A DNA stretch of 63,648 bases, counting the filler, from Reclinomonas americana ATCC 50394 (lineage: Eukaryota), in the NCBI GenBank assembly GCA_048213135.1. It is 5 parts of 4 records of this genome, joined end to end, with 100 filler letters (N's around TTAATTAATTAA, not from the genome) between each part and the next. Parts side by side here need not be neighbours in the genome. Positions count along the whole stretch, not along the records: positions 1 to 26,058 come from PS015013.1; 4 more parts are not named here. One strand, given 5' to 3'. This document shows positions 1-63,648 of this stretch, in pieces. The position numbers and the translations under genes are program-made. The notes beneath the pieces were generated by a model. It searched no databases and was not told where the DNA came from. It saw only the letters and a program-made list of their open reading frames with translations. How positions within the stretch are numbered: the first letter of the stretch is position 1; every line of letters begins with the position of its first letter.

Positions 1-39
1 CTTCCTCCAACTCACTGCACACACACACTCCACACACAG

Positions 40-3000
40 AAAATCGTGCGCGTGTTGGATCACCAACTGACAGTCAAGGGCACTGGGTTTACGACGACCG
101 ACAAGGCGCAGTTTGCGGTCGGTGGACACGGATGCGAGACCGCGGTCGATGACATGGTGGTGTCGACTGTGACGGTGACTGCGGCCGATCCCACCACCAT
201 GGTGGTGGCCATGTTTGCGCATGTGTCGGCAGGCGGGCGCTACTGGTTGTGCGTGCAGTCGCAGGGCATGGGCCCGTGGCTGAATTTCACAAACAGTCAC
301 GTGGAGGTGCTGAGTTGCGTTCGTTTGGACACGCTGCTCTTGTGTCTCTGCTTCTCTTCTTGCTTTGAGGTTCACACGGTGTTTCTTTTTGCGCAGTGGG
401 CATGACGAGCAGCTTTTATCCGCGCCTGCTGGACAACCACGGTCCGAGCATGTTGCAGTTGTATGGCACGGGTCTGCCAATCACCGCGCCGGCGACTGCG
501 TTCCGCTTTATTGATGCCACTGGCGGCAACAACTTTTCGTGCCAGGTGCCTTTTTTTATTTTTGCGCTCCCCTGCTCTCGCTGCGATGCATGTGCTTACT
601 GTGTGCGGCACGCATTCGAAAAAGACCGCGGATCCCAAGCCAGCGATTAACACCATCACCATCACCGCGGTGCCGCAACCGACCGCCGAGCATGTGACGC
701 TGCAGCTGACGCCCACCACCACCTTCTCGGGTCTGGCGTTTCTCTGCGTACTGTGCGTTGTGGTCGATGGGGGTGTGCTGTTGTCGACGGCGGATTGCTG
801 ACTTTTTGAACACAGCTTCCCGGGCATGGACATTTACGAGCCCGCTTCACACGGCGGCGCTGTGCCGTTGCCGATTCACATTACGGAGAACGCCGAACCC
901 ACTCTGACTGGCCTCACGCCGCTGCAGACGAGCCTGTGGTCCTCGATCACTGTCAGCGTGCAGGGCACGCAGCTGAGGTGTGTGTTTCATCGCTTCCCCC
1001 CTTGCCGACAGCCAAGCTGAGCTCGTGACGCGATGCAGCGCGATGGAGGACGTCATTGTCATCAACGCTGTGGGCAACTGCTCGCCGCCCACTGCTTCCC
1101 CGGACTCGGTGGTAAGTATGCACTCCTGTCCGTCATCGTCGTGCAGTGTTTTTCTCACGCTGCTGTCTTTCGCAGATCCAAGGCGTGCCCGACATTGTCA
1201 GCGACACTGCCATTGACTTTATGCTGAAGATCGGCGGTTCGTACAACCTGCAAGTGTGCATCAAGTTCACCGGTCAGGCAGACTACACCATGGTTCCTGG
1301 TGGACCCATTGCGGTGCTCTGTTGCGTTCGCCTCCCTGCGTGTGCACATCCTCTTGTTCTGCCGTCTGACGACGATTCGACTTGTTCTTTTGTTTCACAG
1401 CGCCTTCGGTGAAGACTTTTACGCCGCCGACAATCGCGCCCAACATTCTCACGGTCATCACCTTTACTGGAGACAATCTCGCTGGGTGAGTCGTCTCGCG
1501 GCTGATGTCACTGCTCTCGTCGCCGCAAAAGATCTCACCGCGCATGAGCAGTGGCACACAGCAACTGCTGGTCACCGACGCCAACAACAACTGCGTCGCG
1601 AACTCGGCCAGCATCACGGTCGGAAAGACGGCCGCACCAGATGCCCAGCATCTCACCTTTGAGGGTGCGTTTGCATGCGCTTATTTGTCTTTCATCACGG
1701 CAAGCAGTGCATGACTAAATTCTCCGCTTGTGCAGTGACGACCACGGCCGCTGCTGGCACCAGCTATTCCATGTGCATCAAGTTGCGTTGCGACCGGCTG
1801 CGTGACTCTTGTCACACCTTTAGCGCGTCCAGCTTACCCCGCATGCTGATAATGTAGATACTCTGGCGCTCCGGCCTTCGCCCCGCTGACTGGATCATCG
1901 CTCAAGGTGGCGACGTCCACCCTCACCGGCATCGCGCCGGGACTCGTGTCACTGACTGCGGCGACCACGGTCACCATCTCGGGCACCGTTCTCGGCGGCG
2001 TCACCGACGTGATTGTCATTCAGTCCACACAAACCTGCGCCTCTGGCCAGACGGTCCGTCTCGCCATTTCGCCACTCCCTGTGTCTCTTGTTATCTCGCT
2101 TCCTCCCCCTGACTGGTGTATGTTTGTGCAGCCGCTGGCGCCGGTCACCAAGGTCACTCCGTCTGCAAACCAAGTGACGTTCTCCGTGCAGCCGACCCAG
2201 GCTGGCGTCTACAGCGCATGCGCTCGTCTTGCCACCGGTGCTGCGTACACGGCGGTGCCTGGCACATTCAGTGCTGGCGCCAGCACGAGCGGAGTGCAGC
2301 CGAGCACGATTCCGGTGGTGGCTGTCACCACGATGAGCATCTCTGGCGTGGATCTGGACAACTCGACCGTGCTCACGGTGGTCGCGGCTGGCGAAACGTG
2401 CATGTTCACCAACCCTCCGCCACTTCCTGTTGCGTCTGCCGCCGCCGCCGCTGTGCCCCATCCACCTCCGATCTCCACTCACTGCTGTCGCGTGTAGAAC
2501 GGCTTGCAACTGTCGAACTTTGCCGTGGTCTCGCCGCAGCTGCTCACCATTGGCGTGAGCGCGCCGTTCCCCGCCGCCAACTACAAGTTCTGCATCATGC
2601 TGTCGCCGGCCGGCTACTCGGATGTGACGAATGGCGGCTTTGCGGCCGCGGTGCCGACCGGAACCAAGATCACACCCGATCAGGTGCCGCTCGGCATTGC
2701 TTCCACCGTCACTGTGCTGGGCACGCTGTTCTCGCCGCTGGTGAAGATCTCGGCCGTGCTGCCCAGCGACACATGCGTGACGCAGACGCCCAATACGCCA
2801 GTTTCGTGTGCATCGTGAATCAGTGTGTATGTGCGTGCGTGTTCTCATCTATTGCACGCGACACAGGCGTGGGTCACCATCAACAACCTCATGCTGGTGT
2901 CGTCAAGCTCCATCACGGTCACTGTGCTCGGCCAGAACACTGTCGGCATGGTCAAGTTCTGTCTGCAGGCGTTCCCCAACTCCAACTACATGGATGTGCA

Positions 3001-5256
3001 GAATGGCGTGCTCTTCATCGCGCCAGGAGCACTCACTGCCAACGCCTTCCCCATGAACATTGGTGTCAGCGTGCAGACGCAAATCAGTCTGTACGGCAAC
3101 AACCTGTACGTGCAAGATTCGCAGCTCTTCATCCTCGACGATGGCGTGGCGTGCGACAACATGGTTTGTCGGGCTCATTTTTTCTGCTGTCTGCATTGTG
3201 CTGCGCGGTCTCATTATCTCTTCTCGAACAGGACACTGTTACCGGTTCGCAGTACGCCACCGTGGGCCCGCTGACGGGAGGCCCGTCCACCATGTTCGCG
3301 CAGATCACGGTGTCGCAAGCTGGCAACTACATTCCGTGCATGCGTGTCACGGGCGCGCCCAAATTCAAGACTGTCCCCGGCAGTCCGCTGATGGTGTTGG
3401 GTGAGTGGCTTTCCTCGTGCGATGTGAATTTGTGAAGGGCGGGTGCTGAACGGTTNNNNNNNNNNNNNNNNNNNNNNNNNNNNNNNNNNNNNNNNNNNNN
3501 NNNNNNNNNNNNNNNNNNNNNNNNNNNNNNNNNNNNNNNNNNNNNNNNNNNNNNNNNNNNNNNNNNNNNNNNNNNNNNNNNNNNNNNNNNNNNNNNNNNN
3601 NNNNNNNNNNNNNNNNNNNNNNNNNNNNNNNNNNNNNNNNNNNNNNNNNNNNNNNNNNNNNNNNNNNNNNNNNNNNNNAACTGACGCTCTGCACGTCGCC
3701 GGGGGTGATGACTGGCGTCGCATTCGGGCCACGGAACTTGACGCACACAATGAAGCTGCCAGCCTACGCACACACGGTATATCGCTGTGTCAGTGCACAC
3801 GCGACTGCAAACGCGTGCCTGGTGTGCGCAACTTGCAGCGGCGTCACCGGCACCACCAGTGTCAGCGTTGTGCGAGTCAGCGTCACCGTGCCGACCTGGA
3901 TCTTGGCCGAGTTGGCATTGGCATTGGTGCATGCGTCGGCAAGGACCTGCACAAGAAAAAATAGAAGCACCGGGGTGGTGAGTCGAGTGGAGCAGTTGCT
4001 GCTGTTGCGCCTGGGGTGCACACAGACCCTGTTGCGAGACGACGGCACGTCAATCACGTACACCGTGTCGTACGCGGTCAGTGCATTGCCGGAGACCACG
4101 ATACTCGTCTGCACGTTGAGGGCCAGAGTCGGTGCCTCGATGGATGTCGGTTGAGGAACTGTGCGACTCGCNNNNNNNNNNNNNNNNNNNNNNNNNNNNN
4201 NNNNNNNNNNNNNNGCGTGACTGGTGACGTGTGCGTTCCGTCAGCGCTTCATCATTCCGCTCACGATGCTGCTAATGATCACCAGGCCCGCAAGCCACCG
4301 AGTTTGTGCCGCACCTGACGTTCTCGTCGCCGGCCTTTGTGCATCAGGTGACGGTCACCGGCCAGGGTCTGTCGTACCTCGACTCTGTGGTGGTCATCAA
4401 CGCGGCCGGCGCGTGCACCAATCCTGTGTTCGCCGACGGTGTTTCGATCAACACACCGTTCACGAGCACCGACGCCACGCAGCTGTACTTTGGTCTCACT
4501 GGTGCGTGTTTCGGCGTGTATCCATGCATGCGCTCGCACTCCACTCACCGACTGTGTCACCAGTGAATACGGCCGGCACCTACTCGTACTGCATCAAGTA
4601 CCCGCAGACCACCGCCTACGTGCCCATTGGCTCCTCGTTCTCCGTGCAGCGGTTGTACGTCAGCGATTTCTCGCCGTCGTTGATCCCCACCAGCCAGTCG
4701 AGCATCAGTGTCACCATCACTGGCTCGGCACTGCGTGCGAGCGACATGATTCGTGTGATCCCCTGGACGAGCCCGTGCATGGGTACCGACCTCGTCAACG
4801 CCAATGGCATCCAGATCGGCGCCGTCAGTTGCGTTCTCTCTCGTACATCTCATTTGCGTGTGGCAGTCGATCTCACCTCGTGACGCACAGCTGCCAATCC
4901 GAGCGGCTCGAGTCTGGTGGTGCCGGTTATGGCGAACACGCCCGGTACTTACCGCATCTGCATTCGCTTCACGGAAACCGTTGAATTCGGTGGCATTGTG
5001 GGTGGCCAGCTGGTGGTCGAAGGTCTACCACCGTTTTGTCGTTGTCTGCTTTTGTGTGGTCTTTCCGTCGTTGACCCCCTTGCGTGTCTCAGGTTCCAAT
5101 GGCAGCGGTCTGTCGCCTGGCGTCCTGGCCGTGGTCATCATTGTCCCCATTGTGGCTGTGGCGGTCCTCGTGGTGCTCGGCTTGTGGTGGTGGCGCCGAC
5201 GTCGCGCACCGCGCAATGTCGACGCCTCGGACACGGGTCCGTACGGCACCCTGTGA
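40..5256 (+). CDS. Large single-pass surface protein with tandem IPT/TIG-like (Ig-fold, 2-Cys) repeats; 5' partial, about 20 exons
   Basis: Spliced GT-AG exons give repeats such as 'TFTPPTIAPNILTVITFTGDNL...C...AGTSYSMCIKY' and 'DFSPSLIPTSQSSISVTITGSAL...C...PGTYRICIRF'. A C-terminal TM segment 'VLAVVIIVPIVAVAVLVVLGLWWW' is followed by RRRR. One repeat lies on an inverted contig (3679-4171). Confidence 0.75.
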
Positions 5257-5405
5257 GCCACAGCTCGACATCGAGGCCCTTCCACTGCTCCTTTTCCTCT
5301 GGTGGACTATGAAATGAATCGCTCAACGCCGCTGTTTTGCCACTTGGTTGAGTTGTCTTCAGCGACGTCGTATGCGTCCTGCAGTCACGTTCATCAGACA
5401 CCGCA

Positions 5406-7906
5406 ATGGCATCGTCGCCCCGATCGCCACCGTCGCTGAGCCGCTCCACACCACGCTCTCCACCAGCCGCGTCCTCAGTTCGCTCACCATCCTCCCTCGG
5501 CAGCGGGAGTGGGAGTGGAGGCGGCTCGCCACCACGATCTGCACGACAAGGCGCCTCGCCCAGCGCCAATGTGGCAGCCGCCGCAGCTGTGGCCGCAGCT
5601 GCATCGCCGGCGACCACCGACGGCAACGCAGCACGTCGAGCCAATCAACTCTTGACTGCGGCAGTGGAGCGATGTCGACGCGGCAGCAAAGAGGTGTGTG
5701 CGTGGATTGGCGCGCACTCTCCAACAATCGTCTTCAGTCTCACTCTCTCGCTCTCTCTATGTGTGTGCGCAGGTGGATTTGTCGATGAAAGCACTGGGCG
5801 GTTTGCCGATTGGAGAGAAGCGTCTACAGGAGGCATGCAAGCAGCTGTCATCTCTCGACGTGCAACGACTGAACATGTCGGGTGTATCTGGTATTGAATA
5901 CTTCATCTCTCTCACACAACACGCACGCGCGTGTGTGCACTGCTCTCATGCCTGGCTCGTGGCAGTGTTTGTGCGAAACTCGCTGGGAGACACGCAGGCG
6001 CGCCTCATTGCACGATCGTTTTCTCGACTGACGACGCTGGTGATATCCAACAACGAGGTCCGTCTTCTTCCTCTGTCATGCTCGCTCTCGCCCATGTGCA
6101 TGCTGATGGTGAGACGCCACACTGCAGATCTCGTTCGAGGGTGTGCGCTTCCTGGCCACCGGCTGCCCGAACCTCACTCATCTGGATGTTGCGTCGCGCT
6201 TCATGCCACGCACTCCAGCTGTCCCTCACCGGCCTCTCACTCTGCGCGCGACCTCAGATATCGTACAACATCATCGCATGCGACGGTGTCAAGGAACTGG
6301 CGTCGCGACTGCCGCACCTGACCTGGCTCGATGTGCGAGGCAACGATGTCGGCAACGATGGCGCCGCTGTTATCGGCGAACAGATGCCTCAACTTCGTTT
6401 TCTGAGTATCGAATGTTGCGTTTTTTTTTTGTGGGTGCCTCCGATCCATCGTGGTGCTAACACCAGCTGCGGGGCGGTGCAGCCAATGTGATTGGCACGG
6501 TCGGCACCATGGCTCTCGCCAAGCTGTGCAATTTGACAGAGCTGAGTCTCAGCGGCAACTCGATCGGCGACGGCGGCTGCTACGTTCTCGGGCGCACCTC
6601 GTCTCCACTCAAGAAGCTCAACATGTTGCGTTGCACGTCAAGTGTGCGCAGCTCACAATTTGTCACTCACACGAGTGCATGTGCCATTGCAGATCATGTA
6701 TGTGTGCATATCGTGCTTTCATCATCACCGTTCTCCTCACGATGCTCACTTGCGCAGACAATGTCGTCACACACACTGGCCTGATCGACGTGCTGCGCTT
6801 TCTCACCATGCTTTCGTCGCTGAATCTGCGAGGATGCGAGATCGGTCCCTCGGCCGGCTACGCGATCCAGGAGTACTTGTCGCCGCACCTGACCGACCTG
6901 GACCTGGCCTACAACAACCTGAACGACTCGAGCATGGAAGACATGGCGGTGGGAGCCACGACGACACTCATCGGATTGCGCACGCTTATTCTGCGCGGCA
7001 ACAGCATCGCTGACGAGGGTGCCAGGCATTTGGCGCAATTCCAACAGCTCACCACCCTCGACATCTCCTGCAATCCCGTGGGAGCAGCGGGTGTGGCGGC
7101 TCTTGGCCGCGGTCTGACACGACTCAAGACACTACACATTGGGGAGGTGAAGTGGGCCTGGGACTGTGCAGCGGAGCTGGCACGCGGTCGATGGACGTCC
7201 ACGCTGCGAACGTTGGATGTGCGTGGCACGTTTGATTTGAGTGACGGCGAGGCGAGGCTCATGCTCGAGTGCTCCAATCTCACCGCCCTCAACATTTCCT
7301 GTTGCGTCGCATCTTCTTGCTTGTCTCTCTGCTTGTGTATATTCACGGCATGCTTCTATTTTCTGCAGCCACGGGAGTCTCACGGAATGCCGCACGCGGT
7401 CTGGCCATGCAGCTGCCGCTGCTGGTCAAACTCGACACCACCGACGGTTTGCAACCAGTGCAAGTGTGCAGTGGCGCTCCGTCTGCTCCTCACCTTCTAC
7501 GCCCGCAGAGGAGATTCGTCTGGCTGCGCAGCCGTATTTGGCACTCAACTACGAACCGTTCCGTAGATTGTTGCACTCGTTGCTGTGCGATGGTGCTGAC
7601 TCTCCGCTCCGCAGCTTCCTCATCGAACGTGCCCGCTCGGTGCTGCTGTCTGCGCAACGAAAACAACAGCTGATCAGCAGCGGCAGCAGTAGTGGCGGCG
7701 GAAGCACACGAGGCGTGGATGCCGACGCCGGCTCTCAGTCGTCGGACGTCGACACGCCGCACAGCACCGGCACCGAGGCTTCACCGTCGCAGTTCCGCAG
7801 CCAGCCGGCCAACGGCTTTGACATAATACGAGTGCTGGACATTGTGCTGACGCAGACGCTGAACGAGCGCTCACGGAGAGTACGCGCGGCTCGCGATCCC
7901 ACATGA
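5406..7906 (+). CDS. Leucine-rich repeat protein (RI-like/AMN1-like LRRs) with Ser/Pro-rich N-terminus
   Basis: Repeated LxxLxLxxNxIxxxG motifs after splicing: LTHLDISYNII, LTWLDVRGNDVGNDG, LTELSLSGNSIGDGG, LTDLDLAYNNL, LRTLILRGNSIADEG, LTTLDISCNPVGAAG. Includes a 5-nt micro-exon at 6693-6697. Confidence 0.85.
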
Positions 7907-8002
7907 TGCACTCGCAAGGTGCAGCGTCCACTCCAGTCGTCTTTACAGTCTCTCCTTCTTTGTTGGCATCGTTCAACAAAAAAACACCAGCGAATTATTG
8001 TT

Positions 8003-10277
8003 TTAGTACAGTGTGGCATTCCTAAATGACACGAATAATCTCGACGAGCCGGTAAAGTCGACTCCGCGCAGCGTAGCACGCTCAAACGTCGCGTTCTGCA
8101 GGTCGGCATCGCGAAAGGTCGAGTGCGTGAGGATGGCCGCGGAGAAATCGCCGCCAGCCAGCTTGGCCGACGTGAAGTCGCAGTTGACCAGCTTGGCCTC
8201 CACAAACAGACGCCGCTGCTTGTCGTCGTAGCACGCTGTGCGGCGAGGTAGCAGTGAGTCGAGAATTGGCCCGGCGATGGAAGGCCAGTGGGAGAACGCA
8301 CAGAGATCGCAATGTCGAAACGAGACGCCCGACAGGTCCGCGTGACTGAAATTGATGACAGTGAGGTGTCGCAGCTGCAGCGAGCCAAAGGCGGTGGTGC
8401 GGAGGTCGCAAAAGGTGAGCTGCAGGGTGCCACCAGGTGGCGCTTTGCTTATCAGTCGACACAATTCGTCTTGTGCGACCACACTGCGAGTGGCAGTCGG
8501 GGTGTGTGATGCCGACCGAGCCAGTGCCTCCTTTTCGCGGTGCTCCTTGATGCGACGCAGACGACGCCCGACAGCGCGTCGCAGTCCATCCAGAGCAAAA
8601 AACTGCGCCTCCACAAACAGCTGCTTCAGGCAGCGTTCGTCGGTGGGATCGACATCCAGCACGCCTCCGCGGCCATCCACACAAGTGCGCAGGAAGCGCA
8701 AGATGTGGCGAAACAGATCGGGCTCACGATCCAGGAACACCTGCCGCACCACATCGGTGAGTCTCATCGGCGTCGCGCTTTCCATCTCTCCGTTGCCGAC
8801 AAGGAACAAACCCGTCCGTGCGAATCAGTGGCAAGATCGAAGCGACCGGAGAACATGGCGGCGAGCATCGAGTTACCGTCGCGACTCAGCGTGTCGCGCG
8901 AGGTCACAAATGTCTCGCCGCCCACATTCAGCTCCACCATGGTCTCCGACCCCGTTGCCGCTCGCGAACCGCCATTCAACACTTGCACAAAGTGCAGCGG
9001 ATCGGTGGACTCGCACACCGGCGCCAGCTCCTGCATCGTCGTCACGGTTTGAGAGACTGCATCCACAGCCATCACACCACCACGCTCTTCTCTTCTTACG
9101 CAACATCCGGCTCCCACTCCAACTCGTACACCTGCGTGTTGCTCGAGGCGCCACTGTCTCCCCTGCCTCGGCTCCCTGCAGAAGCCGCGGCTGTCGACGA
9201 GGAAGGTGCTCGGCCGGCGGCCACTGCAGCCGCTGCCGCCGCCGCTGCTGCAACAGCAGACGTCGACATGGGTCCACTGCTTGTCGAGCGCGGCCGGCTG
9301 CGCAACGCCCCCGCACCGCCCAGCGGCTGCACATCGTCGCCGACCGACAAATACACCATGTCTGCTTGCCGCATCCGCTCACCGGCCGCCATGGCCGCCG
9401 CCTCCTCCGCCTCCGCCTCGGCCTGTCGGCTCGCATCGCCACCGCTTTCATCGCCATCACCGTTGCCATCAGCAGCAGCAGCAGCAGCAGCACCATAGTC
9501 GTCGTCTGAATCCTCATCGGATCCCGTGCCTGACTCCCACGACGGCGTCGACGGCCGCACAGCAGCCGCCTGTGCACCTGTGACGACAACAGGCTCCTCC
9601 CTGCGTGAGCATCGCGGGTGAGCACAGTGTGTCACTCACAATCCTCCCAACACCAGACGCAACTGGATTGGCGGCGGCTGATGCAGCGGCGGTGGCGGTG
9701 GTGGTGGTGGCAGCGGTGGTGAGGACGGCGAGTGATGCGAAGACAGAGGTCCAGCGGCCGCCACGGCACCAGCTGCGTGATAGCTATGATGATGATGAGG
9801 TCGATGCACACGCGCCGCCGATGGTGGCGACGAGGAGATGGGTGGCATGGAGGCAGCAGCCGCCGATGAAGACGACACAGACATGGCGGAGGCGGAGGAG
9901 GCCTGCGCGGCAGCAGCAGCAGCTGCGGCCGCCACTGCTGCTGCGGCCGCGGCGGCCACCTCATTGCCGGTGACTGCGAGCAGTGCAACCTCGGGTGAGC
10001 TGGCTTCGCGGGGCATCATTGGGCCGCCACGGTCGGGCGGAGGGAATGCGTGGAGTCGACGAGGCCGTGAGCGACCAGCGCCAGTGCCTGTGCCGCCGCC
10101 GCCGCCGCCGCGGTGCTCGTCGTCGTCGTCGTCGTCGTCATCGTCGTCTTCGTCTTCTTCTTCGTAGGGTTCGGTGCTGTCGACGTTGCCGGTGGAGAGG
10201 AAGGAGGCGAGGTCGTCGATACGAGAGGTCAGCTCGATGGAGGGTCGAGGCGCACCCGCTGCATCCTCCCCGCTCAT
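8003..10277 (-). CDS. KCTD/T1-type BTB domain plus pentapeptide-repeat protein (KCTD9/FIP2-like) with long low-complexity N-terminus
   Basis: 'VELNVGGETFVTSRDTL...SMLAAMFSGRF...GR|VFLDREPDLFRHILRFLR' is a T1-BTB signature. The C-terminus has A[D/N]L/F pentapeptide repeats (FSHADLSGVSF, DFTSAKLAGGDFSAAILTHSTFRDADLQNATFERATLRGVDF). Four in-frame introns. Confidence 0.85.
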
Positions 10278-10318
10278 CGGACTTGCAAAGCAATAAAGGA
10301 CAAGTGTGGATGATGATT

Positions 10319-12700
10319 TCATTTAGTCGACGACGATGCGACGGAGCTGTTAGTTGCATCGCCGTTGGTGTGTCGTTGCTGCGTTGACGGCGGCTTGCCA
10401 CGTGTGGCGAGCTGCTGTGGCACTTGAGCGTTGCTTGCGGCACTGCGGCACATGGCCTGCACCGAGCGCGTGCGGCGACGCTCGTCGTCCAACATGAGCC
10501 GGTGTTTGTCGACGTCCTGCTTCATGGCCTCCAGAGACTGCCGTGCCAGTTCCGTGGCCTTGAACCCGAGAGTCTGTCAAATGATTCATCAGCACCACCG
10601 CGGCGACAGGCGACGAGAGGCAAGCACAACGCAACGGCGACCAAGGCATGAATCTCCGACTCTTCTCGAACAAAATGCAACTGTACACGCTCGAGAATGT
10701 CGCGCTTCTCCTTCACAATCGCCTGCATTCCACATCAGCAAGTAAGGAACACGGTCGCACATGTGCAAGAGAAGACGTCCAAGGTGCACACCTCGGGATC
10801 AAACACGGGTGACCGCTGCGACAGCCGAGTGCCGCCCAGGCGCGACGGACTCGCCGACGGCGCTGCACTCGGACTGAATGGCGCCGTGAGCGCAATCCCT
10901 GCAGGCTCTCCGCCTTCAGGAGCTGCGCCGTCCGGGGGCGGCTGTGGCTGTCCCGCAACGGTGAGACAGAGAGAGGGAGAGAGGGAAAGGGAGTGCAAGG
11001 CGCGACGGAACTTGCGCATCGGCAGCCTCGACCGCGCTCAGTGTGTTGGCCGTGCTGCGTGCAATGTCCTCGGCCACAGCTGCCGACTTGAACAACTCTG
11101 AGAACTTGCGCTGCGCTTGTGGTCGCGTTCGACTGCCAGCAAGACAGGCGCGGAGTGAGTCGACAACACAGCAAAATGACAGGATGTGCGCGACACGCGC
11201 AACTTGGAGAGAGAAGNNNNNNNNNNNNNNNNNNNNACGAGGCTGGTGACTGTAACCGCGCTGGATCCATGCACGGGACGAGGAGTGCACTGTCGGGTAC
11301 GGGTAGGTCAGCGGGCTGGTCGTCACGATGCAGTTGCACTTGAATCAAGAACTCCTGCGCCGGCAAGTGTCAACGCCCAGCACAATGCATACACACGCCA
11401 TGACGGGTGGCCTGCACTCACCGGTAGACACAGGCTGTTGTCGGCATAATAGTACGTTTGGGTGCTCTCATCGAGAACCGTGTTAAAGTCGCCGCTCTGC
11501 AACAGGTTGGCCACCACGTGCGGCGGCGCCGATTGACATCGACACAACTGCTCTCGACAATTGAGCCAGAGCCTGCTCAAAACGTGAGAACGCGACTCGC
11601 ACACACCTTGCCAAGAAATACTTTACACAGGAAAAAGTAGCGGAAGCGACCGGCCTCGTGCTCGTTCTCCATCGCTAATGAATGGCTGCGCGGAGGCGTC
11701 AGGAGAGGCAAGCACACATGCGTGCACTTCGAAGCAGCAGTGCACCGTGTGAGGCCGGTAATGTCTTGTTGTACAGCGGCGGCACGCCGCAGGATCTCGA
11801 GCACCACACGCTTGTCGCCCGTGAGACCCGTGATGTAGTCGGGCAGCCTGCGCAGCGATCACTCGGTGAGACAGGAGATCGCACCGGCGAGTTGAACATG
11901 AAGCGCCTTCTCACGCAACACCACGTCAAAGTCGACAGGCATCACATCGTGGAACACGGCGGGATCGGTGTGTGTGCCAACGACACAGATGCGAGCCACA
12001 TCCGACACCTCGCACTGCAGAAAGAGACCCTTGAAGAGATTGATCTCCACCTCCAGCCGCTGCTCCAGACACACATCCTCCACCGTCTGCTGGAAGTCGC
12101 GCTTCAGCACCGAGTTCTCCATCTGGTACACGTTGGTGACGCGCACAGAGAGATCCTTGCTCGGATCGGCCGACGGCCTCAAGCTGGCCATGATGGCATT
12201 CGCACACTGTCGCCCCACCCGATCAACGCTCAGCTTCCACGACGACGACACGACAACAACAACACAAGACACGTGCGCGCAACTCGTTCAAAGAGCGCAT
12301 GCCCTGGTCTGACATACACCAGATTGGCACGCCGGCCGGTCTCTCGATACACGTGCTTGCCGATCTCACTGAGCACACCGGCACACTGCACGGCACTCTG
12401 CACATTTTTCATCGCATTGATCTTCTTGACCGAGTAGGCCAGCCGCATGTCGCGCTCCCGTTCCAGCTTGGTGAAGAAGGTGACCATGAGACGCATCAGA
12501 CTAAAGTCGACCTCCTTGAAACGACGCACAAAGTGCGTGCGCTGCATCGAGTCTTGCAGTCGCGACGAGGTCAGACACGCCATCACTCGTCGTCGCAGGC
12601 GTCGCCTGCGCGCAGCCAGCCACTGAATACGGTTCTCCGACTCGCTCTGTGAGTGCTTCTTCCACTGCCGAAAGTAGCGCACGAGCTCGTCAAAGGCCTC

Positions 12701-12797
<97 letters not shown>

Positions 12798-12859
12798 AGA
12801 GAGTAGTGTGTGTGTGTGTNNNNNNNNNNNNNNNNNNNNCGTCGTACGTACGTACGTCG

Positions 12860-12952
<93 letters not shown>

Positions 12953-13224
12953 AGTGAGAAGAAGAGTGATTGTGTGTGTGCATTGATGCAGAGTGCGCAC
13001 CAAACTCGGTGCCGGCACTGGTCAGCACGTTCTGGTGCCAGATGACGTTGCCGGGTACGCCAGTGAGCACCTCAGAGAGGAGAATGTCTGTGTGTGTGCG
13101 TGTGTGCGATGTGTGTGAGAGCGCGCAACCATCAACCGATCAGCATTCATGGGGGAGCGTGTGTGTGCGTGTGTGTGTGTGTGCAGAGCGAGGACGCACC
13201 GGCGAGCGTGACAAGCTCACTCAT
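10319..13224 (-). CDS. Protein with degenerate PARP/ADP-ribosyltransferase-like fold flanked by coiled coils
   Basis: The spliced product has ordered PARP-like motifs: VTNVYQMENSVLKRDF; LFLQC...ICVVG; RYFFLCKVFLGK; TYYYADNSLCLP|EFLIQV. ATG at 13224 (MSELVTLA|), TGA at 10319-10321; one small gap. Confidence 0.55.
12707..12950. repeat. (TG)n microsatellite within an intron, broken by a gap
   Basis: Long perfect TG dinucleotide runs on both sides of a 20-N gap. Confidence 0.95.
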
Positions 13225-13535
13225 GAGTGAGTGCGGTCGATGCACACACACACACACAGAAAGGCGATACGAGAGATATCGATGATCAATCGATCGATGA
13301 TGGCTGGTTCGATCGCTGGGGGCGAAGGAGGGACGGAGGGAAAAACAACATAATAACTACATTCACTGTTCGCCGCTTCCTGGACCCGCCTGCAGTCTCA
13401 TGTTGATGCGATCGCGCAGTCGCTGGCGGATTTCGGCACGATCGGGACTGTTGGCGCCGAGAACCGGATCGCTGTCCATGGCTATGCGGGGGAAATGAGG
13501 GAGTGAGAGGATTGCGCGAGATGAAAGGCGTGGCG

Positions 13536-16500
13536 TTAAAAAAAAGCAAACTGACCCTTGCGGATACGCACAGCGTCGGCTTCGCTTCCGCGTCGGGGTG
13601 AAATGCTGCCGGAGCCAGCAGGCTCGAAGCCGTTGCGGTTCATGAACTGGTCGACGGCGTGCGACGGCTTGGGCCGCCGTGTCAGAGGCGACACGCGCGA
13701 CGACGAGGTCGGACTCGCCGCCGCCGCCGCCGCGTCATTGTCGGCTGGTGCGAATGAAACGCGAGNNNNNNNNNNNNNNNNNNNNNNNNNNNNNNNNNNN
13801 NNNNNNNNNNNNNNNNNNNNNNNNNNNNNNNNNNNNNNNNNNNNNNNNNNNNNNNNNNNNNNNNNNNNNNNNNNNNNNNNNNNNNNNNNNNNNNNNNNNN
13901 NNNNNNNNNNNNNNNNNNNNNNNNNNNNNNNNNNNNNNNNNNNNNNNNNNNNNNNNNNNNNNNNNNNNNNNNNNNNNNNNNNNNNNNNNNNNNNNNNNNN
14001 NNNNNNNNNNNNNNNNNNNNNNNNNNNNNNNNNNNNNNNNNNNNNNNNNNNNNNNNNNNNNNNNNNNNNNNNNNNNNNNNNNNNNNNNNNNNNNNNNNNN
14101 NNNNNNNNNNNNNNNNNNNNNNNNNNNNNNNNNNNNNNNNNNNNNNNNNNNNNNNNNNNNNNNNNNNNNNNNNNNNNNNNNNNNNNNNNNNNNNNNNNNN
14201 NNNNNNNNNNNNNNNNNNNNNNNNNNNNNNNNNNNNNNNNNNNNNNNNNNNNNNNNNNNNNNNNNNNNNNNNNNNNNNNNNNNNNNNNNNNNNNNNNNNN
14301 NNNNNNNNNNNNNNNNNNNNNNNNNNNNNNNNNNNNNNNNNNNNNNNNNNNNNNNNNNNNNNNNNNNNNNNNNNNNNNNNNNNNNNNNNNNNNNNNNNNC
14401 ATTGGTACGCGCATCGTTGTTCTCCGGATGCAGCGGGGTGGCAATGGCAGAGACCGGCGCCGGTGACGCCGATGCATCATCCGTTGCCGGTGGCGCCGGT
14501 GCCGCCGCCGCCGCCAAAGCCGTCGTCGCTGCTGGGGTCGGTACAGGTGCTCGTCCGGCCATGGGATTCATAACCTCGCTGCTGTCCTCGTCATCGTCGA
14601 CGGCCGGCGGCGGCGCAGTCTCGTGCAGCTGTCGAGACGGCGACGACGGGATGGCGCCAGAGGCTCCGGAGGGATCTGTGGCATTCGTCTCCTGTGTCGT
14701 AATGGACGGCCGATTGCCGCGCTGGCTGCCACGACGGGAGCGCGGCAACAACACGGCATCAGCCGGCAATGACCACGCCACTTCGCGAGTGCCCGTGTGG
14801 TAAAAGTACTTGTCGCCGTTGGGCGCAAACGCCTCCTTCCAACCCACCTGCTTCTTGCCGCTTCCCGACCGTGAGCGGCCACGCACTGGTCGCTGTTGGA
14901 CATNNNNNNNNNNNNNNNNNNNNNNNNNNNNNNNNNNNNNNNNNNNNNNNNNNNNNNNNNNNNNNNNNNNNNNNNNNNNNNNNNNNNNNNNNNNNNNNNN
15001 NNNNNNNNNNNNNNNNNNNNNNNNNNNNNNNNNNNNNNNNNNNNNNNNNNNNNNNNNNNNNNNNNNNNNNNNNNNNNNNNNNNNNNNNNNNNNNNNNNNN
15101 NNNNNNNNNNNNNNNNNNNNNNNNNNNNNNNNNNNNNNNNNNNNNNNNNNNNNNNNNNNNNNNNNNNNNNNNNNNNNNNNNNNNNNNNNNNNNNNNNNNG
15201 GAGGGTGTGAGATACTGTTGCCAACAAAGTCAGCATTCTCTTGAGCAAACCTCAGCAGAGCCGGGGCTGTCGTTTGCAGATGCGGCGGAGGACGGCGCTT
15301 GCGCTGGCGTCGACTCGGCGGGCGCATGTGACGCCGCCGCCGCCGCCACCACCACTGGCTGCGAATGCTGAGCATGCTCGTGGGAGGTACCTCGTGGCGA
15401 GGTGGCGACCACCACGGCAGCTTGGACGGCAGCAGAGGCCACGGCGCGCGCTGCCTCCTCTTCCTCTAACCTCTTGCGCTCAACCTGCGCAGCTTCCGCC
15501 TCTCTCCTCTTCCGCTCCTCCTCCTCGTGCTCGGCGTGGCGTCGTCTCTCCTCCTCCGCGTGCTGCTCGGCAGCCTTTCGCTTCCTCTCCTCTTCTTCTG
15601 CCGCCGCCGCCGCTGCAATGGCGGCCGCGGCTGCTACTGCAGCGCGTCGCTTCTCCTCCTCTTCCTCCGCGGCCTTTCTCCTTCTCTCCGCCTCCGCCGC
15701 CGCCTCGGCCTCTTCGTGTGCCTTGCGCCGGCGCTGCTCCGCCTCTTCGGCGGCCGCCACGCGCTGTCGCTCCTCTTCCTCGGCCTTGCGGCGTCGAGCT
15801 TCCTCCTCTGCCGCTGCTTGCTTGCGCTTGGCTTCAGCTTCCTGCTGGTGCTGGTGCTGGTGCTGGTGCTGCTGCTGGGGCTGACGAGTGTGTGCATGTG
15901 CCGTGTCGCGACGTGCCTGTGCGTCCTCTGCGGAGAGGGGGCCCGACAGGGTGGTACGCGGTGACGGGCGAGCGACATCCTCATCCTCCAGTCGTGCATG
16001 ATGCAAATCGTGGTCGTGCTCCCCGTGTCGATGATCGGGATCGACCACCTCCTGCAGACGAGGCACTCCCGGCAATTGTCGATCCGACACGTCGGTGAGT
16101 GCCTCGTCCTCCAGACGGCGATCTTCATCGGTCCGGCTCACGTCTGTCGGTGCCAGCAGCGGAGAATTCTGCGAGCGGCGACTCATCCGCCGCTGCTTCA
16201 TGCTCTTGCCGGCCGCCGACGAGAAGAACTGGTTGATCGACTCCTCCATGCGCGTCGTCTGCTCGGCGGCGTCGACCGCCCCATCATCGGAGCCATTCGT
16301 GCCCATGAATGCACGGAACGCTTGCAGTGCCGTGTCTGGCGGCACAGTCGCTGTAGCCACGCTGCTGCTCTCGCGCGAGTGCTCGCTGCTGGCGGCACCA
16401 CTCGAAAAGGCTGTTGTGTTGGCTGCGGGGGCGGACGGCGCAACACCAGAGCTGTGTGTAAGGAAAGGTCGTGGTCAGGGCCCTCAGCATGACATGCAGC

Positions 16501-19073
16501 AAAAGCAAGGAGACAAACCGCGACTGCAGGTCGGTCAGCGCACGAAGAAGGCCATCAATCTGCTGTCGCATGTCGGCCTCGCGACGCCGTGCGGCCTTGA
16601 GCTCGCTCGTCAGATGTTTTATCTCTTCCTCGGCAGTCTGAGTGCCCTTGCGGAATGCACCTGCGACAGGCGTCGGTCAGTGCATGCGGAGGATGGTCAC
16701 TACGTGCAATGAGAGTGAGCACGGAACGTTCATAATTCGACTGCGTGTAATCCTGAATCTTGCCCATGAGGACGCGCAGTAGCTCAGCGATGCGCACTCG
16801 CAGAGCGGCCACGTCGTGAGTCAGACACTCGCGCTGTTGGCAAGGCGTGAGCGACAGCATGTAATACAATCAGTGGGAAGCACACATAAACACACACCCG
16901 TTGATCGGGATGCAGTTCGTTGTCAAAGTAGGCCACTGAGTTGCTCTCAAAAATGTCCAGTGCGCGCAACAGCATGGTACTCCAGTCCTCCATGGTGAGG
17001 ATCTCTGCGCAACAGCCGTGGTGATGAGCGAACAGCCGCATACTCGGGCAGGGCACTCGCGCCTCACGAACCACCATGCTGAGGCTTCCCAGGCGCGGCA
17101 GGACGACGCGACGCGTGAGCGCTTTGCGAGCGACCGTTGCTGCGTGCCGTACCATTTCCATTGCCAAAGCTGCTCTCACTGTGAAACGACGAATCGCCAT
17201 TGGCTGCCGGTGAGCGGGCTTGCTGTGGCGCTCTCCGTTGGGCCGACGTGGAGCGATGCGCGCTGCGAGACCGGCCGCCACCGTCCTCCGACAGAGCCTC
17301 TGCTTTTTTCAACCCCACCACCATGTGAGACAAGCGGTAGGAAGCAGTGTGCCACACGCGCGACTCACCAGGTGGTGGTGACGAACGCGCGGACGACGAA
17401 ATCGTGCGATATCTGCAACCACCACCACCAATGAGACACTCGCGAGTGCATTGTCAAAGAGCGGACACGATGGCACACACCGTCGCTGCGATGCGGACAA
17501 GTCCAGCTTGTGGCGCTGCTCCTCCTGCTGCGCGAGATCCTGCGCCCGGGCCAAGGCTCGCGCCATGCTGCAAAAACAGGGCCCGGTGCGCAGCGGGTGA
17601 GCGNNNNNNNNNNNNNNNNNNNNNNNNNNNNNNNNNNNNNNNNNNNNNNNNNNNNNNNNNNNNNNNNNNNNNNNNNNNNNNNNNNNNNNNNNNNNNNNNN
17701 NNNNNNNNNNNNNNNNNNNNNNNNNNNNNNNNNNNNNNNNNNNNNNNNNNNNNNNNNNNNNNNNNNNNNNNNNNNNNNNNNNNNNNNNNNNNNNNNNNNN
17801 NNNNNNNNNNNNNNNNNNNNNNNNNNNNNNNNNNNNNNNNNNNNNNNNNNNNNNNNNNNNNNNNNNNNNNNNNNNNNNNNNNNNNNNNNNNNNNNNNNNN
17901 NNNNNNNNNNNNNNNNNNNNNNNNNNNNNNNNNNNNNNNNNNNNNNNNNNNNNNNNNNNNNNNNNNNNNNNNNNNNNNNNNNNNNNNNNNNNNNNNNNNN
18001 NNNNNNNNNNNNNNNNNNNNNNNNNNNNNNNNNNNNNNNNNNNNNNNNNNNNNNNNNNNNNNNNNNNNNNNNNNNNNNNNNNNNNNNNNNNNNNNNNNNN
18101 NNNNNNNNNNNNNNNNNNNNNNNNNNNNNNNNNNNNNNNNNNNNNNNNNNNNNNNNNNNNNNNNNNNNNNNNNNNNNNNNNNNNNNNNNNNNNNNNNNNN
18201 NNNNNNNNNNNNNNNNNNNNNNNNNACACTCGCGAGCAACGTCACCCCCGAGCGCAGCCGCCTTCTCACGGCCGTGAAGGAGTTGGGAATGGTCGATGGC
18301 GACGTGCTCAGTCAGTACATTCGCTCGGTGAACTTGGCCTCGGTGGCCGCCGCCAATGCCAATGTCTCTGCAGCAGCGGCGGCGCAGAACACGTCACTGG
18401 GATCGGCCTCATCTCCGGGCACGGGAGGAGCGCCGGCGTTGAGCGCGCGGCGGGCGTCGCCCACGTCACCGCGAGCGCGGCGTTTGAACGGCGTCGCGGC
18501 GGCGCCGTTGTCCATTGACACGTCGGCTGCGGTGCAGCGTGACTTGTTTACGTGCGTGCTTCTCTTTTGTGTGGTCAACTCTCTTTTGCGTGGAGTGAGC
18601 TCATTGGTGGATTGCATTGCAGCAAATTGTTCTCGCAGCAGACGTTTTCGACCCAGATCAAGCACCAACAGCAGTCGCCGCAGGTGCATCAGCAGCAGCA
18701 GCAGCAGCACCATTATCAGCAGGCGAATGGCACCGCAGCGGCCGTGGAACCGTCGCCAAGGTCTGTTTCTCTGTTGGTTTGTTGTCTAGTTTTTTGTTTG
18801 TTTNNNNNNNNNNNNNNNNNNNNACCGTTGCCGCGCAGGGATAATGAGGCGTCTTTAGCGAGCGAGCGAGAGAGAGAGAGAGAGTGAGCACACGCACAGA
18901 GAGGGGTTCGGACGATCACACACACACACACCACTTGAGGCGGGTGTGCTGGCGCTGCCATGACTGGCCACGATGAAAGGAGCGAGTTGTTGCTCAGTGG
19001 AGGGTGGAGGGGGACGCAGGAAGGGTGCGAGGGCGTCGGGAGAGACACCGCCGGGCCTCTGTGAAGTGGCCAT
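13536..19073 (-). CDS. Large low-complexity protein with coiled coil, E/R/K single-alpha-helix region and one WW domain (gapped; part on inverted contig 18226-18803)
   Basis: WW motif 'GWKEAFAPNGDKYFYHTGTREVAWSLP' (about 14765-14850). 'EEEARRRKAEEEERQR' SAH tract at about 15440-15840. Coiled coil 'EEEIKHLTSELKAARRREADMRQQIDGLL'. ATG at 19073 (MATSQRPGG), TAA at 13536. Confidence 0.65.
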
Positions 19074-19245
19074 GGCCCGCTGCTCTTTTTTTCTTTCTCT
19101 TGTCACTCACTCACTCACTGACACGCTGACACTCACTCACACAGTGGACACGATCACACAATCACAATCACAAACGAAGAGAGATGTCGGGAGACGGCGT
19201 TCTCTCCAGGTGCGAGGGAGTCGATGAAGATTACAGTTCACTAAT

Positions 19246-20518
19246 TTACAGAAACCGACGATTGAACAGAACGCCGCGAGTGTGCTTGTCTGGAGGCATC
19301 TCGACCAGACTCGGATCGCAAGTCATGGATTTGGTAATGTCGACCGGCTCGTTGCCGTCTTCGCCGACGTCGACGTCGTCGTTGACGACCAGCCAGTCGC
19401 CGCGCTGCTTCATCAGGGCGATCTTCTCCGAGGCCACTCGCAGGTAATTGTAGTGCAGCATCACTGGCTCCGCCTCGGCCTCCAGCAGGTGCCGCTCGTA
19501 AATGTCCTCGTGGAGAATGTGGTAGTGGCCGGTGGGGTAGAGCAGCGGCGGCAGGATGCACACGCGTGTGCGTTTGGTGTCGCGCACGTCGTCGCCGCTG
19601 GTGGCTGCCGCGATTGCGACGGCGGTGGTGGCGGTGGGCGTGTTGTGTGTCCAGTCGCGCACGTGAACCCACAAGTCGCGGCGGTCGCGCATGATGCGCT
19701 CGAGAATGGGTTGGTTGAGATCGTCGCCGGTGCGAATGCCCTCGGCCCACGCTTGCATCAGGCGCATGGCGCGCGCCGAGGAGCCTCGCATGAGCCACAG
19801 GCCGGCGCAGAGAGGGTACGGCGATGGCGTGGCCGCAGTGGGTATGGGGTTGGTGGGGTGCCGATGATCCGACTGCACCATCCAGTCGCACACATACGAC
19901 GCGTCATCATCGTCCGCCGGCGACACAAACGTCGCCACCGTGGGCCGACCACGCGGGAAGTCACTGGTAAAGTGCCGTCGCACTGCCATGTCGGGGTCGA
20001 CATGCAGCACCGAGTAGCCATACGACAAGATGACCACGAGAGCCTCCCACCGCTGCGTCACAATCGAACGATACGCCGCCGAACCGTACTCGCTCGCATG
20101 CTGCTCGCCCAGCTCACTCGCCGTCGGCGGCACATAGTGCACCACTCCGCGTCGCGCCAGAAAGTTCGCCATGCGACTGTCCAGCGCAATCACCAACACC
20201 TGCGACTCCACCCACCGCTCCAGCTGGCACAGCAGGTTGAGCACCATGGAGCGGAATGCAAAGTTGCCCTCGGTGACCACCAGCGGCCGATCGCGACGGA
20301 ACTCGCTCTCCACCAGCGCACGCAGCCCTGACCATGGGTCTTCATTCGCAGACGGCGCCTCTGCTGTGTGGAGAGAGAGAGAGAGTGAGTGGTGAAGGGA
20401 GAGATGAGTGGAAGAGTGCGCAGTGTTTACCTTGCGGCTCTGCAGCGCATGCGAGTGTGGCGCCCAGCAGCAGCACGAGCAGTAGCAGGAGCACGAGCGC
20501 CCTTGCTCTTCGCTGCAT
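19246..20518 (-). CDS. Nucleotide-diphospho-sugar transferase (GT77/Nucleotid_trans-like) with N-terminal signal/anchor
   Basis: Exon 1 is MQRRARALVLLLLLVLLLGATLACA. The large exon 2 has the DxD motif 'GYSVLHVDPDM', 'LCAGLWLMR', 'DLNQPIL' and C-terminal 'HYNY...EKIALMKQRGDW', typical of this family. Confidence 0.75.
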
Positions 20519-20594
20519 GCTTGCGTGAGAGTGTGTGTGTGGTTATTCCGCTCGCGCGCGACAATGTTTGTTCGCCCCCTGCTCTCCCTTCAGA

Positions 20595-21061
20595 ATGACC
20601 AAGATCTCCACACACGTTCTCGACATCTCCCGCGGCTGCGTGGCACGCGGCATTCGCGTAGACCTCGAGCGAATGGATTCCTCTGGCGCCTCTTCTTCTT
20701 CCTCCTCTTCCACTGGTGATTTCGTGCTGGTCGGCAATGGAGTCACCGACGACGATGGTCGCGTGCGTGTGTGGAAGGGCGACAGCAGTGAGGCCGGCAG
20801 TGGTGCTGCAGGTTGCGTTTTCTTTCCCACCCCTCTGTGCATTCGTTTGTGTGTGTGTGTGTGTCGGCATTGATGACAATGGTGATAGATGGAACGACGT
20901 ATCGCCTGACGTTCCACACGGGTGAGTATCTGGCGGCGTACGTGGAGCGTCCGTTCTTCCCGATTGTGCAGCTGGTGTTTGTGGTGCCGAATGGGCAGCA
21001 GCACTATCATGTGCCGCTGCTGCTGTCGCCGTTTGGATACTCGACCTATCGGGGATCGTAG
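20595..21061 (+). CDS. URAH: 5-hydroxyisourate hydrolase (transthyretin-like)
   Basis: N-terminal 'ISTHVLD', 'TDDDGR', and C-terminal signature 'HYHVPLLLSPFGYSTYRGS*'. One intron starting at 20812. Confidence 0.93.
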
Positions 21062-21201
21062 TGCGATTGTCGATGGTTGTTTGCTGCTGCTGTGGTGACG
21101 CGTCGAATGCAACAATTCACTGTTTTCACTTGTGTGCTTTTTGACAATGGGGATGGCGATGAGAGACTGCCTTGTGTGTTGTTTTTTCGCTTCTTGTTTG
21201 A

Positions 21202-23993
21202 TCACAGCAAGTTGCAGTCGTCTCCCTTGTCCTTGCGCCTCTGCTTCTCCAGCGCCTTCATCTCGTCCTTCGTGATCTGTGGTGTGTGTCGCGCTTGTGA
21301 GTTATCGAGTGGAGGACGGGGGCTTCGAGGGCGCGGCGGGAACGCACCTGTCGACCTTCTTGTCGTGCGCGATGCTGCAGTTCGGCCAGGCGCCGCTGAT
21401 GATCCTGTGAAAAGGAAGCGATGAGTGAGGGAAGGCACAGCACTCGACGCAACGGGCGCACACATACCTCCTCCGCACGCTCATCCTGCCCGCACATCAA
21501 TGGCATACACAACAGAGTGAGAAACAGGTCCTCTAAGGCAAAGCGTGTGGAAAGATCACACAACACACACCTGTGACATGTTGCGACGACGGCGATGCTC
21601 CTGGCGCGCCTCCTGCTCCTCCTCGTACTGCAGCCGCCGTGCCAGCTCCTCGTCCGTTCTGCGAGAGAGACAGAGAGCGATAAGCAGATGCGGAGACACA
21701 GATTCCGTCTGCCGCGCGGCGCAACTCAGGGCCGGCGGGGTATTGCGGCGGACGATTGTAGTTGGGCTGGTGACGCGGATCCACAGCCTGCACATATGCC
21801 GATGTGGGATGCGCCGGATGCTGCGGGCCAGAGGACTGAGCGGGTGCCTGCTGCACGAACCAAACGAGGGGTGAGTGAGACGGAGAGGCGGCACAGCGGT
21901 GTGTTCCTTGCGTTGAAACACACACCCCGTGATGCTGTTGCAGGCTGGCCACGAATCCAGGGCCACAGTACTGATTGTTGCCGCTGACCTGCGCCACAGA
22001 GGAGGACGCGACTCACTTCAGTAACGCAGTCGAGCAAATATGCTCTTGTTTGAAATACGCAACATTCTCAAACAACTCCCACATGACGTCGGGCGCATCG
22101 AGGAAGCCAACATCGGTGGCCAGCAAGTACAGCCGACCGTGGAATTTGTACATGGTGCTGAAGTGATTGTTGCGGAAGAACACGGCCATTTCCGTCTGCG
22201 GCGAAAAAATGGATGAGTGTTGAGCGGCTGGCGATGAGAGAGACAATGCGCACCTCTCGCACGAGGTCCTGCAGCGCGCCAAGACCCCATTGTGTCAACT
22301 GACTCGCCGAGGCCTCCAGGAAGCTGTTCAACAAGTCGGCTTCGTACACCAACTGTTCCCTCTGCTCCTCTGTCATGCCTTGCGGTGGAGGTCCATCTGG
22401 GCACACGAGAGTTGGGCACTCACACACACACACACGAACACACGCACAGAGAGAGAGGTATGTAAAAGACGCACCATGCCGCAGACTTGAAGCGTTGATA
22501 ACCTGCTCCACCACTTGGTTGTAGCTCTTGTCGCCAATGATGCGCTTCAGCTCTTCGTTGGTGGGATCCACCACCCATCCGTGGTACAGGTTGATGCCCA
22601 TCATGTCGAACACGTCCATCTGCGACGTGTACTCAAAGTCCGACGGACTGTGCATGCCAAGTAAGCAATGCGAACAAAAACAGACGGCGGGAGATCCAAC
22701 AATGAGGGGGCGGACCTGCGGAAGCGCACATTGACGTCGAGGCCGCGGAGGAGCATGGGGAAGTGGCCAATCACATCCGACAAGTGCTCCACAAAGCCCG
22801 GCTGTTCTTGTTGCTGCACGCGACATGCGATGAGATCGAGAAAAAATGAAGCAACGTACTGGAAAGATGATGGCGGCACAAACCCTCTGCGTGTGTCTGA
22901 ACATGTAGTCGCCGAGTGTCTCGAGCAGTTCGCGCGCCGAAATCATCGAGATGTCGGAGTGGATGGAGATACACCGAGCCAGGAGGAGACCATTGGCTGC
23001 ATTGCCACCGTCAGCCACATCATCACAGATACATCACGGTCATCGCAAGCCATCACTCACCCAGTGCCTGATTGTCGTAGTCGACAGAAGGAGGAAGAGA
23101 AAGAAGGGGGTGAGCAAGTGACACAATAAGAGGGAATCACGGAAGGCCGGCTCACTGTGACAGCACACAACACACGTCAGTCAAGCAGCAGAACACAAGG
23201 CGGCGACCGCGCAAATGTCACTCACTGCACCGACAAAGGCGCGTGAGTGAGCAACACAATCACACCACGGACAACTTCTTGCCACTCAATCACTCACCCC
23301 AACAAAGGACACGGGCCGTTCTCATTCTGCAGCACTGCAAGCAGCAACACGCAGACCACCGTGAGCCAACCCAACAACACGCACACATCGCCACACTCAC
23401 AATCATCGAACACGCACCAATCGACACCGGTTGCCCGTGGAACGAGGTCCGCTTCAGGTGGAACATACTCTCGCCTCCCGACATGGGAGCCGGTGGCGCC
23501 GCACCAGCCGCCGGCACTGCTGCGACTGGAGGCGGCGGCGGCGGAGGCGGCAACAACACTGCCCAACACTTTATGAGCACACACACGCAGACGGACAGAC
23601 GATTCTCTCTTAACAAATACCTTGCTGCGCCTCCTGCTCGGCCACTGCGGCCGCCACCGACGCATCCTGCTCGACTTGTCGCTGCACACTGGCGGGCGAC
23701 ATGAGACCCGGGTGGTGTTCCCGCTGCACAGCGGCCTCTGACACAATCACTGGTGCAGGAGGTGGCACTGGATGTGCTTCTTGTGCTGGTGGAGGTGGTG
23801 CTGCTGCTGCGTGATAGACAGGAGCGGCGATCACCTCTGCAGCTGCTGTGTGTCACAGAGCGTGTGTGTGTGTGAGAAATCGTTTGACAGGAACATCATC
23901 TCGTGTTGTTGTTTTCACGCAACGATGTGCGGCCACGACTTCTGTGGCGAACGGCGGCAACATGTCGTCATCTGCGACGACTGGATGCGACAT
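21202..23993 (-). CDS. MINDY1: MINDY-1/2 family K48 deubiquitinase (FAM63/DUF544) with MIU motif and C-terminal CaaX
   Basis: Catalytic Cys motif 'QNENGPCPLLALAN', 'GLDVNVRF', 'LYHGWVVDP', 'SASQLT', catalytic His 'VFFRNNHFSTM', 'LYLLATDVGF', MIU 'DEELARRLQYEE', and ends 'DCNLL*'. Confidence 0.93.
23068..23299 (-). other. Complex intervening sequence: three nested spliceosomal introns (double [D1,2] stwintron)
   Basis: Minus strand reads TTG|G G GTGAGT..73 nt..GTGCAG TGAGT..TCACAG TGAGCC..ATCAG|GCACTGG. Only sequential excision restores the frame PCPLL-ALAN. Confidence 0.8.
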
Positions 23994-24309
23994 TGTGTCT
24001 GCGCGTGTGTATGTAAGAGGAGGGAGGGGGACAAGTCGGTGAGCGCGCGCGAGAATACACAACAACAAAGAACATCGCGAGTTGTACTCACGTGTGACTC
24101 TGTGTGAGTGAGTGAGTGTGAGAGGGAGGGGTGTGTAAGGTGCCTTGCGTGCGCTCGCTGACTCGTCACTTCGCGGCCCTTCGCTGCGGGAGGATTGTGA
24201 CAACGACAAAATTTCATCCTCTTGTGTAGATTTGGCGTTTTACATTCTCGCGTTTCTCTCTCTCTCTCCCCGCTTCTCTCCTCGTTGGCTTTCACACGAG
24301 CCGTACATG

Positions 24310-25286
24310 TTACATCACGGCGCCCTCGTTGAATCGATCTTCGCAGAAAATAAGTTGCTGCACCAGTGATAAAAAGCCGGTGTTTTCCGGTCCTGTATCA
24401 GTCAGGCAGGAAATCGGTGAGTCGATGGGGTTACATAGCAGCATGTGTGGCGTGTGGCGCCGTACCGACAGCCTGCACGAGTGCGTCCGCCACTTGGTCG
24501 TCGTCGTCGGTCGACTGCAGTCTGTGCAAGACGTAAGAAAATGTAAGGATCGCATGACATGGCTCGCGAGGTAACTCTTTGAGAATGCGGTAGGCTTGGA
24601 AGAACGCGTCAAAGCCAAGGTTGTCCTCGAGTAGCACGCGCAGCGCCTCGATGCGATAGCAGAGGCTGTCCTGGGGGGTGACACTCGGTAGACGCAGTGT
24701 GGCACCGTCCAGCACGAAGCGGCCGAGACCATCGGTGGGTGGTGTATCGGCTACATCCACATCGTCGTCTTCCTCGATATCCGAGGCAGAGGCCGATGGA
24801 CGACCGGCCACGGTGGGGGCGGTGGCCACCGACGAGCTGTTGGCCGACGACTTGGGACGAGAGGGCGCGGAGCCCCATTCTTCGTCGCTGGACTCGGTGT
24901 CCTGTTCGCTCATGCCCAGCACGCCTCGCAAACTCGCCACCATTTGCTGGTACTCCTCGTCGTCCGTGTTCAGCACCTCATCCGTGTCTGCATAACAACG
25001 CGTGTAAGCAGCGCGAAAGAAAGAAACATCAGGCAGCAAACGAACCAGGTGCGCTCACAGCCTCGTCGTCGTCGGCGGCCGAGAAATCTTCGTCCTCGTT
25101 GAACACATCGGCTGCAGCAGGTGCCTCCGCAGCGGCTTCAGCTGCCGCGGCTGCCGCCGCCGCCGCCAGCTTCACTCCACGCATGGACTCGGCCATCATG
25201 GCGCGCGAAAACGTCGCACCCAGGTCCAATGGAGCCGCCGGTGCCGCCGCACTGAAGAGCACACGTGAGCGATATGTACTCACGAG
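24310..25286 (-). CDS. C-terminal part of a probable NEK1/NIMA-related kinase-like protein (kinase domain not in window)
   Basis: 'DSLCYRIEALRVLLEDNLGFDAFFQAYRILKE...LVQQLIFCED' resembles the conserved NEK1-type C-terminal helical domain. Three in-frame introns. Confidence 0.55.
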
Positions 25287-25306
25287 NNNNNNNNNNNNNN
25301 NNNNNN

Positions 25307-26058
25307 ATCAGTGCCACAGAAGGCGACGACCGCCGCCGACCGTCCAAGCTGGACAAGAAGCGCGAGGAGGAACTGAAGCAGCAAGAGTACATGGAGCAGG
25401 CGCGTCGCGATTTCTTCGAGCGCAAGAAGCTCGAGGAGCAGAATCGACGTCAGGCGCAGGAGGACTTGGCGCCCTCGGCAGCGCCCCCGGCTCCTGTCTT
25501 CTCGCCGACAGAGCAAGCCGCGGACGGTGCCGATCGCGAACGGCTCTTGGCTGAGGCCGAGCGTCGCGAGCGCGAGCGTCGTTGGGAGGAGGCCAGGGAG
25601 CGCGAGAAGGGACGAGAGAGTGATAAGGAGCGACAGCAGCGACTGGAAGAGGAGCGGTGAGAAAGAAACAATCGGAGTTTCTTCTCTCTCTGCGTGTTGT
25701 TGTGATGCTCACGCGCTGCTTGTGTGCTCAGGAGTAAGGCTTACATGGAGCAGGCGCGCAACGATTACTTTGAGCGCAAGGCGCTGGAGGACCGCATGCG
25801 TCGCCAGGCTGCCGAAGATTCAGGAAATCGGGTAGCACGCTCCCCAGTTGAGCCGCCGGCGGGAAGCCCGCCGACTTTGGCGCCACCAGCTTCGGCGGCG
25901 CCAGCATTCAGTCCATGTTGCGTTTATACATGCGCTCGTGTTGTGTTTGTGTGGAGTGCTTGTCTCACATATGAGCAGTGATGAAACCGACAAATGCACC
26001 AGCAGCTCCGGCACCGGCTGCCTCCTCGAGCCTGTTGCGTACCGACTGTGTGTTCATT
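25307..26058 (+). CDS. Coiled-coil exons probably belonging to the NEK1-like gene (inverted contig)
   Basis: Duplicated motif 'EYMEQARRDFFERK' / 'AYMEQARNDYFERK'. E/R-rich exons with GT-AG introns; no start or stop; gap-bounded. Confidence 0.5.
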
Positions 26059-26158
26059 NNNNNNNNNNNNNNNNNNNNNNNNNNNNNNNNNNNNNNNNNN
26101 NNTTAATTAATTAANNNNNNNNNNNNNNNNNNNNNNNNNNNNNNNNNNNNNNNNNNNN
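26059..26158. other. Artificial scaffold spacer (N44-TTAATTAATTAA-N44)
   Basis: A six-frame stop linker of exactly 100 nt; the same structure occurs four times in the window. Confidence 0.97.
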
Positions 26159-26481
26159 GTGTGTGTGGGGAAGATTACACCGTGCGCGCGCAAGAGTGAG
26201 ACAGAGTGTGAGAGTGGGGGTCGCCATGTCAACAAGTGTCATCGCCGCACTTTGACCAGCGCACATGACACTCTGTGATGATTGGTCGCTGACATCATGA
26301 CGCACACACATACACAAACACGTGTCTCCGCACTCTCTCTCTCTTTTCTTCGTCTCTCTCTTTCCCTGCTCTTCTCATGCGTGGGCGATCCGCATTTCGT
26401 AAACTCCTTTGCCGCATTTGTGTCCTGTTCCGAGACCGCTGCTTGCTGGCAAACTCGCTCAATTTTGCATTTTTTACACAG

Positions 26482-29061
26482 GTGGTCTGCGTGCCACGGC
26501 TCGTGAGTCCGACGTGCTGGCGCTGTTTGACAGTCGGCTGCGCACTGCCGGCTCGCCGTCTTCATTGCTGTCGTCGTCCTCGTCGTCGGCATCGTCTGCC
26601 GGCATGCCCCGCGACAGCGCAGCTGCGGCGGCCGCCTCGTACGGCTACCCTGCCGGCTACGATATGCCGGCGACGATGCCACCGGGCATCGAGTACGCGC
26701 GCATCATAGCCTCCAAGGTGCTGATTGACGGCTGCAAGACGTGCATCTGCTTTGTGGTGTTTCACTCGAAGCGGCTGGCGCTGGAGGCGCTCTCGTTGAA
26801 TCCGCCGCCGGTGCCGCCGCGCCGCATTGTCGCTGGCTCGCATCTGGTGGTGCAGCTCAAGGGCAAGATGGGCAAGCGTGTGTACTGGTACCCGGCCGAG
26901 CCCGGCAACCTGCAGGTCAATGTCAACAGCGGCGACATGTCGGTGTCGCCCACCTCCATGTCACCCACGTCCACTTCGCCGGTGTCCATGTCGGCCTCGT
27001 CGTCGCCGCTGCGTGGCAGCACAGTTGCAGCACCGATTGCTGTGACGATGCCGCCGCCACCACCACCACCGCAAGCGCCGCCACCACCGTATCACCTGCA
27101 CCAGTACTCGGAGCAGGCGGCAGCGCAGCAACAACAACAGCAACACAACATGTTGTACGCTGGATATCCGCAGGCGGATGGCAAGCGACACCGCCAGATG
27201 CTGCCGCCTGGACAGCGCCCTCTGACGCCGCAGCGGTGAGCACGTTCCGTGTCCGTGCCTTTCTCACTCCCAGTGGCTCACTCTCTCTCGTGTGTTAGAT
27301 CTGCGGCCGCAGCGTGGACCAGACGCAGTGGTCAGGCTGACGATTTTCCGCCGCTGCCGAGCCAGTCTGGTTCGGCCACCACGCCGACGGCGACCGGCAC
27401 CGCCAACAGCGGATCAGGTGGTGGTGCTTTTGGCCGCCTGTCGGGTTCCTCGACGCCCACCATTGGTGCCCCCGGCTACAGCCATCATCCGGAGATGGTT
27501 TGTATTCACAGTTCTCCTCCCCACCACTTTCTCGATGTTTTCTTTGGCTGATTGGCGCTTGTGCATACATTAGTTCTTCTCCTGCCCCAGCTCGTCGGCG
27601 AGCTCGGTGGTGTCGGCCGAGGACGTGTATTCGCTGTCGTCGGAGCTGACTTCCGAGTGCGAGGACAATGGCGAATGCGAGCTGCTGCCTGCTGGCCTCC
27701 TGGACGAGAGTGCGTGTTCACCGTATTTTTGTGTGTGTGCGTGTTCTCCTCAGTGCCTAAAAGTTTTGCTTGTTGCGCGCACAGTCCCGGCCACCGACGA
27801 GTCGCTGAGTGACCGTGCTCCCGCGAGTCGTCCGCTGTCGCACGCGGCGGCTCGCAGCCACAGCTTGTACGCCCCGTACCACCATGGTGCGGTGATGCCG
27901 GCTCGTCTGCACCAGCACATTTCGCCGCACGGCGTGATGGTACCACCGCAGCCGCACATGCAGCAGCAGCAGCAGCAGCAGCACCATCACGGCCACCATC
28001 ACCCGCAGAATCACCACCCCCACCCGCACCACCTTCACCACCACCACCACCACCATGCGGCGGCGGCGTACATGCACATGGGTCCCGGAAGTGCGGCGGC
28101 GCACATGTCGCAGTCGTCGGGACGCACGCGCTCCTCGTCGTGCTTCTCCGAGTCGTCGTGCCCCGTGTCCAGCATTGACGTGCGCGGCTCGGTGACGCCG
28201 CCCAGCGTGCTGGTGGGTGCCACTGCTCACTCGGGCTCGGAGGCGTTCTCGCCCTGCGAATACCCGACGCACGTGCAGTTTGGAGTGCCGCCATCGGCCA
28301 TGCCGTCGTGGGGTCCGCAGCTGTACTACACCTCGGCACCGGGCTCCCACTCGTCGTCGCCAACATTTGCCGCTACTGCCGGTGCCGGCGGCGGCAACTT
28401 CAACCCGAACTCGGTCATGATGATGCTCGGCGGCAACTCGTCGTTCCCGGCCATGTCCAGCATCTCGTCGCCGGTGCACTCGCTGCGGACGTCGCCGCTC
28501 CAGGAGATTCACGGTGGTGAAATGGCGCCACCCGCCGCCATGCCACAGTCGGCCACTGCCCCTGCTACGCAACAGCAGCAGCAGCAGCAGACAAGGTCGC
28601 ACTCGCCGCCGACTCCATCGTCGACGACGGCGACCACTGCCAACAACACGTCGTCGCTGAACAATCTGATGGCTGGTCTGTCGGTGGGCGGTGTTCTCGG
28701 CCACATTGGCAGCTTCGACTCGAGTGCAGGCGCGGGCGCCGGAGCCGGTAGTGCCNNNNNNNNNNNNNNNNNNNNNNNNNNNNNNNNNNNNNNNNNNNNN
28801 NNNNNNNNNNNNNNNNNNNNNNNNNNNNNNNNNNNNNNNNNNNNNNNNNNNNNNNNNNNNNNNNNNNNNNNNNNNNNNNNNNNNNNNNNNNNNNNNNNNN
28901 NNNNNNNNNNNNNNNNNNNNNNNNNNNNNNNNNNNNNNNNNNNNNNNNNNNNNNNNNNNNNNNNNNNNNNNNNNNNNNNNNNNNNNNNNNNNNNNNNNNN
29001 NNNNNNNNNNNNGAGAGGTTCGAGTGTTGCTTCTGTACGTAGTTTCACCGCCGGGCAGTGA
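26482..29061 (+). CDS. RRM-containing protein with long Ser/Pro/His/Gln low-complexity tail (5' end uncertain)
   Basis: RNP2-like 'GLRATARESDVLALF', then an insertion, then 'IEYARII...CICFVVFHSKRLALEAL...HLVVQL'. Poly-Q/H tracts; stop at 29061. Confidence 0.55.
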
Positions 29062-29423
29062 TGCCGCCCAATTGGCTGGGGCGCATCGTCGCTGAGTGCC
29101 TGCGAGTGGTGATTTCACTTTTTTTTTTTGGCCTGCCTTCTCGTGTCATAGTAGGATTTGTTTTGGTTTTTCTCGTCGCCCACCGACGCCCTAGTTTGTG
29201 TATGCCTCGTCCCGGCGCTTTTTGTGGCCTCGGCGTCACGCGAGTCGACGTTTGTGACGTCAGCTGTGGCCAGCTGTGGATGGGAGGAGCTTTTCTTTTC
29301 TTCTTATCATTTCTTTTTTACAAGAAAATGAACTGAAAATGCTGGCAGCGAAAGCCGTTCACTTAAGAGTGTCACACGTCACATGAAGCAAGTGGCGACC
29401 TGCTGCTGCCGGCACCTACACTC

Positions 29424-30998
29424 TTATCCGGTGCGCAGAATAATGTGGACACCCGAGTCTGACGACACCTGCGCACACACACACACACACACAGTGAGGA
29501 GTGAGAGTGTGACCGGTGGGGAAGGGAGCAACCACTTGTGCACGCAACAATGTCGCTCAGCTCGCCCACCTTGAGCGCATAGCTGTGATGTGTGCGAGTC
29601 AGCAGTGGGGTGGAGGAAAGGGGCGGGGAGAGAGAGAGAAAGAGATAATGCAAGAAGACGAGAAGCATCGCGCTACAGGGCGTGCGAAGGCAGAGAAAAC
29701 AAATGATTAATCGTGCGACAAGACGAGAAGGCTGTGACGTACATGATAGAGTGAGAGAGAGGCAGAACAAACAACTCGTCAGATCCATGGCAGTGCAAAG
29801 GATGAGGAATGGCGTGCTACTGAATGCTTGGGAGCGAGTCAGCAAGGGAGGGAGAAAGAACAACTCGCCAGACCTTGGCGGTGCACAAGACGAGGAAGGG
29901 AAGAGCAAAACAAAGAGAGAGGGGGGTGTGGGAAAGAGAGTGAGAACAACTCACAAGATCTTCATGGTGCACAAGACGAAGAAGGGAAGAGCAAAACAAA
30001 GAGAGAGGGAGGGAGAATGAACGACTCGCCAGACCCCTGATGGTGCACAAGGGAAGAGCAAAACAAAGAGAGAGGGAGGGTGCGAGAAAGAGAGTGAGAA
30101 CAATTCGCAAGATCTTGATGGCGCAGAAGACGAAGAAGGGAAGAGCAAAGCAAAGAGAGGGAGGGCGTGAGAAAGACAGTGAGAACAACACGCCAGACTC
30201 GTGATACGATGAGGGACAGCGAGCATGAGAACGTACATGAAAGAGAGTAAAGAGCGAGTCAGGGAGGCAGAAGTACCGAGAACACTGAATCGTGGCAATC
30301 AACTTCTTCCACACTGTCCCTCGCTCTCTCCCAACGACGCAACGTGGCATCCTCAAACGGCTTCTGCATCTGCCCGCGGCCAAACACACCCAGATCACCT
30401 CCCTTCTGCTCACACCACCACCACCACGCAAGGGAGTGAGAGACGACCAACGAATCACCAAGAATCAAAACAAACACCACCAACGCACCGACGCCGAGCT
30501 GCAGTCGGAGAACTCAGAGGCCAGCTCCTCAAACGACTTGGCGCCGCTGACAATCTGCTCACGGTAGCCACGCAGGATCTCAATGGCGTCCTCCTTGCTG
30601 CGCGTGATCCTCTCCTCGCGCCACGACGACGGGCGACGCGAGTCGCGGTGCTTTACCAACAAATGCGAGGCGCGGACAGTAGCTGAGCGAGAAAAAGAGA
30701 GACACGCACACACACATGGAGCATTCAGGCACATGACAGCGCGCAGAGAGACAGAGAGACGGAGGTGAAGTGGCGGAAAGAGAGAAGGAGAGAGAGCGTG
30801 TGAGAAAGAATCACAAAGAGATATGCACACCGGCGGCACCGGAGGAGCCCGCCGCCTGTGGTGGTCTCTCCCATGAGCTCTCGCCAGTGACCGTGTTGAA
30901 GTAGTACTTGCGACCGGGATGCGAGGAGCTCTCGCGTTCAATCCATTCCGCTATGCACAAGAGTAGGTGATGATGTGGGGGGTGGACACAAGAGAGAC

Positions 30999-31036
<38 letters not shown>

Positions 31037-31073
31037 CATCAACATGCCAACCACGCTCGGCATACGCACCCAT
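29424..31073 (-). CDS. PIN1: Peptidyl-prolyl cis-trans isomerase Pin1 (WW plus parvulin)
   Basis: [104 protein letters not shown]. Confidence 0.96.
29855..30200. repeat. Degenerate intronic minisatellite (about 65-90 nt unit, about 4 copies) in Pin1 intron 4
   Basis: Recurrent blocks 'ggtgcacaagacgaagaagggaagagcaaaacaaagagagaggg' and 'gagaacaactcgccaga/caagatc'. Confidence 0.85.
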
Positions 31074-31333
31074 GATCGATGAATATGAATGTGAAATCGA
31101 CCGTTACGATTTCCCGCCAATTGCAAGAAACACATCGCGTGCGACACTGCAGGCACGGCTGCATACTCGTCCACCGCTCTCTCCACAGCTCCCATGCATA
31201 CAAACCGGTGCATTGTAATTAGAGGACACGGCAAACCGGCATACGATGCATCAGCGACGGAATCCACCGTCCATTCCGTTGTTCCCACCACTTTCCTCTG
31301 TTTGCGCGCGAAGACCAAACACACACGCACATC

Positions 31334-32211
31334 ATGTCCATCGTCCGTCTCTCTGCACTCGCCGTCCTGGCTCTCTTGCTGGTGACTGCTCTGGTGGTGT
31401 CGGCGAATGACCAGTCAGTGGGTGCGTGAGAGAGAGTGTTTGCCGTTTTTTTGTGGTTCAACATTTCGCGCGCGCACACACTCTCGCACATCTTTTTGAC
31501 GCCTCGCGCGCTCCCTCTCTCCTTTCTCTCACTGTGTGTGTGCGGTGCCTGCGGGGTGTGGTGTGCGAGAGAGTGTGCATCGCGCGTGTGTGTGCGGTGG
31601 GAGACGCGTTATATGCGCCTCCGGTTCTAACGGTTCAATTTTGTGTGGGTTTTCCGCAGCTGGTGAGGCCGAGGTTGCATGCGTCAGCGCATACACGGAG
31701 GCTGCCGCCGAGTGCGAGCGCCAAAACACTGCCCGCAGCGGCCTGCGCCACGCCTGCCTGGAGCGCGCTGAGTTGTCGTACAGCTCGTGCGCCACCAAGC
31801 CCATTTCCCTGCAGTCGTGAGTCAAAAGAGAAATGCGTGGTTTGGTTTCCGTGCCCGCAACTCACCCCTTGCTCTTGCTCAACCACAGGTTCACCACCCA
31901 CGCCATCAACGAGGAGCACGCCGCTCTCCTGTGCGAGGATGCTTGCGTCGAGGTCGCCTCCACCCACAAGTACGCCTGCGAGGCTCGCCGCGCCCGCGAC
32001 TGGGACTACTGCCACGCCACCAACGACCCGGAGCCGACCAACTACATGCCGACCAAGGGCTGCCTGCGCCGCTCGGAGGCCATTGAGTCGCTCTGCGCCA
32101 AGCGCATCGACAACACCCGTGGCTCGTGAGTTTGTGTTGTTTTTCGCGCCACGCACACCCGCACAAAACAGAAATGTGGTCATGTGGAACTCACTGTTGC
32201 CTCAGGTGCAT
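31334..32211 (+). CDS. Secreted Cys-rich, probably alpha-helical protein of unknown family (5' part)
   Basis: Signal peptide MSIVRLSALAVLALLLVTALVVSA; Cys spaced every 10-11 residues in Ala/Glu-rich sequence; runs into a gap. Confidence 0.7.
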
Positions 32212-32238
32212 NNNNNNNNNNNNNNNNNNNNGCGCTGC

Positions 32239-32696
32239 TTACAACTCAGCGCGCGCGGCGGCGGCGCGGAGCTCCTCCGCGCGGAGGGCCATCTCGCGCT
32301 GGCTGGCCGCCTGCGCCTTCTTCTCGCATGCAGCGTAGCACTGCTGGTGCCAGACCTCAGCAGCCTCCGTCTGGGCAGCGTGGTTCACCTCCACCTCGTC
32401 AATGCACTTGGCATACGGGCGCGGAGACACGTCGCGAGAGCGGTGGGCATGCTGGCAGGCAGCGCGGGCGTCCAGAGCCGAGGTCGAGCCCTGCTCAATC
32501 GAGCGCGCAAAGGTGGCGTCGCACTCGTTCAGGCAGCCGTGGAAGGTGGCTGTTTGCAAACATACACACAAAGAGGAAGATGAGGAAAAAAGGGCGCGAA
32601 AAATGAACAAACTGTGCTTGCTCGTCACCTGGGCTGGGGGCCTCAGCAGACTGCGCGGCCACCTGGTGGATCGAGTTGGTCACACCGCATGCCGAG
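32239..32696 (-). CDS. 3' part of the same secreted Cys-rich protein (inverted contig)
   Basis: 'FHGCLNECDATF...CQHAH...AKCIDEV...QQCYAACEKK...ARAEL*' has the same composition and codon style as the 5' part; gap-bounded. Confidence 0.6.
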
Positions 32697-33209
32697 NNNN
32701 NNNNNNNNNNNNNNNNNNNNNNNNNNNNNNNNNNNNNNNNNNNNNNNNNNNNNNNNNNNNNNNNNNNNNNNNNNNNNNNNNNNNNNNNNNNNNNNNNNNN
32801 NNNNNNNNNNNNNNNNNNNNNNNNNNNNNNNNNNNNNNNNNNNNNNNNNNNNNNNNNNNNNNNNNNNNNNNNNNNNNNNNNNNNNNNNNNNNNNNNNNNN
32901 NNNNNNNNNNNNNNNNNNNNNNNNNNNNNNNNNNNNNNNNNNNNNNNNNNNNNNNNNNNNNNNNNNNNNNNNNNNNNNNNNNNNNNNNNNNNNNNNNNNN
33001 NNNNNNNNNNNNNNNNNNNNNNNNNNNNNNNNNNNNNNNNNNNNNNNNNNNNNNNNNNNNNNNNNNNNNNNNNNNNNNNNTTGCGATGACGAAGAAAATC
33101 ATGTCTACGAACGCATGACGGAGGAGCGAGTGGGGGGGAATGGCGGCTGCTTGCCGCAGAAAACTTGACATGTCCGCCTGTTTTCCTTTTTCTGCTTTTC
33201 CGTCATTGT

Positions 33210-33309
33210 NNNNNNNNNNNNNNNNNNNNNNNNNNNNNNNNNNNNNNNNNNNNTTAATTAATTAANNNNNNNNNNNNNNNNNNNNNNNNNNNNNNNNNNN
33301 NNNNNNNNN
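33210..33309. other. Artificial scaffold spacer
   Basis: N44-TTAATTAATTAA-N44. Confidence 0.97.
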
Positions 33310-33546
33310 ACGTGTGCAGAACACAGCATGCAAAATCGTAACGGTCGTCTCCGCGCTCCATTGTTTGCTTTTTGTGCAAGAGGTGAGACAAGACAACTTT
33401 GCTCTTGATTTTTTTCAGTTGCTTTTGCATGTCTCTCTGTCTCTCTCCCTCTCTCCTCCCTCCTACTGTTTGGGTTTGTGGGTGCTCCTCGTGGCCACGT
33501 CGCTGACTCTTTTCCGTTTGTGTTTGTTTTCTTTTGTTGCAGTCAA

Positions 33547-36430
33547 ATGTCGCTTGCCCGTGTCAACGTCACCGCCAAGGTGGTGGCAGTCGCCCTCGCT
33601 GTGGCGCTGCTTATCGCCACGGCTCATGCTGGTTAGTGCTTGTGTGTGCACGCAATGAGAAAAAAACGCATCTCGCTCTGTCTTCTCTCTCGTTCGACAC
33701 ACTCGCACACGACCTCTCGCTGAATGGGTTTCGTTGATGCACTTTACTGTCGTCGCATGTGCGCACCTCTCTTTCCCCGCCACGAAAATCTTCTTGTTTG
33801 CGTGTGTGCGTGTGGGTGCGTGCATGTGCGACGACGGTTACATTTTGTCGTCTTACACAGTTTTTCGCGCGCTGCAAACATTAACTTCAATGTTTTCCCC
33901 CGTGTGATGCAGCTTCCCCAAGCACCGTCTACCTGCGTGCCGGTAACGCCAAGACCACCCAGGAGGCCATCACCTTCACTGGCATTTCCCCGGCTGTGAC
34001 CGCCTCCTCGGTGTTCACCATCCGCAGCGCCGCCGACTGCAGCGGTGCCGACTCGACCACCACCACTCTCGGTGCCGTCACTCTGACGGCCGGTGCCTCG
34101 CAGGCCCTGACCATCATCTCCACTGGTGAGACCGGTGCGGCGATTCGCTACGTGTGCCACGATCCCGATGGCGCCGGTGCTGCCATCAACCAGTCCATTG
34201 CCAAGATCCAGATCTGTTGCGTCACCAACTTCCCGCTTTTGTTTACTCTTCCCACGTGCCTCTAACGCGACACCCATCGCCACAGTCTCGGCAACCTCGG
34301 CCTCGCCGTCGTCGCTGCCCTCTGGCTCTGCCTCGCTCACTCTTACGATCCTGGGCTCCAACCTGGCGGCTCCGTCGTCTGCCTTCTTCTACCTGACTGC
34401 CACCGATCCGGGAGCCAGCAACGTGTGCAGCAACACTGCCGCGACGGGCACTTCTGTGACCTTTGCTCGCGCCTCGGCCACCACCATTGTGTTCACGGTG
34501 GCCACGGCGACCGGCTTCGCGGTGTCCAACGCGCAAGCAGTGACCACACCGACTGCCACCCAGTTCTGCACTGCTCCGGCTGCCGCAACCTACTTCCTCT
34601 GCGGCTCGTTGCGTTTGTTTTGCTCACGCGACTGTACAAAGAGAGCGCTTTTCCCACTCTTCTCAACGCTGCGTCTTTGCCTGCGCAGGTTCCAGAGCTC
34701 TGGCAGCAACAACCTCATCAGCTCTGTGGGCATTGTCGATCCGTCGGCCATGCAGATCGCCTTCACCAACCCGAGCGTGCTCAGCTACAACGCCGCCAAC
34801 ACCATCACCATCTCTGACGCGGCCAAGTCGCTGAACAGCTGCACTCGCTTCAAGATCATTCGCCCCGACCAGACTTGCGCCGACGATGTCAGTTTCGTTC
34901 GCGCACACACTCTCAGATTGATGCCGCACTGTACAACGCTGTGAAACTCATTCATCTTTCTCTGCCCCTGCACAGCCGCCTCGTCAGCCACAGCCAACAC
35001 GAACAACGCGGCGGGCTCGCTCGGTACCGTCAATACCTACGCGGCTGGTAGCTTTGATGCCGCGAGCTGCTTCGACTCGTCGACTGGCTGCAACTTCTTC
35101 AAGATCTCATTCACCCCGCAGCAGCCGGGCACCTTCCGTCTGTGCGCCAGCCGCAACAACTCGGCATTTGCACTCATTCCAGGCGAGCAGTTTGTCTCCG
35201 GTATGCAGCAGGCTTCGGGTACTCCGACCGCCATCGCGACTGTTGCGTCACTGTGCCAGCTGAAAGCGTTCAACAAGGTGTCAACCGAGAGTGCTCACGT
35301 TCTCGTGCGTTCCCGCATCTTAGTTTGGTACCGCCGGCACTGTGCGCACTGCCACCGTCTCCGCCACTTTCCCGGTCGCCTTCCCCGCGATTCCGCGTAT
35401 CCTTGTCGGCATCACCAACTACGCTGCTGCTTCCACGGCGGTGGACACTGGTGTGTCGTGCAGCGCCCCGGCAGTGACTGCCACTGGCTTCAGCACCTCT
35501 TGCACCGCCCTCCGTAACGCTAGTGTGGGATTGATGCAGCTGTGTGCGTACCCATGTGCCCACTCGCCGCATGCGACCCAATTTTAGTGGCCTCACTTAC
35601 TTTTTCAATTGTCTCTCCCACCAGCGTACTTTGCCTTCTACGCGCACACGTCCAAGGCGTTCTCGCTGGACGGACAGCGCACCCTCAGCAACGGCGCCGC
35701 CTGGAACAGCACTGCTACCTCCAAGTCGTCGACCATTGTTGCGTGAATGAGAACAGCTGTGCATGTGTGGACGTCATGCGATGAAAACTAACCGATTTGC
35801 ACCGTGCAGAACGTCAGCTTGTCGAATGTGTACGCGTTCGGCACTGCACCCTCTGTGGCAATTGCTTGGATGGGCGCTGCCACTCGCCGCTTCGGTACCA
35901 CCACTCTGGACTTCCGCAACGACGTCTTTTACGGCTCGATTGCTGCTGCTTCTCCGTCGAACTTCACCCTGCGCGGTGTGGTCTCTGGCAACTCGCGTGT
36001 GGACTCGTTCAGCACGCGCTACGTTACTGGTCCGTCGGCTGCGGACTCCAAGAACACGAGCGGCTTCATTGTGCTCGCTGGCGGTGAGTGTCGGCCTGCT
36101 GCTGCTTTCTGATTGCCTTGTCGCCTGATGAACTGAAGTTGGCTTCTCTCCATGTGTGCAGAGGGCGAAGCCACTGCCGCTGGCCCGGTGAACCTGACGT
36201 TCGCCAACAGTCGCCGCCTGCTGCAGACCGGCTTTGTTGCGATGGCTTTCATCCGCGGAATGGACAATGCTGGTGCCGCTGGCGCCACTGTGAACGTTGT
36301 TGTCCCGGCTGTATCCGGCTACGACACCAACGGCAGCGCCACCGACTGGGAGGGTGTGACGATCATTGCTGCGTCTCTGAGCAACAAGGTGCAAGTGTCG
36401 TACATTGCGCTCGGCACCCCGGCTCCGTAA
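33547..36430 (+). CDS. Secreted protein with TIG-like repeats plus three C-terminal H-type lectin-like domains (copy 1)
   Basis: Signal peptide 'MSLARVNVTAKVVAVALAVALLIATAHA'. H-lectin-like pattern 'ATFPVAFPAIPRILVGI...VSCSAPAVTATGFSTSC...LMQLSYFAF' occurs three times in divergent form, ending 'KVQVSYIALG'. 8 introns. Confidence 0.7.
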
Positions 36431-36835
36431 GCGAAAAAGACCATGTGGGCTTGTTGCCTGCCTGCCTTCAGTCTTGTCTGTTTAGCTGCCCTCACTTCTT
36501 GCTTCAAGCTTGTCGTCTCTTTTCTGTCTTCTGTCTCTCACGCGGCTACAATGAACTGCATTTGCAGGCAATTCAATTTTCGTGTTGTCCGTTGCCACCG
36601 GTTTTAAACACAAATCGCAAGGTGAGAGAGCGCGGGAACATCGTGTCTCCTCTTGCCTCCCCCCTTTCCTCTCCTCTCTCCTCTCTTTCTCTCTCTCTCT
36701 CTCTCTCATCGCTTCTCTGTCTTGTGGTCGAGCGGGAGACAAGAGAGTTCCCGCGCTGCGTGTGAGACACTTCCGCACTCAAGTGAGCCTCTCCCTGTGC
36801 AGCTCTCCCTCCCTTCTCACTCTCAACAGGAAAAA

Positions 36836-38414
36836 ATGGTGCGTCACGCCTTCACCGCTCTGGCAGCGGCCGCCACGATTGTCGTCATGGCGCTGCTGAT
36901 GGCCACTGCCCACGCTGCTGTCAGTGGTGAGTGCTTGCTGTTTCCCTTTTTTCATTTCGAACATGCATGTGTGGCGCGCACCAGCTGCACTTCCCCCTCC
37001 CTCCCTCTCCTCTCCTCTCCTTCCTCATTCTCACTCTGTGTCAACTCTGTCACGAGAATGTGTGTTTTTTGTGCGCGATGTGCTGTTTGTTTTCGCGCCC
37101 AATTTTCTGATTGCTGTTTCACTCGACAGCCACTCCGGCCACGGTCTCCCTGGTCGCCGGCAAGACTGTTGCCACCACGGAAATTATTACCTTCACCAAC
37201 ATCTCGCCTGCCGTCATCGCCGCCTCCACGTTTGCCATTTTCGACACGGCCAGCTGCACTGGCACCACGGGTCTCACCACTCTCGGCGCCATCACCATCA
37301 CTGCCGGCACCAGCCAGAGTATCCCATTTGTCACCACCAATGAGACTGGCTCCGCCACCCACTACCTGTGCTACGACGCCGACGGTGTCGGAGCCACGTA
37401 CTCGTACGAAATGCTGGCCAAGATCTACGTTTGTTGCGTCCACGCCTTCTTCGCAGCGTGTTGTCAGAGGAGTTGGTGCCCCTGTTTCTCACTCTCTCCC
37501 TCTCTCCTGTGTGCAGATTCGGTGACCGCCATTTCGCCTTCGGCACTGCCAATCGGCGCGGCGTCGCTGTCGCTGTCGGTGTTGGGCAACAACTTTACCG
37601 CGCCGACCTCGCCATCGTTCTTCATCGCCGCCGCAAACACGTGCGCGTCAGCCCTGAGTGGCACGTCGGTGTCTTACACCCGCGTGTCGGCGACGACGGC
37701 GGTGTTCACTGTGGCGACAGCCACTGGGTTTTCGCTGCCCAGTGTGCAGAGTCAGACGGGCTCGCCCGCGTCGTGCACTGCTCCGTCCGCCGCCACTGTC
37801 TACCTCTGCGGCTCGTTGCGTTTACTCGTCCAGTCCACCAAGGAGGGTATATGTTGGTACTGATGCTCGCCTGTGTGTTGTCGATGATGGTTGCAGGTTC
37901 CAGAACTCGGCAGCCTTGGTCCTCATCAGCTCTGTTGGCTTGGTGTCGCCTTCGGCTCTCCAGATCAGCTTTGCCAACCCGAGTGTGCTGAACTTCAACA
38001 CCGCCAACACAATCACGATTTCTGACGCGGCCAAGTCGCTCAACAGCTGCACTCGCTTCAAGGTCGTCCGTTCGGATCAGGCGTGCACCGTCGACGCCAG
38101 TTACGACGCTGCGCTCCTCCCACTTGTCGCACACCGTGTTCACTCACCACGGCACATTAGGCGCGGTGGCCACGGTGAACTCGTACACGGCAAGCAGTTT
38201 TGATGCCTCGAATTGCTTCGACTCCTCCAGCGGCTGCAGCTTTTACAAGATTTCCGTCACGCCGTTGCAAGCTGGCGCCTTGGTGCTTTGCGTCAGTCGC
38301 AACAACGGTGCGTTCGCGGTTGTTCCTGGCGAGCAGTTCGTCTCCGGCCTGCAAGTCAACAGTGGCAGTCCCACGGCCAGCACTGCTGTTGCGTTTTCAC
38401 TCACTGGCTGCTTG

Positions 38415-38459
<45 letters not shown>

Positions 38460-39590
38460 CAATGGAAACTTATCGGGAAACGTGTGCACCACTTCTATTA
38501 GTTTGCCGGCAACGCCGGTACCTTGCGCACCGCCAGCATCACCGGCACCTTTGCTATTCCGTTCCAGAGCAACGTCATTCCTCGCCTTCTGGTTGGTCTG
38601 AGTTCGTACAGCGCATCCACGGCCGTGGACACTGGCCTCTCCTGCGGCTCGCCGTCCATCACCGCCACCAGTTTCACCACGCGCTGCACTGCTCTGCGCG
38701 CTGCCGATATTACCTCTTTCCAACTGTGTACGTCACCATTGCACACGACATCCTCACTGAGCTGTGTGAATTCACTCTGCGTGCTTGGTGGGTGGCAGCG
38801 TACGTGGCGTTCTACGTCCACCTGTCCAAGGCTCCGACCTCTGATGGTTCGCGCACACTGAGCAACGGTGCTGCGTGGAACAGCACGTCCACTACCAAGT
38901 CGTCTACAGTTGTTGCGTTTTCGATCGCCCCTGCTGGTTCATTCGCCCTCTATTGCCGCCTCACCGTCTCACTGCAGCGAGTGACACTGCCGACGGTGTA
39001 CTCCTTCTCCACTACGCCGTCGATTACTGTGGCCTGCGTCGGTATCGCCACTCGCCGTCTGGGAACCACCAGCACGGACTATCGCGACGACACGTTCTAC
39101 GCGTCGATTGCCTCTGCGTCGCAGGCCAACTTTTCTCTCAGCGGCGTCGTCACCGGCAACAGCCGTGTCGACTCGATCAATAACCGCTACGTTATCGGCC
39201 CCGCTGCCAGCGATGCCAAGAACATCAGCGGCTTTGTTGTGCTGACTGGCGGTGAGTGCTCTCCTCCCTGACACGCGTACGCCTATCACGCGCGATGCTA
39301 AATCGGTGTACGTGCGCGCAGAGGGCGAGTTCTCGTCGGCGACCTCCTCGAACTTTACGTTCGCCAACAGCCGTCGCCTGTTGCAGACTGGGCTTGTCGC
39401 CTCCGCGTTTATTCGCGGAATGGATAATGTGGGTGCTGCCGGTGGTTCCGCTGCGGCCACGATCACCACTGTTGTCGGATACTCGAGCACCTCCAGTGTC
39501 ACCGACTTTGACGGCGTGACCATCACCGTCACGGCAGTCGGCCGCAAGGTGCAAGTCTCCTTCATCGCCATCGGTGTCCCGTCTCCGTAA
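36836..39590 (+). CDS. Tandem paralogue: secreted TIG-like plus 3x H-type lectin-like protein (copy 2)
   Basis: Collinear with copy 1 (e.g. identical 'NTITISDAAKSLNSCTRFK', 'FANSRRLLQTG'), with the same 8 intron positions; signal peptide MVRHAFTALAAAATIVVMALLMATAHA. Confidence 0.7.
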
Positions 39591-39803
39591 GAGGAACGAC
39601 GGTCGACGCACAAGAAAGCAACTGTGCCTGTCCTTACTCCCCTACTCTCTCTCCCTTTCGAATTCCCCTTCATCCCCGACGCTGTCTACATCTTCGTGTG
39701 CATACTCTCGAGCCTTGATTTCTATCGGAAGATGCAACCACGAATAGTAAACGCGGCTTGCCTGGGTGTGTGTTGAACGTGCGTCATTAATAAGAACGCA
39801 GTG

Positions 39804-41376
39804 ATGCATGCGATATTGTGTCAGGTTTGTCGACCGTTGTCAAGCATTGCACGAGAGATTGCAAGTTTTTGTGCACGCATGGGTTGCGTGGTGTGTTGCC
39901 GTGATTTGAAGGTCCTGGAGGAGACCGCGCGCGCTGTCGAGGAGGAGAGTTGCGTGCTGCTCTCCCGAAAACACGACGGCGCAGCCACTCACTGACTTGT
40001 CTCCGATCCGTCGCAGCGGCATCAATCACGGCCAGCCAGCGCGCAACACTTGCCGTCTCGTATGGATCGGTCGCCGACGTGAAGGCACCGCTGTGCACGA
40101 CAGCAACTGACGCTCCAGCACCACCACTGTTACCGGAAGACAAGGCACCAATGATAATGCCACCACCTTCGCGGCCGTACCTGTCGCCATCGGCATCGTC
40201 GAGCTCGCTGAGCACAGAGCACGCAGTGCTGCTCGACAACGCGCAGGTGTGCATGCTCGTCAGCGAGCGGCTATGATCGTCACCCATGTGCTGTATCTCA
40301 CTCGCTGACTGACGTACGTAGTCACCGACACCTGCCACTGTTCTCGTGTCACCTGTCGACATTGTCGTGCACGTGCAAGAGGCAAAGAAGGAGGAAGAAG
40401 CGGAGAGCAAGGAAGCAGAGGAAGTGAGCGAAGAAGACAAGCACGAAGAAGGTACGGGCGACTTGTTGATAATCTGGCTTGCGCCGTAGTTGACCCTTGT
40501 GGGTTGTGTAGTGTGCTCCCCACACGCGCCGTCGGCATCCGACACGTCGGCGTCAAGCGACGGCGATCGCAGTCTGGACTCCATGCTGTCGCCATCGGTG
40601 GAAGTGCTGCGCAACAAGTCCGACTCGCCACCGTCTCCTCCGGCGGTCCGGTCACTGTTTTCGGCTGCAGTCGTGCCCGTTCCGCGACCCATGCCCATTT
40701 TCTCCGGTGGTCTGCTGTCGTCGTTGCAACGAGTAGGACCCCTGCGGGCCAGTGGAGCAGCCAGTAATGCAGGTGGGAGGAATGAGCAACTCTTGCTACA
40801 CTCCTTCACTCTCTCACTGATATTCTCGCCAAGCAGTGTTGTTGGACGTCAGTGTTGACGACGACACCGATTCTATCGCCTCACATGGTATGCATTGTCG
40901 GATGCTTGTCTCTCCGGCACACTTTCATCCCCACATTACGCAGGCGGTGTATCGCAAGCTGCCGACATGTCGCCCCGTTGAGTAATGGACCGAGACGTGC
41001 ACTGCACAGTGTACGTGTGGTGAAGACACTCATTCACTGATCTACAGGATCGCAAGGATCCACCATGAGCATCGACTCTTTCTCCCCCGTGATTCAGTTG
41101 CCGTGGGCCAACAACTCGAGCATGGAGCACGGCGGTGTCATGTCTGCACTGCTCAGCCAGTCCATGCACGGTGAGCCATGCGCACAGACGCACATCCATG
41201 GCACATGAAACAGCACTTACACGAGTGTCTTGCAACCAGGAACACGCGTCAACTCGACCATGTGCAGCGCCATTGACGACAGTCTCGTGTCCACGGACGG
41301 CAGCGAGGTGGACTCGCACAATGGCACGCCGCCTCCCGTCCGCCTGTCATTACGCTTCCCCGACCACGACGAGTGA
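39804..41376 (+). CDS. Hypothetical Ser/Pro/Glu-rich protein (start uncertain)
   Basis: Six phase-compatible GT-AG introns link exons into one frame ending '...LRFPDHDE*'; no recognisable domain. Confidence 0.45.
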
Positions 41377-41434
41377 TTGCGTGTGTTGTTTGTTGTGTTG
41401 GTGTTGTTGTTGTTGTTGTTGTATTTTCCTGCTG

Positions 41435-41521
41435 TCAGTCGTCGCCGGCTGACACTGTGGCCAGTGCGCGTTCGAATTTAGCCCCTGTGTGCGTTGAGTG
41501 GATGTGTCACATGTGAGAGGG

Positions 41522-41570
<49 letters not shown>

Positions 41571-41796
41571 CGCGACGACGACGACGTCGACCGACCGACC
41601 TACGTACGTACTACCACTACGTCGCGTCGGTACCGGACCGAACGGGCGGTAGTTACGGTTAACGGACGACGACCGTACCGTTCCGACGAACNNNNNNNNN
41701 NNNNNNNNNNNGGTACGGTAACGGTCGGTACGGTTAACGGTACGTACGGTACGGTACGGTACGTACGGTACGACGGTACGTACGACGTACGACGAG

Positions 41797-41849
<53 letters not shown>

Positions 41850-42481
41850 TGCGCACGCAACGTGCACCGCCACTCGTATCCACACTGCCGGCCACATCTC
41901 TCTTGCAGTCCACGTGCATGGGCTCGACTGTGGCCCACGAATCCAAGAACTGACGCACCTCATCACCCTCGTACCAGTCCACCGACTGCCACAGCTGGCG
42001 ACGCCAGAAGAACGTTTTTCGCAGCAGTCAAGGAACAATGACAGCAGCGTGAGCAGAGCGGCACAAGCAACAGAAAATAAGGATATTCCTCCTCGAGACG
42101 GTTCCGGAAGCACTCCGTGGCCTCGACCCACGCAGCAGCCGCGGCCGCAGTGGTCCCGACATCGCCACTGGTGGCGACCAACGACGACGAACGATAGTAG
42201 AACGCCTGCACATCGAGATGCGCTCGATCGACATCGACCCACGCCTGCGCCAGCAGCGCACAGGCACCAGTCACCACACGCACTGCAGCCTCCACACGCT
42301 CCACTGCCACACCACGCGTGAGCATCGCCGACGACACACAGTCCTCCAGCAGGGACAGCTGACTGCACAGCGCAATGGTGGCACGAGCAATGGCCTCGCA
42401 TGCTGCCGCAAAGCCACCAGCTGCACTCTCCACGCGCAACAGAGCGTGTTTCAGTCGTCGCTTTGTCTCACGGTCCCCCAT
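41435..42481 (-). CDS. Hypothetical helical protein
   Basis: MGDRETKRRLKHALLRVE...EEEYPYFLLL|LWQSVDWYEGDEVRQFLDSW...GGA|RAKFERALATVSAGDD*; two in-frame introns. Confidence 0.5.
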
Positions 42482-42536
42482 CGTCACAATTGTTGGTAGC
42501 GGGACACCTGTGTGCAGGACCAACCCTTTGCTTTTC

Positions 42537-44630
<2,094 letters not shown>

Positions 44631-44926
44631 AAGCCAGTGAGAGAAGGAGCAGGAGGGGGAAAAACGAGAGAGCAGCCGCTAGCGTTCTCAGCGCACTCCG
44701 GGTGGTGGTGTGTTTGGTTGGTATGGGATGAAAAAACAACGGTGCAGTAAACCTGACAGCGAAACGTGCACGTGATTGGAGAGAGAGTTGTCCATGTGTG
44801 TGCATCATCATCATCGTACACTAAAGCGAAAGCCGCCACAACCGGGTCGGAAACAAAGAGAGAGAAAAGTGAATGAAGAAGAGTCGAGCGTCGCCGCGCT
44901 CTTGCTGCTGGTCGTCTGCTTGCCGC

Positions 44927-45971
44927 TCAGGTGCTGATGATTCTCAGACCCTCCTTCAGGTCGCGGACCACCTCGTTCATGGTTCGCACAATCTCCTCCT
45001 CGGCGGCCTCGCGTTCCTGCATGACACACCGGTGAGGACGCTGTCCGCATCAAATCTCTTTCCTCTCTCCTTCCGGACGACTCACATTGTGCTCTGCCCT
45101 GAGCTCCGAGCGCAGCAGTGCAATCTGATCATTGATGTGTGTCTCGAGCAGGCGCTCACGGTCCTCACGGACGCGGGCCTCTCGCTGCACATCCGACGCA
45201 ATGCTCTCAATGTGCGTCAACCGACCCGTCTCCTCGTTGCGCAGCGCCTCCTGGATCTGACCCACGACCGAACCCAGTCGCTGCAACGAATTATCCAGCT
45301 CCTGCCGACTCGACGCCTCAAACTCCAACAGCGTCTGCAGCTTCGACACGCGCTCCTCAAACAGCGTCGCCGTGTCGGCAATCGAGTGCTGCCGAATCGT
45401 CCGCTCATCGCGCAGCTCATTCTGCAACACACAAGACCGCAGTCAGCGAGGAGGCGCAGCAGCACAGTGACGCGAAGCAGCAGCAAACCTCGAGCACACC
45501 GACGCGATGCGTCAACACATCGACAGCAGCGCGCAGACTCGACAGATTGCCTGCGCATGCATCAGTTCCAACAGCGTCCTCTTACGCAAGCACATTGCAC
45601 AGCGCGCGAGTGTTACCTTCTGTGCGATCAATGGCCTCCAGGAACATCTGCTTGAGCGTCTTGTCGGACTCGGCACGCCGCTCAATCTCCAGCGCGAGGT
45701 TGCGATCGTTTTTCTGACCACCACACAGCGTGAGCAACAACGGGAAAGCGATAAGGGAGGAGACGCGCGCGCGCTCACCAAGCACATCTCTCGCAGCAGA
45801 CTGCTCTCTGTGGTGCTGATCGACTCCTTGTTCTCGTGCTCATACCTGCGCAGGGAAGTGAGAAAAGAAGCGCTCAAACCGTGCGCGGAAAATCGAGCAA
45901 CGCACCGCAGCTGCGACGTGAGCGACGACACCGACGTCTTGATGCGATCCAGACGCTCTTGTGTCGGCGAG

Positions 45972-46023
<52 letters not shown>

Positions 46024-46279
46024 CGGACCCAAATGCAATCGACATCGGACCGCGGTACCGTAAAAGCGACCACCACTGCCTTCGCCGCCACCACCGCCAC
46101 CGCCACCACGCTGAGGAGCTGTGCAACATAAAAGAGCAGAGACAGAGGAGAGAGAGAGAGAGAGTAAGCGCGTGCCATGGCGTCACACAGCGCGAGTGAT
46201 CACACTCGCGCACACGCGCATTCTCTTCACGCACGCGCGCGAACGCAGGCGTACATAGTCAAGTGACGCAACAGTACAT
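44927..46279 (-). CDS. SF-assemblin/beta-giardin family striated-fibre protein
   Basis: Short non-helical head (MYSPQRGGG...SPT), then a coiled coil with 'LALEIERRAESDKTLKQMF' and C-terminal 'EREAAEEEIVRTMNEVVRDLKEGLRIIST*', characteristic of SF-assemblins. Confidence 0.7.
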
Positions 46280-46397
46280 TGGCACGAGGAGGAGACGACG
46301 CACGCGCACGCTGATGACACACAAGAAAGCAAACTCCACAATCTTATCCAATGAACGGGGGTCACTCGCGCGGCTCTCACTCTCTACTCTCAGCGTC

Positions 46398-49300
46398 ATG
46401 AGCAGCGCCGCCGACGATGGTGGCGCGCGCTCTCCACGCAAACACCGCCACCACCACTCTCACAGACACAGTCAACGACGAAGACAACACGCAGAAGAAG
46501 ACGAGCAAGCAGCGCAACAACAACAACAACAGCAGCCCATCTCGCCACTGCAGCTGTCGAGCATCCGAAGCACTGCTGCGGGGCAGTTGCCACGACGCAT
46601 GCATGAGAATGGCAGTGCAAGTGGAGGAAAGGCGTTGTTGGCCATGGCAGCAGCGTCGTTCTCCGAGGCCGAGACGAGCATGCTGACGCACTTTCTGCAG
46701 TACGGCTTCGAGTGTGATGTGGTGCTCGTGGAGCTGTGTGTTGCCACGGAGGTGGAGAGCTTTGTGTTGCGCGGAGGGTGCGTTCTTGTGTCTGACGCAT
46801 TGTATTGGCAGTNNNNNNNNNNNNNNNNNNNNNNNNNNNNNNNNNNNNNNNNNNNNNNNNNNNNNNNNNNNNNNNNNNNNNNNNNNNNNNNNNNNNNNNN
46901 NNNNNNNNNNNNNNNNNNNNNNNNNNNNNNNNNNNNNNNNNNNNNNNNNNNNNNNNNNNNNNNNNNNNNNNNNNNNNNNNNNNNNNNNNNNNNNNNNNNN
47001 NNNNNNNNNNNNNNNNNNNNNNNNNNNNNNNNNNNNNNNNNNNNNNNNNNNNNNNNNNNNNNNNNNNNNNNNNNNNNNNNNNNNNNNNNNNNNNNNNNNN
47101 NNNNNNNNNNNNNNNNNNNNNNNNNNNNNNNNNNNNNNNNNNNNNNNNNNNNNNNNNNNNNNNNNNNNNNNNNNNNNNNNNNNNNNNNNNNNNNNNNNNN
47201 NNNNNNNNNNNNNNNNNNNNNNNNNNNNNNNNNNNNNNNNNNNNNNNNNNNNNNNNNNNNNNNNNNNNNNNNNNNNNNNNNNNNNNNNNNNNNNNNNNNN
47301 NNNNNNNNNNNNNNNNNNNNNNNNNNNNNNNNNNNNNNNNNNNNNNNNNNNNNNNNNNNNNNNNNNNNNNTGACGATGGGTGCGATGCAGCTTTGTGCAA
47401 GCGTTTGCCGAGGGTCAGGCACCGCGGGATTTCTCCTACGAAAGCTTCTCGAACAAGTCTCCGACCTCTGCTGCTGCTGCGGCCCCGGGTGTGGAAGAGG
47501 GAGGCGCTGGTGTGGAGTTGGGTGTCGCTGCACCCGCGCTTACGGTGTCTGCCGCTGCCACTGCTGCTGCCAATGGTAGCGTGGCGACAGCGGCGACGCA
47601 CGCTGTCGTGACTACGACAACGACCACGGTGGTGAATGCCAATCCGACGCCTCACGGACCCGCGACGGCGGCGGCGCCACTGTCTTCCAGTGCTGGTGGC
47701 GACGGCGGTGACGGCGGTGAGGAGTTGCTGGTTAATGGAACTGGTGACGAGCAGCGGCGGGAGGCGGAACTGGCGGCCGAAGCCGAAAGATTACGGAAGC
47801 AGCGGGAAGAAGAGGAGCAGCAACAGGCGGCTGAAGCCGAGCGGATACGCCAACAAGCAGAGGCGACGGCGGCTGCTGCTGCTGCTGCAGAGGCTGAAGC
47901 CGCAGAGGCTCTCAGAAGGCAGCAACAAGAAGCAGAAGAGGAGATGGAGCGAGAACGGCGACGGAGGGAGGAGGAGGAGGCCGCTGCATTGGCAGCGGCG
48001 GCGGCAGCCGAAGCCGAGCGACAGCGGTTGTTGCTGGAGGAGGCGGAAGCCGAGCGCCGTCGTGTGCAAGAGGNNNNNNNNNNNNNNNNNNNNNNNNNNN
48101 NNNNNNNNNNNNNNNNNNNNNNNNNNNNNNNNNNNNNNNNNNNNNNNNNNNNNNNNNNNNNNNNNNNNNNNNNNNNNNNNNNNNNNNNNNNNNNNNNNNN
48201 NNNNNNNNNNNNNNNNNNNNNNNNNNNNNNNNNNNNNNNNNNNNNNNNNNNNNNNNNNNNNNNNNNNNNNNNNNNNNNNNNNNNNNNNNNNNNNNNNNNN
48301 NNNNNNNNNNNNNNNNNNNNNNNNNNNNNNNNNNNNNNNNNNNNNNNNNNNNNNNNNNNNNNNNNNNNNNNNNNNNNNNNNNNNNNNNNNNNNNNNNNNN
48401 NNNNNNNNNNNNNNNNNNNNNNNNNNNNNNNNNNNNNNNNNNNNNNNNNNNNNNNNNNNNNNNNNNNNNNNNNNNNNNNNNNNNNNNNNNNNNNNNNNNN
48501 NNNNNNNNNNNNNNNNNNNNNNNNNNNNNNNNNNNNNNNNNNNNNNNNNNNNNNNNNNNNNNNNNNNNNNNNNNNNNNNNNNNNNNNNNNNNNNNNNNNN
48601 NNNNNNNNNNNNNNNNNNNNNNNNNNNNNNNNNNNNNNNNNNNNNNNNNNNNNNNNNNNNNNNNNNNNNNNNNNNNNNNNNNNNNNNNNNNNNNNNNNNN
48701 NNNNNNNNNNNNNNNNNNNNNNNNNNNNNNNNNNNNNNNNNNNNNNNNNNNNNNNNNNNNNNNNNNNNNNNNNNNNNNNNNNNNNNNNNNNNNNNNNNNN
48801 NNNNNNNNNNNNNNNNNNNNNNNNNNNNNNNNNNNNNNNNNNNNNNNNNNNNNNNNNNNNNNNNNNNNNNNNNNNNNNNNNNNNNNNNNNNNNNNNNNNN
48901 NNNNNNNNNNNNNNNNNNNNNNNNNNNNNNNNNNNNNNNNNNNNNNNNNNNNNNNNNNNNNNNNNNNNNNNNNNNNNNNNNNNNNNNNNNNNNNNNNNNN
49001 NNNNNNNNNNNNNNNNNNNNNNNNNAGCGGGCGTTGCGAGCCCAGGCCGAGGCTGCTGCGGAGAAGCAGCGACTGGACGAGGAGCGACAGCGGCGCAAGG
49101 AGGAGGAGGCGCTGGCGGCCGCCCGGGAGCGCGAGCGACTGGAACATGAAGCCGAGGTGAGGCGGCAAGAAGAGTTGGAGAGGAAGCGCCGGGAGGAAGA
49201 AGAAGCAGAGGCCGAAAGGAGAAGACGGGCAGAAGAGGAGGAGGCCGAGATGAAGCGACGTGAGGAGGAGGAAGAGGCCGAGAGGAGACGACGTGAGGAG

Positions 49301-50958
49301 GAAGAAGAGGCCGAGAGGAAGCGACGCGAGGAGGAGGAAGAGGCCGAGAGGAGACGACGTGAGGAGGAGGAAGAAGCGGAGAGGAGACGACTGGCAGAAG
49401 AGGAGGCGGCCGAGAGGAAGCGGCGTGAGGAGGAAGAAGAAGCGGAGAGGAGACGACGGGCAGCAGAGGAGGCGGCTGAGAGGATTCGGCAAGCAGAGGA
49501 AGAGGAGAGAAGGCGTCGCGAGGAGGAAGAGGCCGCCAGGCAGCGTCGGGCAGCAGAAGAAGCCGCGGCAGAGTTGAAGCGATTGGCCGACGAAGAGGAG
49601 GAGCGCAGGCGACAGTGGGAAGCAGAGGAGGCGCGCAGATGGCGAGAGCAGGAGGAGCTGGAAGAGCGGCGGCGTAGACCTCACTTGGAGGCCACTGCCC
49701 GTGCGCAACAGCGCCTGTTGGCGAGAGAGCAGGCACGCGAGGAAGAGGTGCAGCGAGCAGCTGAGCGGCGACTCATTGAGGAGAGAATTCGACACGAGGC
49801 GGCCAGTGCCGCAGCGGCGGCTGTACTGGCGACTGAACGTGTGCGTGCCTCACAGCGTGAACGCGAGGCGAAGATGGCATCGGCAGCAGCAGCAGCAGCC
49901 GAAGCCAACAGTCGCGCTCAGACTCCGTCCACACCTCCAAGCACACCACCGGCTCCTGCGGCAGCGGCGCCAGCGGCCACGTCGCCCAAGTCGCCGCAAT
50001 CGCGCTTCCCACCGCTCGTGACCTCGCCGCACGGCAAGGTCGGCCAGCCGCTGCCGCGGTCTACGTCAATTCCAGACGCAGGCCTCACTCCGGCCGAAGC
50101 GCAGGATGTGCGCATGCAGCAGCACAGCGCCGAGCGCCTCGAGTCCACCTCCCCCACATCGTTTGTCAGGCTACCGCCTGTCGAAGAGGCCGAGGAGCTG
50201 GTCTTCCGCAATCGACTCCGACTGGAGCGCGATCTGCAATCAGCGCAGCAGCGCCGGGCGGCTGACCTCGCCCGGCTGCAAAAGGAGGCGGAGATGCAGG
50301 TTTCGTCATCATCATCCCTTTCTGTGCGTGTGTGCGTAGCCCACCTCCCACTGATCTGCATGTGTCACAGCGACAAAAGCTGGAGGAGATCCTGTGGCAG
50401 AATATGTCGTCCAGCGGCGGTCGAGGCGGTAGCAGTGGAGGTGGTGGTAGCGGCGACTGGCGCAAGCCACTGAGCATTCTCGAGTCGGCACGTGCTCAGC
50501 GAGCCGGGCACGACCTGGCACCCTTTATGGAACCGAGCGCCCCCCACGTATCGCATATGCCGCCCGACAACGGCAACGACCCGTTCACGCGAATGGCGGA
50601 CGAGGAGGCGGCCAAGCTGGAGGCCTCATTTCTGCGTCGCATGGCTCTGACACGCGCGCGCCAACCGCCCCTCGCCACCGACGGTGGTGCATCGAACCTC
50701 TCGGTCCACCGACAACCGTCGCAGCGGCAATCCGTGCTGCAGACGAGCGGGCAGCTGGAGGTCGAAGTCGGCGAGCAAGTGCACGAGGAAATGGAAGTCG
50801 ACGAGGCCGAGAACAGCGCGCGAGCGACAGCCGCCGGTATCGCCGCCGTCATGGACAGCTCGCGATCGCCTCGCGCGCACTTGTGGAGAGCCGGTCGCGC
50901 CGTTGCCACACCCAATGCTCCCTTTATGCGTCCCGGACCGCCGCCACCAGCGCTTTGA
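46398..50958 (+). CDS. Very large E/R-rich single-alpha-helix (SAH)/coiled-coil protein (gapped)
   Basis: Long open frames of EEEEEAERRRR-type repeats; one clear intron at 50300-50370; stop at 50958; two large gaps. Confidence 0.6.
49190..49460 (+). repeat. Coding tandem repeat, 33-nt unit encoding EEEEEAERRRR-like
   Basis: About 8 successive copies of 'gaggaggaggaagaggccgagaggagacgacgt'-like units. Confidence 0.85.
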
Positions 50959-51002
50959 ATCGTCCAAATGTACTCTCTCTGTGTGTATATGCGTTTCTCT
51001 TT

Positions 51003-51351
51003 TCACTGACTGCTGCTGCTGCCACTGCCCTCGGCCTCGTGCTGCTGCGGTGTGAGCAGCTTCCGGAAGGAGACGGCGTGTATGTTGCCGGCCTCGCCCA
51101 ACTCGCTGCGCAACAGCGTGTTGATCAAGCGCTGTCGTTGAAGACTCGACTTGCCTGTGCACACGCGCACTCAGACACAAGCATGCTCTCACTGTCTCTT
51201 ACACACACACACACACACACACACCTTCAAAATCACCGGCGACCACAAAGATCGAGTATGCATCGCCACACGAGGCATCGGCCGCCACTTCGACCACCAC
51301 AGGCGCACTCAATCCCGATCGGATGCGCTCGGCAATCGCCTCGGAGCTCAT
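51003..51351 (-). CDS. BolA family protein (BolA2-like)
   Basis: MSSEAIAERIRSGL...SCGDAYSIFVVAGDFE|GKSSLQRQRLINTLL...IHAVSFRKLLTPQQ; the Cys and the C-terminal His Fe-S ligands are retained. Confidence 0.85.
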
Positions 51352-51422
51352 CCCCGACACAAACACAACGCAGGACTTGTCGAGGACATCAGTCAGTCGC
51401 GTTTTGTGCAGCACGTTGAGAG

Positions 51423-54015
<2,593 letters not shown>

Positions 54016-54402
54016 TCACGCCACGCCTAATCTCTCGTGAGACTCATCAGTACAAGGTGCTTGTTGCTGATGTTATTTTGTTTTCGTGGCGTTGCAAGTA
54101 CATTGTGGGTTCAGGGGCGAGGGACAGGAGGGGTGGGAAAAAGTGACATGACAGAAAAGGACAAAAGTACAAAAAAGGACACAGCGAGACATTTACAACA
54201 TACAAGGGGGTGGAGCAGTCCAGGATTGGGTGGGGGGGCGGCGCGCGGCAGAGGAACATCGTGAGTGGTAGGCAGTACAGAGTAGTGGTGGTGTTGGTGC
54301 TATGGTACAGTTGCTCTGCCGCCGCCGTCCTGGCCGCATTCTTTTTCCAAAAGGTGGGTGGGTGGGCATCGCATAGTCGATCCAGTCGACATGCGGCGCG
54401 CG

Positions 54403-55797
54403 CTACTCGGCGCCCCCACCACCACCACCGCCACTGCCGCCACCGTCATCTCCTTCGGCGGCCGACAGATGAAGGCCTTGCATTTCGTGCGCCAGCTGAT
54501 GAGCAGCAGCGTGATGCTGGCGATGGTGGTGTTGCTGCTGGTGATGGTGGTGAGCTCGCTCCTGATCACCGCCGTACATGGTATCGTAACCGGCAGCTGA
54601 GCAAAAAACACATGTGAGCACATCTGTATCTGTGTGTGTGAACAGCGCGGCGATGCGGTACAGACCTGCGCCATCAGCACCAGGCGAGGTGCGCTGCGCG
54701 CCGCCGGCCGCCTGCTGCGGCATCGGCACTTGCTGCTGCGGCATGTAGTATTGCGGGAAGTAGCCCGAATGCATGTCTGCGCATGCATGAGGAGGTCAAT
54801 GGGCCGAGTCCTCAAGTGGCACATTTCTCAAGTGTGCGTACCGGCACTGTAGTGCATTCCAGGCACGGCATACGGCATGTCGTACATGTACGGGGCCGAC
54901 GGCATCGGGGTGTACGCTTGGTAGCTGCACTCGGCAAACACGCGGTGAGGGGCCATGAGCGTGAAAAACGAAACACCAAAGAAGGCGCCGCAACTGCGCA
55001 TAGTAGGGAGTAAAGAAGGCCGGCTGACGGTTCGCAGTGGGCGACGGAGGTCCTGCGGCGGCAACGGCCATGGCTGCCATGGGGGTGTACGCGGCAGCGT
55101 AGCCGGGTGCGTAGCCTGCTCGAATGAATGCATGAGTACCTTGTGTTGTCACACTTGTCGGGTTTGGTGACTCACCGGCGGCAGCGTATGCTCCCGACGG
55201 CGGGTACATGCCGGAGGGCGATACCGGCGCCACCAATCCTGGCGGCGGCACCGATGGTCCCACTCCACCACCCGAGTACGCACGCTGTGGCCGCGTGCGC
55301 AGTCCTTTCGGTGACGACGACGGTGCAAGGCCTGCACCGGCTCCATTTCCAAAACCAGGAGCGCTTCCTGCGCTTGATGGCGATTCCGTCGATGACGGCG
55401 ACGATAACGACGACGGCGACATGTCGTCGCGCGGTGCCGTTCCACCACGGTACGCGTCGTTGATGTTCAGCTGCGCTCCCCATGAGAACATTGGGGGAGG
55501 GAGGGAGGGGAAGGGATGAAAGAGGACGCACCACTTTGCCGGCAAACTCGAGCTGCTTGCGCTCCTTCATTTCAGCAGCCACGTCGGGCGAATCAAACGT
55601 CACAAACCCGTAGCCTTTTTTTCGTGGATGGAGGTGTTGGTGTTGGTGTTGGTTAAACCAGTAACGCAAACGAGCGTAGGCAACGCACCTTTCGACTTGC
55701 CAGTGGCCTTGTCGCACACAATTCGGACTGCGCGCACCTCGCCGAACTGCGAGAAGAAGTCAAACAGTTCGCTCTCCGTCGACTTCCATGAAACACC
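54403..55797 (-). CDS. Single-RRM RNA-binding protein (Boule/DAZ-like RRM) with Tyr/Pro/Ala/Gln-rich tail; 5' partial
   Basis: 'GVSWKSTESELFDFFSQFGEVRAVRIVCDKATGKSK|GYGFVTFDS...LEFAGKV|LNINDA' contains the RNP1 motif KGYGFVTF. Confidence 0.8.
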
Positions 55798-56092
55798 TGC
55801 CCCGCAAGCGCAAGCACCATTGTCAGCGTGAGAGTGTCGCTCGACAAGCAGAGCACAGGAGCTGACAACATATTCCACGGCATGAGTGTGCGGCGAAAAG
55901 CGACTCGGGAGGAATTGAACAAGCAGACACGCATAAAAGAAAAAGAGAGAGGGAGAAGGAGCGAGAGAGCAGGTTGTGCACATGGGTGTGTGATGCAGCG
56001 CAATCAGTAGTGACAGCAGACACGGGGGGAAGCAGTGGAAACTCGGAAAAATATCAATGCAACGCAGTAGTGTGAGGGACGGCGAGCGAGAC

Positions 56093-56192
56093 NNNNNNNN
56101 NNNNNNNNNNNNNNNNNNNNNNNNNNNNNNNNNNNNTTAATTAATTAANNNNNNNNNNNNNNNNNNNNNNNNNNNNNNNNNNNNNNNNNNNN
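56093..56192. other. Artificial scaffold spacer
   Basis: N44-TTAATTAATTAA-N44. Confidence 0.97.
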
Positions 56193-56207
56193 CTTGCGCG
56201 AGAGTAG

Positions 56208-57649
56208 GTGTTGCAGGATCGAAGATTCAAGGTGCGCGATGTGTTGATGTTGTTGCATTTCCAATAATCGCTGCTCACATTTTTTCCCCGCATGATCAGA
56301 ACCGCGAATTGCAGATTATGCGAGTGCTGCGCCACCCTTGTGTGGTCGGCATGCGGCACTGCTTCTTCTCTAGTGGCGAGAGGGTGTGTGTGTGTGTGTG
56401 TGTGTGTGTTTTACGCGTCAAGATGCCGCTGTTGATGGCCTGGTGTCTCATGCGGTTGTTGTGCAGCCCGAGGAGATCTACTTGAACTTGGTTCTCGAGT
56501 ACATGCCCGACACAGTCTACCGCTTCACCAGGTCCTACTACAAGAGCCGCTCCGAGGTGCCGATGATCTACGTCAAGGTTACTTGCGCTCTCCCCAACTC
56601 CTTGTTCGCCGCTGCTGCTGACACACGCATCGGCAGCTGTTTGTCTTCCAATTGGCACGAGCGTTGGTGTACATTCATGGGCAGGGCATCTGCCACCGCG
56701 ACATCAAGCCACAAAATCTGCTCATTGATCCCTCCACTGGCACACTCAAACTGTGCGACTTTGGCTCCGCCAAGCAACTCATTCGAGGCGAACCCAACGT
56801 CGCCTACATTTGCTCACGGTATTACCGCGCCCCGGAGCTCATCTTTGGCGCCGTCGATTACACGCCCGCCATTGGTGCGTGGGCTGTCGCTTGCTTATCC
56901 CTCTCCTTTCTTTTTCTCGCTGCTCACTTTACGCGTGCGTGCAGATGTGTGGTCAGTCGGTTGCGTCTTTGCTGAGCTGCTGCTGGGTCGACCACTGTTT
57001 TGTGGCGAGACCAGCGTGGACCAGTTGGTCGAGATCATCAAGGTCTGGCTTACGCACCGCCTCTTTGTGTGTGTGTGCTGTATGGGTGAGTTACGCTGAA
57101 TTCATGCGTTCCTTGTGCGACACAGATCTTGGGCACGCCGACGCCCGAAGAAATCATGTGCATGAACCCCAATTACACCGAATTCAAGTTCCCCAATGTG
57201 CGGGGGCACTCATGGAGCCGCGTGTTCCAGAGGTCAAATGTGCCACCAGAGGCACTGGACCTGGTCTCAAAAGTTCTCAATTACTCGCCGGAACAGCGGT
57301 TCAAGCCGCAAGAAGTATGCACACTATTGTTGTGTGTGTGTGTGTGTCGGCGCCTCGCGTCCACTGTTACTCACCGTCTACTGCAGATCCTCGTGCACCC
57401 CTTCTTTGACGAGCTGCGGGAGCCGGCGGCCACTCTTCCCGATGGACACCCCCTCCCCGACCTCTTGTTTGCATTCACCGAAGACGGTGCGTCCAGTGCT
57501 CTCCTCTATTTGCTAAATCTTCGCGTGCTTACGCATCTCCGCTCTTTGTCGCTCGTCGCGCAGAATTGTCGCACTGTGGTAGTGACATTAGGGCACACCT
57601 CGAATCAGCACCCTCATTCCGCGTGATCGCCGCGTATCCAAGTCCGTGA
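56208..57649 (+). CDS. GSK3: Glycogen synthase kinase-3/shaggy kinase, 5' partial
   Basis: [80 protein letters not shown]. Confidence 0.97.
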
Positions 57650-58808
57650 AAATAGCGTAGTGATTTCCGGATCTCTCTTCTTTTCTCACTGTCTTTCTGT
57701 ATCTTATTCCTACTGGTTCGTTCCTCTTGACTTCCTGTGCTCTACTGTGCCTCTATGTGTGTGTCTCTCTCTCAGCGTGGTGCCGAACACTGCTTGCATG
57801 TCATGTGTGTGTACTTGTCACCTTGATCCAGACTCTCTCTCTCTCTCTCACTCGTGGTTGCGGTGCAATTGCCGACCACTGTGTGAGCAGAGGGAAGAGT
57901 CGGCAAGTGTGTTTCACCATCATGTATAAGAGTGTGTGCGTGTGTATGTGCTTTTTTGCTGCTGCCGCTACTGGTGCGACCTACATCAGCTTCGTAGTGC
58001 GGCTCATCTGTTGCCGTGGTGCGTGTCGGTCTGTTATCGTGTGGGGATATTGTTGGAGTGGAAGATTTTCTCGTTGTCAACGTATTAAACAAAATTCTCG
58101 GCGTATGTGCAACTGAATGAATGCACGTTCTGTGTTTTTCTTCACTAGTTCTTGAGTTGTGGACACTCGGTAAGGTCCCACTCTCCTATCTTTTTCCAAG
58201 NNNNNNNNNNNNNNNNNNNNNNNNNNNNNNNNNNNNNNNNNNNNNNNNNNNNNNNNNNNNNNNNNNNNNNNNNNNNNNNNNNNNNNNNNNNNNNNNNNNN
58301 NNNNNNNNNNNNNNNNNNNNNNNNNNNNNNNNNNNNNNNNNNNNNNNNNNNNNNNNNNNNNNNNNNNNNNNNNNNNNNNNNNNNNNNNNNNNNNNNNNNN
58401 NNNNNNNNNNNNNNNNNNNNNNNNNNNNNNNNNNNNNNNNNNNNNNNNNNNNNNNNNNNNNNNNNNNNNNNNNNNNNNNNNNNNNNNNNNNNNNNNNNNN
58501 NNNNNNNNNNNNNNNNNNNNNNNNNNNNNNNNNNNNNNNNNNNNNNNNNNNNNNNNNNNNNNNNNNNNNNNNNNNNNNNNNNNNNNNNNNNNNNNNNNNN
58601 NNNNNNNNNNNNNNNNNNNNNNNNNNNNNNNNNNNNNNNNNNNNNNNNNNNNNNNNNNNNNNNNNNNNNNNNNNNNNNNNNNNNNNNNNNNNNNNNNNNN
58701 NNNNNNNNNNNNNNNNNNNNNNNNNNNNNNNNNNNNNNNNNNNNNNNNNNNNNNNNNNNNNNNNNNNNNNNNNNNNNNNNNNNNNNNNNNNNNNNNNNNN
58801 NNNNNNNN

Positions 58809-60538
58809 TGCTGCTGCTGCTGCTGCTGCGGCTTGTGCGGCGGTGACCGGACGTACTCGTTGCGCGCAGCCATTGTTGTCGGCGACGCAGAACGCACCTA
58901 CATCATGTAGACGATGAGCAAACAAGACAAAAGGAAGAGAATATGAATGTCTCCCTGCTCACCTCCGGCTGAACCGTCTGCAAGAATCCACTATCCGCCG
59001 CCCACTTTACAGTCGACTCCGCAGCCGACTGCAGCACTGTTCGACTCTGCGTATCCTCAACGGATGACGGCTGATTCTGCAAGTGTGAGCGCACTCACGA
59101 GAGAAACAGGGCACGGAAAAGGCGACAATGATGCAAACCTGACTCTGCGGCGCAGTGATCGGCGGCGGACGATGGCGATCGTGGGGTGCCACTGGCGCAT
59201 ACGAAATGTCAGCGACGTTTGGCATCGATAGTCATGGAGACGGAAATCGGCATACCTTCTTGCGCTGAGAACGCGGGTTGCTGTGGCGCGGATCCTCGAC
59301 GATCTGCACGTACCGAATGAGAAAATAACGCCAAGAACAGATTGCACATGCTCACAAGTGTGTACACACCGCCGTGTGGGGTCACTAACGGAGCGTAAGG
59401 CAGACCGTCAGCAGGATCGCGTTGTTGCTGCTGGCGATGATGAAGCTGTTGTTGTTGCTGCTGCTGCTGGTACTGCTGCTGCTGCTGGTGCTGTTGTTGG
59501 TGCTGTTGCTGCTGTTGTTGTTGTTGCTGTTGCTGTTGGTGCTGCAGCTGCTGATGGTGTTGTTGTTGTTGTTGATGGTGATGCAGCTGTGCTTGGGCGA
59601 GCTGGAACTGCTGCACTTGCGCAAAGTGTTGCGCAGCAGATGGTGCATCAGAACCGTCTCCACCACGAGTGCCGGCTGCGGAATGAGGGTCACCAGCCGG
59701 CTGCGGCATGACACCCGGATGCGGCGGCATCATTGGCGGCATGAAGAAAGGATACGGGAACATGCCTGCGGGGCGGAAGTGAAAGTCAATAAGCCACATA
59801 GGCACTTGAAGCATGCACATGCCAACACTCGCACGTACCAGGCACAGGTGGAGGACCCATGTACATGTAGGGGTGAGGAGGCAAGGCGTACATCTGCGGC
59901 GGCATGCCAACTGGGTGCGGTGGGAGCACACGCACAGCGTCGCCCGCCGACACCTCATCATGCTGCCCTGGTGCTGGCGGCACTGCCGATTGCTGTGGCG
60001 GCTGCGCCACGTGCTGCGAATCCACCGCCGAGACGCTCGACATGGGCGGACTGGCTGACTTCGGCGCCGCCTCCTCGATCTTCACAGCTTCCTCCTCCTC
60101 CTCCTCCACCTTCTGCTCCTGCTCCTGCTGCACAGCGGCCGCTGCCTCAGCGACAACCGAATCCGGTGCCGTGCTCTCCGCCACAACGACCTCGGCACTG
60201 GGTGCCACCAACTCCTCTGGATCCACCTGCACTGCCACGGTCGTGACAGGCGAGGTGACGACACCAAAGAGGATCGGCTCGTCGTCAGCATCGCCATCGA
60301 CCAGCATCACCAGCGGCGACGAGGGACTATCCGCGGCAGCTGCAGTGCCCTTGTCCTTTCTGCCGCGACGCGAGTGGCGACCACCACCTCGAGGACGCAA
60401 ACTAACCGGTGTGCCTTCGACCTCGGGTGCGGAATCGACCACGGCGACGGTAGCGGACTCGGGCGCCTCTCCACTCGCCTCTGTCGCCGCATCGATGGCC
60501 GTGGTGGCGGCTGCGGATGGCGCCTCCTCGCCAGCAGC
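58809..60538 (-). CDS. Hypothetical low-complexity protein (Ala/Glu, Pro/Met/Tyr and poly-Gln tracts); partial at both ends
   Basis: Several phase-compatible exons; poly-Q at 59430-59580; no domain recognised. Confidence 0.5.
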
Positions 60539-60543
60539 CTGAT

Positions 60544-60649
<106 letters not shown>

Positions 60650-60659
60650 ACGAACGAAC

Positions 60660-60759
60660 NNNNNNNNNNNNNNNNNNNNNNNNNNNNNNNNNNNNNNNNN
60701 NNNTTAATTAATTAANNNNNNNNNNNNNNNNNNNNNNNNNNNNNNNNNNNNNNNNNNNN
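60660..60759. other. Artificial scaffold spacer
   Basis: N44-TTAATTAATTAA-N44. Confidence 0.97.
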
Positions 60760-61104
60760 AGGGGGGCAAGACACGGTGCCGGCGGCGACGGCCGGGTAGT
60801 TCTTGCAGTTGTAGTAGCACGAGCAGGTCAGGTCAGACTGGCAGAAACCGTTGCTGTTGCAGGCGCCCGGAGCATTGGTGCACACGCCGACCGCCGGCCA
60901 CACCGCGGGGAAGGGAGACACGTCGCAGTTGGCACCCGAGTAGTAGCCGCAGCAGTTGCCATTGGTCAGGTTCGCAGTGCCGGGCGGGCAGCCGACAGTG
61001 CCGGCCTTGACGACGGCGTAGTTCTTGCAGGTGTAGTTGCAGCTGTTGGCCAGCGCGACCGCCACACACAGAGAGAGGACAGCGATGAAGAGGGTCTTGG
61101 ACAT
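60760..61104 (-). CDS. Secreted Cys-rich repeat protein, copy A (3' partial)
   Basis: Signal peptide MSKTLFIAVLSLCVAVALA; internal repeat SCxYxCKNYxxVxAGTVxCPP occurs twice, about 74 aa apart; no intron in the visible CDS. Confidence 0.8.
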
Positions 61105-62169
61105 TTTTCTAATTCTACGAGAGAGAAAGGAGGGTTGTTGGGGACTTGTTTTTCTATGCTCACGGGGGAGACGAACTGTAGGTGTGAATGAAGCTGACGC
61201 CGCCAAAAAACTTTTATCAATTCTTCCGATGCGATCATAATATGTCCACAAGTCCAGATGTACATGTGTTTCTCCGTTGTCGAAGAGCTGCTGGCCGTAG
61301 ACGCAGCTCTCGCTGCGCTCGACTACAGTGCATGCCAGTGTAGGGCAGTGCGTCTTTGGATGCTCGTCTACCCGGTCGGGCAGCAGTTGCGCACAGCAGA
61401 TTCAGAGATTCTGCGTCTCTCTCGCGGTCTGCATTCTCGCAAACCGTACACTTGCAGTATTGGTTTCTTAACAGGTGGCTGGCCGACGAAGGATGTGGCA
61501 GTGAGCGAGTGCCACGAGTGAGCATGTCGCGACTGATGAAGCGTTGCCTTGGTGTGTGTGGGAGTGGTGTGATTACAGTGGGGCGTGTTCGCTGCGGTTC
61601 GTTTCTGCTTCGAACATTGCTGGTGTGGGAACAAACAACACATTCATTCACCAACAAACAAGCAACAGCTGTCTTGATGACCAAGTTCAACCACATCCAA
61701 AACATCAACACAAACACCAATGTTGAGGCAGCAGCAGGTTCCTTGTGCGTCCGAACACGTCGAGAACTGCGAACTTCACCGCATCAGCGTGGTTGACCAG
61801 TGGATTTGACGCANNNNNNNNNNNNNNNNNNNNNNNNNNNNNNNNNNNNNNNNNNNNNNNNNNNNNNNNNNNNNNNNNNNNNNNNNNNNNNNNNNNNNNN
61901 NNNNNNNNNNNNNNNNNNNNNNNNNNNNNNNNNNNNNNNNNNNNNNNNNNNNNNNNNNNNNNNNNNNNNNNNNNNNNNNNNNNNNNNNNNNNNNNNNNNN
62001 NNNNNNNNNNNNNNNNNNNNNNNNNNNNNNNNNNNNNNNNNNNNNNNNNNNNNNNNNNNNNNNNNNNNNNNNNNNNNNNNNNNNNNNNNNNNNNNNNNNN
62101 NNNNNNNNNNNNNNNNNNNNNNNNNNNNNNNNNNNNNNNNNNNNNNNNNNNNNNNNNNNNNNNNNNNNN

Positions 62170-62284
62170 AGCCGACAGTGCCGGCCTTGACGACGTCGTA
62201 GTTCTTGCAGGTGTAGTTGCAGCTGTTGGCCAGCGCGACCGCCACACACAGAGAGAGGACAGCGATGAAGAGGGTCTTGGACAT
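62170..62284 (-). CDS. Secreted Cys-rich repeat protein, copy B (3' part in gap)
   Basis: Near-identical to copy A (one visible change, NYAVV to NYDVV), including the upstream sequence. Confidence 0.8.
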
Positions 62285-62929
62285 TTTTCTAATTCTACGA
62301 GAGAGAAAGGAGGGTTGTTGGGGGCTTGTTTTTCTACGCTCACGGGGGAGACGAAACTGTAGGATGCTTTCTGATGTGGCAGGTGTCGCCTTTTATGCTC
62401 CGGCGTGCCCGGGATAATCACACGCGCCCCTCCGCCTTGACGGAAGAACATTCACAGTTAATATTCCGCGATTGCTGACCGTAGTCGCAGCTCTCGCGCG
62501 CGGCGCTCGACTACGATGATAGTGTAGGGCACTGCATACGCATGTCTTCTGAGTCTTTGGCATGGTCGTCGTCCACCGGGCTGTGGCCACCCACGTGCAC
62601 GTGCACGGTCGGGCAGTAGTTGTCATGCAGATTCAGAGATTCTGCGTCTGAAATCTCACAAACCGCACGCGTACAGTATTGGTTTCGGTGCCGGTGGCTG
62701 ACCGAAGAAGGGGGTGGCAGTGAGAGAGTGCCACGAGTGAGCATGTCGCGACTCATTTGTGTGTGGGAGTGGTGTGATGACAGTGGAGCGTGTTCGGTTC
62801 GGAGGATTTGTCAGGCATCCAGTTGTCATTGTGAGTGCGTGCAGTTGTCTTCTAGATGTGTGTTATTCTTCATTCATTAATGATTCTGTCTATATATGAT
62901 TACATAGATCTCGCACGCGCTTGGTGGTG

Positions 62930-63648
62930 GTGCGCGTGCGGTGTTCGTGTAGTGCTCGTTATGATCGCGCGCTCCCCGAGTTCCTCACGGGCGACGTGGC
63001 AGGTGGCTCGTCGGCAGTCCTGGGCCGGTCTCGTTGCGATCGCTGGCACGCATGTAGCGCGCCGGTGCCGCAGCACCACGTGGCGGCGGAACAGGCGGCT
63101 TCGGTCGTCCAAACTGCGGTGCGCCGCTGGCACCACCATTCTCCTCGATCGCCGACATCGCCGCCGTCGCCGGCACGTGCATCGGCAGCAACGCCGGTGG
63201 NNNNNNNNNNNNNNNNNNNNNNNNNNNNNNNNNNNNNNNNNNNNNNNNNNNNNNNNNNNNNNNNNNNNNNNNNNNNNNNNNNNNNNNNNNNNNNNNNNNN
63301 NTGCAGCGGTCGGGCACGATGACGGCGAGCCGCCGGGCCGTGTTCGACTCGCTGCGCGCGGTGCAGGTCACGATGACGAAGACGACGACCGTCACCACCA
63401 CCACCACCACCACCACGGCAGCGGCCGGCACTGGTGGTAGGTCGACGGCGAAGACGGTGGAGGAGAAGACGACAACGGAGGTCATCACCAAGCCGAAGCA
63501 CGTGGTGATGATGCCTGCGCATGCGGCGGCTGCTGCGCGTGGGGCTGTGGGCGATCGCGTGCCACGTGCTCCTCTGCCGAGCGGCGGGTCTGTGCGTGCC
63601 GCGGCACCGGTGGCCATGGCCGCAGCTGGCGCGCGCGAGCGATCGGCT
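62930..63648 (+). CDS. Possible low-complexity protein fragment with IQ-like motif
   Basis: Open GC-rich frames 'EQAASVVQTAVRRW' and Thr-rich 'TMTKTTTVTTTTTTTT'; boundaries unclear. Confidence 0.3.

Follow-up and report, generated by a model that had tools for sequence, protein, structure and literature searches.

The window considered here, which is the whole stretch of DNA analysed at its full length of 63,648 nucleotides (filler included), is gapped draft scaffold sequence from an intron-rich eukaryote (26 gaps, 5506 N), and has no gap between 18823 and 25287. Within this interval lies a minus-strand gene that displays both marks of MINDY membership, namely matches to PF04424 (E-values of 1.1e-27 and 2.3e-17; 97.5 and 63.6 bits, the cut-off being 27) and, within the exon 23334-23300, the QNxNGPCP motif of the catalytic Cys. 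Its best blastp relative, P0002 (E-value 6e-112; 209/496 identities), is the closest relative overall, with 42-48% identity, and is colinear with our model through to the C-terminal C..LL end. P0002 in turn matches the solved MINDY-2 and MINDY-1 structures (E-value 1.8e-53), with the MINDY-2 alignment spanning the Cys motif. These PF04424 matches, the colinearity of P0002 and its match to solved structures bear out the original prediction that this is a MINDY gene. Judged from its sequence, it is a complete MINDY-type deubiquitinase gene, the coding sequence having zero internal stops. A search for an annotated protein of this locus within the length range recovered a distant protein as its sole match, exact 30-mer and peptide-pattern scans of a prokaryote contig collection recovered no independent copy of the locus, and no Rfam family matches in the window. 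Of the MINDY introns, 14 are ordinary GT..CAG introns of 58-85 nt, and one is a 232-nt piece (23299-23068) that begins with GG. The gene, this piece and its flanks are made up as follows:

21202..23993, minus strand: MINDY-type deubiquitinase gene; coding region of 1563 nt and 520 codons in 16 exons, with the ATG at 23993-23991 and the stop at 21204-21202
23300..23334, minus strand: 35-nt exon encoding (V)LQNENGPCPLL and ending in TGT CCT TTG TTG; its TGT at 23311-23309 we take, from the literature on MINDY-1/2, to be the codon of the catalytic Cys
23298..23299, minus strand: the two 'spare' G that separate the exon end from the first GT; in the proposed model, the first donor bases of units 2 and 3
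23225..23297, minus strand: unit 1, the putative innermost intron; 73 nt, GTGAGTGA...CTCACTCAC...GTGCAG, the CAG at 23227-23225 being the first AG after the CTCAC motifs
23155..23224, minus strand: body of putative unit 2; 70 nt, TGAGTGAC...CTGAC...TCACAG, which with G 23298 would make a 71-nt GT..CAG intron
23068..23154, minus strand: body of putative unit 3; 87 nt, TGAGCC...CTCAC and a pyrimidine tract...ATCAG, which with G 23299 would make an 88-nt intron
23061..23067, minus strand: 7-nt microexon GCACTGG, set between CAG and GTGAGTGA; it supplies the codons of A and L plus base one of the following A codon
22997..23060, minus strand: ordinary intron after the microexon; 64 nt, GTGAGTGA...CTGAC...TGCAG
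22884..22996, minus strand: next exon, beginning CCAATGG and encoding (A)NGLLLARCISIHSDISMISARELLETLGDYMFRHTQR

A neighbouring aminotransferase gene, whose model is at most 58.4% (median 52.6%) identical to 120 relatives from fungi, animals, plants, green algae and Naegleria, provides a second complete gene model. Across both models all 22 canonical introns are GT..CAG and 21 of them are 58-85 nt long, which supports the earlier claim that units of 73, 71 and 88 nt are of normal size. The canonical donors are degenerate, with GTGAG present in only two of the 22, a point against the reading as three nested units.

The mature junction at the 232-nt piece can be fixed by homology. After the catalytic Cys the family has the motif GPCP-L-[LI]-[AS]-[ILV]-x-N, which is carried by 97 of the 150 best relatives. 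The residues that follow G[PS]CP in these 97 are, position by position, L (89); L (56) or I (37); A (84) or S (10); I (69), L (16) or V (7); a variable residue; and N (96). Because of this motif the mature junction is expected to be TTG^GCACTGG^CC, and the microexon GCACTGG is required since A-[ILV]-x must be restored before the invariant N. The resulting L-L-A-L-A-N aligns with L-L-A-V-A-N of P0002, without gaps across the region, and homology thereby upholds the junction giving GPCP-LLALA-N that had been predicted originally. Splicing from the GT at 23297 to the acceptor at 23068 indeed shifts the frame, as had also been claimed: it retains two extra G and meets a stop 26 codons after GPCP, while retention of one G leads to a stop 83 codons after GPCP. 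When all paths of at most three sequential GT/GC..AG introns were enumerated, 208 proved to be in frame, none of which matches the family motif and four of which keep the family spacing. Hence, no single canonical excision gives the correct ORF, although one canonical path keeps the frame and encodes a non-consensus peptide.

Every coordinate of the original prediction could be confirmed on the minus strand. The GTGAGTGA donor begins at 23297; GTGCAG, followed by TGAGTGAC, has its AG end at 23225; TCACAG, followed by TGAGCC, has its AG end at 23155; and the last base of ATCAG is 23068. CAG occurs exactly three times in the piece, each time at one of the three proposed acceptors, and twice it is followed by TGAG, such that the G of each internal CAG forms with the next TGAG an intact GTGAG donor in the primary transcript. 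The CTCAC or CTGAC elements said to precede each internal acceptor are likewise present: branch-like motifs are found at 23251-23247 and 23247-23243 (CTCAC), 23180-23176 (CTGAC) and 23114-23110 (CTCAC), respectively 19/23, 22 and 43 nt upstream of the CAG of units 1, 2 and 3, and no AG intervenes. Among 13 MINDY introns examined, 12 have their nearest motif of this type 14-33 nt from the acceptor; the 43 nt of unit 3 exceed this range, which counts against the nest. The octamer GTGAGTGA occurs at unit 1, at unit 2 and at the next intron, and in none of 21 other canonical introns; upon removal of unit 1 in silico, the reassembled unit 2 reads GTGAGTGA...CTGAC...CAG over 71 nt. Taken together, the coding sequence around the catalytic Cys would be broken by five intron units within 42 nt.

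On balance, we favor the view that the 232 nt between TTG (23300) and GCACTGG (23067) are probably a complex spliceosomal intron that comprises three units and is of the [D1,2] stwintron type, a reading that rests on sequence logic and protein homology. First, unit 1 (23297-23225), an ordinary short GT..CAG intron lodged between the G and the U of the next donor, would be removed, thereby joining G 23298 to UGAGUGAC and generating the new donor GUGAGUGA, with an intermediate junction of the TTGG^GTGAGTGAC type. Removal of the 71-nt unit 2 to the CAG at 23155 would then join G 23299 to UGAGCC, which supplies the donor of unit 3 (an intermediate junction of the TTG^GTGAGCC type). Finally, removal of the 88-nt unit 3 to the CAG at 23068 would leave the mature mRNA ...CCU UUG UUG|GCA CUG G|CC AAU..., i.e. 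CCTTTGTTG^GCACTGG^CCAAT, encoding the conserved helix after the catalytic Cys. Both unit 1 and unit 2 have a canonical donor, a branch element and an acceptor of their own, and in silico each is an internal intron between G1 and U2 whose excision makes a canonical donor (G 23298 + TGAGTGAC and G 23299 + TGAGCC). The two spare G match the two G-less donors, just as had been noted; reasoning from the excision orders, zero or one spare G would leave no productive three-unit path.

The notion of obligatory ordered inside-out splicing holds only in part. Unit 1 must precede the middle unit, which is the sole hard rule, and cutting the middle unit before unit 1, with G 23225 as its donor G, would be a dead end; however, unit 3 is already intact, since TGAGCC and the G of the CAG before it make up a donor, and could leave at any point. 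Were unit 3 (23155-23068) to leave first, the middle unit would take its acceptor G from the microexon in an [A2,3]-type step, an alternative that works because the microexon begins with G and that would produce an identical mRNA. Thus, three of the five excision orders give the correct mRNA in silico (units in the order 1, 2, 3; 3, 1, middle; or 1, 3, middle) and the other two are dead ends, so that the arrangement would be costly. We infer that the spliceosome carries out the three-step removal in vivo, with the help of intron definition acting co-transcriptionally from 5' to 3'. Intron gain or donor duplication at a single spot probably produced the arrangement as a neutral outcome rather than as a device, and the regulatory role proposed for it earlier is pure speculation. 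A bolder scenario, in which a lineage, possibly outside fungi, stacks short introns by repeated gain or donor duplication at the donor G|T, with ordered splicing acting as a kinetic gate on MINDY expression and the dead ends giving frameshifted or unspliceable RNA, appears improbable to us.

The alternative that survives best, which we regard as unlikely though far from negligible, is that the true or ancestral sequence is TTG|GTGAGT followed by one ordinary 230-nt GT..CAG intron. The extra two G would then reflect a homopolymer or assembly error, or else a 2-bp insertion so fresh that the gene has only just been inactivated, and the CAG|TGAG sites would be coincidental. The 26-gap draft state of the scaffold and the location of the extra bases within a G run are compatible with this, as is a canonical intron of 285 nt in the neighbouring aminotransferase gene, on account of which a single 230-nt intron is not out of range. 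Also in its favor, ordinary introns hold internal CAG (three in 13 MINDY introns and five in eight aminotransferase introns, with CAG followed by T inside four of the latter eight). Against these stand the demands it makes: a +2 error in a run that is truly two long, exactly at that base, whose size would equal the count of G-less donors by chance; a +1 error would rescue the frame under neither model. Moreover, the 2718 exonic nt of the two gene models, with 71 runs of at least 3 and eight of at least 4, need zero frameshifts, which argues against frequent indel errors. Such an error also presupposes that CAG|TGAG arose twice by chance, each time with a branch motif and at a spacing that suits an intron. 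We gauged this by 20000 dinucleotide-preserving shuffles of the interior of the piece, with a nest defined as three units all of 55-95 nt. A three-unit nest with CAG|TGAG or YAG|TRAG required was seen in 0/20000 shuffles, as against 509/20000 (2.5%) with only CAG|T required and 3335 with NAG|T. The strong form of the nest is seen far beyond chance, and the minimal form is not very rare.

A scan of the whole window for the [D1,2] pair motif with strict donors retrieved the MINDY site alone, compared with 0.0 in 30 shuffles. A relaxed scan added a match at 61426 on the plus strand, which lies in a repeated, apparently non-coding segment and is unconvincing. No second convincing stwintron was thus found in the 58 kb of sequence of the window, a point that again sits well with a sequence error. 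The heptamer CAGTGAG occurs 29 times in the window versus 17.5 +/- 4.6 in shuffles; most of these 29 sites look like chance or coding matches.

We consider very unlikely a non-nested parse that runs from the donor GTTGGG at 23303 to the CAG at 23068 (236 nt), through an 11-nt microexon at 23067-23057, and from the donor GTGATG at 23056 to 22997. No other GT..CAG path preserves frame and spacing alike, the junctions CCTTT^GCACTGGGTGA^CCAAT of this parse yielding GPCP-LHWVT-N with the family spacing, and GTTGCG-like donors are found in five of the 22 canonical introns. Nevertheless, its H and W, the second and third residues after GPCP, occur there in none of the 97 relatives, and would spoil the active-site helix. 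Under this parse it would also be a coincidence that the other register encodes the consensus residues L, A and L, and two much stronger GTGAGTGA donors, 6 nt and 4 nt away, are skipped. A one-step non-canonical GG..AG intron, with cleavage shifted from a U1-bound GTGAGT or of the euglenid/diplonemid non-conventional type, is scarcely credible. The borders do read GG..AG and the predicted fold is more stable than those of shuffles (-79.4 versus -66.5 +/- 4.35 kcal/mol; z -2.96), but this excess arises because the GTGAG donors are the reverse complement of the CTCAC branch motifs, in the predicted fold the 5' end pairs with CTCACCC in unit 3, some 40 nt short of the 3' end, and not with the 3' border, a U12-type donor is absent, and 22/22 other introns examined are GT..CAG. 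The euglenid/diplonemid variant was rejected as the predicted helix does not join the intron ends. An origin by tandem duplication or from introner/'sister' elements was also set aside, the units being alike neither to each other beyond the null nor to other sequence of the window.

If the three-unit nest is real, it shows that donor-rebuilding splicing can be iterated, and that an active-site segment which looks essential can hinge, for its correct expression, on the order of splicing. It would further suggest that such nests may arise wherever intron definition recognises short introns, especially if the host lies outside fungi. If it is an assembly error, the finding is of no interest. Standard gene finders cannot model the MINDY locus, and would truncate the gene or choose the frame-keeping but wrong 11-nt microexon path. 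In the papers compared here, stwintrons are validated only in ascomycete fungi and always have two nested units. A keyword look-up in stwintron papers returned neither three-unit nests nor non-fungal stwintrons, and the earlier statement that higher-order nests are described in fungi found no counterpart there.

Recursive-splicing ratchet points of Drosophila and vertebrates carry a complete GT after the AG (AG|GTAAGT) and belong to very long introns. As at these points, the MINDY piece would be removed in steps, each junction restoring a 5' splice site; unlike them, its sites are CAG|TGAG, have a GT only by sharing the acceptor G, and would draw their G from the upstream 'spare' bases, all within 232 nt, and a ratchet point was accordingly rejected. 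The ascomycete [D1,2] stwintrons studied by Flipphi, Fekete and co-workers in Aspergillus, Hypoxylaceae and Xylariaceae have an internal U2 intron between donor G1 and U2 whose excision rebuilds the donor, in short introns subject to intron definition, where a mis-spliced transcript keeps a single intronic G and loses its frame (PMC12403724). Both [D1,2] stwintrons and [D1,2]/[A2,3] pairs overlapping by one G have been experimentally shown in ascomycetes (PMC12403724; PMC5587772). Relative to the ascomycete cases so described, the MINDY piece would have three units instead of two, with two successive donor rebuilds at one site; its units are mutually dissimilar, unlike those of the 'sister' stwintrons, its host shows no close affinity to fungi, and the nest is predicted from sequence. 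The complex intervening sequences of Lipomyces ([D4,5], [D6,7] and [D7,8]) are nested U2 introns at one position, for which donor duplication inside an existing intron is the proposed origin (PMC7138796). The MINDY piece likewise has putative nested units at one site, with the GTGAGTGA octamer recurring in both of the first two units and in the following intron, and it differs from these cases as there described, which have two units, an interruption later in or after the donor and, in some, removal in one step as a further option. In the [D1,2]/[A2,3] stwintron of the Trichoderma reesei DHA1 gene, two internal introns overlap by one G, and either can be excised first to give the same mRNA (PMC5587772). 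Compared with DHA1 as portrayed there, the MINDY piece would have an extra [D1,2] level (unit 1) that lacks an [A2,3] alternative, and its downstream exon is just 7 nt. The one-G overlap is absent between units 1 and 2 and is found for units 2 and 3, which, as in DHA1, overlap by G 23155 ahead of an exon that starts with G, such that both routes would lead to the same product.

The stop-to-stop ORFs of this region match the MINDY deubiquitinase domain (Pfam MINDY_DUB, PF04424; E 1.1e-27 and 2.3e-17), and a HMMER search of 1.84 billion representatives with a cut-off of E <= 1e-3 recovered 1066 relatives. The top-ranking one, the 552-aa protein P0002, itself matches the solved catalytic domains of human MINDY-2 and MINDY-1 (E 1.8e-53). 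Using P0002 as guide, we constructed a model of 16 coding exons running from an ATG at 23993 to a stop at 21202 (minus strand; 1563 nt), whose 520 codons contain no internal stop. Without its first exon the model is colinear with P0002 (E 6e-112, 209/496 identical); the catalytic-Cys region aligns without gaps and a C..LL end is common to both. That end (21202-21216, minus) reads C-N-L-L against C-V-L-L in P0002, a CaaX-like terminus that could mean prenylation. All 14 ordinary introns (78, 62, 83, 64, 70, 68, 78, 58, 75, 75, 67, 85, 63, 71 nt) are GT..CAG, and the sole exception is a 232-nt piece, 23299-23068, whose first bases are GG. The window, a draft with gaps, has 5506 bases of N in 26 runs, all of them outside 18823-25287. 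The original prediction, a triple nested intron beside the catalytic Cys, proved right in all its coordinates when the minus-strand sequence was inspected, and the anatomy that it described is confirmed:

23334-23300, minus: exon of 35 nt, ending TGT CCT TTG TTG
23299 and 23298, minus: two spare G, followed from 23297 by GTGAGTGA
AG ending at 23225, minus: proposed internal acceptor GTGCAG, directly followed by TGAGTGAC
AG ending at 23155, minus: proposed internal acceptor TCACAG, directly followed by TGAGCC
End at 23068, minus: proposed last acceptor, ATCAG
23067-23061, minus: 7-nt stretch GCACTGG
23060-22997, minus: 64-nt intron, GTGAGTGA to TGCAG
From 22996, minus: CCAATGG and onward

Here 42 nt of coding sequence are broken up by five intron units. 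The proposed nested units measure 73 (23297-23225), 71 (23224-23155 with G 23298) and 88 nt (23154-23068 with G 23299). The 232-nt piece contains three CAG and no more, and they are the proposed acceptors. Each has a CTCAC or CTGAC motif ahead of it with no other AG in between, placing the predicted branch A 19/23, 22 and 43 nt upstream, respectively.

The mature junction, TTG^GCACTGG^CCAAT, is fixed by homology. Of the 150 best relatives, 97 carry a G[PS]CP motif, and in these it is followed by L (89), L, I or V (56, 37, 3), A or S (84, 10), I, L or V (69, 16, 7), a variable residue and N (96); the junction encodes L-L-A-L-A-N, the counterpart in P0002 being L-L-A-V-A-N. As predicted, direct splicing of the GT at 23297 to the 23068 acceptor keeps two extra G and shifts the frame, with a stop 26 codons past GPCP; keeping one G brings a stop 83 codons past it. 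We searched all sets of up to three sequential, non-nested GT/GC..AG introns from the Cys codon to the N codon. This gave 208 in-frame, stop-free paths, of which four kept the family spacing and none fitted the family motif GPCP[LMFIV][LIVM][ASG][ILVMA].N.

In a splicing simulation with simple rules, each GTGAG donor was paired with its closest CAG at a distance of 50-100 nt. Excising units 1, 2 and 3 in that order would yield the correct product, each step joining a spare G to UGAG and thereby rebuilding a donor. In the primary transcript each internal CAG also lends its G to the next UGAG, which makes an intact donor, so that 23155-23068 stands from the outset as a full 88-nt intron. Were it removed first or second, the middle unit would be spliced with 23298 as donor G and the opening base of the 7-nt microexon as acceptor G, giving identical mRNA. 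If the middle unit were instead cut from G 23225 ahead of unit 1, unit 1 would lose its acceptor and the RNA would be a dead end. The obligatory inside-out order originally claimed is thus only partly right, since three excision orders are productive in simulation and two are not; what stands is that unit 1 must precede the middle unit, a sole hard rule that 5'-to-3' co-transcriptional splicing would favour. The count of two spare G is exactly what a three-unit nest requires: with a single one, no route gives an in-frame product.

As a chance control, we made 20000 dinucleotide-preserving shuffles of the interior of the piece and asked for three-unit nests with all units of 55-95 nt. With CAG/TGAG or YAG/TRAG at each internal junction none arose, whereas CAG/T gave 509 (2.5%) and NAG/T 3335. 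A minimal nest is not very rare because donors in this genome are degenerate; the observed nest has strong GTGAG donors at every step. A window scan for [D1,2] pairs with strict donors returned this site alone, against 0.0 in 30 shuffles. Relaxed donors added one unconvincing match at 61426. Two copies of a ~250-nt repeat (61330-61600 and 62540-62800, plus) share long identical stretches and appear non-coding. At the window edge (1-90, minus), a site at 17 reads GTGTGCAG directly followed by TGAGTTGG, with a G/GTGATCC donor ~56 nt upstream; this could be another [D1,2]-like site, truncated by the window end.

A second complete gene model, aspartate aminotransferase (42624-44630, plus; 9 exons, 407 aa), is 55% identical to P0153 (E 1e-172); across 120 relatives, drawn from fungi, animals, plants, algae and Naegleria, identity never exceeds 58%, a flat similarity that suggests a poorly sampled lineage. 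Its introns (285, 73, 73, 65, 80, 72, 64, 71 nt) are all GT..CAG; the first (42702-42986) has no internal CAG, and the other seven span 64-80 nt. Pooling both models, 21 of 22 canonical introns measure 58-85 nt and one 285 nt, so the nested units are of typical size. Canonical donors are degenerate (GTGCGT, GTTGCG, GTGTGT and others), with GTGAG in just 2/22. GTGCGT opens seven and GTTGCG five (23923, 22063, 21725, minus; 43279, 44420, plus), an unusual repertoire in which +4/+5 carry C or G, against the usual GTRAGT.

The rival that survives best is a single ordinary 230-nt intron, the G run having been lengthened by a +2 error or by a fresh insertion of 2 bp. The assembly is a draft and, given the 285-nt intron nearby, such a length would not be unheard of in this genome; however, a rare error would have to fall at precisely this base, while the 2718 exonic nt of the two models require no frameshift, and two chance CAG/TGAG sites at intron spacing would be needed as well. 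Another path uses a GTTGGG donor and an 11-nt microexon (23303-23068 plus 23056-22997), giving GPCP-LHWVT-N. It is canonical and, among the four spacing-keeping paths, the only one on GT..CAG sites, but it passes over stronger donors and loses two near-invariant residues, H and W occurring at those positions in 0/97 relatives. Removal in a single step, as a GG..AG or non-conventional intron, could draw on the predicted fold of the piece (23068-23299, minus), stabler than shuffles at z -2.96, but this stability reflects GTGAG donors paired with CTCAC branch motifs, their reverse complements, and the fold does not draw the intron ends together. On balance, we regard the nested reading as probably the best explanation.

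Local alignment scores among the three units do not exceed the null, and the window holds no further copies of them; this dissimilarity and want of copies across 63 kb argue against a recent tandem duplication or introner burst. The octamer GTGAGTGA opens the first two units (the second with its G included) and the intron after the microexon, and none of the 21 other canonical introns; its recurrence would fit a local donor duplication of the sort proposed for Lipomyces (PMC7138796).

The window has no Rfam match. An ORF at 8006-8824 (minus) has Pfam matches to a BTB_2 domain (E 7e-7) and to pentapeptide repeats (E 1e-14), a pair reminiscent of KCTD9-type proteins. A weak SF-assemblin/beta-giardin match at 45053-45442 (minus; E 1.8e-5) scores under the curated cut-off; were it genuine, it would hint at an organism with flagella. 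The sequence at 46813-49025, which surrounds two large assembly gaps, shows GC of 0.35-0.44 and strong A skew, against GC of 0.57-0.60 in gene-rich parts.

Animal recursive splicing differs from the 232-nt piece in its complete GT after the AG and its long introns. Among the 12 papers retrieved by full-text search, those that describe stwintrons are on fungi: ascomycetes have yielded validated cases, each a nested pair of U2 introns and nearly all [D1,2], with one intronic G left by mis-splicing (PMC12403724), and the Lipomyces nests are likewise two-unit (PMC7138796). Word searches of the main texts of five of these papers found no triple or three-unit nest and no non-fungal case. We consider the piece a fairly probable candidate for a three-unit [D1,2] stwintron with an [A2,3] alternative. 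The [D1,2]/[A2,3] logic is known from Trichoderma reesei, where, as in the alternative route proposed here, either order gives identical mRNA (PMC5587772); if true, a three-unit nest with such an alternative would go beyond the two-unit stwintrons described.

Follow-up and report, generated by a model that had tools for sequence, protein, structure and literature searches.

A 232-nt interruption at positions 23299-23068 (minus strand) of a MINDY-1/2 deubiquitinase gene of Reclinomonas americana is a candidate three-intron stwintron with a partly free order of removal, a reading to which we assign a probability of roughly 0.8. The interruption comprises introns of 73, 71, and 88 nt, and neighbouring introns overlap by a single G. 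In the proposed mechanism, three normal U2-type introns would stand in a row, with the shared G of each neighbouring pair belonging both to an acceptor AG and to a donor GT, and the spliceosome would pair splice sites across these short introns. Intron 1 would be removed first or second, always ahead of intron 2, whose donor would thereby be rebuilt. Intron 3 could leave last, from a rebuilt donor ([D1,2]), or before intron 2, in which case it would be cut from the shared G and the next exon's first G would rebuild the intron 2 acceptor ([A2,3]). All three productive orders would yield an identical mRNA, and removal of intron 2 ahead of intron 1, or skipping of the inner sites, would shift the frame just past the catalytic Cys. 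Judged from the genomic sequence, the locus is best explained as a chain of three introns linked by shared G's, which would be new beside the two-intron stwintrons known from fungi.

The MINDY gene, its interruption, and its ordinary introns

The window, i.e., the whole stretch of DNA analysed, covers 63,648 nt of R. americana ATCC 50394 (assembly GCA_048213135.1) and contains 5506 N. An Rfam search of the window found nothing. Also present are a gene whose product combines a BTB/POZ domain with pentapeptide repeats (8003-9100, minus strand), a nucleotide-diphospho-sugar transferase gene (PF03407; 19246-20480, minus strand) that is nearly intronless in an otherwise intron-dense window, and two near-identical short cysteine-rich secreted-type reading frames, arranged in tandem and both entering gaps (60712-62451, minus strand). 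A 12-base AT-only spacer between two N runs (56138-56149) is probably an assembly linker rather than real sequence.

The interrupted gene is a MINDY-1/2 deubiquitinase, as the sequence-only reading had recognised, and the interruption lies beside the catalytic Cys. The gene matches PF04424 (E 1e-27), possesses a Gln six residues ahead of the catalytic Cys together with the catalytic His motif, and has a CAAX-like C-terminal end. Human MINDY-1 chains match one of its exons (E 2e-15), and the Gln-to-Cys spacing is the same as in human MINDY-1, in which, according to the accessible text of PMC4942677, Gln131 makes the oxyanion hole and the catalytic Cys137 begins helix alpha1. The closest protein is 52% identical and aligns with the human MINDY-2 chain across the catalytic motif; few MINDY relatives were recovered by word-index protein searches. 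The true start lies further upstream of the modelled part, at a position that is not fixed. The features of the locus, all on the minus strand, are as follows.

21200..23558, minus strand: modelled part of the MINDY-1/2 deubiquitinase gene, based on PF04424, motifs, and an open frame
23300..23334, minus strand: 35-nt exon that encodes the oxyanion Gln and catalytic Cys and has C-P-L-L at its end
23298..23299, minus strand: two spare G's, each the first G of a rebuilt donor (23299 remains exonic via [A2,3])
23225..23297, minus strand: intron 1, 73 nt, GTGAGT...CAG, intact in the pre-mRNA
23243..23251, minus strand: branch-like CTCAC motifs of intron 1, with the A at 23248 or 23244
23212..23262, minus strand: predicted hairpin, found post hoc, pairing the intron 1 branch region with the in-place intron 2 donor
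23155..23224, minus strand: intron 2 body (71 nt counting G 23298), with a branch-like CTGAC at 23180-23176
23068..23154, minus strand: intron 3 body (88 nt counting either G 23299 or, when cut in place, the shared G 23155)
23114-23110, minus strand: branch-like CTCAC of intron 3
23061..23067, minus strand: 7-nt microexon, its first base being the G at 23067
22997..23060, minus strand: ordinary 64-nt intron 3' of the microexon
22884..22996, minus strand: next exon, its first base belonging to the codon that precedes helix alpha1's conserved Asn

The intron coordinates, the lengths of 73, 71, and 88 nt, and the junction between 23300 and 23067 proposed in the sequence-only reading are exact in the sequence. 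A GTGAGT donor begins at 23297, directly after the two spare G's (23299 and 23298). The inner CAG acceptors end at 23225 and 23155 and are followed by TGAGT and TGAGC, respectively; the intron 2 donor uses G 23225, which is also the last base of the intron 1 acceptor. Joining 23300 to the microexon gives a three-step product that is open through the following exons. Branch-like CTCAC or CTGAC motifs, previously noted ahead of the two inner acceptors, are found 19/23, 22, and 43 nt upstream of acceptors 1, 2, and 3, respectively.

For comparison, 39 ordinary introns were modelled by hand in genes for dihydrolipoamide dehydrogenase, aspartate aminotransferase, GSK3, and MINDY; the names other than MINDY were read from translations, and Pfam supports the domains of two. 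The spliced frame is open in all four genes. These introns are 57 to 115 nt long (median, 71; n = 39), with 38 of the 39 not exceeding 86 nt; all begin with GT, and all but one finish in CAG. Microexons of 4 and 7 nt are present in the window, the former at 53602-53605 (plus strand) in the dihydrolipoamide dehydrogenase gene with two ordinary introns flanking it. The intron sizes and the microexons fit intron definition, as an indirect observation. In the MINDY gene, one intron has two in-frame donors 24 nt apart (22883 and 22859, minus strand), giving lengths of 70 or 46 nt, of which the 70-nt form was modelled. A tandem CAG-CAG acceptor in the same gene (21851-21848, minus strand) may permit one-codon alternative splicing.

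Introns 1 and 2 have canonical U2 features, with acceptor scores of 10.1 and 7.1 that fall within the normal range. Intron 3 has GT, CAG, and a branch motif, together with a low acceptor score (-0.3, versus 2.7 to 11.5 in 38 ordinary introns, which are the training set and hence inflated) and a branch distance of 43 nt, versus 8 to 27 nt in 30 of the 31 ordinary introns having a motif. The earlier description of all three introns as normal in size suits the typical 73 and 71 nt; the 88 nt of intron 3 stands at the upper edge of the range and exceeds all but one ordinary intron. A single intron of 230 to 232 nt would be double the longest ordinary one. The donors of the cluster are GTGAG in 4 of 4 cases, versus 1 of 38 ordinary introns (p 4.5e-5), and on the window's own donor matrix, in which GTGCG prevails, their scores of 4.4 to 6.6 are low beside a median of 9.1.

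Another donor class, GTTGCG, occurs in 7 of the 39 modelled introns (52007, 52980, 53804, 43279, and 44420 on the plus strand; 22063 and 21725 on the minus strand). An exonic G precedes none of these seven, versus 29 of the 32 other donors (p 8e-6), and the class looks like the usual donor moved by one base. Because of this class, donor recognition appears flexible here, which counts in favour of a rival in which the 232 nt are excised in one step as a GG-AG intron, perhaps via an unusual U1 register, with the inner sites as relics. In the fold of the whole stretch, base pairing between the 5' G run and the last branch region favours the same rival, but the z value of that fold is only -1.9. 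The rival also conflicts with the invariable GT and the short lengths of the ordinary introns, with the normal scores and branch motifs of the inner acceptors, and with the apparent 5'-GGU start that marks a [D1,2] stwintron in fungi in the accessible text of PMC8469720. One-step excision is therefore very unlikely, and the three-intron reading is preferred.

Chance, necessity, and order of the three steps

The chance test asked for two internal sites, each a CAG followed by a G-less donor, that split the stretch into three pieces of 55 to 95 nt. With the strict donor tail TGAG[T/C], the layout arose in none of 200,000 dinucleotide shuffles and none of 200,000 order-3 Markov intron sequences; with any donor tail occurring in the window, it arose in 55/200,000 and 212/200,000, respectively. 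These figures exclude the additional match between two spare G's and two G-less donors. Among 38 ordinary introns, totalling 2742 nt, none contained an internal CAG with a G-less donor. When the window was scanned on both strands for shared-G pairs, three matches were returned, two being this locus's own sites; the third, at 3252 (plus strand), was rejected since by eye it lies within coding sequence. The layout, which the sequence-only reading had described as two acceptors each directly followed by a donor lacking its G, is seen at 23225 and 23155, is genuine in the assembly, and is far from chance.

A recent pseudogene or frameshifted allele with coincidental internal sites would account for the finding that the unspliced and one-step products stop soon past the Cys. 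Against this rival, no stop interrupts the modelled frame of some 420 codons, in which the catalytic motifs are retained, the gene has 12 other well-formed introns, and the inner layout has a chance probability of 1e-3 or less; the rival is left with little probability.

An overcalled G run in the assembly would simplify the locus: with two G's it would be one 230-nt GT-AG intron, and with three a two-intron stwintron of 73 and 158 nt. The assembly is gap-rich, and both variants can yield the product with the family's spacing, though via 230- or 158-nt introns or poor donors only. However, such introns lie outside the 57- to 115-nt range, and the frame is preserved through 21 other homopolymer runs of at least 4 bases that lie within or reach into 4741 nt of modelled exons. 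The overcall would also have to add exactly as many G's as there are G-less internal donors, themselves rare by chance. Among run lengths from two to six, four G's alone allow GTGAG donors and normal sizes throughout, and the variants with five and six do not yield the family product. An assembly error of this kind is accordingly improbable.

With the four G's of the assembly, the question of necessity can be put to the protein family. C-P-L-L, three residues, and the conserved Asn follow one another in 97 of 97 homologues showing the motif (156 examined), and an alternative spacing occurs in none of the 97. Enumeration of GT-YAG introns of 50 to 120 nt gave 15 in-frame products that keep the motif preceding the Cys, one of which has the family spacing; this product is reached by 12 paths, all using the same three cuts. 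When introns were allowed up to 400 nt, 17 products arose, the family product was reached by the same 12 paths and no others, and no one- or two-step GT-YAG route led to it. In a wider enumeration (GT or GC donors, any AG, and introns of at least 40 nt), 2747 in-frame products were scored with a profile of 100 homologues, and the three-step product ranked first (362.0 bits, versus 354.9 for the second), a modest margin of 7 bits. Unspliced RNA stops one codon past the C-P-L-L exon, and products retaining one or two spare G's run into a premature stop, which bears out the earlier claim that removal from the first GT shifts the frame. These results support three consecutive steps as the sole GT-YAG route to the conserved protein.

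The main mRNA might instead be another in-frame product, arising either from a two-step skip of the microexon, two residues shorter, or at the same length via off-consensus donors. Such products exist, at 350.7 and 350.9 bits (the latter being the same-length one) versus 362.0 bits. However, their shortest routes need introns of 229 to 236 nt, and their 50- to 120-nt routes take more steps, those inspected using donors like GTGACA and GTTGGG. They would also change helix alpha1, which begins at the catalytic Cys in the accessible text of PMC4942677. The uniform spacing in the homologues and the conserved position of the neighbouring intron, which anchors the microexon, speak against them as well, so that this rival is highly improbable.

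That position was examined by a metagenome pattern scan for the motif, which gave at least 118 loci (83 distinct cores). Among the matches listed, 113 of 118 loci are contiguous across the motif, and 5 of 118 have a GT exactly 7 nt past C-P-L-L, 4 of these 5 splicing to the conserved Asn within the available sequence. None of the 118 loci among the matches listed has an intron at the position of the triple intron. The position of the 64-nt neighbour (23060-22997), 7 nt after C-P-L-L, is common to other eukaryotes, and because this intron sits at a conserved position, the frame and the 3' border of the microexon are anchored independently. This lineage may have acquired the triple stack at a site 7 nt upstream of a more ancient intron.

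Exhaustive enumeration of the preferred three-intron reading gives three productive orders out of six, namely, 1-2-3, 1-3-2, and 3-1-2, and the 12 paths are these three orders times four placements of the independent 64-nt intron. The only fixed rule is that intron 1 precedes intron 2, because cutting intron 2 first destroys the intron 1 acceptor. Intron 3 is complete in the pre-mRNA from the shared G 23155, and it may leave before the others because the next exon begins with a G (23067), which then rebuilds the intron 2 acceptor. The obligatory inside-out order proposed in the sequence-only reading is thus not supported, and its claim that mis-ordered splicing shifts the frame applies to intron 2 before intron 1 and fails for early removal of intron 3, which gives the same mRNA. 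Its term "double [D1,2]" is valid as one of two equivalent readings; in the other, the middle intron is interrupted at both its donor and its acceptor, with [A2,3] operating through the exon G 23067.

A predicted hairpin and the lineage of the host

The predicted hairpin over the intron 2 donor has a free energy of -23 kcal/mol, a value equalled by 2 of 2000 plain shuffles and 8 of 2000 motif-fixed shuffles. Opening the in-place intron 2 donor costs 10.8 to 16.6 kcal/mol; among 37 ordinary donors, 0 or 1 is as costly to open, according to context, and the cost drops to 3.1 to 4.5 kcal/mol after removal of intron 1. The neighbouring ordinary donor is equally closed in one of three contexts, and the hairpin also covers the branch site and acceptor of intron 1 itself. 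The pairing is less telling because GTGAG and the CTCAC of branch motifs are inherently complementary, and the fold of the whole stretch reaches a z of only -1.9. In this post hoc model, the hairpin may mask the dead-end donor of intron 2 until intron 1 is gone. A branch-donor hairpin has been predicted for fungal sister stwintrons, among which the structure is not conserved according to section 3.8 of PMC9024468. In the whole-stretch fold, the G run and first donor (23300-23290) can pair over about 11 bases with the intron 3 branch region (23116-23107, minus strand), which recalls the near-terminal inverted repeats of fungal stwintrons.

An origin of the chain by tandem duplication of a single intron is not supported, as the introns have no similarity beyond the donor. 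Local scores among the four introns are 13 to 18, and pairs of ordinary introns have a median of 14 and a 95th percentile of 25. No sister copies of the constituent introns were found in the window.

The lineage of the host was approached through its aspartate aminotransferase, which shows at most 58% identity over its length among 81 homologues; for this protein as for MINDY, the databases searched contain no close relative. In a FastTree phylogeny of 82 aminotransferases, the window protein fell outside a clade of four named animals and three named fungi (support, 0.85). This weakly suggests a non-fungal host, and the placement is weak because it rests on one gene and three related fungi only.

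A broader interpretation is that shared-G intron chains are routine in this deep-branching non-fungal genome and that a conserved housekeeping gene can carry three levels of them, a hairpin blocking the forbidden order by concealing the middle donor as long as the first intron is present. We regard this as possible but rather doubtful. If it were true, stwintrons would arise generally from intron definition among eukaryotes, and the locus would be a natural reporter of splicing order. A chain of three introns in a non-fungal cell would directly attest intron definition in a lineage that has been little studied and would show introns accumulating within the splice signals of other introns. Since specific intermediates are predicted for three allowed orders and one forbidden order, splicing order would be measurable at a single 232-nt locus. 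The gene is of a kind that gene finders would label as frameshifted or as containing a GG-AG intron.

Comparison with known intron chains

In the accessible texts of the literature searched, stwintrons are reported from fungi only, either as units of two introns or, in a single case with spacer sequence, as a four-step arrangement. A full-text search for papers using the word "stwintron," judged by title and abstract, returned fungal studies, reviews, and passing mentions (PMC9860276 and PMC7730772). A literature search covering the main text of open papers found neither a three-intron shared-G chain nor, in agreement with the sequence-only reading, a non-fungal stwintron, and the accessible parts of PMC12403724, PMC9024468, PMC8469720, PMC5639578, and PMC7138796 contain no triple or non-fungal case. 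The stwintron authors saw no reason against occurrence in other kingdoms, as stated in the accessible text of PMC6616335, and three introns chained in a non-fungal cell would put that prediction to the test.

The anatomical features that define stwintrons recur in the R. americana locus. Intron 1 splits the intron 2 donor after its first G, and intron 2 splits the intron 3 donor or, equivalently, intron 3 splits the intron 2 acceptor; in silico, exact removal is achieved solely by consecutive standard reactions. The G's at 23299 and 23298 before the first donor and the G at 23067 after the last acceptor are those on which the [D1,2]/[A2,3] alternative depends. This alternative, with two routes to one mRNA, was demonstrated in fungi (PMC5587772, accessible text) and is also defined in the accessible text of PMC9024468. 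The Pezizomycotina [D1,2]/[A2,3] stwintrons (Helminthosporium solani; Trichoderma reesei DHA1), as far as the accessible text of PMC5587772 describes them, are similarly built of U2 introns overlapping by a terminal G, with one G preceding the first donor, another following the last acceptor, and two routes to one mRNA. Unlike these, the present locus has three introns and two shared G's, with 3 of 6 orders productive and one obligatory precedence; in addition, those stwintrons are proven in fungi, whereas the present candidate, known from its sequence, probably lies outside fungi. Having three introns and two shared G's instead of two and one, the locus is a variant rather than a plain member of the [D1,2]/[A2,3] type.

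The Xylariales [D1,2] stwintrons (accessible texts of PMC9024468, PMC8469720, and PMC12403724) also show an apparent GG start, and skipping of their inner sites likewise leaves a spare G and a frameshift. They too have a predicted hairpin that pairs the inner branch element with the next donor (PMC9024468, section 3.8). In contrast to them, the present locus has two nesting levels at one donor, and its constituent introns lack similarity beyond the donor and have no sister copies in the window.

The nearest higher-order case in the accessible literature is the four-step sequence of the Onygenales rtnA "dual intervening sequence," which is built differently. According to the accessible text of PMC6616335, it involves four splicing reactions and a second-order intron; like the present locus, it needs more than two consecutive U2 reactions in a partly free order. 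In rtnA, however, a larger intron that includes spacer sequence encloses both a [D5,6] stwintron and a separate intron, whereas the introns here follow one another without a spacer, each linked to the next through one shared base.

Recursive splicing, as described in the accessible accounts for Cryptococcus BOT1 (bioRxiv 10.1101/224170), Drosophila, and mammals, resembles the proposed mechanism in that an intron is removed in pieces and donors are regenerated at the acceptor. In recursive splicing, AG is followed by GT, and one-step removal yields the same mRNA. The present locus is not a case of recursive splicing at a zero-nucleotide exon, because both inner acceptors precede T and not GT; one-step removal from the first GT shifts the frame here because the AG and the GT share the G.
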